Assembly: GCA_048941265.1 (NCBI GenBank)
Contig: JBHLNT010000026.1
Span: 1 to 37,028 of the forward strand
Origin: Promethearchaeota archaeon
GTDB lineage: Archaea; Asgardarchaeota; Lokiarchaeia; Sigyniarchaeales; SOKP01
Reading direction: 5' to 3'
Length of the DNA stretch: 37,028 bases
Below, in pieces: positions 1 through 37,028 of this stretch; within the stretch, counting starts at the first letter, position 1; every line of letters starts with the position of its first letter. Position numbers and translations under genes: made by a program. The notes beneath the pieces are model-generated. The model was given only the letters and a program-made list of their open reading frames with translations. It was not told the origin of the DNA and did not search any database.

Positions 1-470
1 CCCTCTAATTCACTTGTCTCTAAATTTAATAGGGCATCTTTCTCTTTTCTTTTATATTCCTCTGCCCTCATTTTCCATTTATTAGCCTCATCGATATCAA
101 CATCTTCTTCATCTTCTAATGATTCAGCTGCTTTAGCTCTGCAAATATCGGATAAGACGGAATAGCAAAAAGCTAACTCCCCCCATTCTTGGTCGCTTTT
201 CAATTTTTCAATACGTTTTTCTAATCTTAAAAGTTCTTGATCTGCGTAATACATATCGATAAAATCCCCAAACGCATCGACAGGTTCTGATATGGAATTC
301 ACTAATACATCTTTCGTTAATCCACAATAACCACATTTTACAGTTGCAATCGCAGATTTTCTAATATTTTCCACTTTTACTGATTTCTCCCCACAATTTG
401 GGCAATTAAAGATTTTGGGGACTCTTTTTACTCTTTTATAAGTTTGCTGTTTTCTTTTTCGTCTTCCCAT
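1..470 (-). CDS. elf1: Transcription elongation factor Elf1 with C-terminal helical/acidic extension (3' end runs off the window; absent from ORF track)
   Basis: Manual translation from ATG at 470 (GGAG RBS at 477-480 on the - strand): MGRRKRKQQTYKRVKRVPKIFNCPNCGEKSVKVENIRKSAIATVKCGYCGLTKDVLVNSISEPVDAFGDFIDMYY... This has the basic N-terminus, two CxxC pairs and the EPVD(A)F..FID motif typical of Elf1. The frame stays open to the window edge. Confidence 0.9.
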   Translation of the reverse strand, partial: MGRRKRKQQTYKRVKRVPKIFNCPNCGEKSVKVENIRKSAIATVKCGYCGLTKDVLVNSISEPVDAFGDFIDMYYADQELLRLEKRIEKLKSDQEWGELAFCYSVLSDICRAKAAESLEDEEDVDIDEANKWKMRAEEYKRKEKDALLNLETSELE

Positions 471-671
471 TTACATCTCCTTATTTTAAAATTTTAAATT
501 ATAAGTATTAGAAAAGAAAAATAGGTAATTTCTTATTCATAAGTACATAAGTAATTAAAACTAAAAAATTTTTGCTTTCTAAGCTAAAAATCGTAAAATT
601 TTTTAGCAATGATTTATTATTTAAACTAACTTTTTTTGTCTAATATTTTTGTACTGTTTTAATCAAAATGA

Positions 672-1799
672 GTGGATTTTAGGTTAATGGAACATAAAAA
701 TTTATCATTAGAATACGATAAGAATTTAATTAATAAAATTTTGGATGATATTAATATGAGATATATCATCCTATTTCAATACATTATTAGAAATGATTTA
801 TTTGCAGATTTAAATGATAAAAATTTAATAGAATCTTATGAAAGAATTTTAATCCTGGATGATATTTTTAAAGGAAATGTCATTAATTTTTTAGGCGAGT
901 ATCAAAATTTTATTGAAGTAGCGATAGACTTAGGATTATTTAAGAATATAAGAACTTTAAGAGAGTTTGAACAGAAAGATAATGACTTTATTTTGAAAAT
1001 GGGTGAAGAAACAATAACCATCGAAAAAAATACCATAATGACTCCTGAAGATACATTATTTCTCATGATAACTAAAAAATTTAAGTTTCTCACTAGAAGA
1101 AATTTTAACTTGGCCCTCACAAGGTTAAAAGGAGTGAGATGTGAAATATCCAGCACAATTCATTCTTTTATCTTTGAAATTGGACAAGGAGATTATACCT
1201 TAGCAGATGATCTCTACTACATTTTAGATCAATACGGAAATATTTATCAAGCAATTAAAATAGAAATAACAATTGAGGGATTCTATCAAAGATTTGAAGA
1301 GATTGCCAAAAAAGTTGATGAACTTATTGAAATATTTGATCCTGCTTTAAATAGTAAGAATATTGTTAACAATATACATAAAACAATTGAACAAAATAAA
1401 GACATTTTTGAATACCTGAAAGAACAGAAAGTAAAATTATCTGACAAGTTTAAAAGTAAGGAAGATATAAAGGATACTCAGGTTTCTAAAGAATGGAATT
1501 CTAAACTGATGCATTTATTAAAATTGAGGTTTCAAATTAAAAGTATTGATAAAAAATTATTAGAAATTAAACAATACTATTCGGGGAAAAATAAAAAATA
1601 TGGTTATTTAGAATTTATCGAAAAAGTTTCATTTAATGAAGATAACATAGTAGATGAGATACAAAACTCATTATTAGCTTTAAGAAAAGAACTTATTGAT
1701 ATTAATAATGAATTTTCAAAATTAACGAAAAAGGAGATAAAACTTCTTAATTTAGATTATGAGAGATATCTAATAACGAGCAGTGATGATGAAAAGTGA
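672..1799 (+). CDS. Hypothetical protein: putative winged-helix segment followed by long helical/coiled-coil C-terminal half (operon gene 1; ATG at 687 is an alternative start)
   Basis: 375-aa ORF. LTRRNFNLALTRLKG...FIFEIGQGDYTLADD resembles a wHTH recognition helix plus wing, and heptad-rich helices follow. Its stop overlaps the next start (GTGA, 1796-1799). Confidence 0.75.
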   Translation: MDFRLMEHKNLSLEYDKNLINKILDDINMRYIILFQYIIRNDLFADLNDKNLIESYERILILDDIFKGNVINFLGEYQNFIEVAIDLGLFKNIRTLREFEQKDNDFILKMGEETITIEKNTIMTPEDTLFLMITKKFKFLTRRNFNLALTRLKGVRCEISSTIHSFIFEIGQGDYTLADDLYYILDQYGNIYQAIKIEITIEGFYQRFEEIAKKVDELIEIFDPALNSKNIVNNIHKTIEQNKDIFEYLKEQKVKLSDKFKSKEDIKDTQVSKEWNSKLMHLLKLRFQIKSIDKKLLEIKQYYSGKNKKYGYLEFIEKVSFNEDNIVDEIQNSLLALRKELIDINNEFSKLTKKEIKLLNLDYERYLITSSDDEK

Positions 1800-2773
1800 A
1801 ATGTCCCGCATGTAATATTGAAATGGAACAGTTAGTTGCTGGAATTTATCAGTGTCCTCAATGTAAAAAAATAATGAAAGAAGAGGCTCAAGAGAAAGGA
1901 AAAGAGACACAAAAAATCGCTGAAGAAGGCCTTTTTCAAGAAGGAGAATATTTTCACAAGAGCGCTAGTTTAAATAAACAATACGAAATAGCCGAAAAGG
2001 GCATCACTATTTCAAAAACCCCAAACCGCTGGTTTTCGGTTCTAATCTGCCATAGTCCACTATTACAAAATGAAAAATATATTCGGTTATCATGGTGGAA
2101 AAAATCGTTTTATCAACATGCGGGTATGTTTAAAATTTATGATAAAGAAGTTCTTAAAAACACAATTAGAAGTTTAGAAAAAATTGACAATGGATTTGAT
2201 GATCTTTGGACCTTTCGTGGAAAATTTAGGAGAAGCAGTCCAAAGACTGAAGAACAACAGGAAAAAGAAAAGAAGTTAGATATTATTAAATATCGTATAT
2301 TAGAAAATCGAACTTGCCCGAAATGCCAGAAAAAAATGGATAAAATGAAATCCCATTATGAATGCCAACATTGTGGAGAAATTGTAATATTAGAAGGATA
2401 TAATCAACCAATTTTTAATATTGCTTCTTCTGATTTGGATATAAATTTTCAGGGAGATTTTCCTATTAACTTTTATATGCCTGTGGCGGGAATAACTGTA
2501 AAATGGTTAATGGGAGAATGGAAAGCATTAGTAGTCATATATTCGAAAGATAATCCGAATAAAAAGTGGCTTAGGTTTTATTGGTGGAATCGAGATTTAC
2601 AAAACATATTAAAATATGGACAGCGAGAAATGGGAGAAGGTACACAATTGGGGTGGAAAGTTCAAAAAGGAGTATCATCACCCAATCTTTATGATAAAAA
2701 ATTATTAAAACCATTAATTGATGCGCTTAAAAAAGTTGCTGAAGAATTAAATTGGGATATTGATAACAATTAA
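1796..2773 (+). CDS. Protein with two tandem [Zn-ribbon + PC4/YdbC-like ssDNA-binding fold] units (operon gene 2)
   Basis: Zn ribbons CPAC..CPQC and CPKC..CQHC. Each is followed by a repeat sharing GIT[IV]...W....K[YW][IL]R[LF]xWW...[IL]YDKx[VL]LKxxIxxLxK, which matches the beta-beta-beta-beta-alpha pattern of PC4-like domains. Confidence 0.7.
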   Translation: MKCPACNIEMEQLVAGIYQCPQCKKIMKEEAQEKGKETQKIAEEGLFQEGEYFHKSASLNKQYEIAEKGITISKTPNRWFSVLICHSPLLQNEKYIRLSWWKKSFYQHAGMFKIYDKEVLKNTIRSLEKIDNGFDDLWTFRGKFRRSSPKTEEQQEKEKKLDIIKYRILENRTCPKCQKKMDKMKSHYECQHCGEIVILEGYNQPIFNIASSDLDINFQGDFPINFYMPVAGITVKWLMGEWKALVVIYSKDNPNKKWLRFYWWNRDLQNILKYGQREMGEGTQLGWKVQKGVSSPNLYDKKLLKPLIDALKKVAEELNWDIDNN

Positions 2774-2793
2774 AAAATAAGTTGTTGTAAATT

Positions 2794-3936
2794 ATGATGG
2801 AGAATCAAGATCGCACATGGAAAGAATTATTAGAAGAGTTCATAAAAGGTATTGACAAAGCGATTGAAGAATTAGAAAAAAGGGATGTTGAAAATATACC
2901 AGGTGCCAAACAAGCCCTATTACAACGATTAAGTAATATGAAACTTCATTTTCCAACAAATGACGGAGAAATTTTTATAAGATCAATTAACGATAAAATT
3001 CAAAACGCGTTCTTTCCTGATACTCAAGATTTTACAGAAGCATTCGAAAAAATATTAAAATCTAGAACTCATGAACAAGATTTTATTATAAATGAATTAC
3101 TTAATGGTTTTGTTACTTCTAAAGCAAAAGCAATAGCATTAGGGACACAAGGACCAGTAATAGATCGAATGGTTGAAGCCTTTAGTAAGCGAAATGATTT
3201 TCATATTGTGGATCATCAATTTTTTGCGATGTTTGGAGATCCAAATAAACCACGTTCCTATATTAAAAAGCAACTGCAGGAATTGGTAAATATGTTTGGC
3301 TTAATCTCAAAAGAACTCGTGGTTGAAAAAGATAAAAGAACCAGTGAACGAAAAGTTTATACATTTTATACGTTTCCCGATGAGATCTTAAAAATTTTAG
3401 AAGAAAAGTACATTGAGATCGATGATGAACTTGGTCACGCGTATGTTTCGGAGGAATTTGACAGGACGGTATTTATCTGTATGTTTTTAGCAAATGTCGC
3501 AATTAATAGGGATGATCTTGAAAAAATAGGCGGCTCTTATACTATCAATGGGATATGTGCTATATTTGCTCTTGTACTACTACTAAGCTTTATGCCAAAA
3601 CTTTCTGTTGACGAGACTAATCCCATATTAAGAGATCAAACCTTCAATGAACAAAATATGAGTGTAATTCCAAAATCTTGGATGATGAAACAAGTGTTAG
3701 AGCCTTTGTTTGAGCCTCTTATTAAAGTTGTTGGCTATAGACTCGGTGGTGGCCTATGGTACTCAAAAATTATTGATAGTGAAATTAATAAAAAAATTCA
3801 TACCCAAATTCGTTTTCTCCTCCGTGATGTAAATAAATGGGTGCTTGGTCAGCTAGTGCGTGTCGAAATTCCGATCTTTGTCGAGATAGCTAATATATTC
3901 ACCGAAATTACTATAGGGACAAATGCGCAAGAATAA
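2794..3936 (+). CDS. Hypothetical protein with a putative central winged-helix domain (operon gene 3)
   Basis: 380-aa ORF. RSYIKKQLQELVNMFGLISKELVVEKDKRTSERKVYTFYTF fits a wHTH helix followed by a beta-hairpin wing. The C-terminal half is helical and hydrophobic. Confidence 0.7.
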   Translation: MMENQDRTWKELLEEFIKGIDKAIEELEKRDVENIPGAKQALLQRLSNMKLHFPTNDGEIFIRSINDKIQNAFFPDTQDFTEAFEKILKSRTHEQDFIINELLNGFVTSKAKAIALGTQGPVIDRMVEAFSKRNDFHIVDHQFFAMFGDPNKPRSYIKKQLQELVNMFGLISKELVVEKDKRTSERKVYTFYTFPDEILKILEEKYIEIDDELGHAYVSEEFDRTVFICMFLANVAINRDDLEKIGGSYTINGICAIFALVLLLSFMPKLSVDETNPILRDQTFNEQNMSVIPKSWMMKQVLEPLFEPLIKVVGYRLGGGLWYSKIIDSEINKKIHTQIRFLLRDVNKWVLGQLVRVEIPIFVEIANIFTEITIGTNAQE

Positions 3937-3948
3937 TCATAATTTAGG

Positions 3949-5247
3949 GTGGTAAAAATAAGTAGCAGAAGAGAAAAATGGACAGATTTGCTGCCAAGGT
4001 ATATGACGTTCATTAGTCATATGAGACCTATTCTTAGAGAGACCCGGAGAATTATAATGGATTTAGACGCCGATTTACTCTTAGATACAGAAGTATTAGA
4101 TAAAATTCGGCAAGAAGAAGAAAAAAGAAATATTAGGAAAGTTAGAGCACTTTCAGAGTTTTCTGCTATGTATAGGTCTAATGTGTATGAGATAATTAAA
4201 GATTTTATAGTCAAATACCGTGATAAAATTCCCATCATAGATATTAAGGATTATATTATTGACTTTCTCCATGAATCAGTTGATGCGTTAAGTATTTTAC
4301 AAAATATCACTAATCCTGATCAGAGAAATTTGGAAAAGACCTATTTATATCGTTTAACCAAATTTATTGAAGATTTAATCTTTTCAAGGGGAAACAATAT
4401 TAAACTTATCTATGAAAAATTATTAGATCATGCTCCGAAGTTTTATGAATGTCAGCGGCATCTATTAATGCCTCATACTTATTATCGTGAAAAAATCGAA
4501 AATCCTGATTTTTTTGTGATTCCTGGAATATCTCCAAGAGTGTACCAAATTATTAATAATATAACTTCTCTTTACAATTTAGATCCTAATTTTGGAAGTT
4601 TCCCTGAAAAAGAAAACTATGAAATTCCAATGATTTTAACAAATGAAGTTTTTTTACCTTATATTGATTCAATTGCTAACGCGGAAGAAGAATCTATTGA
4701 AACTATCGCAGAACGTATTGGTCTTCATATTTTGGAGGGAATTTTTTTAGCTCCACAAAAAGATTCGGTTGAAATTTTCTTGGAGCATAATTTTTTACGT
4801 GAAAATAAACAATCTGATGGTTCCATAAGACTTATACCTCAATTTAGCAATGAAACGTTAATTCTCTACTACTTAGCTTTTGCCTCATTTAGGAGGGGAT
4901 TTTTATCAAAGGAATTAATTAATTGGATTTCCATGAATTTTGCATTTTTAACGTATATGGGTATATTAAAATGGAAATTAAGCGACGAAAACATATTTTA
5001 TGCAATTTTTAAAGATTTACAAACAAATGAAAAAGTTTTACCCTATTTAATGAAATTAATCTGTTTTCCTAATTATCTGGGAATAGATAAGATGAAAATT
5101 CGAGATTCCGTCCAATATAGGAAAGAGATTTTTAATTTCATTGGCAGTCAAATTGATAATTTAAAAGACTTTATAGAAGAAATTGCAATTTACTGCGAAA
5201 CAATAGAAGAAAAAAAGAATAAATACTTTAATAATAAGAAGAAATGA
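3949..5247 (+). CDS. Hypothetical all-helical protein, possible wHTH element (operon gene 4)
   Basis: 432-aa ORF with GTG start, 12 bp after the previous gene. SVEIFLEHNFLRENKQSDGSIRLIP resembles a helix-plus-wing element. No family recognised. Confidence 0.7.
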   Translation: MVKISSRREKWTDLLPRYMTFISHMRPILRETRRIIMDLDADLLLDTEVLDKIRQEEEKRNIRKVRALSEFSAMYRSNVYEIIKDFIVKYRDKIPIIDIKDYIIDFLHESVDALSILQNITNPDQRNLEKTYLYRLTKFIEDLIFSRGNNIKLIYEKLLDHAPKFYECQRHLLMPHTYYREKIENPDFFVIPGISPRVYQIINNITSLYNLDPNFGSFPEKENYEIPMILTNEVFLPYIDSIANAEEESIETIAERIGLHILEGIFLAPQKDSVEIFLEHNFLRENKQSDGSIRLIPQFSNETLILYYLAFASFRRGFLSKELINWISMNFAFLTYMGILKWKLSDENIFYAIFKDLQTNEKVLPYLMKLICFPNYLGIDKMKIRDSVQYRKEIFNFIGSQIDNLKDFIEEIAIYCETIEEKKNKYFNNKKK

Positions 5248-5253
5248 TAAAAA

Positions 5254-6363
5254 ATGAGTAATGTAAATAATGAAAAAGAATTAAAAATAACTTATACCGA
5301 TGATGTGATTAAGGAACGTCTTAGTAAATATGGTGCGGTATATTTACCTTCAGATATCAAAGAATCTGTCGATGATATTATCGGAAATGAAGTTAAAAAA
5401 GAAATTTTAGATGATTTTTTCAAAGCTTTACTGAAATATGAACAATTTACCGAACAGCTAAAAAATTCAAAATTAACTCCAAATTTGACAGTTTTGCTGT
5501 ATGGACCTCCAGGAACAGGAAAAACTTCTTTAACAAGAGGATTTGCAAAAAAATATAATATTCCAATTTGTATTGTAGAATCCGATAGACTTGTATCTCC
5601 TCTATTGGGGGACACTATTAAAAACATTAGAGGTGTAGTAGAATTAGCTGCGGATATTGCAAAAGATAGAGGGGCTTTTGTACTTTTTTTTGACGAAATT
5701 GATGCGATTGGTTCTGAAAGATCGAACATTCATGAAGTGGGAGAAATTAAACGTGCCGTTATTTCATTTTTACAAGTTATTGATAGAGTAAATTATGAAG
5801 GTCTACCCTTGGCAATTTTTGGCGCCACTAATCATCAGCACCAATTGGATTCAGCAATATGGCGCCGTTTTACCTTTCATCTCCATTTTGATTTTCCGGA
5901 TTTTCATTTAAGAAAAAAAATTATTGAATCATTTATCAATAAAATTAAAAATGCTAAAATTGGAGTTGATGATTCAATTTTTAATCAATTAAATGATGAG
6001 TATGGAATATATCAAAAAATTTCTAAAGATTTAGATACCAAATTAGGACATAAAGTATCTGAATTTGATGATAATACATTGCGAAATGAAATTAATAAAA
6101 AACATAAAACCGGAGGATTATTAAAATTAACATATGGATATTCCGGCTCGGATATCGAAAGAGGAACTAGAGTGGCTTTATTTAAAGCAATGCACACGGA
6201 GCTTTTAACATACGACCTATTTTATAATTCATTAGAACTTGTTGGTGGAACGGCAATCCATGTTGAAAGACAAGATTTATTAAGTAACGTACGATCCTTC
6301 GAAAGAAAACAAAATCAACATCGTGTTCAAAACAGTAAATCCTCTGGACCTCCAGAAATATAA
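5254..6363 (+). CDS. Classical-clade AAA+ ATPase, single AAA module, no MIT or Cdc48 N domain (operon gene 5)
   Basis: Walker A GPPGTGKT, Walker B FFDEIDAI, second region of homology ATNHQHQLDSAIWRRF with Arg fingers, and a GYSGSDI lid motif. Confidence 0.93.
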   Translation: MSNVNNEKELKITYTDDVIKERLSKYGAVYLPSDIKESVDDIIGNEVKKEILDDFFKALLKYEQFTEQLKNSKLTPNLTVLLYGPPGTGKTSLTRGFAKKYNIPICIVESDRLVSPLLGDTIKNIRGVVELAADIAKDRGAFVLFFDEIDAIGSERSNIHEVGEIKRAVISFLQVIDRVNYEGLPLAIFGATNHQHQLDSAIWRRFTFHLHFDFPDFHLRKKIIESFINKIKNAKIGVDDSIFNQLNDEYGIYQKISKDLDTKLGHKVSEFDDNTLRNEINKKHKTGGLLKLTYGYSGSDIERGTRVALFKAMHTELLTYDLFYNSLELVGGTAIHVERQDLLSNVRSFERKQNQHRVQNSKSSGPPEI

Positions 6364-6399
6364 ATTTAATCTCTTAAAAATTATAATAAATAGATATAA

Positions 6400-7458
6400 T
6401 TGGAAAAAATGAATAAGCCTCAAATATTTGATTTAGAAAAAATTAAAGAATTAACCAATCCTATTGAAGAACTCCAAGGAAATGTGTTTGAATTCCAAAA
6501 TAACTTTACCAATTATACTAAATATAAAGAAAAAGAAATTTCAGAGCTCCCATTTAATAAAGACTTTTCAAATCAGATCCAGACTGTTACTCAAATGCTT
6601 GAAGAAATAAGCAGGAAGCTGATTAAAATTTCAAATTTAAATATCAATAAGTATCTAATTTTTCAAGATAATTTAATTAAGAAATATAAAGACTCCTTTA
6701 AGGAAAATCTTAAAAAACTGAAAATAGATCAAACGAAAACAAAGAAAATTGGAATATTTCTTATTGAAAATCGAAAAATTAGCAAAATAATTGATAAATC
6801 TTCATATATATATGCTATTGAACTAAATCAATGGCTAGATTTATTAGAATCTTTAAAATCAAATTCACTTTTTCAATCATCAATCAATCGATGTAAAAAA
6901 TTTTACAATTTATTAGTGAGAAAAAAACTCACAATGGAATTAAACAAAATTCCTGAAGATGTTGATCCTGTTTTAATCAGTGATTTCAAAAAAGCATATT
7001 TAAAAAATCCCGAATTTACGTTTAAAGAATTTCTGCAAATCATTGAAAAAAAATTAACCGAAGAAGAATTAGGTAGTCGAAGAATTATTATTGAACAAAC
7101 TAAGGAAAAAGAAAAATTAAAAGAATTAAAAAAAAAGCAAGAAGCGCAACGCCAATCATATGAAGATTACTTGCGATTGTCTGATAAGGAATTCGAAAAA
7201 ATGAGACGAAAAAAAAAAAGAAAAAAACTATCGGAGCTCACATCAAAACAAGAATTGTCAAAACAAATACAAATAAGTGAGGAAATTTCTGAAAAAATTG
7301 AAAAATTTAAGTCTAAATTTGAAAATAGTTTTGAAGAAAAGTATTTAGTGCAAAAAGATGACGATATAGATCCACTCGATATAATCAGGGAAAGAAAAAA
7401 ACAAAAAGATGAAGAATATAAAGACCATATAAAAAAATTCAAGAATGTAAAAGAATAA
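6400..7458 (+). CDS. Highly charged coiled-coil hypothetical protein (operon gene 6)
   Basis: 352-aa ORF, K/E-rich helices, basic patch KMRRKKKRKK, C-terminal DPLDIIRERKKQK. Confidence 0.72.
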   Translation: MEKMNKPQIFDLEKIKELTNPIEELQGNVFEFQNNFTNYTKYKEKEISELPFNKDFSNQIQTVTQMLEEISRKLIKISNLNINKYLIFQDNLIKKYKDSFKENLKKLKIDQTKTKKIGIFLIENRKISKIIDKSSYIYAIELNQWLDLLESLKSNSLFQSSINRCKKFYNLLVRKKLTMELNKIPEDVDPVLISDFKKAYLKNPEFTFKEFLQIIEKKLTEEELGSRRIIIEQTKEKEKLKELKKKQEAQRQSYEDYLRLSDKEFEKMRRKKKRKKLSELTSKQELSKQIQISEEISEKIEKFKSKFENSFEEKYLVQKDDDIDPLDIIRERKKQKDEEYKDHIKKFKNVKE

Positions 7459-7465
7459 GACGTGA

Positions 7466-9082
7466 TTATCCATAAGCTCAAAAGGATTTAAACTTGTAGT
7501 CGGAGATAATGAAATCTCCATTCATGATAGATTCACATTAATTCTAGGTAAATTTAAAAAAGATATTTTAGAAACAATTCAACAAGATGAGGTTTTTGAG
7601 ATTATAACAGATTATAACTTAATTCCAATTGAGAATTTTATCGCATTATTTAAAGATTCCTCCCAAAAAGATCTGAATTTAAATAAATCCATTAAATTGC
7701 TTACCATCATTAAAGATACTCAAAAGGTAATTAACATTAACTCAAACCTTATCTTGCGTTCTAAAAATCTGGTCCAGTCAGTAGTCTCTATACTTAAATA
7801 TAATTCACTACTTAAAAAAAGAGGACTTCTTGAAAAAGAAAAAAAATTATCAGAGAGTAAACAAATTTCAAGTGAACTAACAGCGAAAAAAGATTTACTA
7901 ACTAAACTAAATGAATCTTTAATAAATAACAAAAAGAAATTTAATTACACCAAAGAAGATTTTCTCTATTTAAATAACAAACGAACTCAAATTCTTAATA
8001 CTATAAATAATTATAAGGAAAAAATTCGAGAATTAAATAAGAAAAAAAAAGATTGCTTTAATGAAATTAATAAAATAACGAGATATATGAGCGATCCAAC
8101 CCAGAAAAGCAAATTAGAAGAATTAAATCTCGATTTGAGTGATAATAAATACAATTCAAAAGCCGGTGCTATTAAATCCTTACAAAAACAAGCTAAAGAA
8201 CATCAGTATGAAATCAATCAACTTAATGTAAAAATTCATGAAACGCAATTAAATTTAGACCAAATTAATCCCAGTTTTCAAACTATAGAAGCAGATTACA
8301 ATTCTTTAATTAAGATGATTGAAAATGATGAAGCAGGCATAAACAAAATTAAAACAGAATTAAAGAATGAATTAAGTAGAAATGAGGAGTTTAAAGATTT
8401 TGAGATTTCTGCTTATAACTCTTTCAAATCAAAACAGGAAATTGAAAATGAAATTACAGAAGTTTCGAATCAATTAAAGTCAATTATAGGTAAAACTACT
8501 TATATAGATCCTGACCAACCAGAAAACCTCTCGAAAATTATAAAGGAATTCACAGAAATTAATGAATCCCTATTAAAAGAAGATACTAAAGATCTTTCGA
8601 TACCTTATGAAAAAGATGAAATTATTGACTGCTTAGAAAATTTTAGAAAAGTAGAGTATTTATATGGCGATCTTGAAGAGTTATTAAATATCTTTTTGGA
8701 ACAAATTAATTTAGAAGTGAAATTTCAAACTGCTATCAGTGAAGATTTTAATAATTTCTTTATAAAGACATCTTTCTTGCGATCAACTAAAGAAAATATT
8801 AGTTTTGAAGAATTTACAACACCAGAAAAAATTTATTTCGTTTTAATATTTTCTCTATCAATAAAAATCATATTACAGACAAGATACATTATTTTTTCTA
8901 ACTTATATCTTCCAAGCGAATATAATAGAAGAGGGTCTATATATCGAACAATTTCTAAAATTTTACCTATTTTTGAGCAAGAAAAAAGCTTGAAAAACTT
9001 CAATCTCATATTTCTTATCTCAAATTTAGAAATGAAAAAAAAAATTGAAAATATAAAAGTAATAAATATTGAGGAAAATTAA
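7466..9082 (+). CDS. Short SMC/Rad50-like coiled-coil protein with degenerate ABC-ATPase head (operon gene 7); true start lies upstream of the 7697 TTG
   Basis: The frame is open from 7466, 77 codons before 7697: LSISSKGFKLVVGDNEISIHDRFTLILGKFKKDILETIQQDEV, which matches the SMC N-terminal pattern KGFK...FTxIxG. A long coiled coil follows. The C-terminus ISFEEFTTPEKIYFVLIFSLSI...YIIFSN...NLIFLISN aligns with LSGGEK / hhhhDE / hhhhTH. Confidence 0.7.
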   Translation, partial: LSISSKGFKLVVGDNEISIHDRFTLILGKFKKDILETIQQDEVFEIITDYNLIPIENFIALFKDSSQKDLNLNKSIKLLTIIKDTQKVININSNLILRSKNLVQSVVSILKYNSLLKKRGLLEKEKKLSESKQISSELTAKKDLLTKLNESLINNKKKFNYTKEDFLYLNNKRTQILNTINNYKEKIRELNKKKKDCFNEINKITRYMSDPTQKSKLEELNLDLSDNKYNSKAGAIKSLQKQAKEHQYEINQLNVKIHETQLNLDQINPSFQTIEADYNSLIKMIENDEAGINKIKTELKNELSRNEEFKDFEISAYNSFKSKQEIENEITEVSNQLKSIIGKTTYIDPDQPENLSKIIKEFTEINESLLKEDTKDLSIPYEKDEIIDCLENFRKVEYLYGDLEELLNIFLEQINLEVKFQTAISEDFNNFFIKTSFLRSTKENISFEEFTTPEKIYFVLIFSLSIKIILQTRYIIFSNLYLPSEYNRRGSIYRTISKILPIFEQEKSLKNFNLIFLISNLEMKKKIENIKVINIEEN

Positions 9083-9604
9083 GTGAGTATGATGGAAAGT
9101 TCTAAACCTGAAGATATAGTAAAAACTATATCAAAACTTATTTTGACAAACCAGCAGAAAATGATTAGAGAAGAAGATCTTAGGAATCTAAGCGAAAATT
9201 TTGATTTTGATCAAATTATAAATGAAGTTTATCTAAATCTAAATAAGATTGGTTTCGAACTAATAAAAACTAAATTTTTAGAACAGAATTACTATGTCCT
9301 CATTACTGGAGGAAAAGATGATAATATTACTCCTAGTCAATATGGCACTTTAGCCTTAATTTTGGCACTTAGTAGGGAACTTGATGAAAACGTGAAAATT
9401 GATGATTTAAAAGAAATTTTTTCAAGTATTTGGGATTCTGACATTAAATTTCTACTTGAAAATGATTATTTGCGAGAAATTAATGTAGAAGGTTTAGATA
9501 TTGTTAAAATTACCCCATTAGGGAAAGCTACTATGAAGAATATTATTCAAAATTTACAATTAAAAAACTTACTTGATATTTTTAAAGAAAGTAAATCAGA
9601 ATAA
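9083..9604 (+). CDS. Tandem winged-helix protein, KITE-like (Nse1/Nse3/ScpB/MukE-type) (operon gene 8)
   Basis: 173 aa. WH-A is FDQIINEVYLNLNKIGFELIKTKFLEQNYYVL. The linker ITPSQYGTLALI resembles the ScpB LS..ALETLAII helix. WH-B is IKFLLENDYLREINVEGLDIVKITPLG. Its GTG abuts the upstream TAA. Confidence 0.7.
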   Translation: MSMMESSKPEDIVKTISKLILTNQQKMIREEDLRNLSENFDFDQIINEVYLNLNKIGFELIKTKFLEQNYYVLITGGKDDNITPSQYGTLALILALSRELDENVKIDDLKEIFSSIWDSDIKFLLENDYLREINVEGLDIVKITPLGKATMKNIIQNLQLKNLLDIFKESKSE

Positions 9605-9627
9605 TAAAATAAAAAAATAAAAATATG

Positions 9628-10047
9628 TTATTCTCCCTCAAGATCCATTTTAAACTGCTCGAAAATTTTTCTTACTCTATCCGCTGAAGGACCGGACCCT
9701 CTAACACCCTCTTCATCTACAATAATTTTTCCATTTAGGATTGATATAACGTTTTGGTCTTCTTTTAAGTCAACATGGCCCGGAGAGAAAATTTTAGCTA
9801 TTCTATCTGCAAGCGCTTGCATTGGAAAAGGTTCTTCCTCTAAACTAATATAATTGTAATAAGAACTTTTTACAAGTAGTTTTGGAAATGATTTTTTTTT
9901 CTCGTTTTTTACATTAACTAAAATTAAATTTGAATCCTCAGAGACTCCTTTCAATTGTCCAACAAAAAATTTATCATCATCAAGATATACTTTAACGATC
10001 TTGTCAACTAAGAGCCCTAATTCAGTATTATATTGTCGCATGGACAT
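9628..10047 (-). CDS. Sm-like archaeal protein, SmAP3 type (Sm domain + Lsm_C domain)
   Basis: Sm1 motif LVDKIVKVYLDDDKFFVGQLKGVSEDSNLILVNV, plus a C-terminal domain ending GVRGSGPSADRVRKIFEQF as in SmAP3. Confidence 0.85.
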   Translation of the reverse strand: MSMRQYNTELGLLVDKIVKVYLDDDKFFVGQLKGVSEDSNLILVNVKNEKKKSFPKLLVKSSYYNYISLEEEPFPMQALADRIAKIFSPGHVDLKEDQNVISILNGKIIVDEEGVRGSGPSADRVRKIFEQFKMDLEGE

Positions 10048-10238
10048 ATTTTAACCAAACCAATTTTTATCTATTAGAATTATATTAATATTTATTTTCT
10101 TTTCTTAAAATTTTTAGGTTATTTAATTTGTTGCTCCAAGGTTTCAATAAGTTCTGAAGAAAAAGATGTGAGCTGTTTATTAGGATAAGAATACAAAAAA
10201 TAGTTCTTTTCTTAAAATCACAGATTAGCTTATATACT

Positions 10239-11042
10239 TCATCCCTTCTTAATTTCTTTTATCAATTCGTTTGTTTTTTTATAATAATAATCATCAGGTT
10301 CTTTTAAACCCAATTTTTTAAAGTTTTTTAATGCCTCTTCAAGATAAAGGAGTGCCTCTGAATGTTGATTTAATTTAAAGTGAATTTTCCCTATTTCAAA
10401 TAATACAATTGTCGTTTTTGACAAAATTTTTTCCACGTTATATATTTGGAGTGCTTCTTTAAATTTATTCAATGCTTCAGAAAATTTTTTTTGTCTATTC
10501 AATATACCTCCTATTTCTGCTAAATCGTCTGCTATTCCTCCTAAAGGACCAAATTCAGAATGTATTTGAAGCAATTGTTTATATAATAATAATGCTTGTT
10601 CATAATTTTTTTGTCTTTTATATAAATCACCAATATTATAAAGAAGCAATATTTTTTCCTCCTGGGGTTTAATTTCGGCATGTTCAATCCGATTATAGAG
10701 TGCAAGGGCTTCTAAATATACATTAATTGCAGTTGAGTATTTCCCTTGCAAAGAATAAATACGACCGATTTTTTCAAGAACCAAACTTTCTTTTTCTCTT
10801 AATCCTAATCTTTTACATATTGAGCGTAAATTATCATAGATGCTTAAGGCTTCTGTTAAATTATTTAACGCATAATATATATTTCCAACTTTATTTAATG
10901 CAGTAATATTGTTAGGATAAACGTTTAATACTTCCTTAAACATTTCAAGAGCATTTTCATATTGCCCGTTTTTATAATAATTCCTACCTTTTTTAATCCA
11001 ATTACTAATCTTCCCTTCCATTATCCGCCCCTTCTCCCTCAA
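10239..11042 (-). CDS. Tetratricopeptide repeat protein
   Basis: About six repeats of the type G.IY..QGKY..A...Y.EAL. Confidence 0.88.
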   Translation of the reverse strand: MREKGRIMEGKISNWIKKGRNYYKNGQYENALEMFKEVLNVYPNNITALNKVGNIYYALNNLTEALSIYDNLRSICKRLGLREKESLVLEKIGRIYSLQGKYSTAINVYLEALALYNRIEHAEIKPQEEKILLLYNIGDLYKRQKNYEQALLLYKQLLQIHSEFGPLGGIADDLAEIGGILNRQKKFSEALNKFKEALQIYNVEKILSKTTIVLFEIGKIHFKLNQHSEALLYLEEALKNFKKLGLKEPDDYYYKKTNELIKEIKKG

Positions 11043-11157
11043 TTTCTTCCTTTTAATTAGGTATTTAATTTTTACATAATCTTGAAATTATTTCTACACC
11101 ACAAAATCACCAAATTTTAGGTTTTTATCTTGAAAGATATCATTGTTCTGGGTAAAT

Positions 11158-11538
11158 TTAATTGATTTGCTTTTGGAGTATTTGTTTTAATGCGTTAAAT
11201 TCATTATTCGAAATTTTTGAAATTTTAAGTAATTCAATTTTGTTAAATGGAAATTTTTGAGATTTCAAAACAAAATAAATAGCCATTGGCATTAATATCT
11301 CAAAATTTCTGAATTTACTCCCCGGATTAAAAGTACTCCAAAAATTCATGAATTTTTCGACTATCAATGTTTTCAAAGAGATTGGTAAGTTTAAACCTTT
11401 TAATATTCTATAAGTTTCAACGTTAACTCTTTCTAAAACTGATTTTTTTTTGATTTTGTAATAGTTATTTAAACTTTCCAAATTCAATACTTGATTAAAT
11501 TTATGTAGTCTTTTTTCAGTTGCCATATTTTTAACCAA
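11158..11538 (-). CDS. Short TFB-like protein with a single cyclin-fold repeat (truncated or possibly decaying paralogue)
   Basis: ILKGLNLPISLK...KFRNFEILMPMAIYFVLKSQKFPFNKIELLKISKIS parallels the TFB repeat (LNLP...RGRS...AA.AY...P.TL.EI). No Zn ribbon or second repeat. Confidence 0.55.
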   Translation of the reverse strand: MVKNMATEKRLHKFNQVLNLESLNNYYKIKKKSVLERVNVETYRILKGLNLPISLKTLIVEKFMNFWSTFNPGSKFRNFEILMPMAIYFVLKSQKFPFNKIELLKISKISNNEFNALKQILQKQIN

Positions 11539-11946
11539 ACTTTTTTAGCTAAACATAATTTCTAAATGCATTATTTTAATTATATTACCGAGTCTCCTTT
11601 TTAAATGCAATCTTTTAATGAGCAATATTCTTGGAAAATCGAATACAAATCAGTTATTATAAAAATATCTTCTGTTTTTTTGAAATATCCTATTAGAAAA
11701 AAGTTCTAAAGGAATTGGTTCCAAAGATCAATATAAAAATTGCATTTATTTTAAGTAAGTTACAATTTTTCCTTTATAAAGATCACTCTCGAAAAAAATC
11801 TGCTTATTAGTTCACCAAAAAACTAGTAGTGTAAATGTCTAAGATCATTTAAGCCAGGGCAGGAATAAAATAATTATTAAGTATAAATAAAATTTCATTT
11901 ATTTGTGATATTTTCTTTCCAAGGCCCATTTTACTATTTTATCTAC

Positions 11947-12004
11947 TTCTTAAATAGTTTAATGTTTCTTATTACTCTGACTAACATCAGAACTATTTAA
12001 AGAA
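11947..12004. repeat. Imperfect inverted repeat with 10-bp perfect core
   Basis: TTAAATAGTT (11950-11959) / AACTATTTAA (11991-12000), extended inward by ATGTT (11962-11966) / AACAT (11983-11987). Confidence 0.6.
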
Positions 12005-12041
12005 AAAATAAAAAAATTTTTCTTTATATAGTTATAGTTAA

Positions 12042-12170
12042 AATCTATTTAGAGAAGGAATCTCCTAATTCAATCCTTTCTTGATATTCGCCCCCGTTAG
12101 ACTTCAAAAAGTCTACACGCCCTCTTGTTTAGAGACTTGGATTGAATTTTGATCTCCTTCTCTTAAGATT
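12042..12170. ncRNA. Candidate structured non-coding RNA (or MITE-like element), family unknown
   Basis: Nested complementarity: AGAGAAGGA 12051-12059 / TCCTTCTCT 12155-12163, and AATTCAATCC 12067-12076 / GGATTGAATT 12139-12148. Inner hairpins are CGT-TAGACTT-caaa-AAGTCTA-c-ACG (12095-12119) and CTCT-tgttt-AGAG (12122-12134). A TATA-like TTTATATA sits at 12023-12030. Confidence 0.45.
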
Positions 12171-12212
12171 ATAATTTCTAATAAATCTGAAAAAATTCGA
12201 AAATATAAGGTA

Positions 12213-12875
12213 TTAAATACCAAGTGCTTTTATAAGTTCGGAAATATTTTCTCCCGTTTTTGCACTAGTTGTAAAAATTTTAAGGTTCGGATTAATTTCC
12301 TTAGCATCATTAATCATCTCATCGATATTAACTTCTATAACATCGAGTAAGTCAATTTTATTTATCACAGCAATATCTGAAAATTTAAACAATAAAGGAT
12401 GCTTTATTATTACCCATGGTCCCTCAGTGATAGATACAATTACGATTCTCTTTTCAGCACCCAGAATAAAATCAGATGGACAAATTAAATTACCCACATT
12501 TTCAATAAATAAGATTCCATCTCGATATTCTTTTAAATCAATATTTTTTAATATTTTAGAAATGTGAAAGGCATTTAAAGCACATTCTCTTCCAGTGTTG
12601 ACTTGAATGGTTTTCACACCGTACTGTTCAATCCTATTTGCATCAATTCTTGTGGCAACATCACCATTAATAACTAAGATCTTATGTTTTTTTGCTAATT
12701 TTTCTGAAATTATTTCTAATAATGCTGTTTTGCCAGCACCTATCGCTCCCACGACATCAAAAGACCTGATATTATTATCCCTTAATATCTGATTATTTTG
12801 GTCAGCTAATCTTTCATTATTTTCGATTAAATCTTCGTTTAATTCTATAATTTTTGAAGCTTGTTCCTCAGGCAT
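12213..12875 (-). CDS. hypB: Hydrogenase nickel incorporation GTPase HypB
   Basis: GAIGAGKT P-loop, GDVATRIDA, NTGRECAL, ENVGNLICP, NKIDLL and SAKTGE motifs. Confidence 0.92.
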   Translation of the reverse strand: MPEEQASKIIELNEDLIENNERLADQNNQILRDNNIRSFDVVGAIGAGKTALLEIISEKLAKKHKILVINGDVATRIDANRIEQYGVKTIQVNTGRECALNAFHISKILKNIDLKEYRDGILFIENVGNLICPSDFILGAEKRIVIVSITEGPWVIIKHPLLFKFSDIAVINKIDLLDVIEVNIDEMINDAKEINPNLKIFTTSAKTGENISELIKALGI

Positions 12876-12966
12876 TTTAATAAAATTTCCCTAATTTTTT
12901 AAGGTTTAAACCAATATAACGATAGAATTTTTGAACATTGATATTATTTATGAATTTTAAAAAAAG

Positions 12967-13854
12967 CTATAACTTACGAACTTTATATCTATTATAATAA
13001 ATAAGATAAGCTGCTAAAATTCCACCTAGATCTGGAATATAATAAAGAACATATAATGGATAAAAAAGCGTATAAATTAAACCTGGAATTAGCCAGATTA
13101 AAATTATAATTAATAAGAAAGTTCTTCCCTTAACCCTAATTGGGATAAAGTACATCAAACCTGTCATTTTACGATTATAATAAGGAAATATGGTAAAGGA
13201 AAGGATTCCGAATATACCCCCCCACGCTAAGCCAACATAAACACCATAAGTTTCTATAGGATAATATAAATGAAATAAAAGCCGTAATAAGATATATATC
13301 ATCGCTGAAAAGAGGGCACATGATATATAAAGATTTATTAAAAATTTAGTCCCATATTGCATTTCTAAATATCTGGTCATATTATATAAAAAATACATCA
13401 TAATCATTAAGATGAATAATCCCAATAATCCACCAGAACTGATAAATAAAGCTGTAAACAAAGTATAATAAGTATAATAATATACAAGTCCTTGAAGACT
13501 AAGGAATATATAGCGCTCAAGTCCTATAAGACTAAAAATAAAAGCCACTATAGAAAAAATCACAATCATAAAAATTAAAAATTTAGTCCCTTTAAATTCT
13601 GTTTTAGATGGTCCATAAGTTCTTTGGAAAATCCTATATTCATATTGAGGTTTTTTAGGTCTTTTTAATGGTTCTTCCCGATATCTTATACTCGGTTCAC
13701 CTGAAGAGGTTGGAACAACTGAGATATGCTTTAATTCAAATGTACATTCATGATTTTCAGGTAAGCGGTGTTTTTTACAAAATGTACCTCCGCAGTATTT
13801 ACATTTGAATGGCAAATACCCTATTTCTTCTCCGCAAAATACACAAAATGGCAC
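12967..13854 (-). CDS. AN1 zinc finger fused to rhomboid-family membrane domain lacking catalytic Ser/His (pseudoprotease)
   Basis: AN1 finger CVFC...CKYC...FCKKHRLPENHEC and about 6 TM segments. The GxSG position reads GLAWGG and the AHLGG position reads PDLGG. Confidence 0.75.
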   Translation of the reverse strand: MPFCVFCGEEIGYLPFKCKYCGGTFCKKHRLPENHECTFELKHISVVPTSSGEPSIRYREEPLKRPKKPQYEYRIFQRTYGPSKTEFKGTKFLIFMIVIFSIVAFIFSLIGLERYIFLSLQGLVYYYTYYTLFTALFISSGGLLGLFILMIMMYFLYNMTRYLEMQYGTKFLINLYISCALFSAMIYILLRLLFHLYYPIETYGVYVGLAWGGIFGILSFTIFPYYNRKMTGLMYFIPIRVKGRTFLLIIILIWLIPGLIYTLFYPLYVLYYIPDLGGILAAYLIYYNRYKVRKL

Positions 13855-14032
13855 TAATTTATAACCCTATTCCTTTTTCTAAATAAGTTCTGTTTATTAG
13901 TTATATTAAAACGGCTATAATATTAAAAATATTATCCTTCTATTTTTTAGTTTTGGAATAAAATTTATTTTTTCTTATAAAAATATAGAACCATAAGTAC
14001 TTATAAAGATTATAAAAAGTTGTTGTATGAGA

Positions 14033-15046
14033 TTAACTGGCATTACCTTTCATGCTTTCGGGTACGTATAACGAGGTTTCAATTGGAGCGTAAATCAAAG
14101 AGTAAGTGATTATTAACATTAGTATTAATAAACCAGCTAAAAGAAAATATACCGATTTACTCCATTTAAAAATATTTTGCCCATCTAATATCCCAATTGG
14201 GATCATGTTAAATAAGCCTAACATAAAATTTAAAGCTGCAGCATAACCAATAAATAAATTCAGCGGAAACAAATCTTTAGGCATTCCTATAGATATAATT
14301 AATAGGATGATGCCATAAATTAAATTAACAATCGGACCAGCAGATTTACATAAACCTGTTTTGCGATCAATCTTATCTAAGCCCAAAACAACGACAGCAC
14401 CAGGCAAGGCTAATATGGGTAAGCTAACTGAATTTGAAAGTAAAGACCAAATACCTGCTATCAATCCGAAAACCGTTAATATCATACCGAAGGTAAGTAA
14501 TCGAAATTTCGTTTGAAGTCCAAAATGTTTAGCTACTTGGCGATGACCAAATTCATGAAATAGAAACGCTGTTGTATAAAATCCTGCTAATAAAAATATT
14601 GCCCAGGTTAAATTTAACCGAATTAATTGAGGATTAAAAAATACAATTAACCCTATCAAGAAAATTAAACTTGCACCAATTAATAAATGTAAAAATTCAG
14701 ATTTATATGGAAATAAAATACCCTTAAATTCAATTCCTGAGCCAGGATCGAAAGCATTCTCAGGGATGTGTCTTTCTTGTCGATACCAGTTAAAACTTCC
14801 ATCGGTAGTTCCACGTATAGTTGAATCAGCAGCTTGTTGTTCGGGATATCGCTGCTGATATGAGGGGACCTCCCTATATGTAGATTCTGGAGCTTGAATT
14901 TGTTGAGATTTTAAAGATTCTATTACAATATTGCACTCATGGTTTAATGGATCTTTATGTAATCCACAATAGTTTTGACCACATTTTTCGCAATGATAAA
15001 CCTCGTTTTGAGGAATTTCCTCTCCACAATGATAGCATAATGTCAT
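14033..15046 (-). CDS. AN1 zinc finger fused to M50 (site-2) intramembrane metalloprotease
   Basis: CYHC...CEKC...YCGLHKDPLNHEC finger, with HEFGH, AGPIVN and FNMIPIGILDG M50 motifs. Confidence 0.88.
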   Translation of the reverse strand: MTLCYHCGEEIPQNEVYHCEKCGQNYCGLHKDPLNHECNIVIESLKSQQIQAPESTYREVPSYQQRYPEQQAADSTIRGTTDGSFNWYRQERHIPENAFDPGSGIEFKGILFPYKSEFLHLLIGASLIFLIGLIVFFNPQLIRLNLTWAIFLLAGFYTTAFLFHEFGHRQVAKHFGLQTKFRLLTFGMILTVFGLIAGIWSLLSNSVSLPILALPGAVVVLGLDKIDRKTGLCKSAGPIVNLIYGIILLIISIGMPKDLFPLNLFIGYAAALNFMLGLFNMIPIGILDGQNIFKWSKSVYFLLAGLLILMLIITYSLIYAPIETSLYVPESMKGNAS

Positions 15047-15275
15047 TAATTTTACCTCATTCTAATTTTAATCTAATATTAGTCAATAATTAAAATGTTG
15101 TTTTTTTTTATTAATCTTTTATTGCTAATCTATAATCATTATAATTATAAAGCTATTTTATAAATCTTTTTTTTACCATACCAAAGTAATAATAAATTAT
15201 TGTTTGATTTTTGACAAAACTTAATTAAACCAGTTAACATTAATAAAAAATATAAAAAGAATATACTATTAATGG

Positions 15276-15515
15276 TTGGTTCTTACGGTAAAAAGAATTA
15301 TTTATTGCGAAACCTGTGAACGCGAAGTTGAGCTGAGAAGAAAAGATATTGCACAAAAGTATAACGAAATAGTATGCTTTCTGACATTATTTACTTTGGG
15401 AATAGGGTATATTATTTTAAAATATACGCGAAAAAAAGATACGTGTCCTTACTGTGAGAGAAAATTTGATTTGAAAAATTTACCAGTGAAACCAGTTATA
15501 GATAAGAAAAATTAA
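15276..15515 (+). CDS. Small LITAF-like zinc-ribbon membrane protein
   Basis: CETC, then the hydrophobic stretch IVCFLTLFTLGIGYIIL, then TCPYC. Confidence 0.65.
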   Translation: MVLTVKRIIYCETCEREVELRRKDIAQKYNEIVCFLTLFTLGIGYIILKYTRKKDTCPYCERKFDLKNLPVKPVIDKKN

Positions 15516-15516
15516 A

Positions 15517-15798
15517 TTATGTTTCTTTAATTTTCATCATCCCCTTACATCGAGGACAAACTTTATCTTTTTCACTTAGCTGCTTCTTCATTAATGTTTT
15601 TCTATAACCACACGACTTTTTAGGGCATATGAGAATAAATTTTACCAATTTTTTGAATGGTTTATCTTGAGAAAGAGAAGGATCAATTCCTTGCCCTAAA
15701 CTTTCTACTGGAGGTTTTTTCTTCAGAATCTTCTTTTTCTTCTTCTCTTCTTCTTCTTTTTCTTCTTCTTCAGTCTTTATCCATTTGTCCAAACTCAA
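15517..15798 (-). CDS. Small protein with charged low-complexity N-terminus and C-terminal zinc ribbon
   Basis: MSLDKW followed by an E/K tract, then CPKKSC...CPRCKG. Confidence 0.7.
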   Translation of the reverse strand: MSLDKWIKTEEEEKEEEEKKKKKILKKKPPVESLGQGIDPSLSQDKPFKKLVKFILICPKKSCGYRKTLMKKQLSEKDKVCPRCKGMMKIKET

Positions 15799-15857
15799 TT
15801 TATAATCACGAAAAATAAGTGTTTACTATTTAATTATTAAGAATTATGATTTTTAAG

Positions 15858-15885
15858 AATAATAATAAAAAAAGAATAAAAAAAA
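15858..15885 (-). terminator. Putative oligo-T archaeal terminator after mat
   Basis: A-runs on the + strand (T-tracts on -) immediately after the mat stop codon. Confidence 0.4.
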
Positions 15886-17136
15886 TTAAAAAACTTGCAC
15901 TTTGCCCGCAATGAGGCGTTCCCGAAGATCTATTAAGTTTTCTTTACTTAACTTCTCAACTGAAACTTCCTCAGCGATTTTTGTAATACTCGAAAAGTTT
16001 ACATTATCTGCCGGAATTAAACTGATTGAATTAATCCATGGATCCGTAATTGGTCTACCAATTTGAGACAATAATTTTACATGGGCTTCAATAATATCAC
16101 CTTGTCCTCTTTCGTAAATCTCACGCGCAATTTCCGTACTAAGAACGTTGTAAATCTTCCCAACATGGTTAATTGGATTCTTTCCGCAAACAGCTTCTAA
16201 ACTCATAGTTCTACATGGTGTAATTAAGCCGTTTGATCGATTCCCTCTCCCCACTTCACCATCATCACCTGCTTCTGCGGAAGTTCCTGTTATAGTTAAA
16301 TATAGAATCCCTTTCTCAATATTATCACCTACGTTTACAGAACATTCGCAATTTTTTTCTGGGATGATTTTGGCTGCTAAATCTAATACTGCATCTTTCA
16401 TTTGATTTGTATAGTTCACATATTCATCTTTATCATTAATATATTTGGTAACCATTGCACCGCATACCGTAATATCTATATCCTTGTCTACTCTCTGCAC
16501 CATAATCTTAATATCCTCCCCCGAAGCAGGACATTTATCTTTAAACGCATCAGAATTAAGTAATCGTTCCCCTTCTAATGCAATTTTCTCAACATCCGAA
16601 TAAGGGGCATAGCCTACTCCAAAACTAGTATCATTTGCTAAAGGTACTTGTTCTTTAGCATCTGATTCTTCAAATACCCCCGTTAAATCAATTGAACCGG
16701 GTCGTACTGCGTAATCAAATTGAATATGATGATTTGACTTAATATCAATATTTCTAAATATATTCCCTACAACTTGCCTACAAGCATCAAGACATATAGT
16801 AGCTACGGGGATATATTCTAAATTATTCTCCTTTAAAATTTGACTAATGGCTCTCCCCACAATTAAAAAATACTCCGGTTCGAGAATAAGACCCCCTCCG
16901 AATTCGGGTTTTGATATCCCACCAACTAAGGCTGCTTTATCAACATTATGATGATAATATCGACCAAAATTTTCAAAATAATAAGTACATAATGCTCTAG
17001 AACACGCATCAGCAGCGGCATCGCATACAGAATCGGGATGCCCAATCCCCTTTCTTTCAACTATTTCCGGAAAATCACTTTTCTCGATAGGATCGAACTT
17101 TGCTCTATCAATTTTAAGTACCATTTTTTTCAACAT
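15886..17136 (-). CDS. mat: S-adenosylmethionine synthetase, archaeal type
   Basis: EIVERKGIGHPDS, ANDTSFGVGYAP, GEDIKIM, LTITGTSAEAGDDGEVGRGNR and GKNPINHVGKIYN. Confidence 0.96.
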   Translation of the reverse strand: MLKKMVLKIDRAKFDPIEKSDFPEIVERKGIGHPDSVCDAAADACSRALCTYYFENFGRYYHHNVDKAALVGGISKPEFGGGLILEPEYFLIVGRAISQILKENNLEYIPVATICLDACRQVVGNIFRNIDIKSNHHIQFDYAVRPGSIDLTGVFEESDAKEQVPLANDTSFGVGYAPYSDVEKIALEGERLLNSDAFKDKCPASGEDIKIMVQRVDKDIDITVCGAMVTKYINDKDEYVNYTNQMKDAVLDLAAKIIPEKNCECSVNVGDNIEKGILYLTITGTSAEAGDDGEVGRGNRSNGLITPCRTMSLEAVCGKNPINHVGKIYNVLSTEIAREIYERGQGDIIEAHVKLLSQIGRPITDPWINSISLIPADNVNFSSITKIAEEVSVEKLSKENLIDLRERLIAGKVQVF

Positions 17137-17363
17137 TTGCTTATTAATAAAATATTTATTAAAATGAATTTTTAATAAAAATATTTTTGAATTGCTTCAA
17201 ATTGTTTTTAATTCTATTTACTTCTATATGATAATAATTCTTAAACTATTGAATACAAGTATTTTTCAATAAAATTAAGGTTTTTTATGATAAATTGATA
17301 TTTTTTTTTCAAATTTAGATTTCACATATTTCACATTAAAGAGAAAAATTTTTTTATTCTATC

Positions 17364-18383
17364 TTGCTTTATACTATTAGGATATTGATATTAGAAAATA
17401 TTATACAAAGAATTGACACGCTTTTAAAGGAAGCACATTTCGAAACCTTTTATTTCGAAGAACCTACTAAACGTATTAAGTTTTGTTTTGATATTTTAGT
17501 AAAAAAAGATAATTCCATCTTTTTAGTAAAAGTTTTTCCAAATATTGACAATTTAAATGATTCTATAGTAGAAAATATCAAACTTTTATCAGTATTACTA
17601 AATTCTAAACCTTTATTAATTGGAATTAAGAATAGATATCAGAATTTAGAAGATAATACCATCTATATAAGGGAAGAATTACCTTTCATAACGTTAAAAA
17701 CGTTAGAGAATGTACTAAAAGAGCAAAAATATCCCCATATCTTAGCCCGAAGGGGTGGAGGAATTATATTCCTCGACGGTAATTTAATGAAATCTATTAG
17801 AGTAGAAAAAAATCTTTCTAGAAAAGAAATCTCTGACCAGTTAGGTGTCACAAAACGAACCTTATGTTCCTATGAAAATGAAACCATGCGACCTTCTCAA
17901 AAAATTGCAGAAAAAATCTTAGAAATCCTTGATGATAAATCGATTTTTAGAAAAATTAATGTGTTCGAATGGCAGATTAAAGTCAATTTTATTCAAGACC
18001 AAAGTTCTAAAAGTCGAGAATTAACCGATTTTGAATCCCATCTTCAAGATATTTTCAAGGATATCGGAGTCTCAACAATTTGGTATAAAAGAGGACAGCT
18101 CCCTTTTGAGTTATCCATTTCTTCTAATAATTACGTTTTAAACGCTGATGATGAGTTCTATCCGGTTTTATCTGGGCTTTCTGAAGAGACTACAAAAGTT
18201 TCTAAATTGAACCTTCAACATCTCAAATCATTTGCAGAAATTTTTCATAAAAACGCATTTTTCATTGTAAATAATGATTTTAAAATATCAGATAAAAAGA
18301 GTGGAGTTCCTGTAATTAAATTAAAAGATTTAGAAAAGATGGATACCGAAAAGGATTTCGTGGATCTATTTGAAGAAAACTAA
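17364..18383 (+). CDS. Archaeal HTH-type transcriptional regulator (COG1395-like, Cro/C1 HTH)
   Basis: N-terminal CFDILVKK..LVKV..NID, P.ILARRGG motif, and HTH LSRKEISDQLGVTKRTLCSYE. Confidence 0.85.
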   Translation: MLYTIRILILENIIQRIDTLLKEAHFETFYFEEPTKRIKFCFDILVKKDNSIFLVKVFPNIDNLNDSIVENIKLLSVLLNSKPLLIGIKNRYQNLEDNTIYIREELPFITLKTLENVLKEQKYPHILARRGGGIIFLDGNLMKSIRVEKNLSRKEISDQLGVTKRTLCSYENETMRPSQKIAEKILEILDDKSIFRKINVFEWQIKVNFIQDQSSKSRELTDFESHLQDIFKDIGVSTIWYKRGQLPFELSISSNNYVLNADDEFYPVLSGLSEETTKVSKLNLQHLKSFAEIFHKNAFFIVNNDFKISDKKSGVPVIKLKDLEKMDTEKDFVDLFEEN

Positions 18384-19047
18384 CCTTATATGCGGAATTG
18401 ATGAAGCTGGAAAAGGTCCAGTCATCGGACCGCTCGTTATATGTGGTGTTTGTTTTATCGAATCCAAACTAGCAATTTTAAAAGAGATAGGAGTAAAGGA
18501 TTCTAAAAAACTCTCACCTAACAAACGGAATGAACTTGCCAAAGTAATAAAAGAAAATTGCCATTCTATTGAAATTGTAATAGTGTCTGCTAAAGATATT
18601 GATAATCGAGAAAAAGAAAGAATTACTTTAAATAGGTTAGAAGAATTAAAAATGGCAGATATTATTAACAAATTACATCCGAATATAATATATGTAGACG
18701 CGGTAGACGTGAATGAAGAAAGATTTGGAAATTCCTTAAAAATGTTATTACACTACAAACCATTAAAAATAGTTTCTAAACATAGAGCTGATGATATATA
18801 TCCCATAGTGTCTGCAGCTTCAATTGTCGCAAAAGTTACAAGAGACTCCATAATTAATAAATTAAAGCAGAAATATGGAGATCTTGGATCTGGATATCCC
18901 TCCGATAAAAGAACTACTGATTTTCTCAGGCAATGGATCAGAGACAATAAAAGAGTTCCCTCTTTCGTTAGAACATCCTGGGATACTACAAAAAAAATTC
19001 TAAATGAGGAAGTTGGGACTAAAAAAATTACGGATTATTTTGAGTAA
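18370..19047 (+). CDS. rnhB: Ribonuclease HII
   Basis: GIDEAGKGPVIGP, DSKKL, VSAASIVAKVTRD and GSGYPSD. Confidence 0.96.
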   Translation: MKKTNLICGIDEAGKGPVIGPLVICGVCFIESKLAILKEIGVKDSKKLSPNKRNELAKVIKENCHSIEIVIVSAKDIDNREKERITLNRLEELKMADIINKLHPNIIYVDAVDVNEERFGNSLKMLLHYKPLKIVSKHRADDIYPIVSAASIVAKVTRDSIINKLKQKYGDLGSGYPSDKRTTDFLRQWIRDNKRVPSFVRTSWDTTKKILNEEVGTKKITDYFE

Positions 19048-19049
19048 TC

Positions 19050-19739
19050 TTATTTTTTGACTATTAAAATAATATGATTAGCAGCATATTTATGTATATT
19101 TATACTTTCCAAAATATCAAACCCCGCGTTTTCGAGAATCTCTTTTTCTAGCTTATAAATCTTTTCTGATTTTAAGACGCTGTCTATTGATTGAGATTTT
19201 ATTGCTAAGATTATTAGACCATCTCTTTTAAGATAATAATTAGAATTTAAAACAGCGATTTCGGCTTGATTAGGTTGTGCTACATCTTGATAAATTAAAT
19301 CAATTTCAGTAAAAATAGATTTCGCATAACTTTCAGGATATCTAACGTCCCCTAATATAGGAACGATATTTTTTCTATTAGAGGTATTCTGAATTAATTG
19401 CCGTATACTTCGTTCTGCAAACTCTATGCCATAAATTATACCATTCTTAACTATATCAGAAAGATGAGAAATTGTAGTTCCTGATGATGCACCTAAATAT
19501 AAGCAATTTATATTTTTTGAGAGGAAATTGGTCCTAGGATTTTCCAGAATTAAAGCTGCTAATTTGCTCCTATAAGGATCCCATTCTCTATATTCAATTC
19601 CTTTCTGTTCAATTAATCTTTCATTATATACATTATGCCCTGGAATTAAATTTTTAGAATAAAGTTTTAAATTATCTGCTGATCCTGATATATACACATC
19701 AATAAATTTTGGATGTGTTCTAATCTCTTGCTTACTCAA
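19050..19739 (-). CDS. flpA: Fibrillarin-like rRNA/tRNA 2'-O-methyltransferase
   Basis: EYREWDPYRSKLAA, LYLGASSGTTISHLSD and DVAQPNQA. Confidence 0.96.
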   Translation of the reverse strand: MSKQEIRTHPKFIDVYISGSADNLKLYSKNLIPGHNVYNERLIEQKGIEYREWDPYRSKLAALILENPRTNFLSKNINCLYLGASSGTTISHLSDIVKNGIIYGIEFAERSIRQLIQNTSNRKNIVPILGDVRYPESYAKSIFTEIDLIYQDVAQPNQAEIAVLNSNYYLKRDGLIILAIKSQSIDSVLKSEKIYKLEKEILENAGFDILESINIHKYAANHIILIVKK

Positions 19740-19758
19740 ATTTATTACCTCAAATTAT

Positions 19759-20811
19759 TTATTTATTTTGGAGAGTTTTTTGAATACCCTCCCAAAGTCC
19801 GGATAAATACATTACTCCTAATGCTCGATCATATAATCCATATCCCGGTCGTCCCTTTTCATCCCAAATCATCCTTCCATGATCAGGACGTATCGCCCCC
19901 GTAAATCCAATTTCGATATATGCTTTTATCACCTCATACATATTGATATCACCAAACTCAGTTGGATGCTCGACTTCATGAAAACTATATTCTCCCGTGC
20001 GTTTAATATTTCGCAAATGGGTAAAAGGGATACGTCCCATTGCTCCGTATTTGCGAATACATTTCACTAAATCCATTTTTGAATTGGGGCCAAAAGAACC
20101 CGTACAAAAAGTAATTCCATTTGAAGGACTGTCTACAATCTTTATAAAACGATCTAAAGCAGCCTCATTGGTAATTATCCGGGGAAGATTAAAGATAGAC
20201 CAAGGAGGATCATCAGGATGAATACCCATTTTTACTCCAGATTCTTCTGCAACTGGAACCACTTTTTTTAGGAAATATTCTAAGTTTGCCCATAACATTT
20301 CATCATCTACTTCAGAATAGGCGTCTAAAAGAGTTTGTAATTCTTTTTTTGTATAATTTGTTGCCCAACCTGGAAGTTCTAAAGAGTCTTTTCTTAAATC
20401 AATTTTTTTTAGCTCCTCCTGACTGTAGCAAAGACAAGTAGATCCATCAGGATGTTTCATTGCCAAATCAGTACGGGTCCAATCAAACACTGGCATAAAA
20501 TTATAACAGAGAATTTTAATACCAAGAGAGCCCATATTTCTAATACTTTGACAATAGTTACCTATCAATTGATCTCGATTTTTACGTCCCAGCTTAATAT
20601 CTTCGTGGACTGGAATACTCTCAATTACTGACAAATTTAATCCGGTAGCTTCAATTTCTTTTTGAAGCAAAGATAGCTTTTCTAAAGGCCACACATCACC
20701 TATGGGAACGTCGTATAATGCAGAAACTATCCCCGATACTCTTGGAATCTGCTTTATAAATTTAAGTGGTATTGGATCCTCGGCACCATACCATCTGAAC
20801 GTCATTATCAT
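19759..20811 (-). CDS. uxuA: Mannonate dehydratase
   Basis: MTFRWYG, ESIPVHEDIK, CYNFMPVFDWTRTDL, HPDDPPW, RPDHGR and GYGLYDRALG. Confidence 0.96.
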   Translation of the reverse strand: MIMTFRWYGAEDPIPLKFIKQIPRVSGIVSALYDVPIGDVWPLEKLSLLQKEIEATGLNLSVIESIPVHEDIKLGRKNRDQLIGNYCQSIRNMGSLGIKILCYNFMPVFDWTRTDLAMKHPDGSTCLCYSQEELKKIDLRKDSLELPGWATNYTKKELQTLLDAYSEVDDEMLWANLEYFLKKVVPVAEESGVKMGIHPDDPPWSIFNLPRIITNEAALDRFIKIVDSPSNGITFCTGSFGPNSKMDLVKCIRKYGAMGRIPFTHLRNIKRTGEYSFHEVEHPTEFGDINMYEVIKAYIEIGFTGAIRPDHGRMIWDEKGRPGYGLYDRALGVMYLSGLWEGIQKTLQNK

Positions 20812-20839
20812 ACTTTTTTTACCTTCTTTATTTCTCTAA

Positions 20840-21697
20840 TCATACCCCGGAGTATGCAGAAAAACCACCATCTACAGGAACAACAATTCCATTTACAAAA
20901 CCAGAGGATTGTTCATCCACAAGCCAAAGAAGAGTTCCAAGCAAATCTGTGGGCTTACCAAAGCGCTGCATAGGTGTCTGACTCATGATTTTTTCTGCTC
21001 GAGGGGTATATGATCCATCATCCTTAATCAGCAAAGGTCGGTTTTGATCTGTTAGAAAGAATCCTGGAGCAATTGCATTTACACGGATCCCTACTCTTGA
21101 AAAATGTACGGCTAACCATTTTGTAAAATTACTTACGGCGGCCTTTGCTGCACTATATGCCGGAATTTTAGTTAACGGGCGAAATGCATTCATTGAAGAA
21201 ATGTTTATAATAACTGCGCCTTTTTGGTGTATCATTTTTTTTGCAAAAACTTGCGTTGGAAGAAGAGTTCCTATCAAATTTAGATCAAATACAAACTTAA
21301 ATCCCTCTAGTTTCAGATCAAAAAACGTTTTAATTTGCTCTTCTTTTCTCTCTAAATCTTTGACAGTTAAGAATTCGTTTGAGGTTGTCCCTTTAGGATG
21401 ATTCCCCCCCGCTCCGTTAATTAGGATATTACAAGGGCCAAATTCGTTTGTTATAGTCTTTTCAGCTTCTAATAAACTCTCAATTTGTAAAACATTTGCC
21501 TCAATTCCCATAGCAATTCCCCCATTTGCCCTAATTTTATTGGCAACTTTATCTGCAGCTTCTTTTCGTAAATCAAGAACGGCAACCTTGGCTCCACATT
21601 TTCCAAGCGCCTCTGAAAAACATCCACAGAGTATACCTCCACCACCCGTTACAACAGCAGTTTTTCCTCTTAGATCAATCTTTAATGGAACGTTCAT
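20840..21697 (-). CDS. uxuB: SDR-family D-mannonate oxidoreductase (fructuronate reductase)
   Basis: TGGGGILC, NGAGGNHPKGTT, SSMNAFRPLTKIPAYSAAK and DGGFSAYSGV. Adjacent to uxuA. Confidence 0.88.
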   Translation of the reverse strand: MNVPLKIDLRGKTAVVTGGGGILCGCFSEALGKCGAKVAVLDLRKEAADKVANKIRANGGIAMGIEANVLQIESLLEAEKTITNEFGPCNILINGAGGNHPKGTTSNEFLTVKDLERKEEQIKTFFDLKLEGFKFVFDLNLIGTLLPTQVFAKKMIHQKGAVIINISSMNAFRPLTKIPAYSAAKAAVSNFTKWLAVHFSRVGIRVNAIAPGFFLTDQNRPLLIKDDGSYTPRAEKIMSQTPMQRFGKPTDLLGTLLWLVDEQSSGFVNGIVVPVDGGFSAYSGV

Positions 21698-21787
21698 TAT
21701 TCTATATTAATGACTTTTACCATAAGAAGTCTTATCAAATACAATTTTTTTCCAAATTTGCATGCTATACTTTGTGAATTAAGCTTT

Positions 21788-23011
21788 TCATTGTTGAATC
21801 TTTTTTGGTTTTTTTCGCTTTTTTTTCTTGAAGGGTTTTATAGGTTCAATTTTCTTTTTTGGTGGTTTCGGATACTTTGCTTCAATTTCTTTTATCTTTT
21901 CCTCAATTTCTTTTGTTAAAACATCACCTATAAAATCACCACCAAAATAATCAACTTTTGAAGCAATACCTACTTTCCCAGCTATTAATCGTGAGATTTT
22001 GCCCCGTTGATGGAACTTACTACTTCTAATCTGTCTCCATTGGAAGATTAATCCATGTTTAGGTCTTTTATCTCCGCTTCTAAGAAATCTGTAGAGAGCC
22101 TTTTCGGCTCCTAATAATTGAATCCTTGATGCGGGCATAAAAGCAAGTTTTTTTAAGCTACCTGCTTTAGCAATAAGCTTGGCTCCTATTAGATTCCCTA
22201 CAATCGCATTGAGATTTGGTGCTGTTTTTTCCATTAAATCGTCTAAGTAATTTTCGAGCTCATTTCTATAGGAATCTAAAGATAATATTTGATTTGCATA
22301 ATCTTGTACCATTTTAAGATCGAAATTCGCACCCATTGATTCAGAAGCTTTAATGCTTAACCCCTTTACTAAATTTTCGCTAAATTCAAAATTTTTTGTA
22401 ATATTTTCAAGCGTATAATTTTCTCTTTCACCTAGGATTGAAACTAATTGCGCCATTTGAATATTATCTTCAATTATTTTATCCGTCAATTCTGGAAAAT
22501 GTAACCCATACCATTCTCTCAAACGAGTTGAGAATAAACTAATTGATTTTTTAAGAATATTAAGAGTTTCTATAATTTGAATAATAATAATGTCAGTTTG
22601 TGAACCAGCTTGACTTATTCTCTTTTTAATAAGTTCTTCATTGATTTGCTTGTATTTTTCCAACAATTCATCATGTGAGAATGATAAACCTACTTTTTTC
22701 AGTTGGTCTACTAAGTTTAATCTAAAATTTTTAAATTCTAATGAATGAGGATCAAAAAAGGCCTGAAAACCTAATTTATCAGAGGTTAGCTCTTTTAATT
22801 CTTTATTATCAAATAAAAATTCATCAAAACCAGAATTTTTCAATTCTAAAAGAAATTGCTCATATTCTTTGTCGCTTAATCCTAAATCGATTGATTCATA
22901 AAATTTTATTATTTTTTGATCATTATTGTTAAAATCAATGAAATTTAAAATATTTCCAGCCTCATCAAACGCAAAAACTCCACTTAACGTATCAACAATG
23001 AAACATTTCAT
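21788..23011 (-). CDS. nop5: C/D box sRNP protein Nop5 (Nop56/58)
   Basis: RLREWYGLHFPEL, APNL..IVG..IGAKLIAKAG, PASRIQLLGAEKALYR, PKHGLIFQ and a K-rich tail. Confidence 0.96.
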   Translation of the reverse strand: MKCFIVDTLSGVFAFDEAGNILNFIDFNNNDQKIIKFYESIDLGLSDKEYEQFLLELKNSGFDEFLFDNKELKELTSDKLGFQAFFDPHSLEFKNFRLNLVDQLKKVGLSFSHDELLEKYKQINEELIKKRISQAGSQTDIIIIQIIETLNILKKSISLFSTRLREWYGLHFPELTDKIIEDNIQMAQLVSILGERENYTLENITKNFEFSENLVKGLSIKASESMGANFDLKMVQDYANQILSLDSYRNELENYLDDLMEKTAPNLNAIVGNLIGAKLIAKAGSLKKLAFMPASRIQLLGAEKALYRFLRSGDKRPKHGLIFQWRQIRSSKFHQRGKISRLIAGKVGIASKVDYFGGDFIGDVLTKEIEEKIKEIEAKYPKPPKKKIEPIKPFKKKKRKKPKKIQQ

Positions 23012-23027
23012 TTTTCTAGTTCTATTA

Positions 23028-23074
23028 ATTATTAAGGATTTAAAAATTATTATTAAGGATTTAAAAATTATTAT
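23028..23074. repeat. Perfect 21-bp tandem duplication in the nop5/pyrD divergent promoter
   Basis: ATTATTAAGGATTTAAAAATT at 23028-23048 and 23049-23069, plus a partial ATTAT. Each copy contains TTTAAA. Confidence 0.85.
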
Positions 23075-23080
23075 AAAATA

Positions 23081-24007
23081 ATGTTAGAAACAAATATTTC
23101 TGGATTAAAACTAAAATCTCCTATAATTTTAGCATCGGGAATTTTAGGAGTGTCTTTTTCTTTGATGATCAGAGTCATCGATGCAGGTGCTGGCGCAATA
23201 ACTACCAAATCAATCGGACCAGTACCAAGAAAAGGGTATAAAAATCCTTCTATAATAGAAGTCTATCCTGGATCGTTTTTAAATAGCGTTGGATTAGGAA
23301 ATCCCGGAATTAAAGAATTTGAGGTTGAAATAAAAAAATTAAAAAAGCACAATATCCCGTTAATAGTGAGTGTATTTGGAGATACAGATGAGAGTTATCT
23401 TGAAGTAGCGACTAAAGCCGAAAACGCAGGAGCTGATGCAATTGAAATCAATATCTCCTGCCCGCATGCTGAAATTTCTTCCATTGGTATTGATAAAAAT
23501 TTAACATATAACATTGTAAAGTTCCTAAAGGAAAATTTAACTGTTCCCCTCTTCGTAAAATTGAATCCTAATGTTACAAATTTAAATGAAATCGCATTAG
23601 CCGCAGAAAAAGGTGGTGCTGATGGAGTGGTTGCGATAAACACTTTAGCAGCCATGACGATTGATGTGAATACAAAAAGACCCATTCTGTCCCATGGAAG
23701 TGGAGGTCTTTCAGGGAAAGCTATTCATCCAATAGCCATAAAAAAAGTATATGATCTATATAAATCTTTAAAAATTCCCATTATTGGATGTGGAGGAATT
23801 GATTCCTCGGAAGATGTGATAGAATTTTTTCTAGCTGGAGCTTCAGCAGTACAAATAGGCACGGCGTTATATAAAGGTATTGAAATAATCACTGAAATCA
23901 ATAAAGGAATAATCAAATATCTAAAAGAATACGAGTTTACATCAATTAACGATATCAAAGGATTAGCTCACCAATTTAAAATCCAAGAGGTACCTGATTT
24001 TGACTGA
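23081..24007 (+). CDS. pyrD: Dihydroorotate dehydrogenase family 1B, catalytic subunit
   Basis: ASG, TTKS, NSVGLGNPG, EINISCPH, INT, GGLSG and VQIGTA. Confidence 0.95.
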   Translation: MLETNISGLKLKSPIILASGILGVSFSLMIRVIDAGAGAITTKSIGPVPRKGYKNPSIIEVYPGSFLNSVGLGNPGIKEFEVEIKKLKKHNIPLIVSVFGDTDESYLEVATKAENAGADAIEINISCPHAEISSIGIDKNLTYNIVKFLKENLTVPLFVKLNPNVTNLNEIALAAEKGGADGVVAINTLAAMTIDVNTKRPILSHGSGGLSGKAIHPIAIKKVYDLYKSLKIPIIGCGGIDSSEDVIEFFLAGASAVQIGTALYKGIEIITEINKGIIKYLKEYEFTSINDIKGLAHQFKIQEVPDFD

Positions 24008-24854
24008 AAACATGATAAAAACAGTAAAAATTAAAAGAATTATCAATGAATGTGATGGTGTGAAAACCATAGTTTTTAACATGAAAGAATCTTACGCTAA
24101 AACATATATCTCTCCTAAATCAGGCCAATTTGTAATGATATGGGTTCCAGGAGTGGATGAGGTTCCAATGTCAATATCAGGTTATGGTAAAGATGGAAAC
24201 TGGTCTATTACTGTGAAAAATGTAGGAGAATGTACAAACGCTCTCCATGAATTAAGAATAGGTGATTATATAGGCGTAAGAGGACCTTTCGGTAATAATT
24301 TTACTGTTCCAGATGATATTTCTAAACAAATTTTCCTGATTGGAGGGGGGATTGGCATGGCTGCGTTAAAAGCTCTTTCAGCTGAACTTATCGAAAGAAA
24401 ATTTCATTTTACAGTTATTGAAGGGGCAAAAATCGAGAGTGATCTAATGTACATGGATGAATTCCAAGTATATAATAAAGACTTTTCTCAATTTCATTTT
24501 TGTACTGACGATGGAAGTTATGGAGAAAAAGGATTCGCTTCTGATATATTTGAGAATTTAGTTAAGGATTATAGTGAAACAGACATATCTAACGTGATTG
24601 TTTATGCCTGTGGTCCAGAAGCGATGTTGTATAAACTATATAAAATATGTGAAAAGCATAATATAGAATATTACGCCAGTCTTGAGCGGATTATGAGATG
24701 TGGTTGTGGAATATGCGGGTTATGTGCTTTGGACCCTCTCGGATTATTGGTTTGTAAGGATGGACCCATATTTAATTCGGACACTTTGAGAAAAATTGAA
24801 GATTTTGGCAAATATAAACGAGACTTTTCAGGTAAAAAAATACCTGTTGATTAA
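24000..24854 (+). CDS. pyrK: Dihydroorotate dehydrogenase electron transfer subunit
   Basis: GQFVMIW, RGPFGN, GGGIG, ACGPEAM and the 2Fe-2S motif CGCGICGLC...CKDGP. Overlaps pyrD. Confidence 0.93.
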   Translation: MTENMIKTVKIKRIINECDGVKTIVFNMKESYAKTYISPKSGQFVMIWVPGVDEVPMSISGYGKDGNWSITVKNVGECTNALHELRIGDYIGVRGPFGNNFTVPDDISKQIFLIGGGIGMAALKALSAELIERKFHFTVIEGAKIESDLMYMDEFQVYNKDFSQFHFCTDDGSYGEKGFASDIFENLVKDYSETDISNVIVYACGPEAMLYKLYKICEKHNIEYYASLERIMRCGCGICGLCALDPLGLLVCKDGPIFNSDTLRKIEDFGKYKRDFSGKKIPVD

Positions 24855-24883
24855 TGAAGAAGTCATAAACCCCGTCAAATTAA

Positions 24884-25540
24884 CTAATGTTCATTGTCCA
24901 GTTGCAAATCAGTGATATTTTTCTGGTATAATAATTGATGATTCTTCTGAGCTTCATACCAAGATCCTGGAAATTTAAATTTTTCGTAATAAAAATCATC
25001 AATTGCCTTTTTCATTTGTGAAGCACAAATATCATAAGATAAACGTCCTACTCCGGTTCCCATTCCGGGGATGGCTATCTTTTTTACAAAATCTCTGATT
25101 AATTTTCCATCTGGAAATTTTTCATATCTAATCAATATCAATAATGCTCTTGTCGCTAAATAAACATTTACAGAATTTTTTAAGATCATTGGAACCCTCA
25201 TAGTGGGAGCTGATATAACAAATGGTATTATGTCATGGTCAGTTTCAACAATTTCAGCATTTCCAACCAATAATTCACCGTGATGCTTATTTTTAATAAT
25301 TTCTTGAAGTCGTTCCTGTACCTGCCATCCAAAAAATCTCGAAATTTGTAGATCTAAGCCACCATCCATGAAACCAAACGAATTCGCGGGACTTACAATT
25401 GCATCTGTATGTAAAGCAAAAATGGAACCATGGTAAATCTCGACGTTAGAATCGTAATTGAAATACTTTTTCCAAGCTTTAATCATGAGCTCATTTATAT
25501 CACATAATATTAACTTCATATCTAGACAATAAATTTTCAA
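24884..25540 (-). CDS. Macro domain (Appr-1''-p processing / ADP-ribose-binding) protein; likely start ATG 25519
   Basis: DAIVSPANSFGFMDGGLD, APTMRVP and PGMGTGVG. Confidence 0.9.
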   Translation of the reverse strand: MKIYCLDMKLILCDINELMIKAWKKYFNYDSNVEIYHGSIFALHTDAIVSPANSFGFMDGGLDLQISRFFGWQVQERLQEIIKNKHHGELLVGNAEIVETDHDIIPFVISAPTMRVPMILKNSVNVYLATRALLILIRYEKFPDGKLIRDFVKKIAIPGMGTGVGRLSYDICASQMKKAIDDFYYEKFKFPGSWYEAQKNHQLLYQKNITDLQLDNEH

Positions 25541-25638
25541 ATAATTTTATTTTTAACTTTCATTAAATTGGAATTAAGATAGTTTTTTTGATATCTGAGT
25601 CTTACATTATTGAATTTTAATACATTAAAGTGATATAA

Positions 25639-26523
25639 TTGAAATGGAAAACTGTCATTACTGAAATGATTGGCTGCCAGTATCCAATTATACTTGGTGC
25701 TTTTGCTGGCTATGATAATAAGAATTTAACTGCAGCTATTAGTAAAGCTGGGGGATTCGGTACACTCACCGCATCTTCTTATGAAAATGAAAATGAGTTT
25801 AGAGACGCACTTCAGTATATTAAAAACATTACAAATAATCCCTTTGGTGTTAACTTCTCCGTTGATGTTAATGTAAAACCAGGGCATCCATTTTTCCGAT
25901 ATTTAGAAATAGCAAAAGAAGAGGGATTAAACACCATAATAACAGCAGCTTTCAAAGCTGAAAACTTGGGAAGGAAAATAAAAGAGAAAGAAATGTTGTG
26001 GATTCATAAGGCCACAACGATGAAACATGCCATATCAGCAGAAAAATCGGGTGCTGATGCCATAATTCTAACAGGTCTAGAAGGTGGTGGATTGAAGAAT
26101 CCTCAGCAAAATACATTATTGATTAACCTAGTTAATGCTAAAAAGTTTTTAAAAAAACCTGTAATTGCTTCTGGAGGAATCTGTGATGGAAAAGGACTGT
26201 TGGCTGCTCTCGTCTTAGGTGCACAAGCAGTCCATATGTGTACTGCTTTCCTCCCTACAATTGAAAGTCCAATTCCAGAAGGTTGGAAACGGCAAATCAT
26301 TAATGCCAATTGTTTTGATCCGGATTTCATTGAACAAGTCTTACATTTTAGGTCCAACAGACCTCAATATACCGATATGTCCATGGCAATCCCAAATATT
26401 GATAAAATGATTACAGTAGAGGAAATGATAAATCAAATAATAAATGACGCAGAAGGTATTTTGAAAAACTTGATTTTTGATGATAAAGGTATTGATTTTA
26501 CGAGAGTATCAATTAATTTATAA
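25639..26523 (+). CDS. Nitronate monooxygenase/FabK-like flavin oxidoreductase
   Basis: YPII.G, AAISKAGGFG, PFGVN, GLEGGG and PVIASGGICDGKG. Confidence 0.85.
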   Translation: MKWKTVITEMIGCQYPIILGAFAGYDNKNLTAAISKAGGFGTLTASSYENENEFRDALQYIKNITNNPFGVNFSVDVNVKPGHPFFRYLEIAKEEGLNTIITAAFKAENLGRKIKEKEMLWIHKATTMKHAISAEKSGADAIILTGLEGGGLKNPQQNTLLINLVNAKKFLKKPVIASGGICDGKGLLAALVLGAQAVHMCTAFLPTIESPIPEGWKRQIINANCFDPDFIEQVLHFRSNRPQYTDMSMAIPNIDKMITVEEMINQIINDAEGILKNLIFDDKGIDFTRVSINL

Positions 26524-26614
26524 ATAGTCTATACAAATATAATAATTAACATTTAATGGAAATCATTTAAAAATTTGAGTTTAAAATCTTATTTTAAAGA
26601 ATATGTTGATGTGA

Positions 26615-27919
26615 ATGAAAGAATTAAAAGATTGTGTTGTAGTAGATGCCATTAGAACCCCCATTGGTAAATCTAGCAGAGCTCAGATGAAAAAACTAGG
26701 TGGAGCTTTCAGAGAATGTTCGGCACAAGATCTATTAATAACAGTACTACAAAAACTAATGGAAAGGACCAAAGAAAGATGTCCAGATTTCGATCCAAGT
26801 GAAATTGAAGATTGTCATGTGGGTTGTTTATCACAAATAGGAGAACAAGGAGGTAATATAGGAAGGGTGGCGGTTATAATGTCTGGCTTACCCATTGAAA
26901 TTGCAGGAGCAACAGTTGATAGGTATTGTAATGCGGGGCTTCAAGCGATAAATACATGTGCGAATGCAATAAAGGTGGGGGATGGTGATATGATGATTGC
27001 GGCAGGGGTAGAAAATATGACTCATTACAGCATGGGAATTTCTTTCCAAATCGTTACTCAAGTAAAAAATTATCCAGTTATATGGTCCGATAGAATGCAA
27101 GAATTCATGAAAATATTTGTACCGCAAGGAGTATCTGCTGAGATGATTTGTGATCGTTATGGATTTACCCGGGAACAATTAGACAGATTTGGTGCGTGGT
27201 CCCATGTGAAGGCCACTAAGGCGATGCGAAATGAAGATGAATACTATAAAAGAGTAGTTCCAGTCTCTTACTTGAAGAAATATACTGACGAAAATATGAA
27301 ACCTATCAAAGATGAGGAAACAGGTAAACAAAAACAGGAAATGGCAACCGTTACGAAAGATCAGACTGTTCGCCCCGATTATTTAGATAACCCTGAAAAA
27401 GCATGGCAAATGTTAACTTCCCTTAAACCCGTATTTCGTAAAAAGAACGGAAGAGTTACTGCAGGGAATTCATCGCAAATAGTCGATGGAGCCGCTGCAA
27501 CCTTATTAATGTCTGAAGAAAAGGCTGAATCTTTAGGATTAAAACCGATAGCTCGAATATTGTCCACCGCTGTTGCTGGAGACGAAGTAACGATAATGTT
27601 AACTGCACCGATACCAGCCAGTAGAAAGGCTCTAAAGCGAGCAGATGTAACCATTGATGACCTTGATGTTATAGAACCCAACGAAGCTTTTGCCTCACCC
27701 TGCTTAGCTTTTTGCAAAGACCTTGGATACGACTTAGACGACCCTAGACAAAACCCAACAGGTGGTGCAATATCCATAGGGCATCCTATTGGCGCGTCAG
27801 GCGTTATTTACTTCACCGAAATGGTGCATTATCTAAATAACTATAATAAACGATATGGCCTCCAAATGATGTGTGGAGGAGGAGGCGTAGGTATCGCAAC
27901 TGTAGTAGAGAGAATTTAA
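26615..27919 (+). CDS. Acetyl-CoA C-acyltransferase (thiolase)
   Basis: RTPIG, catalytic Cys in DRYCNAG, TAGNSS, NEAF, GHPIGASG and MCGGGGVG. Confidence 0.94.
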   Translation: MKELKDCVVVDAIRTPIGKSSRAQMKKLGGAFRECSAQDLLITVLQKLMERTKERCPDFDPSEIEDCHVGCLSQIGEQGGNIGRVAVIMSGLPIEIAGATVDRYCNAGLQAINTCANAIKVGDGDMMIAAGVENMTHYSMGISFQIVTQVKNYPVIWSDRMQEFMKIFVPQGVSAEMICDRYGFTREQLDRFGAWSHVKATKAMRNEDEYYKRVVPVSYLKKYTDENMKPIKDEETGKQKQEMATVTKDQTVRPDYLDNPEKAWQMLTSLKPVFRKKNGRVTAGNSSQIVDGAAATLLMSEEKAESLGLKPIARILSTAVAGDEVTIMLTAPIPASRKALKRADVTIDDLDVIEPNEAFASPCLAFCKDLGYDLDDPRQNPTGGAISIGHPIGASGVIYFTEMVHYLNNYNKRYGLQMMCGGGGVGIATVVERI

Positions 27920-27950
27920 GCTATCTTAGAAAAATTTTCCAAATCAATTA

Positions 27951-27967
27951 ATTTTTCTTTTTTTCTT
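27951..27967 (+). terminator. Putative oligo-T terminator after thiolase
   Basis: ATTTTTCTTTTTTTCTT about 30 bp after the stop codon. Confidence 0.4.
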
Positions 27968-28079
27968 ATATGTGTTATAACTAAATTGATTGAAATCCCA
28001 AAATATTTACGCTATAAAGTATATAATTTAACTTAGAATATAGAAAATTTCCCATATTTTTTTCATTAAAGATTTTAAC

Positions 28080-29702
28080 ATGAATGAGACACTTAATTTT
28101 GAATTAGAAAAGAAAATTTCCAGAGATATCATCGAGTATTTAATTAAACATCCAAAGACTACACGTCAAAAAATAACCAATATTAAAGGCCAGATTGGAA
28201 AGAAGTATAATTATAATAAAGTAATAAAGAATGCTACAATATTAGATTTTGCTTCTGAAAGGGAAAAACAGGTTATTAGTAGACTTTTAAAAAGGCGATC
28301 CACTAGAACCTTGTCCGGTGTTTCTGTAATAGCAATCATGACCAAACCTTTACCTTGTCCTGGTACTTGCATTTATTGTCCTGGGATGTCATCTCAACCA
28401 GGAGAGAAAGTTGCACAATCTTATACCGGTCGTGAACCTGCGGCACTGAGGTCAATTCATAACTATTATGATCCTTATAAGCAGGTTCAGAGTAGAATTG
28501 CAGATTTAGAAGCTATAGGCCATAGTGTTGATAAAATAGAACTCATAATTATGGGTGGAACTTTCTTATCAACAGATAAAGATTATCAAAAAACTTTTGT
28601 GAAAGGAGCTTTAGAGGGAATAATTGAAAAGAGAGTTAACAATTTAGAAAAAGCAAAACAGTATGCTGAAAAATCTGAGAGAAGGGTTATAGGGATTACT
28701 ATTGAAACCCGCCCAGATTATTGTAAAGAAACCCATGTAGATTGGATGCTAGACTATGGAACAACTCGTGTAGAGATCGGGATACAGACTATATATGAAG
28801 ATATCTACGAATTAGTTAAACGAGGCCATTCAAGTACTGATAGTATTGATGCAATTAGAATAGCCAAAGATGCTGGATTGAAAATAAACGCACATATAAT
28901 GCCAAATCTACCCGGTTCTAATTTTGCTAAAGATATCGAATTGTTCACATCTCTATTTACAATACCCGATTACCGACCTGATATGTTGAAAATCTACCCC
29001 TGTTTAGTAATTAAAGGGACAGAATTATACGATTGGTGGATTAATGGGAAGTATACTCCATATTCTACAGAAGATTTAGTTGATCTTATAGCAAACGCTA
29101 AGAAAAATCTGCCCCCCTATGTTAGAATTCAAAGAATAATGAGAGATATACCGGCTTATTTGATTGAAGCCGGCTGTAAAAATAGTAATTTGCGGCAACT
29201 TGTTCAAGAAAAATTGAAAATGATGAATGATACATGTAAATGTATTAGATGTCGCGAATACGGGATAAGTAACAGAAAAAAAGCAATAAGTGAGCGTTCA
29301 TTTGATGATATAAAATTATATCGCTTAGATTATGAAGCTTCTCAAGGAAATGAGATATTTCTCTCCTACGAAAATAAAAAAGAAAATTATTTAATTGGGT
29401 ATTTACGCTTACGAAAACCTTCTGAATTTGCCCATAGACCGGAACTAAACGATGGAAAAACCTTAATTGTTAGAGAAATTAAAGTAGTTGGAGAATTAGT
29501 CCCTAAAGATTTAAAACCTAATAGATTTACTCAAATTCAACACAGAGGCTATGGTAAATTATTAATGGACAATGCAGAAAAAATCTCACTCGAAAATTTT
29601 GACGCACACAAATTGGCTGTTATTAGTGGAATTGGAGCTAAAGATTGGTTCTATTCTCTTGCTTATAAACCTGACGGACCGTATGTTTCTAAGAAGATAT
29701 AG
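28080..29702 (+). CDS. elp3: Elp3 tRNA uridine(34) acetyltransferase (radical SAM + KAT)
   Basis: RTLSGV, CPGTCIYCP, QSYTGREPA, GGTF, ETRPD, KIYP and QHRGYG. Confidence 0.96.
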   Translation: MNETLNFELEKKISRDIIEYLIKHPKTTRQKITNIKGQIGKKYNYNKVIKNATILDFASEREKQVISRLLKRRSTRTLSGVSVIAIMTKPLPCPGTCIYCPGMSSQPGEKVAQSYTGREPAALRSIHNYYDPYKQVQSRIADLEAIGHSVDKIELIIMGGTFLSTDKDYQKTFVKGALEGIIEKRVNNLEKAKQYAEKSERRVIGITIETRPDYCKETHVDWMLDYGTTRVEIGIQTIYEDIYELVKRGHSSTDSIDAIRIAKDAGLKINAHIMPNLPGSNFAKDIELFTSLFTIPDYRPDMLKIYPCLVIKGTELYDWWINGKYTPYSTEDLVDLIANAKKNLPPYVRIQRIMRDIPAYLIEAGCKNSNLRQLVQEKLKMMNDTCKCIRCREYGISNRKKAISERSFDDIKLYRLDYEASQGNEIFLSYENKKENYLIGYLRLRKPSEFAHRPELNDGKTLIVREIKVVGELVPKDLKPNRFTQIQHRGYGKLLMDNAEKISLENFDAHKLAVISGIGAKDWFYSLAYKPDGPYVSKKI

Positions 29703-30039
29703 ACCCGGATTTTGTAACAAATAACATGGTTTTATTAACCTTGTTAAAGTATTTTGAACAAATCTATTGGATTGGAATCGTAAATAGAACGGATTTAACT
29801 TTTCACATTCGAGTATCAAAAAAAGAACATAGGGAAGATTATGATTTTATATAAAATTATCTTTTAAAAGTTGCCAATATTTCTCAAAATAATGAGAGAC
29901 TTTATTTAAAAGAGACACTAATTTAACTTTAAATTTTGTGAGAAATATTATATTTTTCATCCTCGTTATAGATTATGGAACAATAAAATCAATTAACTCT
30001 ATAAAAAAACAATAAATTATAATAAAAATTTGATTAACT

Positions 30040-31959
30040 ATGGAAGAATTTGATTATGAAGAATTAGGCCTCATGTGTGGTCTTGAAATTCATCAACAAC
30101 TTGATTCTAAAACAAAATTATTTTGTAGGTGTCCGAATGAACTACAAGGAACACGCGAACCTGATTTTACCATAAAACGATTCATGAGACCTGTCTTAGG
30201 AGAAATGGGTACTTATGATGAGGCTATGCTTACCGAATATGAAAAAGGCATGGACATAATATACGAGGGCTATAACGATGTAATCTGTACATATGAATTA
30301 GATGAAACACCACCTTTTGAATGTAACAATGAAGCTAGGAAAATTGCTCTGGAAATTGCTCTCTTACTTCATGCTAATATTATTGAAGAAATGCATGTAT
30401 GTAGAAAAAACTACCTTGATGGGAGTGTCCCTTGCGGATTTCAAAGAACGATGATACTAGCTAAAGATGGCTATGTCGATTTAGAAAGTGGAAAAAAAAT
30501 TGGCATTGATATTCTTTGTTTAGAAGAAGATGCTGCCAGGAAAATTAAAACCGAAAATAAGACAAATTTTTTTAGATTGGATCGATTAGGAATTCCATTA
30601 GTAGAAGTTACAACTAAACCAGATATCCGCGATCCATACGAGTGCCGTGAAACAGCCGAGCGTCTTGGATTATTACTATGGACATCTAATGTTAAAAAGG
30701 TACTAGGCTCCATACGTCAAGATGTTAATGTAAGCATTAAAGAGGGGACTAGAATCGAGATTAAAGGCGTTCAGAAATTAGATTGGATTCCTACATTAAT
30801 CAATCATGAAGTTTCCAGACAATTAAAAATACTTGAAATTAAAGAAGAATTAGAGAAACGGAATTTAAAAGAAGAAAGTATCTCAAGTAAGCCTATTGAT
30901 TTGTCTAAAATACTGGCAAGTACTAAATCTAATTTCATTGCTAAAGGAATAAAGTCTGGTAAAAAACTTTATGGAATCAATATCAATGGTTTCAAAGGAA
31001 TTTTTGGCGTAGAATTGATGGAAGATTATCGATTTGGTACCGAAGTAAGTAGTAAAGTCAAATCTATTTCTGGATTAAAAGGAATTATTCATTCGGATGA
31101 AAATTTAAAAAATTATAAATTTTCTGACGAGGATATTAAAAAAATTTACAAGCGATTAGATTCAAAAGAAAATGACTGTTTTGTGTTGGTATTAGGAACC
31201 AAGGATGAAATTGATAAAGCAATGGATGTCATTATTAATAGGGTAAAATTTGCATTCAAGGGAGTTCCACCCGAAACGCGAAGAGCCTTAGAAAATGGAA
31301 ATACAGAATTTTTGAGAGAGTTACACGGTGGTGCCAGACTTTATCCTGATACAGATTCTAAAACAATATTAAATACAGAAAAAGAAATTACTAATATAAA
31401 AGAAAATCTTCCAGAGTATCCATGGACCATCATCAAGCAATACTCTAATAAATATAAGATGGAAGAGCGATTAATTAAAGAATTAATTTTTACTGGAAAT
31501 TTAAATCTTTTTAATGAACTACTTAAAATCTTACCTGAAAATCCTACTCTTATAATCACTACCCTGTTAGAAACAACTACGGCTCTAAGAAGAGATGGGA
31601 AGGAAGTAGAAAATATAACACAGAAGGATTTTATTGATATTTTTACTCTTTTAAAACACAACGAAATCGGCAAAGAAGCTATCGAAGAATTTATGATCAC
31701 AAAGTCCGATAATCCCAATTCCACAATAGATAAACTCAAAAAAGAGTTGCAAATTGAAAAAATTTCTAAAGACGACTTAAAGAAAATCATCCTTGATATC
31801 ATAAATACCAACATGGATATTGTTAAAGAGAAAGAAATGAGAGCCATGGGACCCTTGATGGGAGAAGTTATGAAAAAAGTAAGAGGAAAAATTGACGGGA
31901 AAATAGTATCGAATGAATTAAAAACAACACTACAAAAAAAATTAGTGGAGTTGAAATAA
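30040..31959 (+). CDS. gatE: Glu-tRNA(Gln) amidotransferase subunit E
   Basis: GLEIHQQL, DGS...GFQRT, LEEDAAR, LDRLGIPL, IRQDVNVSI, GVPPETR and RLYPDTD. Confidence 0.96.
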   Translation: MEEFDYEELGLMCGLEIHQQLDSKTKLFCRCPNELQGTREPDFTIKRFMRPVLGEMGTYDEAMLTEYEKGMDIIYEGYNDVICTYELDETPPFECNNEARKIALEIALLLHANIIEEMHVCRKNYLDGSVPCGFQRTMILAKDGYVDLESGKKIGIDILCLEEDAARKIKTENKTNFFRLDRLGIPLVEVTTKPDIRDPYECRETAERLGLLLWTSNVKKVLGSIRQDVNVSIKEGTRIEIKGVQKLDWIPTLINHEVSRQLKILEIKEELEKRNLKEESISSKPIDLSKILASTKSNFIAKGIKSGKKLYGININGFKGIFGVELMEDYRFGTEVSSKVKSISGLKGIIHSDENLKNYKFSDEDIKKIYKRLDSKENDCFVLVLGTKDEIDKAMDVIINRVKFAFKGVPPETRRALENGNTEFLRELHGGARLYPDTDSKTILNTEKEITNIKENLPEYPWTIIKQYSNKYKMEERLIKELIFTGNLNLFNELLKILPENPTLIITTLLETTTALRRDGKEVENITQKDFIDIFTLLKHNEIGKEAIEEFMITKSDNPNSTIDKLKKELQIEKISKDDLKKIILDIINTNMDIVKEKEMRAMGPLMGEVMKKVRGKIDGKIVSNELKTTLQKKLVELK

Positions 31960-33318
31960 TTGGCAGAAGATTTAAAAGGTTATAAAGGCAAAGGAAAGGA
32001 AATTTTAAAGAAAAATAAAGTTGACATCTGGGATATTATTAAAGTCCAAATTAAAGAGGGAGAATATGAAGGTATCGTGCTCCCCAGAAATGAGTATTCC
32101 GCTCCAGATTATATTGAAATTAAGCTTGAAAATAATTACAATATCGGCATTCACGCATCTCACATCCTCAAAATTGAAAAAATTGGGAAAAGAGAAGCAC
32201 ATTATAAGATTCCAGAAAAAAAATTTCCTGTGAATAAAAAACTCCCGAATGTTATACTTTTTGGAACCGGGGGAACTGTGGCTTCAAGATTAGATTATAC
32301 TACAGGGGCAGTCATTCCATCTTTCACTCCCGGTGAATTATTTAGCGCTGTCCCAGAATTAGCTGAAATCTGCAATCTTGAAACGGAAATTATTTTCGAA
32401 ATTCTCTCAGAAAACATGAGACCCGAATTTTGGCAGCAATTAGCGAAAAAAGTGGAAGATGCGGCAAATTCAGGAAAAGATGGGGTAGTTATAGGCCATG
32501 GAACAGATACCATGAGCTACACATCGGCAGCTCTATCATTCATGCTCCAAGATTTATCAATCCCCGTTGTTCTTGTGGGAAGTCAAAGGAGCTCTGACAG
32601 ACCTTCCTCGGATGCTGCCTTAAATCTGATTAATGCAACGACTGTGGCAACTTCCGACATTGCTGAAGTAGTAGTTACGATGTTAGGTTCCACTTCACAC
32701 GATTATGGGTTAATCCATAGAGGAACTTTGGTCAGAAAAATGCATTCTTCGGTTCGAAATACCTTCCGATCAATTGACGATATTCCATTGGGAATGATTC
32801 AAAACAGGATCATAAAAATGTTCAAAAATGAATATCATAAACGATCGAAATCTCAAACAAACGCCCGCCCTAATTTTGAGAAAAAAGTGGCCTTAGTTTA
32901 TTCATATCCGGGATTGGATAATGACCTTATCGACTTTTATATTGATAAAGGATATAAAGGGATTGTCTTTGCTGGCACGGGACTGGGGCATGTAAGTACA
33001 ACTGTCTATGAATCCATTCAAAGAGCCGTTCAAGAGGGAATTATCGTTCTTATGACCACGCAAACTCTGCATGGTTTTGTAGGGATGAATGTGTACTCAA
33101 CCGGAAGAGAACTACAAAATATTGGAGTCATCCCAGGAAAAAATATGCTACCCGAAGTCGGTTATGTAAAATTGGGATGGATTTTAGGACAAACTACCAA
33201 CCCTCAAGAAGTCAAAGAACTGCTCTTGAAAAATCTTGCTGGAGAGATTATTGAAAGAGAAATTCCTATCGCATTCAATTATAATATAGATGAATTATTA
33301 AAAAATAATAAACTCTAA
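31960..33318 (+). CDS. gatD: Glu-tRNA(Gln) amidotransferase subunit D
   Basis: TGGTVASRLDY, HGTDT, GSQRSSDRPSSD, RKMHSS and GTGLGH. Confidence 0.96.
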   Translation: MAEDLKGYKGKGKEILKKNKVDIWDIIKVQIKEGEYEGIVLPRNEYSAPDYIEIKLENNYNIGIHASHILKIEKIGKREAHYKIPEKKFPVNKKLPNVILFGTGGTVASRLDYTTGAVIPSFTPGELFSAVPELAEICNLETEIIFEILSENMRPEFWQQLAKKVEDAANSGKDGVVIGHGTDTMSYTSAALSFMLQDLSIPVVLVGSQRSSDRPSSDAALNLINATTVATSDIAEVVVTMLGSTSHDYGLIHRGTLVRKMHSSVRNTFRSIDDIPLGMIQNRIIKMFKNEYHKRSKSQTNARPNFEKKVALVYSYPGLDNDLIDFYIDKGYKGIVFAGTGLGHVSTTVYESIQRAVQEGIIVLMTTQTLHGFVGMNVYSTGRELQNIGVIPGKNMLPEVGYVKLGWILGQTTNPQEVKELLLKNLAGEIIEREIPIAFNYNIDELLKNNKL

Positions 33319-33448
33319 ATTTTCTTAAATCAATCTGATAGAAAAATAAATCTATCATTATCTTTTTAATAGCTTTTAGTTATTTTCTAAGAAAAATCAT
33401 AAAAATTTTAAACTTTAATTAATTAAAATATCCTAATTATTCTATTTC

Positions 33449-34180
33449 GTGAAGCAAATGGGAAAAAGAATTCTCGTACAACGGAAAGGACATGGACATC
33501 TATGGGCACGATCTCCTAGTCATAGACATATTGGTAAGGTTAGATATCGCCCTTTCAAAGAAGGACAAGATCAATTTAAATTTCGAGTGATTGAACTTAT
33601 TCACTCGCCGGGAAGAATGACCCCCGTGGCTAAAGTTAAATATGACGATGGTGAAAAAGGATTATGGCTTCCTCCAGAAGGTATTTTTGAAGGGGATGAA
33701 TTTATTCAAGCTAAGGGCGGTCAACCAGTTGAAGTTGGAAATATCTTGCCTCTAAAAGTAATTCCTCTAGGGACTTTCGTATATAATATTGAAGGAAAAC
33801 CCCAAGACGGAGGTAAATTTGCTAGAGCCTCAGGAGTAGCAGCTATCGTAAGAGATAGAGCGGGAAATAAAACTGAATTGCTATTTCGTTCTAAAAAAAG
33901 AAGATGGTTTAACGAAAATTGTCTCTGTACGGTAGGAGTTGTTGCTGGTGGTGGCAGAACGGACAAACCTTTTGTCAAAGCAGGAAATAAATTCTATTAT
34001 ATTCAATCTAAAGCTAAAAAATGGCCTATTGTCCGAGGATGCGCTATGAATGCCTCTGATCATCCCTTTGGCGGTGGAAGACATAAACATCCACATATTT
34101 CAACCACAACTTCGAGATATGCACCTCCTGGTAGAAAAGTGGGTTTAATTGCTGCAAGAAAAACTGGACGCGGTAAATAA
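33449..34180 (+). CDS. rpl2: 50S ribosomal protein uL2 (likely start ATG 33458)
   Basis: MGKRILVQRKG, GVVAGGGR, WPIVRGCAMNASDHPFGGG and PPGRKVGLIAARKTG. Confidence 0.97.
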   Translation: MKQMGKRILVQRKGHGHLWARSPSHRHIGKVRYRPFKEGQDQFKFRVIELIHSPGRMTPVAKVKYDDGEKGLWLPPEGIFEGDEFIQAKGGQPVEVGNILPLKVIPLGTFVYNIEGKPQDGGKFARASGVAAIVRDRAGNKTELLFRSKKRRWFNENCLCTVGVVAGGGRTDKPFVKAGNKFYYIQSKAKKWPIVRGCAMNASDHPFGGGRHKHPHISTTTSRYAPPGRKVGLIAARKTGRGK

Positions 34181-34326
34181 TTCTAATCTATTTTGATAAC
34201 CATCCATTTTTGTTATTTATAACCCCATTGAATCATTTAATGATGATGCACTCTATTGTATTTCATTTTAGTAAAAAAATACAGTAAAAAAAAAATAATT
34301 TTATTAATTTCATCTAATTGATGACT

Positions 34327-35724
34327 TTAAAGGCCTTTTTCGCGTAAACTTTTCATTAATTGTTCTCTTTTCTCTCCTTTGAGATTGTAATATAAAACCA
34401 TTACTATAGCTCCAATGAAACAACAGGCTGCAGGTATTCCTCCTATAAGTATCCGAATCCCCATTTGGGCAGACGCACTCTGCTTAGACGCACCCGGGAC
34501 ATACCCCGTTGCAATAAAAATGCCTGCCATAACAATACCAATAATCGCCCAACAAAACCGAAAGAAAAAGTTATTAATTCCGACAAGTGCTGCTTCTTGG
34601 TGAACCCCAGCTGCGTTAGTAACCTCATCATATGCATCCGAAAAAACTGACTGCCAAACGGCATAAAAACCAGTCGATGCTATTCCTGCTATAAGATGCC
34701 ATAAAACATATTCAAATAAAGTCGTATACCACATAGCAGCTAAATATGCAACACCTAAACCTATCAAACCTAGCGCCCATGTATTCGAATGTCCCAATCT
34801 ATCTGCAACAAAACGAGACCATATCCAAATTGATATTAGAAAACCTACAGTATATGATATAGCAGCATATGCTATTGCTTCAACACCTAGGTTCAAGACA
34901 TCCTCAACAAGATATAATGTAGCTGCATAATATAAGGCATAGCTAAATGTGAACATCGCGAAAGAAAAAAGAGTTAACATATAATTTCTTTGTTTAAACA
35001 CGATTTTAAGGAACTTAAAGTAGGGCAATTTTCTTTCCTTTAAGTATTCCCACACCGCAAGATAACGCGTTTTTACCGCTTCACTTTCATGGATTCCGGG
35101 AATAAAAAGGACGAGAGCAATACCTATCACTATAGCTGTGAATATTGCACATCTAATATATGAGCTGGGATCTCCGGTTACAAGAATGAGAGGAATTAAG
35201 ATTCCCATCATAATAAATCGTGATAATGTACCCATGAACTGACCTATTGTACCACCCTTCCTGCGATCTTCCCTAGTACGAAATACATTAGCAAAACCTC
35301 CGTAGGCATGACAAGTAAGAATTGTATAAAAGGTGTCGTAAAGACATATCATGATTACAATATACCAAAATATCGGCCAAGGATCCTTCTTCGGGTCAAC
35401 ATTAGGTACCGTGAATATGAGGACATAAAATATCGTAGTTAGAATACCTCCCATAAGGATCCACGGCATTCGCAACCCCCATTTTTTCGACCATCGCATG
35501 GGCTTATCAGTCAGAAATCCAATGAGAGGATCGTTAATCATATTCCATATCGCGAAGATTGTAAATGCAAGACCCACTAAAACAGTAGATAATCCGATCT
35601 CGACCTGGTAATAGTGGAATAGCAATAACAACTGACCTGCTATTACAATATAATCAAATAGCCATATCATCGAGTAAGATGTCCTTTTCCCAATCGAAAC
35701 TTTCTCATCTTCCCATTCCGTCAT
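34327..35724 (-). CDS. MFS transporter, glycoside-pentoside-hexuronide (GPH/MelB-like) family
   Basis: About 12 TM segments and the WNMINDPLIGFLTD...WGLRMPW signature. Confidence 0.88.
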   Translation of the reverse strand: MTEWEDEKVSIGKRTSYSMIWLFDYIVIAGQLLLLFHYYQVEIGLSTVLVGLAFTIFAIWNMINDPLIGFLTDKPMRWSKKWGLRMPWILMGGILTTIFYVLIFTVPNVDPKKDPWPIFWYIVIMICLYDTFYTILTCHAYGGFANVFRTREDRRKGGTIGQFMGTLSRFIMMGILIPLILVTGDPSSYIRCAIFTAIVIGIALVLFIPGIHESEAVKTRYLAVWEYLKERKLPYFKFLKIVFKQRNYMLTLFSFAMFTFSYALYYAATLYLVEDVLNLGVEAIAYAAISYTVGFLISIWIWSRFVADRLGHSNTWALGLIGLGVAYLAAMWYTTLFEYVLWHLIAGIASTGFYAVWQSVFSDAYDEVTNAAGVHQEAALVGINNFFFRFCWAIIGIVMAGIFIATGYVPGASKQSASAQMGIRILIGGIPAACCFIGAIVMVLYYNLKGEKREQLMKSLREKGL

Positions 35725-36062
35725 TGTAAACTCATCTTATTTATTTTTAGTATTTTTGGTATTCTTGATTTTTTTGATTTTTTAAAATATAATTTAATAT
35801 ATTGGACTTGTTTTTGAATTAAATGTTGATTAATTTGTTTATTATCATCAACTTATATATAAAACTTTTGAAAAAACCAACAAGATACCATGAGTTTTGA
35901 GTTTTGTATAAAATTATAAAAAATCTCTGAACAATTACCATTGTCGATCATTTGATCAAAATTCTGCCAAAATTCAACTAATATCAGATTATTATCTAAT
36001 TCTCTATAACTAAACCTTAAAAAAATTAGAATTTGAAACTGAAAAAAATTACGGTTCTTTTC

Positions 36063-36108
36063 AAAAAAATTTAAAAAAATTTAAAAAAAGAAAGAAAGAA
36101 AAATAAAT
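36063..36108 (-). terminator. Repeated oligo-T tracts downstream of tfb (putative terminator)
   Basis: AAAAAAATTT tandem units and GAAA repeats on the + strand give several T6-7 tracts on the - strand just after the tfb stop. Confidence 0.45.
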
Positions 36109-36121
36109 CCTAATGACTTAC

Positions 36122-37003
36122 CTAAAAATTAAAACTAATGCCGTTCAATAACTCCTTATACCGCGAGCGTAGGGTCACTTCCGTGACATTAATAACCCGA
36201 CTGATCTCCTTTTGACTAATTTTCCTGTTTTTGAGCTTGGCAACTAAATAAATTGCCCCAGCGCACAATCCCTTCGGATCCTTCCCGCAAATTGACGATT
36301 TGCCTATAAATTTCTTCATTATCTTTATCGTCTCTTTCTCTACTTCTATCCCTAAATCTAAATCAGCACAATACCTCGGAATTAAGGAAACCGGATCAAT
36401 ATGAGGCGATTTTAAATTCAACTCCCTTACCAAAATTTTATAGCATTTCTTTACAATGTTTTGATTAATTGAGGCCTCATCTAATATCTCCTGCAGCGTT
36501 ATCGGAACCTTCTCCTCCTTACATACAAAATACGCACACGCCGCAACCATGCCATTTATCGATCTGCCTCTCAATAACTTTCTCTTAAAAACCTCCTTGT
36601 AAAGCCGAACTGCTGACTTCTTCACGCGCTCTGGGAAATTTAAGTTGCTGCCAATCCTCTTTAACTCCGTAATCGCAATTAGCATGTTCCTCTTTTCCCA
36701 TGTCATATGTGTATTCCACTTTGCCGCCCTGCGTAAGTCTGGATTTTTTATCTTAGTTCGATCGATTACCGTACTCAATCCAATGTCAGGCATCAAAATC
36801 GAAATAGGACAACCCGTTCTTTCCTTCTTATCTTTTTCCTGCTTAGTGTATGCCCTTATCCCACTATGAGATAAATCAAGCCCGCGCTCATCTACAATCA
36901 AACCACAAGCCTTGCATACAGTCTCCCCTCTTTCATAAAAAACTTGAGTCAAACCCCCACATTCTGGACAAAAATTCGATACTGTATCGTATTCTACTAC
37001 CAT
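36122..37003 (-). CDS. tfb: Transcription initiation factor IIB (TFB)
   Basis: Zn ribbon CPECG...CKACG and two cyclin repeats (RGRSINGMVAAC; GKDPKGLCAGAIY...VTEVTLRSRYKEL). Confidence 0.95.
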   Translation of the reverse strand: MVVEYDTVSNFCPECGGLTQVFYERGETVCKACGLIVDERGLDLSHSGIRAYTKQEKDKKERTGCPISILMPDIGLSTVIDRTKIKNPDLRRAAKWNTHMTWEKRNMLIAITELKRIGSNLNFPERVKKSAVRLYKEVFKRKLLRGRSINGMVAACAYFVCKEEKVPITLQEILDEASINQNIVKKCYKILVRELNLKSPHIDPVSLIPRYCADLDLGIEVEKETIKIMKKFIGKSSICGKDPKGLCAGAIYLVAKLKNRKISQKEISRVINVTEVTLRSRYKELLNGISFNF

Positions 37004-37028
37004 GCCTAAAACCCCTATTATTAGATTA

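Follow-up and report, generated by a model that had tools for sequence, protein, structure and literature searches.

The window analyzed here, a stretch of DNA of 37,028 nt, carries eight open reading frames, all co-oriented on the + strand, which fill positions 672-9604. Genes 1 and 2 overlap by 4 nt (GTGA, 1796-1799), the later spacings from g2/g3 through g7/g8 are 20, 12, 6, 36, 13 and 0 nt, and at the last junction the TAA of gene 7 (9080-9082) directly abuts the GTG at 9083. These coordinates agree with the tight gaps, GTGA overlap and TAA-GTG junction of the original prediction, the 13-nt g6/g7 gap being dependent on gene 7 starting at ATA 7472. The frame of gene 7 is open from 7466, and its first ATG, GTG or TTG lies at 7697. 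In the start region, the window and loci L031-L034 show a GTGAT stretch followed by ATA, locus L039 shows GTGA followed by ATG, and no canonical start is present ahead of the first conserved motif in 17 of the 31 gene 7 copies in which this motif could be located. Judged from these alignments, gene 7 probably begins at ATA 7472; a frameshift at this point was considered and dropped, the ATA start being preferred. One flank of the locus is elf1 (PF05129, 1.4e-19, Pfam) and the other is a gene with Lsm and Lsm_C domains (Pfam), in accordance with the elf1 and SmAP3 neighbors named earlier. As well, a Pfam scan matched none of the 33 window ORFs to an integrase or transposase, and GC content is 25-34% within the operon versus 24-39% in the rest of the window, so that the predicted lack of both such genes and a compositional break holds.

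A synteny survey covered 45 related loci from 45 genomes, selected by a match to gene 3, 4 or 5. Gene order is kept at 44 of the 45 and the complete set is found, in order, at 32; the proposed eight-gene operon is real. All eight genes are under purifying selection (dN/dS 0.04-0.29, window versus two relatives), and these values together with the preserved order place the operon far beyond chance. It is present, as a single copy, in about nine of ten genomes of two lokiarchaeal families, where gene 3 was found in 64/68 and 6/7 genomes and the AAA+ gene (gene 5) in 115/134 and 13/14; gene 4 is present in 32/41 relatives. Its place is fixed between elf1 and the Lsm gene. Such single-copy occurrence, fixed position and strong purifying selection, as well as the lack of an effector, would suit a housekeeping chromosome machine, be it for chromosome organization, for segregation or for work at stalled forks or transcription bubbles, with no part in countering foreign DNA. 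We consider this unlikely, because the operon was not found in f3 and f4, two families belonging to the same order (0/5), in most other Asgard families searched, or in two genomes discussed next, its genes are split in G220, the host has two other SMC operons, and its relatives lie in defence-like surroundings. Genes 3, 5 and 8 were all absent from searches of G105 (100% complete) and G025 (92%), and this joint absence fits loss as a unit.

Gene 1 (672..1799, likely start ATG 687) encodes a conserved orphan of 370-375 aa, in which a Cys/His pair is invariant and the C-terminal half is helical; a winged helix is suspected. The protein has no match in Pfam, PADLOC, NCBIfam or PDB sequences, and Atlas gave nothing usable. 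Gene 2 (1796..2773) encodes a tandem repeat of a zinc ribbon and a beta/alpha domain, Pfam matching zinc ribbons in as many as 17 of 18 members. By alignment of its two halves (hhalign 98%, E 1.4e-13) it is an internal duplication, which upholds the duplication proposed for this putative ssDNA-binding-like protein, and no PC4 or PUR match was obtained by Pfam or PDB profile. Gene 3 (2794..3936) encodes a conserved, helical protein with a central winged-helix-like domain. Its model (pLDDT 74.6) has no Foldseek match at E<=0.001, and its best VIA matches, at Z 5.0, are TFIIE-type and forkhead winged helices over residues ~94-236. The absence of a clear whole-protein match for gene 3 is insufficient to show a new fold. 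The claim of several wHTH proteins stands weakly, for the middle of gene 3 only, where winged-helix matches reach Z ~4-5. The highly conserved orphan encoded by gene 4 (3949..5247) is probably a distant paralogue of gene 3, as suggested by profile comparison (hhalign E 0.0018, probability 15%). The profiles of genes 1, 2, 3 and 4 found nothing meaningful among PDB sequences.

Gene 5 (5254..6363) encodes a single-domain AAA+ ATPase, matching PF00004 (Pfam, 1.9e-25) over the cut-off. Walker A/B, sensor 1 and the arginine finger are invariant across all 20 copies, so the intact AAA+ ATPase of the original prediction is confirmed. In the PADLOC library it matches IetA (2.3e-57) and then TRIP13 (2.3e-17), by which it is classed as a classical AAA+ closest to IetA, then TRIP13. 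IetAS consists of an AAA+ ATPase and an S8 protease, and TRIP13/Cap6 is the AAA+ of CBASS; TRIP13 resets HORMA complexes, while IetA restrains its partner. Unlike IetAS, gene 5 falls far under the NCBIfam IteA cut-off (172 vs 510 bits), and no S8 protease, HORMA or cyclase gene was matched among the eight by Pfam or PADLOC.

Gene 6 (6400..7458) encodes a fast-evolving helical protein with a basic tail and no family match in Pfam, PADLOC or NCBIfam. Its profile weakly matched the N-terminus of one kleisin-like ORF (3e-4), which hhalign did not reproduce (E 0.52). No kleisin was identified among the eight genes, and gene 6 is a candidate kleisin substitute by position only.

Gene 7 (7472..9082) encodes a mini-SMC of 536 aa from the probable ATA start (522-547 aa across copies). 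Its predicted model (pLDDT 84.3) shows an SMC-type split head and an antiparallel coiled coil of ~135 residues (helices 72-207 and 230-303), whose arms are joined by a disordered turn of ~20 residues, with no globular hinge. The top Foldseek matches of the model are Rad50 (1.2e-7) and Smc (5.6e-6), followed by LmuB, JetC, Smc5/6 and MukB, while a PDB sequence search gave nothing meaningful and a VIA search only generic coiled coils. Walker A, signature, Walker B and CxxC motifs were found in none of the 18 aligned copies. On the model and these alignments, gene 7 is an ATPase-dead, hingeless SMC-family protein without a zinc hook, which bears out the predicted dead and hingeless SMC. Gene 7 (dN/dS 0.27-0.29) and gene 6 are the fastest evolving genes of the operon.

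Gene 8 (9083..9604, likely start ATG 9089) had been predicted as KITE-like, and profile links to operon kites and NSE3 support this. Its extended profile recovers SMC-operon kites (1.7e-7 to 2.4e-3), and a mixed kite profile (22 rows, nine of them gene 8) has NSE3 as its best PDB matches (9lwi, 5e-4; 7dg2, 1e-3); the profile from gene 8 alone found no kite in PDB. The Atlas leads are MAGE (0.79) and DUF4194 (0.75), and the profile has 58 matches among cluster representatives. By these profile comparisons, gene 8 is a tandem winged-helix kite of Nse1/Nse3 type. A complex prediction of genes 7, 8 and 6 (residues 1-285, partner gene 6) scored 0.62 versus 0.47 for the control and counts neither for nor against an assembly of the three.

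The host genome possesses two further SMC-kleisin-kite operons, Smc-ScpAB and an SMC5/6-like one at G000:C159:7964-13880. The ORF ahead of the SMC5/6-like gene is a degenerate AAA+: all significant G000 matches of its profile are AAA+ proteins, Pfam AAA or AAA_lid was found in 8 of 10 members scanned, and Walker A/B in none of seven. By sequence motifs, the SMC5/6-like operon is a mirror of the eight-gene operon, with AAA+ dead and SMC live. Since the degenerate AAA+ lies before the host's live SMC5/6-like gene, and in hhalign the C-terminal head of gene 7 scores best with SMCs of the ordinary SMC5/6-like class (56% with 11 rows, as opposed to 12% with the 5 rows of live-cluster SMCs; ASRP-like heads lowest), the dead SMC and live AAA+ might regulate the SMC5/6-like complex through mixed rings or mixed dimers. 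Such complementation appears quite improbable, however, because the dead-AAA operon occurs where the eight-gene operon was not found (5/5 versus 0/5 in families f3 and f4, as well as four other families), the kite tree, built without eukaryotic rows, sets gene 8 apart from the kites of the dead-AAA operon (84/97, unstarred), and the degenerate AAA+ proteins form a separate clade in the AAA tree. Pairwise hhalign of gene 5 with the degenerate AAA+ was not significant. The two operons as halves of one recent duplication were unsupported by the kite and AAA trees.

AAA+ genes also lie directly upstream of intact SMC genes in seven scattered Asgard genomes, here called live clusters. In the AAA tree, a quick search without bootstrap, the gene 5 clade (SH-aLRT 97) nests with the AAA+ of G032, G332, G308 and G289 (99) and of G379 and G077 (97), while the AAA+ of G237 lies outside it. 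The SMCs behind these six nesting AAA+ genes have an intact Walker A region. Genes 1, 3 and 4 have homologues in three live-cluster genomes, the gene 1 homologues matching at 6e-12 (G032), 2e-10 (G332) and 1e-4 (G308), and gene 4 homologues lying directly before the AAA+ gene in all three. In G032 and G332, g1-g3-g4-AAA-SMC form one run, which in G032 goes on to a gene judged by eye to encode several winged helices, then to one resembling Nse4_C (E 0.0014) and to a kite gene; in G308, g4-AAA-SMC, g3-g1 and the kite are spread over three short contigs. The live version consists of intact hinged SMC, kleisin-like and kite genes after an AAA+ of the gene 5 clade, and this shared AAA+ clade gives the ancestry of the operon, which, as far as sequence goes, appears to descend from a patchy Asgard gene cluster with both motors seemingly intact. 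On one side of the G032 live cluster lies a native gene 2 and on the other what remains of a gene 8, indicating that it occupies this operon's place. Neighbors of the live clusters include HD hydrolases (G379, G077), a transposase (G237), and JAB and E2-E1 genes (G308); homology of the divergent neighbors in G379, G077 and G237 to genes 1, 3 and 4 was not significant. When 61 genomes of the class of G308 were searched with the G308 homologue of gene 3, a match was found in G308 alone. The head of gene 7 being closer to the SMC5/6-like class, its origin may differ from that of the AAA+, and pairwise hhalign of gene 7 with the G032 SMC was not significant.

Insertions are present between genes 1/2, 2/3 and 3/4 at some loci; in G019 and G220, genes 5 and 6 are set apart by long insertions with DNA-modification islands. 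A swap of genes 6-8 for another SMC-like gene in these two genomes was dropped, as genes 6-8 sit downstream of the insertion. The long insertions, the recurrence of genes 1, 3, 4 and 5 in live clusters without a gene 6 counterpart, and the fast evolution of genes 6 and 7 could speak for two modules on a common transcript that form separate complexes: genes 1-5 as an AAA+ remodelling unit with its own protein or nucleoprotein substrate, and genes 6-8 as a decayed SMC scaffold. This seems distinctly unlikely, given that insertions also separate genes of the first module, that the AAA+ adjoins the SMC gene in all seven live clusters, and that searches of G105 and G025 failed to find any of genes 3, 5 and 8.

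PADLOC found no system matching the eight-gene set and no published description was found in the literature searched, consistent with the earlier statement that no described system of this composition was known. Wadjet (JetABCD) and Lamassu (LmuABC) are SMC-based anti-plasmid and anti-phage systems. Like them, the operon has an SMC-fold protein whose partner is small or kite-like, with LmuB and JetC ranking among the top fold matches of gene 7, and its live relatives are patchy with variable neighbors; unlike them, gene 7 lacks ATPase motifs and a separate AAA+ motor is present. PADLOC gave a weak coiled-coil JetC match (3e-4) and no JetA/B/D or LmuA/C match on the operon, and neither a JetD Toprim nuclease nor an LmuA effector was matched among the eight genes by PADLOC, Pfam or NCBIfam. 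Similar to Rad50 and the ASRP family (ClsN, Sph), gene 7 is a short, hingeless archaeal SMC-superfamily protein; unlike ASRP, which Yoshinaga et al. (PMC9389158) define by Walker motifs and a zinc hook, it has neither in 18 of 18 copies. The main text of van Hooff et al. (10.1101/2024.01.07.573240) describes SMC5/6-related SMC-kleisin-kite operons in archaea, including an extra Asgard kite/SMC set, and a third kite beside two SMC operons in some Asgard archaea. As in that main text, an SMC-family gene here adjoins an Nse1/3-type kite, and a third kite occurs in a host with two SMC operons; unlike the operons described there, the eight-gene set has a dead SMC without a hinge and no identified kleisin, and it further includes an AAA+ and five other genes. 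The words 'AAA' and 'inactive' do not occur in that main text, and the supplement might list the eight-gene set or the live clusters.

We tentatively favor, at a probability slightly short of even, a fixed scaffold for DNA surveillance that is driven by an AAA+ motor and stems from a defence-like SMC system, the eight genes forming one DNA-associated machine. This machine would go back to a patchily distributed Asgard system that comprised an AAA+ ATPase, an intact SMC related to SMC5/6, a kleisin, a kite and three accessory proteins. In the common ancestor of the two lokiarchaeal families, the SMC would have lost its hinge and ATP sites and become a rigid rod, by which loop extrusion, we propose, would no longer be possible. 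The gene 7 rod and gene 8 kite, probably with gene 6, might form a static DNA-binding scaffold, genes 1, 3 and 4 a DNA-binding winged-helix module on which the AAA+ ring docks, and gene 2 might add affinity for single-stranded nucleic acid. The gene 5 hexamer would be the sole energy source, building or stripping the complex in the manner of TRIP13 or IetA. The most likely job is genome surveillance, in which foreign or abnormal DNA would be recognized and held, as by Smc5/6; routine chromosome segregation is less likely, since it is already covered by the host Smc-ScpAB and SMC5/6-like operons. Against the surveillance reading, no nuclease or other effector is recognizable in the operon, a defence system is not usually retained as a single copy at a housekeeping locus in nearly every genome, and the operon has no identified kleisin, gene 6 being without a live-cluster counterpart.

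To our knowledge, all SMC complexes characterized so far draw their power from their own ABC heads. If a conserved complex does pair a dead SMC with a separate AAA+ motor, this would mean that an SMC-kite scaffold can work in another way. It is possible, if rather doubtful, that these operons represent an undescribed Asgard SMC class with an AAA+ ring as core subunit and three states, namely both motors live (mobile, defence-like), AAA+ dead (ordinary SMC5/6-like) and SMC dead (the eight-gene operon), and that here a defence system was domesticated, with power moved from SMC head to AAA+ ring and the machine running without SMC ATP hydrolysis. Eukaryotic Smc5/6 restricts viral DNA, and the operons, as archaeal kin of it, are relevant to a possible defence origin of Smc5/6 and to its loader/unloader. 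The operon speaks only indirectly to how Nse1/3 arose, gene 8 being a fast-evolving, lineage-restricted kite in a tree without eukaryotic rows. The live form also lets the same accessory genes be compared directly with and without an SMC ATPase, in organisms closely related to cultured lokiarchaea. Finally, pattern scans matched at least 31 loci in genome contigs, the three mapped being ordinary Smc operons, and at least 80 loci in metagenome contigs, in both cases through generic SMC and AAA matches.

The interval at 672-9604 of the window carries eight ORFs in one orientation, with successive gaps of -4, 20, 12, 6, 36, 13, and 0 nt, and is bounded by elf1 on one side and an Lsm gene on the other; no GC break was found at this operon within the window. 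The original prediction of an undescribed SMC-derived gene set has held up in part. The dead-SMC operon is real and conserved, is a derivative of SMC5/6-related kite complexes, and is apparently unpublished, with no description found in the non-subscription literature searched.

Synteny was compared in 45 loci from 45 genomes, chosen by their match to gene 3, 4, or 5. Gene order was kept in 44 of them, and the full ordered set of eight genes was present in 32, of which 31 had no gap longer than 250 nt; the remaining loci were mostly ended by a contig or region boundary or broken by insertions. The exception, genome G330, has genes 1 and 2 exchanged and gene 1 in duplicate: at L166:866-11586, gene 2 is followed by gene 1 and a second gene 1-like gene, and gene 7 is longer there, at 686 aa. 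The same gene 2-gene 1 order is seen in genome G332, in a cluster of the live form, where the AAA+ gene directly precedes an SMC gene with an intact Walker A region. That the eight genes represent two unlinked modules seems quite improbable.

Among 41 relatives, gene 4 was present in 32, namely in 21/24 and 10/11 genomes of the lokiarchaeal families f1 and f2, and in 0/1 and 0/4 genomes of two further families of the same order (f3 and f4). Across 301 genomes sampled from the phylum, gene 3 and gene 8 each matched 72, including 64/68 and 63/68 in f1, respectively, 6/7 in f2, and one genome of family f32, with one marginal match in the case of gene 8. With the AAA+ profile, 134 genomes out of 400 had a match at 1e-35 (115/134 in f1 and 13/14 in f2). 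The host is itself a lokiarchaeon: the source labels of gene 5 relatives were mostly Promethearchaeota or Lokiarchaeota. Searches for genes 3, 5, and 8 gave no match in genomes G105 (100% complete) and G025 (92%). In comparisons with two congeners, gene 7 had a dN/dS of 0.27-0.29, and the other seven genes had values of 0.04-0.16. Housekeeping chromosome work, as an alternative function for the operon, is considered rather unlikely.

Gene 5, in which all AAA+ catalytic motifs are present, is the sole intact motor of the operon. Its best library matches were IetA (2.3e-57) and then TRIP13, while its score fell under the IteA cut-off. Gene 2 encodes a duplicated unit of a zinc ribbon and a beta/alpha domain, and is a putative PC4/PUR-like protein. 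The model of gene 3 has a winged-helix-like central domain (Z about 5), and a whole-protein structure search gave no clear match for it; by sequence similarity, gene 4 is probably a paralogue of gene 3 (E 0.0018). No family was assigned to genes 1 and 6 by library searches.

Gene 7 encodes a member of the SMC superfamily that lacks ATPase, hinge, and hook alike. In its structural model (pLDDT 84.3, from an 18-row alignment), N-terminal strands are followed by a helix at residues 72-207; past a disordered turn the chain runs back as a second helix, and an alpha/beta head forms the C-terminus. The best Foldseek matches were Rad50 (1.2e-7), Smc, LmuB, JetC, Smc5/6, and MukB; their low TM scores over the whole chain are to be expected of long rods. 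In the head alignment, LTTPEK and IIFSN occupy the signature and Walker B positions, respectively, and the Walker A, signature, Walker B, and CxxC motifs are missing from 18/18 gene 7 copies. ASRPs are defined by a zinc hook in an earlier study (PMC9389158). The head matched the SMC5/6-like class best (56% versus 12% for live-cluster SMCs, with profiles of unequal depth). These scores conflict with both trees, that of the kites and that of the AAA+ domains, leaving the SMC5/6-like class as one candidate parent of gene 7.

No kite was found among the PDB matches of a profile built from gene 8 only. The extended gene 8 profile matched kites of SMC operons, the host's own included, at 1.7e-7 to 2.4e-3 (4/29 candidates), and a mixed kite profile (22 rows, nine of them gene 8) had NSE3 as its top PDB match (5e-4 and 1e-3). 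Atlas leads for gene 8, MAGE and DUF4194, both lay below threshold. In a tree of 32 kites with long branches, 8/9 gene 8 rows formed one clade (96/96) in the part of the tree that also has the live-cluster kites, and ordinary SMC5/6-like kites were split from this part (84/97, not starred).

The closed genome G032 encodes distant homologues of genes 1, 3, 4, and 5 (6e-12, 1e-35, 1e-14, and 9e-80), followed by an SMC of 1,057 aa in which the Walker A, signature, and Walker B motifs are intact and the middle is hinge-like when read by eye. Next come a gene of 323 aa, one resembling Nse4_C (0.0014), and a kite. The cluster (L081:2824-14848) runs in the opposite direction, with a native gene 2 on one side and what remains of gene 8 on the other, and looks like an in-place replacement of the dead-SMC operon. 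The same run of genes occurs in G332, and in G308, a genome of another class, a gene 4-AAA+-SMC set, a gene 3-gene 1 pair, and a kite lie on three contigs. Weaker AAA+ matches, or second ones in a genome, led to 13 further regions, and in five of these the AAA+ gene stood directly before a long SMC gene (G332, G289, G379, G077, and G237); the others held the dead-SMC operon or unrelated AAA+ genes. Both forms are present in G379. In a quick-search tree of 31 AAA domains, the gene 5 clade nested with four live-cluster AAA+ proteins (99) and two more (97), and the G237 AAA+ fell outside.

Genes beside the live clusters encode, among others, HD hydrolases, an Hsp70-like protein, a transposase, and JAB and E2-E1 proteins. 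The HD-domain hydrolases of G379 (L161:14887-16449) and G077 (L162:1420-3036) match PF19276 and, weakly, a PADLOC dGTPase, and could be effectors. ORFs resembling PD-(D/E)xK or Cas4-type nucleases by eye adjoin the clusters of G077 (L162:4408-5214) and G237 (L164:9690-10325), with no Pfam, PADLOC, or NCBIfam match. In G308, the homologues of genes 3 and 1 are immediately preceded by two genes (L082:2750-5041), one encoding JAB and the other an E2-E1 fusion (UQ_con + ThiF).

The host possesses two further SMC operons, Smc-ScpA-ScpB (contig C34) and an SMC5/6-like SMC-kleisin-kite operon (C159:7964-13880 of the host genome G000; L090, L091). The gene leading the latter, kept in 36/41 relatives and four other Asgard families, is by its sequence a degenerate, catalytically dead AAA+. 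The order dead AAA+, SMC, kleisin-like, kite was seen in 10/20 fetched SMC loci; the other ten belonged to other SMC or Rad50 classes without this arrangement. That the dead-SMC operon complements this dead-AAA operon is a doubtful explanation. Families f21 and f24 (L210-L216) have a further type of SMC-kleisin-kite operon that lacks an upstream AAA+; in most of these loci it precedes two genes, of 440-460 aa and about 260 aa.

An SMC without ATPase and hinge is unable to run the loop-extrusion ATP cycle. The dead-SMC operon lacks the ATPase and hinge that mark SMC complexes, and so falls outside the working SMC complexes of known kind; it appears to be descended from one. Genes 7 and 8, probably with gene 6, would form a static DNA-binding scaffold, to which genes 1, 3, and 4 may add a winged-helix docking module and gene 2 a single-strand binder, while the gene 5 AAA+ ring would build or strip the complex. 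We tentatively favour, at somewhat under an even chance, a role in surveying foreign or abnormal DNA over the three alternatives above. SMC5/6-related operons have been described, and some Asgard archaea are reported to possess a third kite along with a dedicated SMC and kleisin (10.1101/2024.01.07.573240); the term 'AAA' is absent from the main text of that study. In the accessible part of another study, one lokiarchaeal strain is listed with Wadjet, and the dead-SMC operon gene set is absent there (10.64898/2026.02.13.705702).

Insertions between genes 5 and 6 were found in G019 (L043:9855-16642) and G220 (L088:2124-7021). They carry an SMC-like ATPase of 656-672 aa and small flanking genes, along with PAPS reductase, glycosylase, and methylase genes or TGT and DUF5591 genes, and are DNA-modification islands. 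In G220 (L123, L088), genes 5 and 7 are each broken into two ORFs, which suggests decay following insertion.

The gene 7 frame is open from 7466, and its earliest ATG, GTG, or TTG occurs only at 7697. Alignment of upstream DNA points to an ATA at 7472, preceded by a GTGAT stretch (window 7462-7474), as the candidate start; locus L039 has ATG at the comparable position, and 17 of the 31 gene 7 copies with the first motif located have no canonical start ahead of it. ATA is probably the start codon of gene 7. A canonical start is also absent in several gene 5 copies (L037, L041, and L044), and from these two cases ATA/ATT starts may be common in the lineage and overlooked by gene callers.

At 12967-15046 of the window lie two adjoining genes for AN1 zinc-finger proteins, one of which carries a fused M50 peptidase domain, and similar pairs occur downstream of the Lsm gene in relatives. 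Finally, a 126-aa orphan ORF without a Pfam match (window 11158-11538) is shared with locus L031.

Follow-up and report, generated by a model that had tools for sequence, protein, structure and literature searches.

SMC complexes are defined by ATP-driven engagement of their heads, and dimerisation of the SMC subunits runs through the hinge. In the window, i.e. the whole analysed stretch of 37,028 nucleotides, the gene g7 (7466..9082; all features given below lie on the + strand) appears to encode a miniature SMC protein in which neither ATPase motifs nor a hinge are left, and the locus raises the question of what such a protein may be kept for. The DNA belongs to an Asgard archaeon, that is, to the prokaryotes discussed as closest to eukaryotes. 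How SMC, kleisin and KITE paralogues evolved in this group is being actively investigated (PMC8665677 and the preprint 10.1101/2024.01.07.573240). Neither full-text searches nor passages of these two SMC-evolution papers turned up an account, for Asgard archaea, of an SMC-like protein lacking the motifs or of the operon discussed here.

The gene was delimited as a stop-to-stop frame of 538 codons with its stop codon at 9080-9082, in agreement with the size of about 540 residues given by the first-pass annotation of this DNA. The product (∼536-538 aa) is a real, conserved protein: among the best 120 of 225 homologues (E≤1e-3), most are ∼540 residues long and cover 93-100% of the query. Purifying selection on the motif-less form, proposed earlier as a check, is indicated by dN/dS values of 0.20-0.43 (Nei-Gojobori) in the 40 closest pairs among 57 coding sequences, with 0.29 for the pair formed by the window and locus L001. 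Values of 0.2-0.4 stand for moderate constraint only, and g7 is, together with g6, the fastest-evolving member of the operon. A pseudogene is ruled out by the conservation of the protein and by dN/dS below 1.

All the strings on which the motifs had been called degenerate are present in the product (LILGKFKK at residues 25-32, FTTPEK at 450-455, IIFSN at 475-479 and LISN at 517-520), and the degeneration extends to the entire family. Counted in alignment A2, which holds 110 g7 sequences, the Walker A motif [AG]xxxxGK[ST] and the signature [LFY]SGG are each found in 0/110; Walker B (hhhhD[DE]) is found in 0/110 at the expected site, with a single match (1/110) elsewhere in the protein. Orthologues with intact motifs, which would imply a local pseudogenisation in the window, likewise amount to 0/110. 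At the P-loop site (RFTLILGKFKK, 7529..7561; LI(L/M)GKFKK in the family) only G28-K29 is left of GxxGxGK[ST], G28 being conserved in 101/101 and K29 in 98/101 non-gap rows. The site of the signature motif reads FTTPEK (8813..8830; family consensus LTTPEK), with T451, T452, P453 and K455 in all 110 sequences, while that of Walker B reads IIFSN (8888..8902; IxFSN in the family), where the acidic pair is absent, N479 occurs in 110/110 and S478 in 109/110. It is followed by the conserved stretch GSIYRT (8933..8950; S491 and R494 in 110/110). The H-loop site FLISNLE (9011..9031; ISNLE in the family) has no histidine (0/110) and keeps S519 in 109, N520 in 104 and L521 in all of the 110 sequences. 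Since there is hardly any variation in the replacement residues (LTTPEK, IxFSN, GSIYRT, ISNLE), they represent a fixed alternative state and not decay. Genes at the same operon position in the sister family are motif-less as well in the 3/3 cases examined (P-loop sites FLQGNYD, IIQGENS and FLKGDCD), hence the loss of the motifs is old. The best-conserved parts of g7 are the tip of its coiled coil and the surface of the former active site. These observations uphold the earlier view of g7 as a structural, non-ATPase SMC-like subunit. One detail of that view did not hold: the string IQQDEV, taken for a remnant of the Q-loop, is poorly kept (of the 104 non-gap rows, 64 have Q at position 39, 26 have K and 9 have H), and a low-confidence hhalign row sets the FVSQG region of the genome's own SMC opposite g7 residues ∼50-65.

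Sequence searches place the protein in no known family. No Pfam family was found at E≤0.01, and the best PDB chain (E 0.16) is unrelated. The NCBIfam SMC model (cut-off 567 bits) scored 28.7 bits, and the PADLOC models JetC (2.9e-4) and LmuB (0.011) were matched too; all three matches cover the coiled coil only and were dismissed as compositional. The profile of the g7 family compared by hhalign with the genome's own SMC reached a probability of 0.65%, and a profile of the C-terminal head retrieved only 61 clusters, all of its own family, from 1.84 billion representatives.

The relationship becomes apparent at the level of predicted structure. In the AlphaFold2 model of g7 (pLDDT 83.2, pTM 0.56), both termini (residues 8-60 and 416-534) are predicted to form an SMC/Rad50-type head, which would carry an arm of ∼140 residues, an antiparallel hairpin coiled coil ∼20 nm long. 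The N-terminal half of the head (residues 1-71, 7466..7678) comprises three strands followed by the shortened P-loop site; it counts ∼70 residues, whereas in the genome's own SMC the Q-loop alone lies at residue 142. The ascending helix (residues 72-209, 7679..8092) leads to a conserved tip motif, KKxCFxxINKITR (residues 194-206, 8045..8083), in which K194, K195, F198, I201, N202, I204 and R206 are identical in all 110 aligned sequences; on the descending side, I236, Q240 and Q247 near the tip are invariant. Hinge and zinc hook are replaced by an apex loop of 22 residues (210-231, 8093..8158) of low confidence (pLDDT ∼50) and devoid of secondary structure, and a CxxC motif occurs between residues 180 and 260 in 0/110 sequences, as the first-pass annotation had noted for this single protein. 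The descending coiled coil (residues 232-414, 8159..8707) is interrupted by three breaks and is followed by the C-terminal half of the head (residues 415-538, 8708..9079).

A Foldseek comparison of the model with the PDB, suggested earlier as a check, yielded 40 matches at E≤1e-3, and the matches listed are SMC, Rad50, JetC, LmuB, MukB and Smc5/6 entries at a probability of ∼1.0, with the exception of 9a6c_A and 9y6s_6k. The top match is Rad50 7zr1 (7zr1_C, 1.9e-7), followed by Pyrococcus Smc 5xei, JetC, LmuB, MukB and Smc5/6, at low whole-chain TM-scores of 0.15-0.22. Because the E-values fall within two orders of magnitude of one another, no closer affinity of g7 to Smc5/6 can be claimed over Rad50, Smc or JetC. 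In VIA, the rows covering the full span of residues 1-538 are alignments to Smc5/6 heads (8hqs_B, Z 11.0, rmsd 6.4, 249 residues aligned; 8t8e_A, Z 10.8, rmsd 5.7, 232 aligned), and therefore both termini align within one head. The VIA Z-score alone fails to single out SMC proteins, since unrelated coiled coils, namely PI3K p85, chemoreceptors and Vipp1, score equally high (Z ∼11-12.6). According to the models, then, the termini of g7 make one ABC/SMC-type head with an antiparallel coiled coil.

Further indications come from the neighbourhood, a colinear series of eight genes with g7 in seventh place. The first of them, g1 (672..1799, 375 aa), belongs to no known family (no Pfam, PADLOC or NCBIfam match) and is present in 54 of 71 related loci, and g2 (1796..2773, 325 aa; 57/71 loci) bears zinc ribbons (Pfam Zn_ribbon_6, E 1.9e-5). 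Two genes without a known family or fold follow, g3 (2794..3936, 380 aa) and g4 (3949..5247, 432 aa); g3 is the most conserved member of the operon (mean column identity 85%, 35 sequences) and g4 is highly conserved (81%, 26 sequences), which makes an important role of the module in these cells likely. The product of g5 (5254..6363, 369 aa) is an AAA+ ATPase (Pfam AAA, 1.9e-25) with its motifs GPPGTGKT, FFDEID and RR intact. Immediately around g7 lie g6 (6400..7458, 352 aa) and g8 (9083..9604, 173 aa), the GTG start of the latter abutting the stop codon of g7. The whole g1-g8 module is uncharacterised. It is known from two families of one Asgard order, with g7 present, nearly always as a single copy, in 117 of the 134 genomes of its family, and g3 in families f1 (118/134 genomes) and f3 (13/14) only. 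In the 71 related loci, g5 was found in 62, g6 in 63 and g8 in 69, always in colinear order, the missing cases being loci at contig ends. The flanks are fixed as well: an Lsm gene is present in 67/71 loci and a gene for a cobW-like GTPase in 59/71. The Lsm-type gene is of an RNA-binding type.

The predicted complex of g6 and g7 reached an ipSAE of 0.62 (runs 0.60, 0.62 and 0.65) versus 0.00 for the best of three controls; in the calibration, 58 of 80 solved complexes and 2 of 110 mismatched pairs attained this mark. The runs had at least 88% of their contacts in common, with a partner pLDDT of 60-66. The predicted interface joins the N-terminal helices of g6 (residues 5-99) to residues 81-117 of g7 within the neck part of the ascending helix, 353-397 of the descending coiled coil, and 421-434, i.e. 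g6 is predicted to grip the coiled-coil neck of g7 as kleisins do. Its confident part holds no g6 residue past 99 and no kleisin-type C-terminal head-cap contact, one copy of g7 having been modelled, and the pass itself may reflect a likeness to solved SMC-kleisin complexes. At the sequence level, 0/33 g6 members matched a kleisin family (ScpA, Rad21/Rec8, Nse4) at E≤1, the Atlas search of g6 gave no usable match, and its profile retrieved designed coiled coils only from the PDB sequences, among which the profiles of g6, g8, g4, g3 and g1 found nothing meaningful.

The AlphaFold2 model of g8 (pLDDT 82.7) suggests a tandem winged-helix protein with a KITE-like fold. All 12 of its 12 Foldseek matches at E≤1e-3 are Nse3/MAGE, ScpB or Nse1 entries (TM 0.30-0.40), led by Nse3 7dg2_C (1.8e-4) and ScpB 6juv_A (2.4e-4). 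The ScpB and MAGE families of Pfam (PF04079 and PF01454) were matched by 0/33 g8 members at E≤1, the Atlas provided weak leads only (MAGE 0.79, DUF4194 0.75), and the wide VIA search returned single winged helices from a broad range of families (Z 7-9), which is not discriminating. A clade designated “third kite paralog” is mentioned in the preprint 10.1101/2024.01.07.573240, and g8 might be among its sequences. The family assignments of g7, g6 and g8 all rest on predicted structures.

Taken together, the data are best explained, in our opinion with a reasonable though far from complete degree of confidence, by g7 being the core, SMC-like in fold and independent of ATP, of a separate SMC-kleisin-KITE-like complex that is encoded by its own operon and is probably driven by the AAA+ ATPase g5. 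The N-terminal helices of g6 would pack on the neck of g7 just above the head, as the N-domains of kleisins do on SMC necks, and g8 would be a KITE-type tandem winged-helix subunit. As g7 could not cycle by ATP-driven head engagement, it would act statically, as a clamp or tether whose most likely target is nucleic acid, and the energy to assemble, open or remodel the complex may be supplied in trans by the co-inherited g5. Protein-protein contacts, either for self-association or for the docking of g1-g5, are probable at the conserved tip and on the repurposed “active-site” surface. The strict linkage of g7 to an AAA+ gene with intact motifs is in keeping with the earlier suggestion that it may serve this ATPase as a scaffold.

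Compared with the established SMC-kleisin-KITE complexes (Smc-ScpAB, MukBEF and the eukaryotic Smc5/6 with Nse4 and Nse1/Nse3), the likeness lies in the predicted head, to which both termini contribute and which sits on an antiparallel coiled coil, in the predicted neck binding of g6, in the fold of g8 (Nse3/MAGE, ScpB, Nse1) and in the adjacency of g6, g7 and g8. The differences are equally evident, since Walker A, signature, Walker B, H-loop histidine and hinge are lacking in g7, its arms measure ∼140 residues as opposed to ∼340 in canonical SMC proteins, and the N-terminal half of its head is reduced to ∼70 residues. Moreover, g6 shows no predicted head-cap contact, g6-g8 have no sequence-level membership in the three families, and the linkage of all three to an AAA+ ATPase and to four more proteins is obligate. 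With Rad50/SbcC, which provides the best single Foldseek E-value, g7 shares the hairpin form of its coiled coil and the lack of a globular hinge; unlike them, it has neither a CxxC zinc hook nor ATPase motifs, and its operon contains no gene for an Mre11/SbcD-type nuclease.

A more far-reaching proposal is that an SMC-type ring surrendered its own ATPase, so that g6-g7-g8 would form a passive clamp on DNA (or RNA) that is loaded, opened or recycled by the AAA+ protein together with g1-g4. We regard it as tentative, and would sooner doubt it than adopt it. If true, an AAA+-operated SMC-kleisin-KITE scaffold would be a mode of operation not known from any domain of life, and one that became fixed in an Asgard order that includes Loki-type archaea.

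Somewhat less credit is given to the possibility that the SMC fold was recycled as a non-chromosomal scaffold, be it cytoskeletal, membrane-associated or RNA-handling, whose head would only dock proteins for an AAA+ remodelling machine. Such a role would suit the disappearance of every residue of ATP handling and head engagement by which the action of SMC proteins on DNA is defined, as well as the peaks of conservation at the tip and the former active-site surface, which are expected of protein-protein contacts; in addition, for four to five of the operon partners neither a fold nor a family is known, and an Lsm-type RNA-binding gene is among the neighbours. On the other hand, the kleisin-like binding predicted at the neck and the KITE fold of a partner would be the signature of DNA-entrapping SMC complexes, and g2 has zinc ribbons; we consider this role unlikely.

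The first-pass annotation had also put forward a heterodimer of g7 with an active SMC encoded elsewhere, and the search for such a protein that it proposed was successful: the genome encodes an SMC of 1146 residues with GPNWSGKT, FVSQG, LSGG and LCMLDE intact, and a second SMC-type gene adjoins a ScpB-type gene. The Pfam model of ScpA had no match in this genome, which is 91% complete, hence this is no evidence of absence. The heterodimer itself is not supported, as g7 has no hinge, possesses its own predicted neck binder and KITE-fold gene, and the canonical SMC genes lie elsewhere. In a related scheme, g7 would be a regulator or poison of the active SMC complexes of the cell, binding to their heads or their kleisin with no ATP hydrolysis of its own. 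The active-type SMC genes of the genome speak for it, and SMCL-1 of Caenorhabditis is a precedent. According to PMC5373644, the latter is an SMC-like protein whose ATPase lacks the hydrolysis residues and which binds the condensin SMC subunits of C. elegans; like g7, it is SMC-derived, predicted to be non-hydrolysing and restricted to one lineage. However, SMCL-1 is described there as devoid of hinge and coils and as a binder of canonical SMC proteins, whereas g7 retains long arms, a conserved tip and partner genes of its own, a predicted neck binder and a KITE-fold neighbour among them. Furthermore, the canonical SMC genes are situated on other contigs and never beside g7, and the surface residues of the g7 head differ between its two carrier families whereas the canonical SMC motifs are fixed, so we find a regulatory role of this kind quite improbable.

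A Lamassu/Wadjet-type anti-virus or anti-plasmid defence operon, in which g7 would be the SMC-like sensor and the IetA-like AAA+ protein would belong to the effector, is the least credible reading and almost to be discounted: although LmuB (9hqu, 1.6e-5) and JetC (9qxx, 1.5e-5) are among the top Foldseek matches of g7, its length and short arms without a canonical hinge resemble those of LmuB (matched chains 628-631 residues), and the best PADLOC match of g5 is the defence ATPase IetA (2.3e-57), this last match covers the AAA core only, g5 scores 172 bits with NCBIfam IteA, under the cut-off of 510 and confined to core residues 45-236, the PADLOC matches of g7 stay within its coiled coil, g1, g3, g4, g6 and g8 match no PADLOC model, LmuA and JetD are absent from the PADLOC matches of the eight operon proteins, no nuclease or protease effector is recognised, and the vertically inherited, single-copy, motif-less g7 between constant flanking genes, next to g3 and g4 with their 81-85% identity, follows a housekeeping pattern and not that of a patchy defence island.

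For the reading we prefer, the SMC-fold core of an operon-encoded complex, the consequences would go beyond this locus. Provided that the motif replacement, the kleisin- and KITE-like partners and the AAA+ linkage all hold, g7 would be a natural experiment on an SMC scaffold without its motor. Surveys that demand Walker and signature blocks, as does the one in PMC8665677, would miss the g7 family.

There remains the peculiar beginning of the gene. The frame opens at 7466, right behind an in-frame TGA (7463-7465), and the earliest ATG, GTG or TTG occurs only at 7697; the sequence upstream of 7697 is still coding, because most homologues listed are ∼540 residues long and cover 93-100% of the query. 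An assembly frameshift was ruled out, as no indel was seen across 7387-7630 in contigs of 3 runs from 2 studies, two of the runs being possibly the window's own source. Recoding of the TGA was rejected as well, since readthrough meets an in-frame TAA at 7448-7450 with no start codon in between. Among the 9 runs listed as containing the sequence, none is an RNA run. Judging from the nucleotide sequence, translation probably starts at an ATA codon (7472..7474) located 5 nt 3' of a Shine-Dalgarno-like GTGAT motif. The same arrangement, GTGAT-N5-ATA, also occurs in loci L001, L030 and L036, and the codon aligned to this ATA is ATT, ATA or ATC in 45 of 52 loci and ATG in one of the 52.

In the 110-sequence alignment of its family, the product of g7 (frame 7466..9082), seventh in a compact plus-strand series of eight genes (g1 to g8, 672..9604, spaced from a 4-nt overlap to 36 nt), lacks every ATPase motif of an SMC protein, as the first-pass annotation had proposed from the sequence. 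The P-loop pattern [AG]xxxxGK[ST] is found in 0/110 sequences; the site now reads LI(L/M)GKFKK, where only G28 (101/101 non-gap rows) and K29 (98/101) survive, leaving the P-loop about six residues short. The signature ([LFY]SGG in 0/110) is replaced by LTTPEK, with T451, T452, P453 and K455 each present in 110/110, and Walker B (hhhhD[DE], absent from the site and seen elsewhere in 1/110) by IxFSN with N479 in 110/110, while the H-loop site, now ISNLE, has no conserved histidine. A GSIYRT stretch follows the Walker B site (S491 and R494 in 110/110). Since the replacement residues are nearly invariant, the former active site is fixed in a different state and is not eroding. Strong conservation is otherwise seen at the coiled-coil tip, with K194, K195, F198, I201, N202, I204 and R206 on the ascending side and I236, Q240 and Q247 on the descending side all found in 110/110, and with CxxC in 0/110. 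The proposal that IQQDEV represents a Q-loop could not be upheld, as Q39 is Q in just 64/104 rows.

The loss of the motifs proved to be conserved under selection. Nei-Gojobori dN/dS of g7 ranges from 0.20 to 0.43 in the 40 closest pairs of 57 coding sequences (dN 0.149, dS 0.512 and a ratio of 0.29 between the window and the related locus L001), the C-terminal head being frequently the part with the lowest ratio. These values indicate purifying selection of moderate strength, dS being probably underestimated in such AT-rich genomes. Orthologues with intact motifs were absent from the 110-sequence alignment, and when 1.84 billion cluster representatives were searched with a profile of the C-terminal head, neither intermediates with live motifs nor longer fused forms turned up: the 61 proteins at E≤1e-3 (60 at E≤1e-10), all of 545 aa or less, belong to the g7 family itself and, save for a handful of short fragments, are matched at the C-terminus.

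With the full-length profile (E≤1e-10), g7 was detected in 117/134 genomes of the GTDB family of the window and in 0/266 genomes from 32 other families of the phylum, a threshold at which diverged copies are missed. The far better conserved g3 is present in 13/14 genomes of the sister family in the same order, and elsewhere in 0/252 genomes at E≤1e-5. All three sister-family loci examined show the identical eight-gene order, with a gene of 539–555 aa at the position of g7 whose product shares at most 24% identity with it, yet aligns from end to end. These three counterparts also lack all motifs, reading FLQGNYD, IIQGENS and FLKGDCD at the P-loop site, LKRIEK, LPTEEK and LKRVEK at the signature site, and RFIPIR, VHLYSD and SLIPIE at the Walker B site. 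Hence, the loss of the ATPase predates the split of the two families; the LTTPEK/IxFSN set is a later fixation specific to the family of the window.

An AlphaFold2 model built with the 110-sequence alignment (pLDDT 83.2, pTM 0.56) predicts three N-terminal strands (residues 8–28) followed by two short helices, a strand (52–54), a long helix in two pieces (72–130 and 136–209), a loop of low confidence (210–231), a returning helix (232–303) that is broken three times and continues to residue 414, and a C-terminal alpha/beta domain (416–534). Foldseek against the PDB gave 40 matches at E≤1e-3, nearly all listed at probability 1.0 and led by Rad50 (7zr1, 1.9e-7), the Pyrococcus Smc head with coiled coil (5xei), JetC, LmuB, MukB and Smc5/6, the sole exceptions among the matches listed being 9a6c_A and one ciliary chain. 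Whole-chain TM-scores are low (0.15–0.22) because the arms point in different directions. In VIA, functionally unrelated coiled-coil proteins score as high as the SMC rows; the rows covering residues 1–538 are Smc5/6 heads (8wjn_B, Z 12.4; 8hqs_B, Z 11.0, rmsd 6.4 over 249 residues; 8t8e_A, Z 10.8, rmsd 5.7 over 232), so that in the model both termini form one ABC-like head, as the earlier reading requires. The structure matches single out no nearest SMC subfamily.

The frame of g7 is open from 7466 to the stop at 9080–9082 (538 codons) and is immediately preceded by an in-frame TGA (7463–7465). Its earliest ATG, GTG or TTG lies at 7697, where gene callers place the start of a 461-aa product (P0002); however, the first 77 codons must be coding, since most of the 120 homologues listed (225 have E≤1e-3) are about 540 aa long and cover 93–100% of the 538 residues. 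In 23/52 full-length related loci no ATG, GTG or TTG occurs 6–40 codons 5' of the conserved Gly13, and the codon ten positions before this glycine is ATT in 37, ATA in 5, ATC in 3 and ATG in 1 of the 52. An SD-like 4-mer lies 4–14 nt 5' of the codon aligned with ATA 7472 in 39/52 loci, and in L036 and L032 an in-frame stop directly precedes the aligned start codon. The start region of the window (7459–7474) contains GTGAT, five bases and the ATA at 7472, a layout shared by L001, L030 and L036. From these patterns we infer that translation starts at the near-cognate ATA, although in loci with TTG or GTG upstream the conserved Ile codon could reflect a constraint on the protein. In loci where gene callers placed the start at a GTG four codons further 5', this GTG sits within a GGAGTGA-like motif and may therefore be a ribosome-binding site and not a start. 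An assembly frameshift was ruled out, because independent contigs from three runs of two studies span 7387–7630 without an indel; two of the runs may be the source of the window.

The window DNA is archaeal and AT-rich (GC 0.25–0.37); its neighbouring genes include those for an Lsm protein that has the archaeal Lsm_C domain and for an S-adenosylmethionine synthetase of archaeal type, and the named homologues belong to metagenome bins of Promethearchaeota, Lokiarchaeota and Hodarchaeota. Among 71 related loci of species-representative genomes, the partners of g7 (g1 in 54, g2 in 57, g3 in 58, g4 in 60, g5 in 62, g6 in 63 and g8 in 69) and the flanking genes (Lsm in 67, a cobW-like GTPase in 59 and the upstream gene in 53) were always colinear, the loci lacking one of them being those cut by contig ends.

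No kleisin family matches any of 33 members of g6 (352 aa). Co-folding of g6 with g7 gave an ipSAE of 0.62 (runs 0.60, 0.62 and 0.65), whereas the best of three controls scored 0.00; in the calibration of the method, this level was attained by 58/80 solved complexes and 2/110 mismatched pairs, and since SMC–kleisin complexes are among the solved structures, this shows likeness and not binding. The runs have at least 88% of contacts in common, with partner pLDDT of 60–66. The confident predicted interface joins g6 5–99 to g7 81–117 and 353–397, the two coiled-coil strands just above the head, and to head residues 52 and 421–434, the arrangement in which kleisin N-domains sit on SMC necks; the g6 C-terminus is not predicted to touch the head. 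The sister-family counterparts of g6 (L085:7068–7766, L086:6875–7672, L087:8452–9267, minus strand) are 232–271 aa long, and tblastn aligns only g6 residues ~102–276 to them. Hence, the N-terminal helices predicted to bind the neck cannot be recognised as conserved there, which fits fast co-evolution of g6 and g7. One g6 orthologue (L023:8943–9980) carries an in-frame TAA at codon 260, through sequencing error or as a broken copy.

ScpB and MAGE Pfam models match 0/33 members of g8 (173 aa). Its AlphaFold2 model (pLDDT 82.7) has two winged helices, and all 12 Foldseek matches at E≤1e-3 are KITE proteins (Nse3 7dg2_C at 1.8e-4, archaeal and bacterial ScpB, MAGE domains and Nse1), while a wide VIA search returned single generic winged helices only. 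A third kite clade, confined to Asgard archaea and close to Nse3, is mentioned in a preprint (10.1101/2024.01.07.573240), and g8 might be part of it. The g5 product is an AAA+ ATPase (Pfam AAA, 1.9e-25) with GPPGTGKT, FFDEID and an RR pair.

On these models, g6–g7–g8 with g5 would be classed as an SMC–kleisin–KITE architecture, itself known, in which the dead, shrunken SMC and the obligatory AAA+ partner are new. Full-text searches of the literature turned up no description of an SMC-like protein of Asgard archaea without ATPase motifs, or of the g1–g8 operon; an SMC survey (PMC8665677) took only sequences with Walker A, Q-loop, signature and Walker B blocks, and the g7 family would therefore have been excluded.

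It is more likely than not that g7 is the core of an SMC–kleisin–KITE-like complex of its own. Presumably unable to run an ATP-driven head-engagement cycle, it could be a static scaffold of arm and head that g6 closes or bridges and g8 decorates, with its conserved tip and repurposed head surface as possible protein contact sites for self-association or docking of g1–g5. That g5 acts on the complex in trans, supplying energy for loading, opening or recycling, is a tentative suggestion. A scaffold without any chromosomal role is rather unlikely. As the earlier reading had anticipated, SMC genes with ATPase motifs occur elsewhere in the genome: a 1146-aa SMC with GPNWSGKT, FVSQG, LSGG and LCMLDE (contig C159), and a second SMC-type gene (G000:C34:412–2654) with LSGG and FYIMDE at a contig edge, with a ScpB-type gene ~1.4 kb downstream. 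Two canonical SMC systems thus seem to be present, and g6–g7–g8 is a further set and not the sole SMC system of the cell. That g7 regulates a canonical SMC by analogy with C. elegans SMCL-1 (PMC5373644) seems improbable. The best named relative of g5 is the defence ATPase IetA, over the AAA core only and well under the curated cut-off, but the near-universal presence of a single copy in a fixed neighbourhood, together with the absence of any recognised effector, makes a Lamassu- or Wadjet-like defence system very improbable.

The genes g3 (2794–3936) and g4 (3949–5247) have no match in Pfam, NCBIfam, PADLOC or PDB sequences. Their mean column identity across the family is 85% and 81%, respectively, versus 55–57% for g6 and g7, and even to the sister-family counterparts they are ~50% identical; the two may lie at the functional core of the module. 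Two adjacent minus-strand genes of the window (12967–13854 and 14033–15046) each open with an AN1-type zinc finger, and the second also carries a Peptidase_M50 domain, placing a eukaryote-like finger in an archaeal membrane-protease setting.
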